Origin: Takakia lepidozioides
Lineage: Eukaryota > Plantae > Bryophyta
Direction: 5' to 3'
NCBI GenBank assembly: GCA_030704615.1
Contig: JAKLZA010000054.1
Location: 1 to 25,000 of the forward strand
Length of the DNA: 25,000 bases
Part shown: positions 1 through 25,000 of the stretch, piece by piece
How the letters are laid out: each line of letters begins with the position of its first letter
Position numbering within the stretch: the stretch's first letter is position 1
Program-made: the position numbers and the translations under genes
Notes under the pieces: generated by a model
What the model was told of the DNA's origin: nothing
The model's input: only the letters and a program-made list of their open reading frames with translations
Databases searched by the model: none

Positions 1-57
1 GTAAGGTGAAGTGGCTCTTAGTTACGCCGGCCTCGGCCGGAGTCTTCTCTCTCTCTA

Positions 58-245
58 CAACCAAAAGTACTTGAAATTCGTTTTAGCCATATCTCATCAT
101 TTTTTTTCCACATAGCCTATGACCAGATTTGAACCGGAGACCTTTCCCTTGATATCTCTCCTGCCGAGGCTCCAACCATTGTCCCAAGAATGCCCACTTT
201 GCAATTTTTTCGTGAATTTCCAGCAACCCAAAGTACTTGAAATTC
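58..245 (+). repeat. 22-bp dispersed direct repeat
   Basis: CAACCAAAAGTACTTGAAATTC (58-79) and CAACCCAAAGTACTTGAAATTC (224-245), one mismatch. Confidence 0.75.
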
Positions 246-784
246 CACATCTCCCACACCGCAGGTCCAAAAATCGTGAAAAGCCGGTGCACCCCTCCTC
301 GTCGAGGACTTTCCAACGGGACCAAGCACTAAGGGTGGGGCCTTGCAGTTGGGGACATCTCAAATCTACAAAACAAACGTCTCGATTCATATATCCATTA
401 TCATTTGATCTCTGAATAGATGAATGATGCATAGACAATCAGCCATGAATAAAACACATTAAAAACATAAGGTGCATCTGCTCAGCTGGACCCACTCAAG
501 GTATAAGGTACTTCATGCTGCATATGCATGCATACAAATGTAGTCACTGCTCAAGGCCAACAAAAAAAATGGAAAAATGAGTGTAACATGTGCCCCAACT
601 GGGAACTAAGAACTTTCATGTTCCCATTAACTCTCATGGGAACAACCCTTAAGGGCACTTTGGCCAACTTGATGCCTAGTCCCTAGTCCCTACCCTGTCG
701 GGCAGGGCCAATAAAACATAAAGTATACGGTAAGGTGAGTCCCCGACCGAGGGCATTCACTGATTTGAGGGAAATGTGTTCCAT

Positions 785-810
785 AACCCTAGAACTTAGG
801 GCTAGGGTTT
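785..810. promoter_or_regulatory. Telobox-like motifs upstream of the F-box/WD40 start
   Basis: AACCCTAG at 785-792 and TAGGGTTT (reverse complement AAACCCTA) at 803-810, 50-80 nt before ATG 862. The telobox is a known plant promoter/5'UTR element. Confidence 0.5.
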
Positions 811-861
811 CACTCCCCAGACGTTTGGCTATGGTCGGGGAAACCTTGAAGACGGGCAGAG

Positions 862-3800
862 ATGAAGTCTGGAGGAGCGCGGGGTGCTGCGCCAGGGAAG
901 GAAGGGGGAGAGAGGCGGGGTCGCAGGGGGAAGGAAATAGAGGTGTTTGGAGCAGATGCGCTGCTTTTGGTGTTTTCGCGCCTGTCTCCCAGGTCACTGG
1001 CTGCCTGCTCCGTGGTTTGTACGCTCTGGTATGTTACCTGCTTCCTCTCCGGATTTCTGTGTCATGTTCGGTGATTGAATTAGCAGATATTTCTTCTAGA
1101 CGAGCAGTGTGAGAAACGGAATGTGTGGGAAGGTGGTGTGAAATTGAATATAAAGACGATCGTGCGTCGAACCATTCTGCGGGGGCGACCTTTGGAAAAA
1201 TTCCCTTGTCTACGAATTGCTTTTTTGGATCTCGCAATTACTGGCCATCAAATTGTAACTTCCATAAAAATTTGGCTCCAGACCAACTTCTTTCCACGGC
1301 GGGAGTTGTGAAGCTGCTTAGCAGCGGGAATTGGGCTATTTTGAATTTTTAGTATAGTGGTGAGCTGATCCTTTTCTGGAGAGGAGTTCGACAGTTGGAA
1401 ACGGATTTTTGAAGTGGAACTCAACTCTGAATACGTGGCCTTTTAGTAACTGTGGAGAATGTGCTTGTGAAGGGACAGTAATTATCATTCTGTTTGCGTG
1501 TTACAGGCATGATGTGATTCAAGCCTCTCCATTGCTGTGGAATAAGGCATATATGCAGCAGGCGAGCTCATTGAAGGCTAGGTTTGGGCAGCTTAGTGTG
1601 GAGACTATTGCAGCATCAGAGTGGAGGACACGTGCTATTCAGGACCAACAACGGGCACTCCTTGTTCATGGTTCTATGTCTGTGCGGTCATGGAAGGCCC
1701 ACTCTGCAAGGCATGTTTGAATTGTTTTCCTGCAATCCAGGTTATGTTTCTGACTGCGGTGGGTATTATTTTCAACCAGCTTTCTTTATCGGCAAGGAAG
1801 TAAGAAGTTTGTTCAATTCTGGGGATATGGATGCAAGCTTTTACCATGCATGGGTGATTGTGGGTGGAGCAGAGTGAACACCTGCCGCATGATCATGGAC
1901 ACCATCGTGAGTGGCTCTGCTGATCAGGTACAGCTCATCTTCAATCTTTGTACTCATACATTGTGTCCACTGCTGAGCCACATCCATCTTTGCTCTTTTC
2001 TTTTCCCTCGGCGCCCCCCCCCCCCCCCCCCGGTTAGTTCATTCTACTTTTCCGCTTATCTCTCTGTGCTCTCTTTTGGGTTGCGCATTTTGTAGACCAT
2101 ACGAGTTTGGTCTGTCAATTCACTGCATTGTACGGAGGAGTATAAGCTTCTTGGCAAAGGCCCTGTTGTTGATCTTGAGTTCGATGAGAACAAGGTGAGT
2201 GCTTGGGTGTTTGCCTTTATTCTGAGTGGTGTGTACTGTCCTATTTGGTGCATGCCTGGAGTTTATCTGCATTAATTAAATGCAAAAACAGACTGTCGGA
2301 AAATTTAAATTGAAACCCTTCCAGGGCCGACTGTCACAGATATTCGACCCCCAGACCTGCCCTGCCAAATTCTTGCGCGATACCAGTGGGCTAGCCATAT
2401 ACACATGCAAATATTATGCTTTTTTATTATTTATCATGATCATTGCCGGAACTCCAGAAGTTCCAAAAGCCTGCCGGACCCCTTTGTCAAGAAAAATTAA
2501 TTAGTCCAGCAGGGTCCTGACGAATAGCATGGGCAAGTACGGTACTCACGAAAATGAGAGAAAATACTTTCAATGTTGACTGAAGCAGATAATGGCAGCA
2601 GCAGGTTCTGAGGTCTGGGTATGGAGTCGCAATGGTAAACGACGTGTGATTCGCCGGATGGGGGGCCATGATCAGCGGTTACATTGCATGTGGTAGGGTC
2701 TTCCCTCATCTTACGCTGAGTTGAGAGTTGAGCAAGCAGGTTGTCACACATCAACATATGTTCAAAGCATTGTATTCATACTCCCTTGCATGTCTTACTG
2801 TGCACTTTACATATATGGATTGTGGACAGCTTTGACAAGTGACTGCATAACAAGGATACTTTTCTAAATTCATATTGTGCATTCCTGAGCGTCCATGTAT
2901 GGAGATGTAGATAAAAGTTGGAACTGAGCTAGCATTGGTTACAAATGTGCAGCTATATGGACCCAGAGGTGGCAGTCGGTTGTGGAGATGGAACCACACG
3001 TGTCTACGATATGTACAGTGGTCTCTGCTCTCGTATTTTCAGGTTGCCTCTTGCATCATTGCGTGCGTAGGAAAAGAGGGAAGAGGGACTGATCAAAGGC
3101 ATTTATGTTCTGCTGTAAGAACAGTTGCTGTAGCCTGGTGGTTAGACCTCTTGGACTTTCTTCAACAGTCCCACCAGATGATGATTGTCTACATGGTAAA
3201 CATCCTTTGGCACATGCGAAGACACCAAACACAGAAAAAGAAAGGAATGTACTATTCTCTAGATTAAGTCCCTGTTCCTCAGGCCGATCGTGGGTTATCT
3301 ATCCAGAAAATTCGATGATTCCAACTGTGCTTCCACGGCCACAGAGAGAGATTACTCCAGCTGAAGCCAGCATCAAAATGAGCCTCTTCCCTCACAGCCA
3401 AGAAAATCCAGTTATGTTGTTTGGTAATTTGGTGACTGGAGGAAGTAAACATGGGAGAGATTTGAGAGAGAGGGAGCTACTCCCCAGCCTTGTAGCCGTG
3501 AAGCCTTGACCACATTTTTTGGAGCAGGAAGAGGGAAATCTATGGGAAGCCAATAGTTTTTCCAGTGATAGCCTTTCCCTTCTTGAGCCACAAGCCTACA
3601 AGCTTCTCACTGCGTGGCAATAGTGTAGCTTTGCCCGCATCAACGTACAAACAAAGTGCATACTGCAGTCAATATCAAACTGACAAATTTAGTTTGCAGC
3701 CCCCAAATTCCAAAGCTGAATTACGGAGCCCTCACGTTACATGTGCATTCGTACAGTCTGTCAAAAGGTAAGAAGTAGTAGCATTGCAAACTTGTCATGA

Positions 3801-5228
3801 GAGTTTCCGACCTGGTTCTTGGCGATTAACCTGCCGAGGGAACTCTTCTAAGTACTCCCCTCCCTTCACAGTGGCCGAATGCCAAAAGTGGAAGTGGTTC
3901 AGAAGCACTAAGAGGAAGTAGAGAGCACTCCGCCGATAATATTGTGGGAGGGTGATGGGGTGTTGTAGGCAGCACTCTGGAGCTGTGACGAGTGTGGCGT
4001 TCGATGTTGTCACACAGCTGATGGCCAGTGGGTCACATGATGGGACAGTACAGTTGTATGATGGCTCGTCAGGGAAGCATGTTGCCTGCCTTTTGCCATC
4101 TTCATGTCCTATAGGTAATGCATTCTCAGCTTGTTGCTACAGTAATGGATCAAGATGCCCACTTCACCTTGAATTTCCCAGTGAGTGACAAGGACAATTA
4201 ACAAATAATTTCTTCGGTTTCTGTTTCTTTACAGTTAAATGATGTGCTTGGGTATGTTGTCTGTTTATACAATACTTGTATGTCCTCACATCCCCGCAGT
4301 AAACGTTTGCTTGTACTGTTTTGTAGTTTTTCCCTCTGGCTTGATTTAAATGTTATTCCCAAGTAGTGTCTTATTTTAGTTTCGGGGAGGGATGTAGCAG
4401 GGGTAAACTGCATGCAGATGGGCCTGAATGGCCATAATGTCTTTGCTGGAACAACAATAGGTGGCTTATATTGTTGGGATCTAAGGTAAGAGAATCTTTT
4501 ATCTGTGTGTGTCTGTTATATGGATGGACAAGTTTATTGATGCTGATATAGAACCAGTTCTGAAGTCATTGACAGATTGCACTCGAATATTATTTCGTGG
4601 CTATCTTTGCAAGGTCTGTGGATGGGGATTTTGAATACTTCGAGAGTTAGGGACTCTCATGATGGGAGAGTAGAGATGAAAGCCAATGAGTTCATAACCT
4701 AATTCTTTTGTCTATCTTCATCATAAATTGAAAATATAATAAATACAAAGTTAAATACGTGTAAATCTACATTTCCATAGAAGAGAACTGTATACAGTTT
4801 ACATACATAGCCATCTCCGCCTTGTCTTTTCTGACCAGAGTTTTCACTTTAGGTATCCAAGGCTTGTATGGGAGAAGCGAGTTAGCAACAATGCAGTCAT
4901 GAGCCTGCATTCACAAGCATATGCTCCAGCAACCCTCATTGTAGGCGGCCTGGATGGGGTGGTGCGTGTGGTAGATGCTACCTCTGGAACTTTGCTTTCT
5001 GGGTGTACACCCATTTCTGCCCTTTCCCCTACTTCCCATGGCTCTTCTCAGAATGCTGTGCGAAACACCTATGTCCATGTCACCAATGAGGAGTGTGCCC
5101 GACACCAGGCAGGAAAGGGGTCTGTGCCCGGCCCATACTCTTCCATTTTATGTTTGAGGCTTGGCCTGACACGCCTACTTATGTCACACGCTGATGCCAC
5201 TATTACACTTTGTGAATTCAGTTTATGA
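862..5228 (+). CDS. F-box/WD40-repeat protein (resembles the Arabidopsis At3g52030 type), 9 exons, ~441 aa
   Basis: Hand-spliced exons: 862-1028, 1507-1710, 1873-1927, 2096-2194, 2589-2692, 2953-3042, 3969-4114, 4401-4485, 4853-5228 (1326 nt, continuous frame, TGA at 5226-5228). N-terminal F-box (FGADALLLVFSRLSPRSLAACSVVCTLW). WD40 blades: WKAHSARVNTCRM..IVSGSADQTIRVWS, VAVGCGDGTTRVYD, HSGAVTSV..MASGSHDGTVQLYD, GGLYCWDLR, GGLDGVVRVVD. All introns GT-AG except intron 2 (GC-AG). Confidence 0.9.
2014..2031 (+). repeat. Poly-C tract (C18) in F-box intron 3
   Basis: Homopolymer read directly. Confidence 0.9.
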
Positions 5229-6082
5229 TTGGGCCTGACTGTTACATTACTTTTAGTTACTAGCCTGGCCCACAATTATGTGTATAGTGATGCAGTATTG
5301 TTGCCTGCCGATGAAATTTGTGTAGGAAGCAAGCGTAACTTATGGTGTCACTTCAACCGGAATGACTACTGCCTTCCGTGCGGTTGCCCAACCCCCTCCC
5401 CAAGGACTCAAAAGCCCCACACATTAACCATTTGACCTGGGCACCTCACTTGTATGGTTGGATTGGCCATAATGAGGTGATATCCAATGTACACAAGTTC
5501 TAAGGTGTCCTTGTGCCCTAAGCCATCTGTTGGATGCTGTCAATAAGATCATGGTCTTGTTCCAATCTTTGATAGCATCAGATTCTTTTGTAGAAGATGC
5601 TATTGTTTCCTCAGCAACTCATATTGGATGTAATATATAAGCTGTAGCCCCTACCTTGAGCTGGCTATATTCCCACAAGAATCCGAAATATGGCGTGAAC
5701 CATCTACCTTTGTAATAATCAATTGAAATGTCAACAAAGGAAACTTCCCCACTAAAAAAGACATGACATAGAACATGTCGACTAGCATAGTAGAAAACAC
5801 TTTCACAGACAGTTCAGTTTATCATATATAAACATGTCAAAAAACTCACTGTGTATGGAGTGAATATAACCAGAGAGTTGCAAGGTGGGTTGCCTTCAGT
5901 GAGTAAGTTATCCCACCAGAGCCCAGGAATGCAAAGGGCCCATCAGAGGTGTTAGACACAGATACTGCTTTTGAAGCAATCCGGAGTGTACTAAATGCAT
6001 TCATGGTTAGTAAATATGGACCTCAACGGCTCAATGACAGTTCTTAGGAGAGGCAGTGTTGCACTGTTTCAGGCTAAGGTTT

Positions 6083-7330
6083 CTACAAGTATTGCAAGAC
6101 CATAGCCTCCGCTATTGTAACAGCTTTGTCGCGACCAAATAATTTCTCGACAATTGCCAAAGCAAATTCCATGGCAGTACCAGGACCTTGGCTGGTCACA
6201 AGCAGCCCATCAATCACCACCCTGCCCTCCACTGCACTCTGGTCTTTTAACTTGCTCACAAATCCTGGGTGACATGTTGCTTTCTTGCCCTGTACACCCA
6301 TCAGGTCCTCTTCTCAGCCACAATGCGACTAGAGATTAGCATACGTCTAAACGGTTGTGGTACTGTCAATGCAATCTCAAGTCTATGTGCAATCACCTGT
6401 AGCAAGTTGTGGGCCTGCAGCACCACAGCTGGTGCAGCACAGATTGCCCCATATACTCTTCCTCCCTCAGCCTGTTCTTGCAAAAGCTTTGTCAAAGTCT
6501 TTGAACTCCACAACCGCTCAGCCCCTGGCATGCCCCCCTATACCTCCCATGTGCAAAATTTGTCAAATTCAACTGCATCTTTGCACCTCCACAAATCACT
6601 TCAGAAGTGAGTGGGTATATGTAGGGGTTGAGAATTAAGGACAGCGTGCCACAGCATCTCAACATTTTGAAAACCCTGAATCAAACTGTACCTTGCTTGT
6701 CTGTTCGTTGTCTGCTGGAGAACACATGTATTTATTTAAAGATTCAACACAAACCAAGTACCCAAAACGTTTGCTGTTTCAGCACTACGTTAAAAGCAGG
6801 TGTGGCGGATTCTGCCACTTTTTTGGCCTAATTCTCAGGCCGAATCGGCAACCAAGGGCAGAATCGGCAGGGATGGCCGATTACGCACAGAGGACGGCAG
6901 ACCTACCACCGAGGCCCATGTCATCAGCCATCAACCCACCCCACTTCCCCTGAGGCTCGCCCCGTTTATATCTTCTCCGGGGCTCTGAATCTGGGCAATC
7001 GATATGGGATAATCGAACCTCAATCATATTGCGCCACGTAGCGGCGAGAATCCGCCCCACCTGCTTTTAACGCCAGTGAACGGGCCGCGTTGGCCGACTC
7101 TGCCCTGTGCTCGGCCATAGGGCTCGCCCAAAGGCCGCTTACAGGGCAGAATCGGGCAAACACGGCCCGTTCTCTAGTACTTCAATGTCACTGGTTCAAT
7201 TGAGGCAGAGAAGTTGATAGAAAATGTGAGCTTGAGCTTTGAGTACAATCACACTTTCTGAGATTCTAATAATCAACTATCTCCTCCACTAGCTTTCCCT
7301 GTCTTGTCTAAGTGACTTCCCTACAACACG

Positions 7331-7366
<36 letters not shown>

Positions 7367-9548
7367 GGGGGGGGGGTTTGTGCTGTACCGGCAAGAGGAT
7401 AAGGTCAAAGGTGGTCCCAAGAATATCAGAGAGGAGGTGGTCAGCCACAAGCTTGACGTGACGAGAGGCCACGATGGTGGCCTCACTTTCTACAGAGGCT
7501 ACCACCACCTCCGCACCAGCTCTGCGAAGAACATCGACAATAATCACCACTTCCATTTCCTCACTTCCATGAGCCACTGGCACCAACACCTGCCATGCAT
7601 GCAATTACCAAGTCACACCAAAAGTTCACAAAGCTCTTTACTCATGACCAAGTACGCTGGTGTAAAGGGACTGGCTTACGGTAGGGACAGCTGGGGCAGA
7701 CCACATCTGTTCATTGTACTTCTGCTTTGCAAACTCCTTGGCATTCTCTGTCGGTAGCACCTGCATACCCCACAATGTTAGACTTCACCTCATGGTGTCT
7801 CAAACCATGCAGGCAGGAGGAACTAATCAAGGCTAAAAATTCCATTCACAAATTGAAATCTCACTTAGCAGCCAAAGAAACATGACCTTCTGTTCCATGC
7901 AATTAGTTCAGAAAGATATCTGTGCAGCTAAATATGCCATGGCAACACAAATTAAGCCCATGAGAGCACAGTTTGATCCACCCAGGGATACTTACATACG
8001 CACACACAAACACATACGCACATGCAAAGGCCCGCTCTCTGTCACTGCCGAATGGGAGTCAAAACATAACTGTTGTAGGGTTGTTTCTACAGGGCCAGGG
8101 GTATCTGCTTCAACAGAACTAGATAACAAACTAGGAATTCATGTCAAGCTCAAGATAGGAGTGGCAAAACCAGTAGATCTCTAGACGATGGAGTGGAGCG
8201 CACCAAGTTGGAAGATACATTTGTAGCCTTATCTGTGCCATACAGTTGTGCAACCAGGGCCAAAGCAAACTCAAAGGCAGTGCCAGGTCCGCGGCTAGTG
8301 ATGAGAACCCCATCCTGCACAACTTTCTTTTCCACTGCTGTCGCTTGCTTCAACTTGTCTGCAAAAGACGGGTGGCAGGTGGCCTTGCCCACCCTTACTC
8401 AGTCAGATCCCCCCTTGGGCCATTTAATAAAACCCCTTCTCTCCTCTTGTTCTTTGTGCATGCGAAAAAAGACGATTGCAAGCATGGATAGACCTACCTG
8501 AAGGTCTTCCAAGAGACCCCAGGTTTGTAGAGCTACAACTGGGGCAGCACACATGGCAGCATAGGGCCGCTGAGACTTGGCCTGGGATTCTGTGATTTTC
8601 TGCAGCACTTTCGAGTCTCGCAATCGCTCTGCACCTGGCATGCCCCCCTAGGAGCCAACGAAGCGAGTAAAAACTCTCCAGTATTGGAGAATTTGTCTTC
8701 AGCATTGGACTATCACAACTACACAATGCAAGAATATCAGCTCGAATTACCGGGTGTCAAAATCACGCTGCTCAAGCCTGCAATTGTTAAGTTAGTCACA
8801 ATACAAGTTAACAACGAAACGCAAACTGGAATTCAACATTCCAATGTCTTGCTACCATCAATGCATGTTTCCGCTTATAATGAAAGCGTGAGGGTACCCA
8901 AGCTTCCAAAGGACAAAGACCCAGGGATCTTACATCAAAGAATCGAGCTTACTTTGAAGGGCTAGTCCTTCCAAAAAAAACAATGCTTCGCATCATTGGC
9001 AAGTGACAGTGTGTTTGCATTTCTTAATTTCTCTTCTGCAGCCCGGCGAACATATGCAGACGGCTGTACCACTCTTCACCTTCCGCCTACGCAAGCCAGC
9101 AGGCACTGCAGCAAGCAAGAAGATACGCGAAAATAACAAAGGCAATGAAGCTGCAGCTTACCGGTAGAACCACAAGGTCAAATTGCTGGCCCTCACACGC
9201 AGAGATGAGAGTATCAGCAACCATCGTAACCTTTCTGGAAGCCACAATCTGCAGCTCGTCTTCTACAGAGGCGACGGTAACATTGGCGCCAGCCCTGCGC
9301 AAGATGTCAATGAGAATCACCGCCTCCATTTCTTCGCTACTGTTTGCAACTGGCACCAACACCTTTCTCTCCACAGATGGATCCATCACAAGCCGGCGCT
9401 CTGCCGCAGCGTCTACAGATACACTGGACACACACCGGATGTGCCTTGGCCTAAATGCACAAAGTGCAGGAAGGCGGGTGAAAGACGAGGTGCTGCAGCG
9501 CCAAGAATACGATGCAGGCCAAGAAAGCGTTTTGCAGGCCAGCGCCAT
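6083..9548 (-). CDS. DJ1C: DJ-1/PfpI family protein with two DJ-1 domains and a predicted plastid transit peptide (DJ1C-like), 7 exons, ~448 aa
   Basis: Exons (minus): 9548-9162, 8647-8498, 8383-8204, 7760-7680, 7589-7389, 6537-6397, 6289-6083 (1347 nt, all GT-AG, all phase 0). Two repeats of VLVPVA..SEEME.V...D.LRRAGA.V.VASVE, LPGGMPGAERL, A(M/I)CAAP, ATCHP.F, TS.GPGTA.EFALA. S/R/A-rich N-terminus MALACKTLSWPASYSWRCSTSSFTR. The DJ1C versus DJ1A/B subfamily call is by recall of motif style. Confidence 0.9.
6783..7177. mobile_element. GC-rich non-autonomous foldback element (MITE-like or Helitron/Helentron-like) in DJ-1 intron 5
   Basis: IR pair 1: CACTACGTTAAAAGCAGGTGTGGCGGATTCT (6783-) versus AGAATCCGCCCCACCTGCTTTTAACGCCAGTG (-7078). 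IR pair 2: CCAGTGAACGGGCCGCGTTGGCCGACTCTGCCCTGT (7073-) versus ACAGGGCAGAATCGGGCAAACACGGCCCGTTCTCTAG (7141-7177). CpG-rich compared with the flanking intron. No clear TSD. Confidence 0.65.
7336..7376 (+). repeat. (AG)n microsatellite plus G11 run beside the DJ-1 exon 5 donor
   Basis: Read directly. On the transcript this is a C-run followed by (CT)n just inside the 5' end of intron 5. Confidence 0.9.
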
Positions 9549-12124
9549 CGCACCGCCTCTCTCTGTCTCTCTGAGAGTTCGGACACACGGAAACAAAGAT
9601 TTGGGTCTTTCATTTGTTACATTTCTTGCTACATTTGTGGGGTGTGTTTGCTTTTCTTCAATTGGGTTGTATACTTTGGAGCTGTGTAAACATACAGTTG
9701 AAAATTTCATGCAACTTCAAAATGGATCCATCAATGATGGACATCCTCACAGCTTTGAGTTGCTGGATCATGACGGCTACCTAACATGACGTTGATCACT
9801 GTGGGGTGATGGTCTCTTGTCTCTTCCTGCTACATTGCTTGATCCCAGATAACTGGGACTAGGAAAGGTAAGAGCACACAAGTGAAAGGCTACACACTGT
9901 TTGTGAGACTCGTGTTAGTCTGGATAGCAAGGCAATTTGCTTATATACAGACACCCTCTTCATCAGTTCTGCAAACTTGATCTGTGAAGTTGCCAGTAGA
10001 CACCTGGCTACACCATAGATTGAATATGGGAGTGGTCGCTTCAATCATGTTTGTGAGCTGACTTGCAAACTTCGAAAGCAGAATTCGTGCTTATCCAAAA
10101 GTAGAGATAGAGCAAGCTGGAATGCACAACAAACTCAAAATAAACACTTCAAACCTGAGTGAAAGAAAAGCAGTATGCCTTGCTGCTTTACAACAACAAG
10201 TGACAAGTGACAGATTTACAAGCCTGACATTTAACCATTGGAAACTGTCTCTAGATAAAGACTTTCCTACAACATCTTATGAGTACATTCTTCTCTCTCT
10301 ATCTCTCTCTCTACCCACCCCCGGCACTACACTGAAATTTAAACTCAGGGCGGGAACCCTACCTTTGAACAACAATAAACAGATGCAGAGAGGACGAGGA
10401 GACTGTAATTGCCCGATGTCCGAGCAGCCTGAAGACAATATCCATTTTCTTTTCCTACTTCCCATCGCTTCTAATTGTGTAATGCCCCAGATGAACTAGT
10501 CTATTACATTGGATGCATTGTATGGAAGCTAATTTGTACATAAAGAATTTGCCTACTCCACTTCTGGTCAGTCAATTCAAAAAACGGTTGACCAAGTTAC
10601 TGGAGCAGTCTTCCTTATTCATGACTGCATATTCCAACAAAAGTTAACTAAGCTCTGTTCCAACTTATCAAATAGTCTGAGGCATGTTGCACCTAGAGAA
10701 ACCAAAATCCGTACCTTTCAAAAAGCATACGGCTACTTGGTAGATGTTGTTGCTTAAGTAGAATGGTGAAGTTCGTTCATTGCCTTCCCCAAGCCTGCTG
10801 AAACCAATTGTCCTTGCCTGGAGATGTTCTTCAAGTTTTTTTGCTGATCTCTATAAGTCGGTTCTGCATGGGGAGCCGTTCCAGATTGTTGTGACCAATA
10901 TGAAGGAATTGGAGAGAAACGAAAGCCTGTAGTTTCATGGCTACAGATGAAACCACAGGATTTTATTCCCCCTCAACTGCATCCTGTTGGTCACCATCCA
11001 TCTGTAACGGCTCCTCAACAGACTTGATGCCACCTATCTGATATGAAGGATCAGATATAGTTGAAGAAAACCATGTTGGGCTACTTGGTGGCTCCCACGC
11101 CTCCAGACGGCCAAACAAATCCAAGCACACGTTCAAAACAGGCTTAACCCGGGTAACTGCAGATCCAGTAGCACCTCATCCCACGCAAAGCTGGGATTCA
11201 GAGATTTGAAATAGAATGTGACTCAACCGAGCTGTAACTCTGGCTGCAGTACTGCATTTCTAAAACACTGTACACTACAACACAAAACCAGTGGACAACA
11301 TTTCCCTCAAAGATTTATAGAGTCTTCTCACTCTCTATTGTATACTGGTCTGTTATCTGTGTAGGTGGAGTCTTTGAGGTTTCACATACAGGATCAATAT
11401 ACCATCTATGCAAACAATATGAGGGAAATGTTAATGTCGTAAACTGATCAAACCATTACCATCTATGTGACGTATACTCTTTCAGGAAAAGTTGCAAACT
11501 GGCATACAATCTCTTAGAAATGTTTTGGTGCATATTGGCACAAACCAGTATTTAGGCAATGTGTACACTTCTACTGTAACTTATGTATCATTTGTGTAGC
11601 TCTCCGGCAGATATTACTGTAGGTAGTCTTTCAGAAAATGTCATATAGTAGTCTGGTAAGTGAAGCTCCATTTTGAAGATCCTTGAGGTAGAAGCACATT
11701 GATGGGGGTCATCTACAGGAACAAAGAAAAACCTCAAACGGACCGATAAAAGTGAGCTCAGCTTTGACCAACCTCAAAAGGTAATATGTACATAGACACG
11801 CATTTTGTCATAGAATTTCATGGGCATTGCAGAGGATAATCAAGCAGCCACAACCCTATTCAAGCTGCACTGCCCAGGTGCTTTCCCATTGGAAGTATAG
11901 CAGGCAAGAACATATTGGAACTTCCAACCCTGGATCAGAAAAATCCACACCTGGTCCCAAACCCGGTAAACCCGCATGTAGCCCGATGCTTGCTTTCCAC
12001 CACATAAATTCATCATGTGAGAGAAAAAGTACGTGACCACTCAGTGTCAATACATCGCATAAGCTGCCTCCAGCCGTGCAAGAAGGAAAGAGGCGGATGC
12101 AACCCTAAAGATGACGACAATCGA

Positions 12125-12556
12125 TTACCCCGGCCCAACCTTGGGAATATCATAATGCTCGCTAAGATTTGCTAAGTACTGGTTAAATTCTTCAACCCTA
12201 TCGCGATGAGACTTGCTTGCCAATTTGGCCAGCCGACGCACATCCAACTTGCCTTTCTGTTCAGCATACCTCTTCTCCGCAGGAGTGCGGTGGTCCTCCA
12301 AAACAGCCAGTTGCGTCTCCCCCCTTCCCTCCTCCCCTTCACCATCATCCCGACCTTCCGACCCAGGTTCGTCCTCAAAAGACTGTGTGGGAGACAAGCT
12401 CCCGTCCTGGCCGGCCAGCAACAGCAACTGCTGCTGCTGCTTCTCCCTCTTCTTCTTCTTCTTCTTCTTCTTCTTCTTCTTCAGACCACCTGATTTCACA
12501 TCCAGCGCCTTCCCCTTCAACTTCAGTTTCCCCCCCACCACATTGTTGTACGACAT
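12125..12556 (-). CDS. FAM32A: FAM32A-like / DUF1754 small nuclear protein, single-exon CDS, 143 aa
   Basis: MSYNNVVGGKLKLKG...poly-K...TPAEKRY...ASKSHRDRVEEFNQYLANLSEHYDIPKVGPG* matches the diagnostic FAM32A N-terminus and C-terminus. ATG 12556 is preceded by TTTAGCAG|G, a likely 5'UTR intron acceptor. Confidence 0.92.
   Translation of the reverse strand: MSYNNVVGGKLKLKGKALDVKSGGLKKKKKKKKKKKREKQQQQLLLLAGQDGSLSPTQSFEDEPGSEGRDDGEGEEGRGETQLAVLEDHRTPAEKRYAEQKGKLDVRRLAKLASKSHRDRVEEFNQYLANLSEHYDIPKVGPG
12449..12481 (-). repeat. (AAG)11 coding microsatellite encoding poly-Lys in FAM32A
   Basis: (CTT)11 on the + strand, adjacent to a short (CAG)n encoding QQQQ. Confidence 0.9.
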
Positions 12557-12751
12557 CCTGCTAAACCGACCTGGTGTCAAATCCAGCACCCCACACTTCA
12601 ACCCTCACTTCACTCCTCCTCCCTCCAACATCAAACCAGCTGCTGAAATACCCAAGCATCCCTGTGGACAACGCACGTTCTCTTCTCCTCCCTGCGAGCG
12701 ACCATCGCTCGCTTTCCTGCACCTCCTCTTCTCTCTCTCTCTCTCTCTTCT

Positions 12752-12805
12752 CTTCTTCTTCCCAGTCTTTCGTAATAGCTTCTTCTTCCCAGTCTTTCGT
12801 AATAG
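12752..12805 (+). repeat. Perfect 27-bp tandem duplication
   Basis: CTTCTTCTTCCCAGTCTTTCGTAATAG x2 (12752-12778, 12779-12805), next to a (CT)n tract. Confidence 0.9.
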
Positions 12806-14038
12806 CGGTGTTTCACGTGGAAAAAGATCAGGATGATACTTCGTTCCATCCATCTAACTGTCCTGACGGTTACTTATCCACTTTCTGTAGGAATATTCGT
12901 TATCGTGCACGAGTGCCGGCCGTTGCAGGAGGAAAACGACAAGAGCGACGAGGTATTATTCGTAAAATAAAAACAGAATAAGAATGTATTCCGGGAATGA
13001 TCGTATTATTTACCGCAGTCGTCGGAGTCTCGGTGTTTCCGAGAGAGAGAGATCTCATGTCGTCTTGCAAATCGTGCTGGAGCGATGGGGAGATGGTTAG
13101 GAGCGGAGGGGCGGATGGCATTGTTGAGGTGCTTCTGAGTGGCAGCTGCAAAGTTCCTGGAAGGTTTGCTATGGCACTGTCGAGGTATGACTTCGCCAGC
13201 GTTTCGACAACTCTTTTTGAACTCTTTGCAATCTATCGACATTGCAGAGATTTGGTCTGTATGGGGCGCTGACAGAATTCAATTTGGTTGAGGGATTTTG
13301 TGAGCAAGTCATTTTCCCGTCAAGGTTTGAGCTTGGTCTTGCTTTTTGCTTTCCTAGCAATCCGAGAGGTGAATCCGTTCTCAAATTGTTCAGCAGCAGG
13401 ACAATCTCCTGTTGTTGATTGTACCATGCGTCATGCGGCGATCCATTTTTCAATTCAGATTTCGCCAGCGGTAGGGTCCCATGGAGGAGGGAGACAAGCA
13501 GAGTTGTTCACTTCCACACTACTATGCTGCTCTGAGTCCTACGCTTGGTGGTCACTTTCTGGTTGCCATTGCTAAAAAGGGATTGAGAGGCATGCACGAC
13601 GAGCGTACTCCAGCGGAGTATAGCTGCAGGATAAGGAACTCTGGCTGGTTGTCGGGGTTGCCAACTGGCTATCGCGATTCGTTCGGGGAGCCAGCTGGCT
13701 TCTGCAGATTATGCACCGCAATTATGATGCTCTAGAGGGGAAATGTGGCCTGTGAGGGTCAGTGGCTCTGTCATTTCTTGCGAGTGCTTTCTGGATCGTG
13801 TGTTGAAAGGATGAACTGTTTCCAAACAACAAGGTTCAAAGTTTCATTGGGATGACTAGTTAGATTTTGTCCGGGAGTTCATGGTTGATGGGCAGCGATC
13901 GATAACTGCAATGCCCCTTCCAGAGACTCGATTTCACAGCTCTTTTCCGTGCCTGTGAATTGCTCTCTCTCCCCTCAGTTCTTACAAAGTACTGCATGAG
14001 ACTCGCTCATGCTGTAAGTAGTCACTGCTTTCTCTCAT

Positions 14039-14200
14039 TGGCAGCCTACCTACACGAGGCCTTCACCCTTAGACAATCGCTAGAACATTAATTGTGGTTT
14101 CTGGATTTGTTCCTCTCTCATGTTTTCTTCCATTTTGTCCCATAAGCTCTATGAGCTTTCCGCGGACGTTATAAAGCACCATTTCATTTCATTTCATTTC
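14039..14200 (+). mobile_element. 5'-truncated LINE copy A (last codons, 3'UTR and (ATTTC)4 tail)
   Basis: Encodes ..AAYLHEAFTLRQSLEH*. Nearly identical to the reverse complement of 17983-18137. Flanked by TCTCAT (14033-14038, 14199-14204). Confidence 0.85.
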
Positions 14201-14205
14201 TCATG

Positions 14206-14608
14206 GGGCGGTTCAGGGTGGGTTCCCACAATCCCACAACCTACGGATAGAGACTGGCAGATGGGAAAACCTGCAATGGGAGGACCGCCTATGTCCAGCC
14301 TACACAGGGCGCAGCCAGGAAATTGAAACTGAAGAACACTTCTTCTTCTATTGCCCTCTATACTACGAGATCCGCGGGAGATTCCACTGTTTATTCCGTG
14401 GAACCCAATCTCTCACTGAAGTCTTCCACTATGAGGATCAGAAGTGCTTGGCAGCTTACCTGCACGAGGCCTTCACCCTTAGACAATCACTCGAACAATA
14501 GTTCTTATTCTTGGCTTTGGTTTTGTTTCCTCTCTCATGTTTTCTTCCATTTTGTCCCATAAGCTCTATGAGCTTTCCGCGGACGTTATAAAGCACCATT
14601 TCATTTCA
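14206..14608 (+). mobile_element. 5'-truncated LINE copy B (C-terminal zinc-knuckle region of ORF2, 3'UTR and tail)
   Basis: GRFRVGSHN/LRIETGRWENLQWEDRLCPAY..EIETEEHFFFYCPLYYEIRGRFHCLF..LRQSLEQ*, frameshifted by an 8-bp duplication (TCCCACAA x2). The RFR.SH.L.IE.GR..C..C..E.E.HF..CP.Y motif is typical of RTEX/L2-CR1-group LINE C-termini. TCTCATG flanks both sides. Confidence 0.85.
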
Positions 14609-15633
14609 TCTCATGCTGGGCACTCCAACAATGAAAGACCCTTGGATAAGATTGCATTTTAGTGAATCACAGTAGATGTTGACAACTAGGGGTTTAAGCA
14701 TTTGTGAATACCTTTTTCTCTCTTCAGATTATTATAACTGTGTTGGAGCATGCTGGGAGATCTAACAGCAGCACCTCTGTGGAAAGGGGATACAATTGAA
14801 GGCCTAGGAAGGAGATGCCTTTGTACTCGATGAATTGCATTAAAAAAGGTATCCAGTTTGGGTAGGGCTAGGAGGTAGGACCAGGTGATGTAATCGAAAC
14901 TATTTCTGTTCTAGAGCAGTGAGAGGCTCCATGGTATAATGTACACTGTCCGGCATTCCTTTTGTGACTTCAGCCTTACGTAACTGACCACAGCCAGAAC
15001 ACCTACTACCTCTCAACTACACCCATGCCTAGAACTTCACATGCTGCATGTGAGAGTGTCCAAAGTGTCTGTTTTCCATGTTGTGTTTTGAGACTGCCGA
15101 GTAATACACCTGGCTTACAGAGCTATCAATCTGGGCAGGTCATGGTCTACAATGTCCTCTTTTCTCCTGGCCAATTTTATAGATCTCCATCAAAAGTTCT
15201 TAAATATTGCCTATTCCATAACAGAGCACTCTTGGCTGGGCCTAGAGAAATTCTGGAAGGCTCGGCATTATGTAGCAGGTTTGGGGATGCTTGCTAAGAT
15301 GTCTTAGTGTATCACAGAACTAGTGGTAATCCCTATGCTTTGTGGAATGCGTGCAGTATCATTAATCACCCTGAAAAATGCAAATAATGCAGGTGGAGTT
15401 GGACCTGTCTGACCTTTAGTATTGGCTACAAGGAGAGGACGCGGCCTGCCCTGAATATTGCAGAGTTTTATCTTTAGTGAGTGAAAACTGCAGACTGTTT
15501 TTTCCAATCCAAGCAGAGGGGGAGAAGTGGAGGAAGAATGACATAAGGAAATGGCAAAGATTCGGGTCTGCAGGGAAAAGTGGGTGTGAGGGAGGAAACG
15601 TATGAGTGAAATCAAGGTCAGTGGTTATAGAGG

Positions 15634-17428
15634 ATGGATATACAAGGAGAGAGCAGGAGGCTGATAGCAGATGAGGCGGGGGTTTCAGTAAGAGCAGGAT
15701 CGGGAAGGCCACAAGCATCAAAGCAAGAGTGGCCAATTAAGCTTTTGGGGTATTTGGGGTTGGGAGTGTTGGTGGGACTGATAGCAAGCCTTCGTATGGT
15801 ATACTCCGGGAGACTGACCCCTTATGCTGCATGGACCTCTAATTCGGTTACTCCTTCCTCACGTGTGCTTCCTTCTCAGGACTCCCAGGCTATGCATCAT
15901 AGTATCTCAGATGATGAACATATGTGGCAAACAGCAATGTCACCACAGAGGATCCGTCATAATATGTCAGATGATGAGCTTCTATGGCGAGCATCGATGG
16001 TACCACAGAGGCCCAGGATCCCCATCAAGCGCACCCCTAAAATTGCCTTCATGTTTCTTACAGTTGGACCCTTGCCCCTGGGCCCACTATGGGATCTTTA
16101 TTTTCAGGGACATGAAGATTTTTTCTCAGTCTATGTTCATGGACTTCCTGGCTTTGTTCCTGAGACACCACAGACATCTGTATTCTATGGACGCCAGGTG
16201 CCAAGTCAGGTGAGCTCCAAGCCACATGCTGGAAAGCAAACCCTACCAGCATTGTCACATGCTGGTAAGCCCCTACTGACTAGGTTGTTTTCTCGTTAAG
16301 TCGATTGATACCAGTCAGGACTGACTAAATAAACTTTCACAGCTGGAGGACATCTGTGTTTTCTGTAGCACACGTGATTGGATCATATTGTTTTAGATCA
16401 CCGTCTAATAGTATCTCCAGTTTCCTTGTAGCAAATTGCAGCAGGTTGTGGAGGTGAAACACAAAGCCGCAGAGTTTGTAAGAAAGGTCCTCTTTGCAAT
16501 TGACCAGATCACATCTTCATGCTATCCAGGTCTAAAACTTTTTAAGAGTTTCCACCGAGGATAGCCATATGGCTTGAGGGTGCCAGGTTTTTTTTTCCCT
16601 TTTTTCCCCCCAATTTGGGTTTTCCTGAAGAGGATGATCTCTACCAAGAAACAGACAATGCACCCAGTACAGCATTAATTGCTAAGAAGCTCCAAAGCGT
16701 CAGACAGTGCCAACATGTAGAAATGAACCATGATCGCCTTGCTGGGAGTGATCTTCCACTTCTGTTGATGCTATGCCATTACTGCTCTGTCAATGTAGGA
16801 GGCAAAGTGGGGTGAAATTTCAATTATCGATGCTGAAAGGCGACTGTTGGCCAATGCCTTGCTGGATTTTTCAAATGAGTATTTCGTCCTCATTTCAGAA
16901 ACGTGTGTGCCGCTCTTTAATTTCACTTTCACCTACGACTACATTACAAACTCAAAGCAGAGCTTCATTCAGTTCTTTGATGATCCAGGGCCCCATGGGC
17001 GAGGCAGGTACAACCCACAAATGTTACCAGAGGTTTCTCTAGATAATTGGCGCAAAGGCAGCCAGTGGTTTGAAGTGAATCGAAAATTGGCCATTTTCAT
17101 TATTGCAGATGTAAAGTATTATCCCAAATTACGAGACTTTTGTAAGCCACATTGCTATGTAGATGAGCATTACATACCCACTATGTTGTTTATAGAATTT
17201 CAGTCAGAGCTGGCAAGTAGGAGCATAACATTTACTGACTGGTCAAGGGGGGGATCCCATCCCGCCATGTTTGGGAAGGCAGATGTAACAAAGGAATTTC
17301 TTACACACATTCGGGAGGATCGGAATTGTGTTTATAATGACCAGCCAGGGGAAGTCTGCTCGTTGTTTGCTAGAAAATTTTCTCCAAATGCTTTGGAGCA
17401 TTTACTAAAGCACTCACCATTTCCTTAG
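15634..17428 (+). CDS. Core-2/I-branching beta-1,6-GlcNAc-transferase-like protein (GT14-like, DUF266/BC10 type), type II membrane, 2 exons, ~401 aa
   Basis: Exons 15634-16209 and 16799-17428 (CAG|GTGAGC ... TGTAG|GAG). TM LLGYLGLGVLVGLIASL. Motifs HNMSDDELLWRASM, PKIAFMFLT.GPLPL.PLW, WGEISIIDAERRLLANALLD, FVLISETCVPLFNF, WRKGSQWFE, CYVDEHYIPT, TDWSRGGSHP, LFARKFSP. Confidence 0.93.
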
Positions 17429-17920
17429 CAAACTTATTGCCTCCCCCTGTCCTCTCACCCTTTTTCCTCTATCCACATCTAAGTGCCTGTGGATGGACAC
17501 ATGACATCTGTTCAGTACATGTCTGATTGCCTCTTCCACTACCTTCCTATCCATTTAGGTTTGAAAGTTTTCCCTTTTTCTTTTCTATTTGCATATCAAG
17601 CTTAGTTGTAGATTTAATTGAGGCTAAATTTATCTGGGATTTTTGGAAGGCCTTCATTGCTCAACTGTTACACCACACATTTGGGATATGTGAACTTTGA
17701 TCAGAGCTTTCATGTACAGTTTCTTGTCTAGACTTGAGCTTGGGTTCCCATCAACAATTAGGTGAAGGTCATCAGAAGCTTAGTTTTTTGTTGTGATACA
17801 ATTGGAGTGAAGTCTGTGTATCGAGGGGCCAGTGGATGGAAAGAGAGGATGTCTGGCTTTGCGGATTTTATTACTTTCTTTGCTTGTAGAAGAGATTGTC
17901 CTAATAACAGTTGATCTGGA

Positions 17921-17976
17921 GAAATGAAATGGTACTTTATAATGTCTGCGGGAAGCTCAAAGTGCTTATAGGACAA
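17921..17976 (-). mobile_element. Diverged extreme 3' fragment of the same LINE (copy D)
   Basis: The reverse complement TTGTCCTATAAGCACTTTGAGCTTCCCGCAGACATTATAAAGTACCATTTCATTTC aligns with the 3' end of copies A-C with several substitutions. Confidence 0.8.
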
Positions 17977-17982
17977 GAGGAA

Positions 17983-18343
17983 GAAATGAAATGAAATGGT
18001 GCTTTATAACGTCCGCGGAAAGCTCATAGAGCTTATGGGACAAAATGGAAGAACATGAGAGAGGAACAAATCCAGAAACCACAATTAATGTTCTAGCGAT
18101 TGTCTAAGGGTGAAGGCCTCGTGCAGGTAGGCTGCCAAGCATTTTTGACCCTCATAGTGAAAGACATCAGTGAGAGTTTGGGTTCCACTGAATAAACAGT
18201 GGAATTTCCCACGGATCTCGTAGTATAGAGGGCAGTAGAAGAAGTGTTCTTCAGTTTCAATTTCCTTGCTGTGCCCTATGCAAGCTGGACATAGGCGGTC
18301 CTCCCGTTGCAGGTTATCCCATCTGCCAGTCTCTATCCGTAGG
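17983..18343 (-). mobile_element. 5'-truncated LINE copy C
   Basis: LRIETGRWDNLQREDRLCPACIGHSKEIETEEHFFYCPLYYEIRGKFHCLF..LRQSLEH* (intact C-x2-C..H..C knuckle), followed by the 3'UTR and (ATTTC)3 tail. Homologous to copy B. Confidence 0.88.
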
Positions 18344-18925
18344 AAAGAAAAAGAAAGTAAGAGCCACAAACAGCCGAAAGCAACTCTGCTGGAAGGCTCC
18401 AGGAGGGCAGCTCCGAACTGCAAAAGTTTGGAGGCTCCTGATTCCAGACAGAAGCTGTGTTTGGCCAGTGCAATGCTCAACTTGTACTCCTGAAGGAGTG
18501 AAGGACTACCATCTTCACTTCGTTGTGCGCTTCGGGATCTATTTCTTTGTCATCATGCAATCCAAGCAGCTTCATATTTGATCTTTCCTTCATAATTAAC
18601 TTGAAGGATCTGCCAATTCCAAAAGCACAGGGGACCACCACTACTGCAGTGGGCTAGCCGAGATGGAAAGTTATCAGAAGCTTGGGCTTATGTTCTGGGC
18701 CTATGGAGGGCCTCTGGCCTGTTTTGCTGCAATTGTGGCCTCTTACCATTTGTGCATCCTCTGGCTGGTGGAGGTTATCTCAGAAACTTTTGAAGCCAAT
18801 ATCTTCAAAAGCTTGGATACTTCCACCTTCAGCTCATATCTTACACCAGACTCAAGTGTTCACATGTCTATTTGAAAAAAGACAGTGAGAAATAGTGCCT
18901 GAAGTAGAAGTTGACATTGGTGCAG

Positions 18926-19894
18926 CTACTTGCCGATCGTTGTGGGAAATAAAATTCTATCCTGATACAGCAGACCAAGATGCCCTTCTGCTATGGGGCT
19001 CCTCAAGTTGACACCTAATGTCCAGATCGGGTGAACTTTCTTTCCGTGGTAAGATAGCATCTGGTCGAAGTACATCTTCCAAGGAGGGTTGTCTATCATG
19101 TCCACCACCGTGTTCATGGACGCTAGAAAGATGACAGCTTTCCATTTGGTAAACCCAAATGCATGTGCACCAGTACCACTACACCTAGAACCTAAATGCA
19201 CATCAAACAATACCACCGTCGTGGCGTCTGAGCAGTTCACAGGACCAGTGATCCCCAAGTACACCATGCCATCCCCTGCAGCAACGTCCAAGCCCTTTGC
19301 TAGCACAATTTGAGCTGTTTCTGGTGTCAAGGATGGGTGTAACTGAATATCGTCCTCAAAGAAGAACCTCCAAGAATTGTCATCGCAGCTCTTGTCGTCC
19401 ACAAAGCTTTGCATGATATCTGCAAACGCCATGCGGTTGGAGTATACCTTGAGGAAGAACCCATTAGCCGTGTGGTAACCTCTGGTCCCTGTGAACTTCT
19501 CCAAGCCGCTTATAACTTCTGTTGATTGAAAGGATGGGGGTATGTGCCGAGAAACCACAAAATTCAATTTCTCTAGGACAGCTTTTGTGTGATTGTAACG
19601 TTCATCAATCATGCTTAAAACTACTCCTTCAAAATCTTCAAAATCCAGGGGAACAGTTGTTGTGAAATCTGTTGTATGATTCAAATCACGTGAGTGAACA
19701 GTTATCCTTGTCATGACTCCTTCAAGACGTTGGCCCACAGATGGTAGGATGCCTACAGAAGGCTGCAGAAAAGTGTTAACCATGCCGCCACCTTGCAGAA
19801 GATTACGTGTGACGATCACACAGATGCAAAGCACCAGCCCTGCTAGGACAACCCCTTGCACCAAGAAACGCAGGTTCAAAGATGTTGGAAGCAT
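18926..19894 (-). CDS. Type II membrane protein with intronless CDS, putative GT25-like glycosyltransferase, paralog 1 (322 aa)
   Basis: Uninterrupted ORF with Kozak-like GCCATG, collinear with the 21633-22595 paralog. N-terminal hydrophobic anchor FLVQGVVLAGLVLCICVIV. Motifs GVVLSMIDERY, RFFFEDDI, GMVYLG, GAHAFGFT, YFDQML. The CDS call is strong; the GT25 assignment is moderate. Confidence 0.75.
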   Translation of the reverse strand: MLPTSLNLRFLVQGVVLAGLVLCICVIVTRNLLQGGGMVNTFLQPSVGILPSVGQRLEGVMTRITVHSRDLNHTTDFTTTVPLDFEDFEGVVLSMIDERYNHTKAVLEKLNFVVSRHIPPSFQSTEVISGLEKFTGTRGYHTANGFFLKVYSNRMAFADIMQSFVDDKSCDDNSWRFFFEDDIQLHPSLTPETAQIVLAKGLDVAAGDGMVYLGITGPVNCSDATTVVLFDVHLGSRCSGTGAHAFGFTKWKAVIFLASMNTVVDMIDNPPWKMYFDQMLSYHGKKVHPIWTLGVNLRSPIAEGHLGLLYQDRILFPTTIGK

Positions 19895-21632
19895 GGCTAT
19901 CTGCTGAGCAGGGTTGGGTTTGCAAGAGTGGTGTCGAAGTTATTGAGATATAAATCTGTGATGCACACACTACCAAATTCATATCAGTGAAGAGTCCCCG
20001 AGCCCAGGAATTTAATGAATTCTGCCTCACATAAACTGTTGATTCGCTTGAAGGTTAGATGTTCCTCACCAATTTCAAGTCCAAGTTAGAGGATGACTTC
20101 TCGTGGGTTACTTCGCGAATTGCTTCAGTTTGTCATTTTGTCCGAGGTGAGCTCATGTGCATAAGCCATAACCGGCCATAGGATGAAGGTCAGAGATCTG
20201 CGTCCACCCAAAAGGACAAATTGACTGAAAAGCATGATGCCATCTGGATAGGCGAAATTTGTCTAACATGTAAGGGTAGATCAATGAGCGATGCTTTGAC
20301 TAGGGAGCCGGGTGTTTGAACAGCGCAACTACTCCAGATCCAAGCACAGAACTGAAAAGAATAGTTGTTAAGCACTGGGACTTTGTCTGAGATTCAAGTG
20401 AAGGAGCAAATAGCGCGATGCAATGGCAAAATGCATATATACATTCTTTGTATCATGCAATGCCTCTTTCAACGCTTTTCTTTCTCCTCAAGATTTCAGA
20501 GGTGTTGATTTCGAACGTCACAAGCAAGCCTGTTAGAATTCTGCTCAATTAGTAACATGATCTTGACATGTGTGAAGTACCTCTCCTCTATGTTCACAGG
20601 GAATCTCCTATTTGCACCCTTCTCTCTCTCTCGTGATCTTGCCTTCACTAGACAATAATGGCCAGCAGCCACGAATACGTCCATTTGTCTGGCATATTAA
20701 CCTTCATACAGAATAATCGTGCGCACATAGCTCTTGAAGTCGTTATCATTTCAGCCTCCGACTACTTTCGGCCATCCTCACTGTGCTGCGTTGCTCCTTT
20801 AGTATCGCCTGCAATGCGTGGAACGTACGGTATCCTTGTCATTCCTTCCATTCCACGAGAGAGAATGTGAGAGAAAATGTTTACGTATTACATCATGGCC
20901 ATTTTTTTGTAACAACACCTTCCTGCATTTGATACAGGTAGTCGGATTCGAATCCAAAAAAACCCATCAATTCGATCTCCCCAGAGATTTTCCCTACAAG
21001 ATCATTCCTGTTCTTTCCCGATGATTCTCTCATGTCTGGGTTGTCCTCGGTGTGCATGTTGTCGGTACTCTTGAGGGGAGGTTAGGTCTTTGAGGTACTG
21101 CGCTAGTGTGGGCAGTTATATCCATGGACTCAGGATAGCAGGTTCACAATCACGGTATCAAAAAACGATCCTAAGGTGCCTAACTATCTCGTGTCTAAGA
21201 AAGTCAGGCTTCACACCATCAATTGATGGCCACGAGACACAATACCCCCTGCAGCTCAAACCAAATACTCGATAACTCCTATCCAGCTCAGAGATCATGT
21301 ACAGTACAGAGTAGTTATGTGCAATATGCAGCGTGCCACGTCTTAATCACCTGGCCAGCAACTCGCACGGCTAATCTTGCTTTAGAAACAGTACGTCCAA
21401 GGAATATTGTAAACATCTTGGTCGTGTACAGAGAATAGAGATGGTAAACACACCATCGTTTTGATGCAAATCTACTGCTACAAGGTAACTTTATTGCAGA
21501 AACAAGGTGCATGCAAGCTCACATCTCACTGAACTGCTAAACAAGTTGCTCGTCAATCACACCATGTCACTGCTTGAATGAGAGTTGAAGTTGAAGTTGG
21601 AATTGGGGTAGAGCATGATTGCGAGCTCAGAT

Positions 21633-22595
21633 TTAAGTTCTGATTGTTGAAGGAAACAAGACTCTATCCTGATAAAGCAAACCAACATGGTCAGCATCTA
21701 TTGGGCTCCTCAAGTTCATTCCTAATGTCCAGATCGGGTGTATTATCCTTCCGTGGGCATACAGCAACTGATCAAAGTACATCTTGTAACGAGGACTGCC
21801 TATCAAGTCCGCCACTTTGTCCATGGAGGCAAGAAAGAGGTCAGCTTTCCATTTGGTGAACCCAAATGCATGTGCACCAGTACCACTGCACTTGGAACCT
21901 AAATGCACATCAAATAATACCACCGTCGTGACATCTGAGCAATGCACAGGACCGGTGATTCCTAAGTACACCATGCCGTCCCCTGCAGCAACAGCCATGC
22001 CATTTGCTAGCACAATTTGAGCTGCTTCCGATGTCAAGGAGGGGTGTAATTTAATATCGTCCTCAAAGAAAAACCTCCAAGAATTGTCATCGCACCTCTT
22101 GTCATTCACAAAGCGCTGCATCACATCCGTGAAGGCAATGCGGTTGGAGTGTACCTTCAAGTACCCCTCACTGTCATAAGCTTTCGAGCCAGCTTTAAGC
22201 TTCTTCAAGCCACTGCTAACTGCTGCTGATTTGAAGAAGAGGGGTTTGTGCCGAGAAACCACAAAATTCAATTTGTCCAGTACAGCTTTTGTATGATTGT
22301 AACGTGTGTCAATCATGCTTAGAACTACTCCTTGAAGAAGAGTGTCTTGAAGATTGATTGGAAGAGCTTTTGTATCATTTGTTGTATGATTGAAGCCACG
22401 TGAATGATCTGTTATCCTTGTCACTACTCCTTCGAGGCGTTCTCCAAATATAGATGGTAGGACGCCCTCAGAAGGCGGAGAAATACCGCCACCTTGTAGA
22501 AGATTATATGTAGCAATCACACAAAAGTAAAGTACCAGCCCTGCTAGAATAACCCCTTGCAATACGATACGCAGGCTCAACGATGCTGGAAGCAT
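21633..22595 (-). CDS. Type II membrane protein with intronless CDS, putative GT25-like glycosyltransferase, paralog 2 (320 aa)
   Basis: Uninterrupted ORF. Shares identical blocks with paralog 1 (CDDNSWRFFFEDDI, AAGDGMVYLGITGPV, VVLFDVHLGS.CSGTGAHAFGFTKWKA, HPIWTLG.NLRSPI, GLLYQDR) despite many synonymous changes. Confidence 0.75.
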   Translation of the reverse strand: MLPASLSLRIVLQGVILAGLVLYFCVIATYNLLQGGGISPPSEGVLPSIFGERLEGVVTRITDHSRGFNHTTNDTKALPINLQDTLLQGVVLSMIDTRYNHTKAVLDKLNFVVSRHKPLFFKSAAVSSGLKKLKAGSKAYDSEGYLKVHSNRIAFTDVMQRFVNDKRCDDNSWRFFFEDDIKLHPSLTSEAAQIVLANGMAVAAGDGMVYLGITGPVHCSDVTTVVLFDVHLGSKCSGTGAHAFGFTKWKADLFLASMDKVADLIGSPRYKMYFDQLLYAHGRIIHPIWTLGMNLRSPIDADHVGLLYQDRVLFPSTIRT

Positions 22596-23430
22596 GGCGA
22601 TCTAAGGATGGCCGGGTTTGTAGGCATGACCAGTGTCGAAGTGCATAACTCGAGGTACCTACACCCCTGTGATATGTACAAAGCTATCAAGATTCATGTC
22701 AATGACCAGCCCCAGAGCCTGACCTCAGTGATAATAGCTGCAGGCCTCACAAAAGTTCATTTGACAAGAGGCTTCAAAATTCCCCGCAAATCTCAGATAT
22801 CCAAGGTTAGAAATGAACTCACAGGTACGAAAGAAGTGCTTCATTTGTGATCTGAGGTGACCTCACGAACTATGATCTGCCTCCATTGCGGTGGAATATA
22901 TTGGAATGAAGATTATGATGTGCAATCTGAACAGGCAAAATCCTTGTAGTTAACATGTACAAGGGTCTGAAAGACAATCGAGCCGTACTTGGCTACATGC
23001 CGGGGGAATACATCAATTAAACAAGCGCATAACTGCGAACCGATAGGGAGAGGTTCAGATCTACATGTATGGCTTACTTGCGGCCAGCGTCACTGTGCTG
23101 CGTTCCTTCCATCAGATCCCTTAGTCCATCACCTGCAATTTAATTCAAGAATTAAGACCTTCGAGTCCAACATGATAATTATCTGGACCAAATAGTTTCT
23201 CTTCCTGCAGCCCTGGAGATCTGTCCGGATTACACATTCAGAAATCACGTGGAAAAAATTTCAGGGCCTCCCCCCTTGGTCTTCATGGAATACCAAGAAC
23301 CGTACCTGTTCAAGCCCATTGGCGCAGATCCTCGAGAATGGGACAGTCTCTTTGTCTTTTTAGCACAGATGCTATCGCTGGCACTTTTGAATCACTTCGT
23401 TCCCTTGTCTCTCTCTCTCGGCCACACTCG

Positions 23431-23454
23431 TTTCATTTCATTTCATTTCATTTC
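23431..23454 (+). repeat. (TTTCA)n pentamer run, same unit as the LINE tail
   Basis: TTTCATTTCATTTCATTTCATTTC read directly. The upstream sequence does not match the 3'UTR of copies A-D. Confidence 0.8.
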
Positions 23455-23739
23455 TCTGGGTACTCTCACCGGAGAGACACCTCTTTTGAAAATCGATCTG
23501 CCTATACCTCTGTTTACCAACTTTGAAAGTCTCGAGGCTGAGCCAAAAGCCCAGGCCCATTTGGGGCCTAGTTATTGGGCAGATCACACACAACAGATTG
23601 ATGCTTGTGTAAAGTTGTTGTAACCCTCCAAAGCTTTTATTTACAAACTGACATGAGGTAACTGTACAAAGTATGGAAAGTTCCCATAGCAAGGGAAGAG
23701 TTAACATAAAGAAATGAAAAAGAAAGCATATCAAGCTAA

Positions 23740-25000
23740 TCAAACCAAATGATCATCCCATCCAACTGCCTGAATGACATCCGACAAAGAAATGGGTGTG
23801 ACATTGGGAAAAGCAGGAAGATGAGACGAAGCCATGCCATCCACAGCGAGTGGAAGGAACGCATCTGTGGGATGACGGTCTTGATAGTCTCGTTGCTTGG
23901 TTTGTGCAACAATCAAAGCGACAATGCCTTGGAAAGAGGCCGAGCGAGAAAGTAAGTCGGATCGAGTGGGATCGGCAATAACAACATCCGCAAGGGTGCG
24001 CAAACCATCTCGAGATAGGACAATGTCGACTCGCCGACAAGTGGACTGAGACGTACGAGAAGGAAGCATGTGAGTTTGCTCCTGCAATACATGGAATCCA
24101 GCCTCTCGAGCAACAGAGGCGATGGCGTCCCGCACAACATCATGGGTCGCTGTACGATCTCCTCCACATGGACAACGAAGGAGAGGAACAGCAAGTGGAT
24201 CAATGGGTTGGTGACAAACACAGCGCTGTAAGCCAAGCACAGAAGGATGTGGTAAGCCAAGACGAATGCGGAGAGCCGTGGCAAAGATTGGAGATGACAA
24301 GCGAAACGGTGTGATAATGGGTCTTACGATAAGCCACGCACCCGCCTCTGGTCCCGCGCAAAATAAGAGCCTGGCACGATGCACATTAGAATATGCATCA
24401 GAAAGCATGCTAGAAAAAGTTTGTTGGTGCACGCGATCCACGATGGTCTCCTAGAGATGGTCCAAGCCCCGAGTAACCAGCTGCTCAAATGGCGGAAGGC
24501 AAGCCGGCACTGATGGATGAAGAAGGTCCCCGTGCAGATCGGAGATGTTGTTGGAATGAGGGTGAACCGTTATCCATGTGAGCAATCCATGAGTAGGGGT
24601 TGTTGGTCGCATAGAAATCGGGACACAAGGGCTGGAGCAACTAGAGCCCAACTGCCGAGGAAAGCACAAGGAGCAGTGGTGGCAGTGGAGAGTAGACCCA
24701 CTCCGCCAGTGGACAAAGGTAAGGTGGCTTGTTGCCGAGGTAATCCCCTTGGGAACCATCCATAGCACTGGCCCCAGTAAACGACCAAAAACCCCCATAA
24801 TGTGAGCATCAAACTGCGACAAGGACAGCAAGAATTCAGCGGTAGGTGGAAAAGACCGTAAAAGGTACGATGGTCGTTGAATGAAACACCTTGTGAGAAT
24901 ACCATAGGCGACCTGTAAAGGGATTTGTATAGGATATCTGGAAAACTCGGATAAATTATCTGTTTCAGGGTAAGTCATACTACCGGCGTCAGCCCTTGCC
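23740..25000 (-). mobile_element. Degenerate CRE-like non-LTR retrotransposon (post-RT region, zinc finger, restriction-like endonuclease), continues beyond the window
   Basis: Frameshifted pieces: QATLPLSTGGVGL...AFLGSWALVAP (24570-24905); AGAWL..P...F.TALRIRLGLPHP, CVC..IDP...LLRC..GG.RTATHD.VRD, E......RRVDIV...G..TLADVVIADP...K...Y, FLPLAV (23740-24441). This motif order matches RLE-bearing CRE-clade elements. Confidence 0.8.

Follow-up and report, generated by a model that had tools for sequence, protein, structure and literature searches.

A tandem pair of membrane-anchored, GT25-like glycosyltransferase genes in Takakia lepidozioides and the moss family to which it belongs

Described GT25 enzymes and the Takakia locus

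Glycosyltransferases of family GT25 are well known from bacteria, where the LOS/LPS beta-1,4-galactosyltransferases (PDB 8xkd/8xc8), which we take to include the LgtB/LgtE/Lic2A class, are located at the cytoplasmic face and carry neither a signal anchor nor a stem. Human COLGALT1 (GLT25D1), represented by its C-terminal GalT-C domain (PDB 9evj, 8zgc), is a soluble two-domain ER protein, and we know of no collagen hydroxylysine substrate in plants. In COLGALT1 the E435-x-D437 motif binds Mn2+, R354 participates in Mn2+/UDP binding and D522 is the likely base (PMC11897130). The R655 protein of Acanthamoeba polyphaga mimivirus (PDB 9crz) is a putative GT25-type viral protein without an N-terminal anchor, whose own activity is not established (PMC9546862). 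With regard to plants, GT25 was listed among the families without plant entries and reported only from Micromonas (PMC3797821), in agreement with the original prediction made for this DNA, which took GT25 to be missing from land-plant repertoires. In a literature search that paired GT25 with mosses and other plant lineages, no description of the moss proteins discussed here came up; the only two papers found to name GT25 together with a moss were PMC3797821 and a Physcomitrella preprint.

Two GT25-like genes, A and B, stand in tandem in the window, i.e., the whole 25,000-nucleotide stretch of Takakia DNA that was analysed. The two intact paralogous frames without CDS introns that had been foreseen were both found, on the minus strand, and have the following features:

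18926..19894, minus strand: gene A coding sequence, intact, intron-free, 322 aa plus stop; predicted GT25-like type II membrane glycosyltransferase
19799..19867, minus strand: signal anchor of gene A at about residues 10-32 (Kyte-Doolittle score of 2.88 for the segment starting at residue 10; model helix 6-34)
18929..19639, minus strand: gene A GT-A catalytic domain, residues 86-322
19349..19357, minus strand: gene A E180-D181-D182, predicted metal/UDP-sugar binding E-x-D motif (family conservation; aligns to FEDD of R655 and COLGALT1)
21633..22595, minus strand: gene B coding sequence, intact, intron-free, 320 aa plus stop; tandem paralog of A
22500..22568, minus strand: signal anchor of gene B at about residues 10-32 (Kyte-Doolittle score of 2.57 for the segment starting at residue 10; aligned with A)
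21636..22346, minus strand: gene B GT-A catalytic domain, residues 84-320 (alignment to A; near-invariant family residues all retained)
22056..22064, minus strand: gene B E178-D179-D180, same predicted E-x-D motif (alignment to A and family conservation)

The anchor of A is preceded by an N-terminal tail of nine residues, the last of which is Arg, and both proteins have a hydrophobic stretch of 19 residues from residue 10 onwards. In the AlphaFold model of A (overall pLDDT 87, pTM 0.75) residues 6-34 form a single helix, residues 37-80 are disordered and residues 88-322 make up a domain with pLDDT >90, which bears out the short N-tail, single transmembrane segment and variable stem that were expected. 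The sequons are present as described, with NHT twice in each protein (A: 72 and 101, B: 69 and 100), next to NCS at 220 of A and NDT at 73 of B. The claim of conserved cysteines held in part: three lumenal Cys are common to A and B (170/168, 221/219 and 238/236), but at columns 216/242, where 60 of the 64 family members, other mosses included, have C/C, only the two window proteins read T/G. The absence of this cysteine pair, shared by both, could affect their stability.

A full-length alignment of the proteins A and B gives 69% identity and 82% similarity, and B is the sister of A in the trees (support 99-100). Their DNA similarity stops at the borders of the coding sequences, and no DNA similarity was found between the flanks over 800 bp on each side. 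The tandem duplication is lineage-specific and old, with dS of about 0.47. Across the whole coding sequence dN/dS is 0.35, and it is 0.30 for the catalytic part, i.e., both frames evolve under purifying selection. These values bear on the reading that the GT-A fold was kept without transferase activity (as a pseudoenzyme, a lectin-like protein or a scaffold), or that the genes are unexpressed, decaying relics. Such a reading would suit the loss of the C216/C242 pair, the retroelement fragments on both flanks (18085-18480 and 23740-24978) and the runs recorded as RNA, none of which contains the A/B region; it is nevertheless very improbable, as both frames have stayed intact at this level of divergence under a constrained catalytic domain, and all near-invariant motif residues, including E-D-D, R99, H244 and D277, are found in both copies. 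One 336-nt contig from RNA-like runs with the same species label touches only 22822-22900 and 20769-20792, outside both coding sequences, and says nothing for or against expression. We consider it probable that A and B are functional tandem paralogs, presumably expressed, whose products enter the secretory pathway as single-pass type II proteins (N-in, lumen-out) with a lumenal GT-A glycosyltransferase domain, and that their family is a divergent sister of GT25.

Relationship to GT25 and the predicted reaction

The evidence supports a GT-A glycosyltransferase identity for A and B, and it points to GT25 enzymes as their closest known relatives, both in fold and in transitive or profile-based sequence comparison. 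The Foldseek search with the model of A returned as top matches a bacterial GT25 beta-1,4-galactosyltransferase (8xkd, E 6e-8), COLGALT1 and mimivirus R655, so the predicted GT25-like enzyme with a GT-A fold and an EDD motif found its counterpart in a confidently modelled domain whose nearest solved structures are GT25. Residues 84..322 of A superpose on residues 336..573 of COLGALT1, and the shape search of the Atlas returned GT25 and GT11-GT25 viral clusters.

Membership in GT25 in the formal sense was not supported by the profile comparison. PF01755 matched neither window protein in a Pfam scan with E up to 10, nor the Physcomitrium, Ceratodon and Sphagnum homologs with E up to 1, and a single window protein compared with PDB sequences gave no match. 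The connection is transitive: phmmer led from a window protein to the homolog P0111 (E 1e-13), which scores 33.5 bits on PF01755, above the gathering score of 24 bits, and 11 of 60 distant homologs match this model. A profile built from the homologs gave E-values against the PDB of 2.7e-5 for R655, 0.006-0.009 for COLGALT1 and 0.014 for bacterial GT25. A and B are best placed in a family of their own, as yet unnamed and probably a divergent sister of CAZy GT25, whose moss members are missed by the Pfam GT25 model.

One may ask if the likeness to GT25 reflects only the general GT-A fold, so that the family would be an independent lineage with another chemistry or donor, nearer to GT13/GnT-I-like enzymes, GT2 or some other family. 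This seems quite improbable: the seven PDB matches of the homolog profile are all GT25 chains, with no other family among them, the ten best structural matches are all GT25 chains, which lead the remainder by 2-4 Z units, and PF01755 is the only glycosyltransferase domain matched inside the homologous region of distant members.

The comparison with GT25 extends to single residues. All the quoted motifs (VVLSMIDERY, YSNRMAF, FFFEDDI, MVYLG, GAHAFGF and YFDQ) were located in the window proteins, and the GT25 motif order proposed for them stood for the most part: S..R, FEDD and YLG fall on true GT25 columns, while the equation of 'SH..W' with 'YSNRMAF' fails at residue level. In the profile alignment the family FEDD lies on the GT25 FEDD (FFFEDD of A on LVFEDD of COLGALT1 and LVLEDD of R655) and the R99 column on COLGALT1 R354. 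The uridine-contacting Ser of the COLGALT1 'LSH' (S415) is out of register; its column corresponds to A156 in both profile alignments, the helix register being uncertain, and the invariant S152 of the family, four columns upstream, is aligned to a GT25 Gly. Thirteen residues near-invariant in the family (S94, R99, S152, E180, D181, D182, G209, G214, H244, D277, G307, Q311 and R313) are present in both paralogs. The E, D and D of the E-x-D motif, which ends a hydrophobic strand as in the GT25 'hhhEDD', are retained in 63, 62 and 63 of 64 family members, S94 in 58, R99 in 61 and D277 in 63 of the same 64. S94 and R99 both lie in VVLSMIDER, the counterpart of the N-terminal beta1 'V-I-S/N-L' of GT25 and the diphosphate-binding Arg after it.

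Differences from the described systems are likewise clear. The window proteins share about 13-14% identity with COLGALT1 and 13-14% with R655, and they and their moss relatives are single-domain type II membrane proteins, unlike the soluble COLGALT1, the anchorless R655 and the bacterial enzymes. The invariant blocks with C..C pairs, G.CAHAFG and GxLYQDR are the family's own and lie outside the alignment to GT25.

By analogy with COLGALT1, a metal such as Mn2+ would be contacted at E180-D182 of A. In the proposed mechanism the lumenal domain would bind a UDP-hexose via a divalent metal coordinated by the FEDD residues E180 and D182, with the diphosphate contacted by R99, and the sugar, probably beta-linked Gal or Glc, would be transferred with inversion. 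The likely base may be D277, which in a superposition at the level of ranges lies at the distance expected for COLGALT1 D522. The acceptor would be a hydroxyl of a glycan or glycoprotein in the lumen of the ER or Golgi.

Neighbouring genes and the history of the moss family

The genes around A and B are of host type. The GT14/Branch neighbour is taken to be spliced because it is spread over two ORFs, and so is the DJ-1 neighbour, since its first exon spans only profile positions 1-68 of 165; FAM32A is apparently a single exon. A giant-virus island around the pair was rejected, the surrounding genes being ordinary spliced host genes. A functional cluster of GT14 and GT25-like genes was dropped as well, because neither a GT14 neighbour nor a tandem pair was seen at the two moss loci inspected (Ceratodon and Sphagnum).

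Homologs bearing moss names come from Ceratodon (chromosomes 2, 4, 8 and 12), Sphagnum (chromosomes 1, 2, 6 and 15) and Physcomitrium. The proteins PHYPA_013175 (Physcomitrium patens), KC19_8G074400 and KC19_4G160700 (Ceratodon purpureus) and CY35_02G188100 (Sphagnum magellanicum) are true family members with the anchor-stem-domain plan and all the motif residues of A and B. Window and moss homologs are 40-51% identical, the Ceratodon and Sphagnum genes contain no introns, and the clade that unites window and moss proteins has support of 99 and 97 in the trees, where the pair branches on its own next to Sphagnum and Bryopsida. The common ancestor that the lineage of the Takakia pair shares with Sphagnum and Bryopsida already had the family in intron-free, anchored form, with at least two ancient paralog groups. 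It is old and vertically inherited, vertical descent being traced within the mosses. The N-terminal anchor is found in 24 of 24 members of the window and moss clade and in about half of the non-moss eukaryotic relatives; it is family-wide and therefore not an adaptation made in the window genes, as the term 'Golgi-adapted' had implied.

The headline of the original prediction, a recent transfer into the Takakia genome from a bacterium, virus or fungus, is extremely improbable in this light. It could point to intron-free coding sequences amid spliced neighbours and to a GT25-like family that by annotation is mostly bacterial or viral. However, Sphagnum, Ceratodon and Physcomitrium have intron-free paralogs of their own and the pair nests inside the moss clade, at the identities and support given above, which on the prediction's own terms weakens the case for a horizontal acquisition that is recent or confined to this lineage. 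Neither nesting in a donor clade, nor patchy presence, nor foreign composition was found for the pair; GC3 of A and B (0.44-0.50) equals that of the neighbouring genes, and GC matches too. The dS between the copies indicates a long residence in the genome. A scan of 185,579 species genomes for WR[FI]FFEDD, which probes the moss-clade signature and not the presence of GT25 in bacteria, gave 8 pattern matches and zero relatives, bacterial or archaeal ones included.

Beyond mosses, the family is common to microbial eukaryotes with compact genomes and to giant viruses. The contigs that carry the nearest non-moss relatives are compact and eukaryotic and also contain cellular genes (Arf, GRAM/VASt, ISWI, mitochondrial carrier), and one distant member comes from a marine eukaryote transcriptome set. 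The Atlas label 'Chlorophyta' for relatives rests on 2-6 members and is a lead only. Among the homologs, most of which carry no taxon name, none is named from a liverwort, hornwort, vascular plant or identified alga. The deep origin would lie either in retention from green algae with loss elsewhere or in an ancient transfer.

In the latter case a moss or bryophyte ancestor would have taken the gene from a giant virus or microalga, after which it would have become resident and expanded, and its absence from other land plants would reflect late arrival and not loss. Giant-virus-derived insertions in moss genomes were reportedly described by Maumus et al. in 2014, the named land-plant homologs are all mosses, the family is intron-free throughout, and relatives occur on 23 giant-virus contigs and in viral Atlas clusters. 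The literature, too, has GT25 absent from plants (PMC3797821). Yet the giant-virus sequences form a separate, starred clade with only 24-28% identity, the closest non-moss relatives sit among cellular eukaryotic genes, the window holds no viral island, and the moss-only pattern covers only those homologs that have names. Ancient acquisition is, on this balance, possible but rather unlikely.

Wider interest of the moss family

Mosses carry a multi-copy, selected, membrane-anchored GT25-like family that was missed by standard domain models. It offers an unassigned set of enzymes for research on bryophyte cell walls and glycoproteins, with one member in the tractable model Physcomitrium, as well as a clean case of retention versus transfer in a gene family shared with algae and giant viruses. 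Nothing is overturned by it; its fold and motifs, and probably its chemistry, fall within an enzyme class already known.

A bolder reading holds that, of all land plants, only mosses have retained and enlarged this unrecognised GT25-sister family, shared with picoalgae and giant viruses and overlooked by Pfam-type models, that it reached the moss stem lineage through an ancient transfer whose donor was a giant virus or alga, and that it attaches a beta-hexose to a wall glycoprotein or polysaccharide in a linkage specific to mosses. Taken as a whole this is unlikely; if it is true, the analogy with COLGALT1 suggests that a protein hydroxy-amino acid could be the target. The moss homologs are at present annotated as 'hypothetical protein', and one entry, from Sphagnum troendelagicum, was automatically named 'Hexosyltransferase'.

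Relationship to GT25 and predicted catalysis

Both open reading frames of the pair are complete, and the coordinates of the original prediction were matched exactly in the window:

18926..19894, minus strand, gene A, 322 aa
21633..22595, minus strand, gene B, 320 aa

The original prediction called both products GT25-like; the relatedness was supported by shape, transitive and profile evidence, but membership of PF01755 was not, as Pfam matched no family to either protein up to E 10. No match was found for either among PDB sequences. Three independent lines nevertheless point to a place near GT25 within the GT-A glycosyltransferases. The ESM Atlas shape search retrieved PF01755 clusters and GT11-GT25 fusions of Nucleocytoviricota. 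The exhaustive phmmer search from the window protein gave 157 relatives, and PF01755 was matched by 11 of 60 distant ones, including P0111, which the window protein reaches at E 1e-13 and which scores 33.5 bits (PF01755 gathering score, 24 bits). Finally, the profile of distant relatives matched seven distinct sequences in the PDB, GT25 in every case: the mimivirus protein R655 (E 2.7e-5), which PMC9546862 treats as a GLT25D1 homolog, the reference being the human protein, human COLGALT1 (0.006-0.009) and a bacterial GT25 (0.014) were among them. Since PF01755 was matched neither by the window proteins nor by any moss member tried, and GT25 is nevertheless nearest, the accurate description is that of a divergent sister family of GT25.

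Of the motifs proposed earlier, V.LS..R, EDD and YLG were read essentially correctly, while 'SH..W' was inexact: the GT25 serine column aligns to A156 (gene A numbering throughout) and the invariant S152 of the family lies four columns upstream. Profile alignments place the family FEDD on that of COLGALT1 and the conserved R99 on R354. In the cryo-EM study of COLGALT1, Mn2+ is held by E435-x-D437 and the UDP diphosphate by R354, with D522 probably serving as the base (PMC11897130). Thirteen residues are near-invariant in the family (S94, R99, S152, E180, D181, D182, G209, G214, H244, D277, G307, Q311 and R313), and since all are retained in both window proteins, these are read as putatively active enzymes. 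By analogy with the activities of GT25 enzymes, the likeliest guess for the sugar donor would be Gal or Glc. Taken as a whole, we consider it rather likely that the pair encodes functional, secretory-pathway, metal-dependent inverting UDP-hexose transferases, GT25-like and vertically inherited within mosses.

Duplication, cysteine loss and membrane anchor

The two proteins are 69% identical and 82% similar over their full length. The likeness of the DNA ends at the borders of the coding sequences, and the duplication is therefore old. The comparison of paralogs called for in the original prediction (Nei-Gojobori estimate) gave dS 0.47, dN 0.16 and dN/dS 0.35, with 0.30 in the catalytic part, thus indicating purifying selection on both copies.

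Columns 216 and 242 are occupied by Cys/Cys in 60 of the 64 family members and by Thr/Gly in gene A and gene B alone (in gene A, 19247-19249 and 19169-19171, minus strand). In the AlphaFold model one column closes a strand and the other opens a different strand, and together they look like a disulfide pair lost jointly. Because the replacement is common to both paralogs, the loss preceded the tandem duplication, and purifying selection continuing after it argues against decay. The second pair, 221/238, is retained.

Each window protein has an N-tail of 9 residues, the last being Arg, a strongly hydrophobic segment starting at residue 10 and a stem of about 50 residues that is disordered in AlphaFold; domain 88-322 is modelled with pLDDT >90 (whole model, pLDDT 87 and pTM 0.75). 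The N-glycosylation sequons are present as originally described. The pair had also been called Golgi-adapted. Yet an N-terminal hydrophobic segment is found in 24/24 moss-clade members of the first tree, as well as in 20/39 other eukaryotic and 4/17 giant-virus relatives, and the anchor is thus a family trait and no addition in this genome.

Descent within mosses

All homologs that carry species names are moss:

Ceratodon purpureus, chromosomes 2, 4, 8 and 12
several Sphagnum species, chromosomes 1, 2, 6 and 15
Physcomitrium patens, PHYPA_013175

Their annotation is 'hypothetical protein', and a single entry bears the automatic name 'Hexosyltransferase'. Gene spans in Ceratodon and Sphagnum equal the coding length exactly (849 bp/282 aa, 1005 bp/334 aa), so a lack of introns is normal in this family and not peculiar to the window. 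In the Ceratodon chromosome 8 stretch L027 (13706-15251), a neighbour about 3 kb from the homolog matches FUT8_N_cat (fucosyltransferase-like) weakly.

The original prediction raised horizontal acquisition as a candidate explanation, with ancient retention as the alternative. In two quick maximum-likelihood trees (SH-aLRT support, no bootstrap) the window pair is monophyletic (99-100) and nested within the clade of all moss sequences (99 and 97). Sphagnum and Bryopsida members occur together in each of at least two old paralog groups of this clade, and the pair branches separately, next to the Sphagnum chr2/chr6 and Ceratodon/Physcomitrium groups. Such placement fits descent from the moss common ancestor and contradicts recent transfer. 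The scan for the moss-clade signature across 185,579 bacterial and archaeal species, one genome per species, found no relative.

The nearest non-moss sequences are metagenomic proteins, two of which were placed on gene-dense contigs. Genes for Arf, GRAM/VASt, ISWI-type SNF2, Clp protease and mitochondrial carriers surround these two, which indicates that they come from compact cellular eukaryotes. The nearest clusters in the language-model Atlas search are labelled 'GT25, Chlorophyta', with very few typed members, and GT25 was reported in Micromonas and placed among families without plant entries (PMC3797821). Relatives on 23 giant-virus contigs share 24-28% identity and form a separate clade. 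Retention in the green lineage with presumed loss outside mosses is favoured over ancient transfer only moderately; among the homologs with species names, none came from a liverwort, hornwort, streptophyte alga or vascular plant.

Distant homologs P0130, P0161 and P0111 are multi-domain proteins of 968-1393 aa, in which the GT25-like part is fused to a TylF-type sugar O-methyltransferase, a CmcI-like methyltransferase or a GT11 fucosyltransferase. These fusions suggest glycan-assembly 'megaenzymes' of protists or giant viruses.

The enzyme class is already known; what appears to be new is that mosses have a GT25-like family, present in several copies and invisible to Pfam. In the literature searched for GT25 in mosses and other plant lineages, no paper describes it, and of the papers retrieved, PMC3797821 and a Physcomitrella preprint alone name GT25 together with a moss.

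Genomic surroundings

Other features of the window are as follows:

9087-9710, minus strand, first exon of a DJ-1/PfpI gene
12125-12601, minus strand, FAM32A-like gene, apparently single exon
15634-17428, plus strand, spliced Core-2/I-branching gene (PF02485, GT14-type), convergent with gene A
18085-18480, minus strand, 131-aa ORF lying between gene A and the GT14 gene and carrying the motif C..C....H....C (CPACIGHSKEIETEEHFFYCP)
23740-24978, minus strand, two consecutive ORFs of 233 and 175 aa, upstream of gene B

GC of the window is even (0.41-0.51) and the pair has GC3 values of 0.50 and 0.44, similar to those of its neighbours; together with the host-type neighbours, this leaves no mark of a foreign island. 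The GT14 exon ORFs (15634-16299 and 16847-17428) cover PF02485 profile positions 1-63 and 79-250, so that three predicted glycosyltransferase genes lie within 7 kb. No GT14 gene was seen beside the family gene at the Ceratodon or Sphagnum loci inspected, and hence no meaning is read into this adjacency.

The unannotated ORFs flanking the pair on both sides gave no match in Pfam and look like retroelement remains, probably so for those at 23740-24978; the 131-aa ORF presumably resembles the C-terminal zinc knuckle of non-LTR retrotransposon ORF2. The stretch was found in none of the runs recorded as RNA. From small RNA-like runs labelled with the same species a single short contig was obtained, on the non-coding flank alone, which is uninformative either way.

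In the DJ-1/PfpI product the N terminus is extended by a long stretch rich in Ser and Arg, similar in appearance to an organelle transit peptide. The FAM32A-like gene contains a long (AAG)n run encoding poly-Lys, and spurious long Phe/Ser-rich ORFs occur on its opposite strand (12213-12836, plus). At 17921-18043 a 56-nt unit is present in two tandem copies, 88% identical and spaced by 67 nt.
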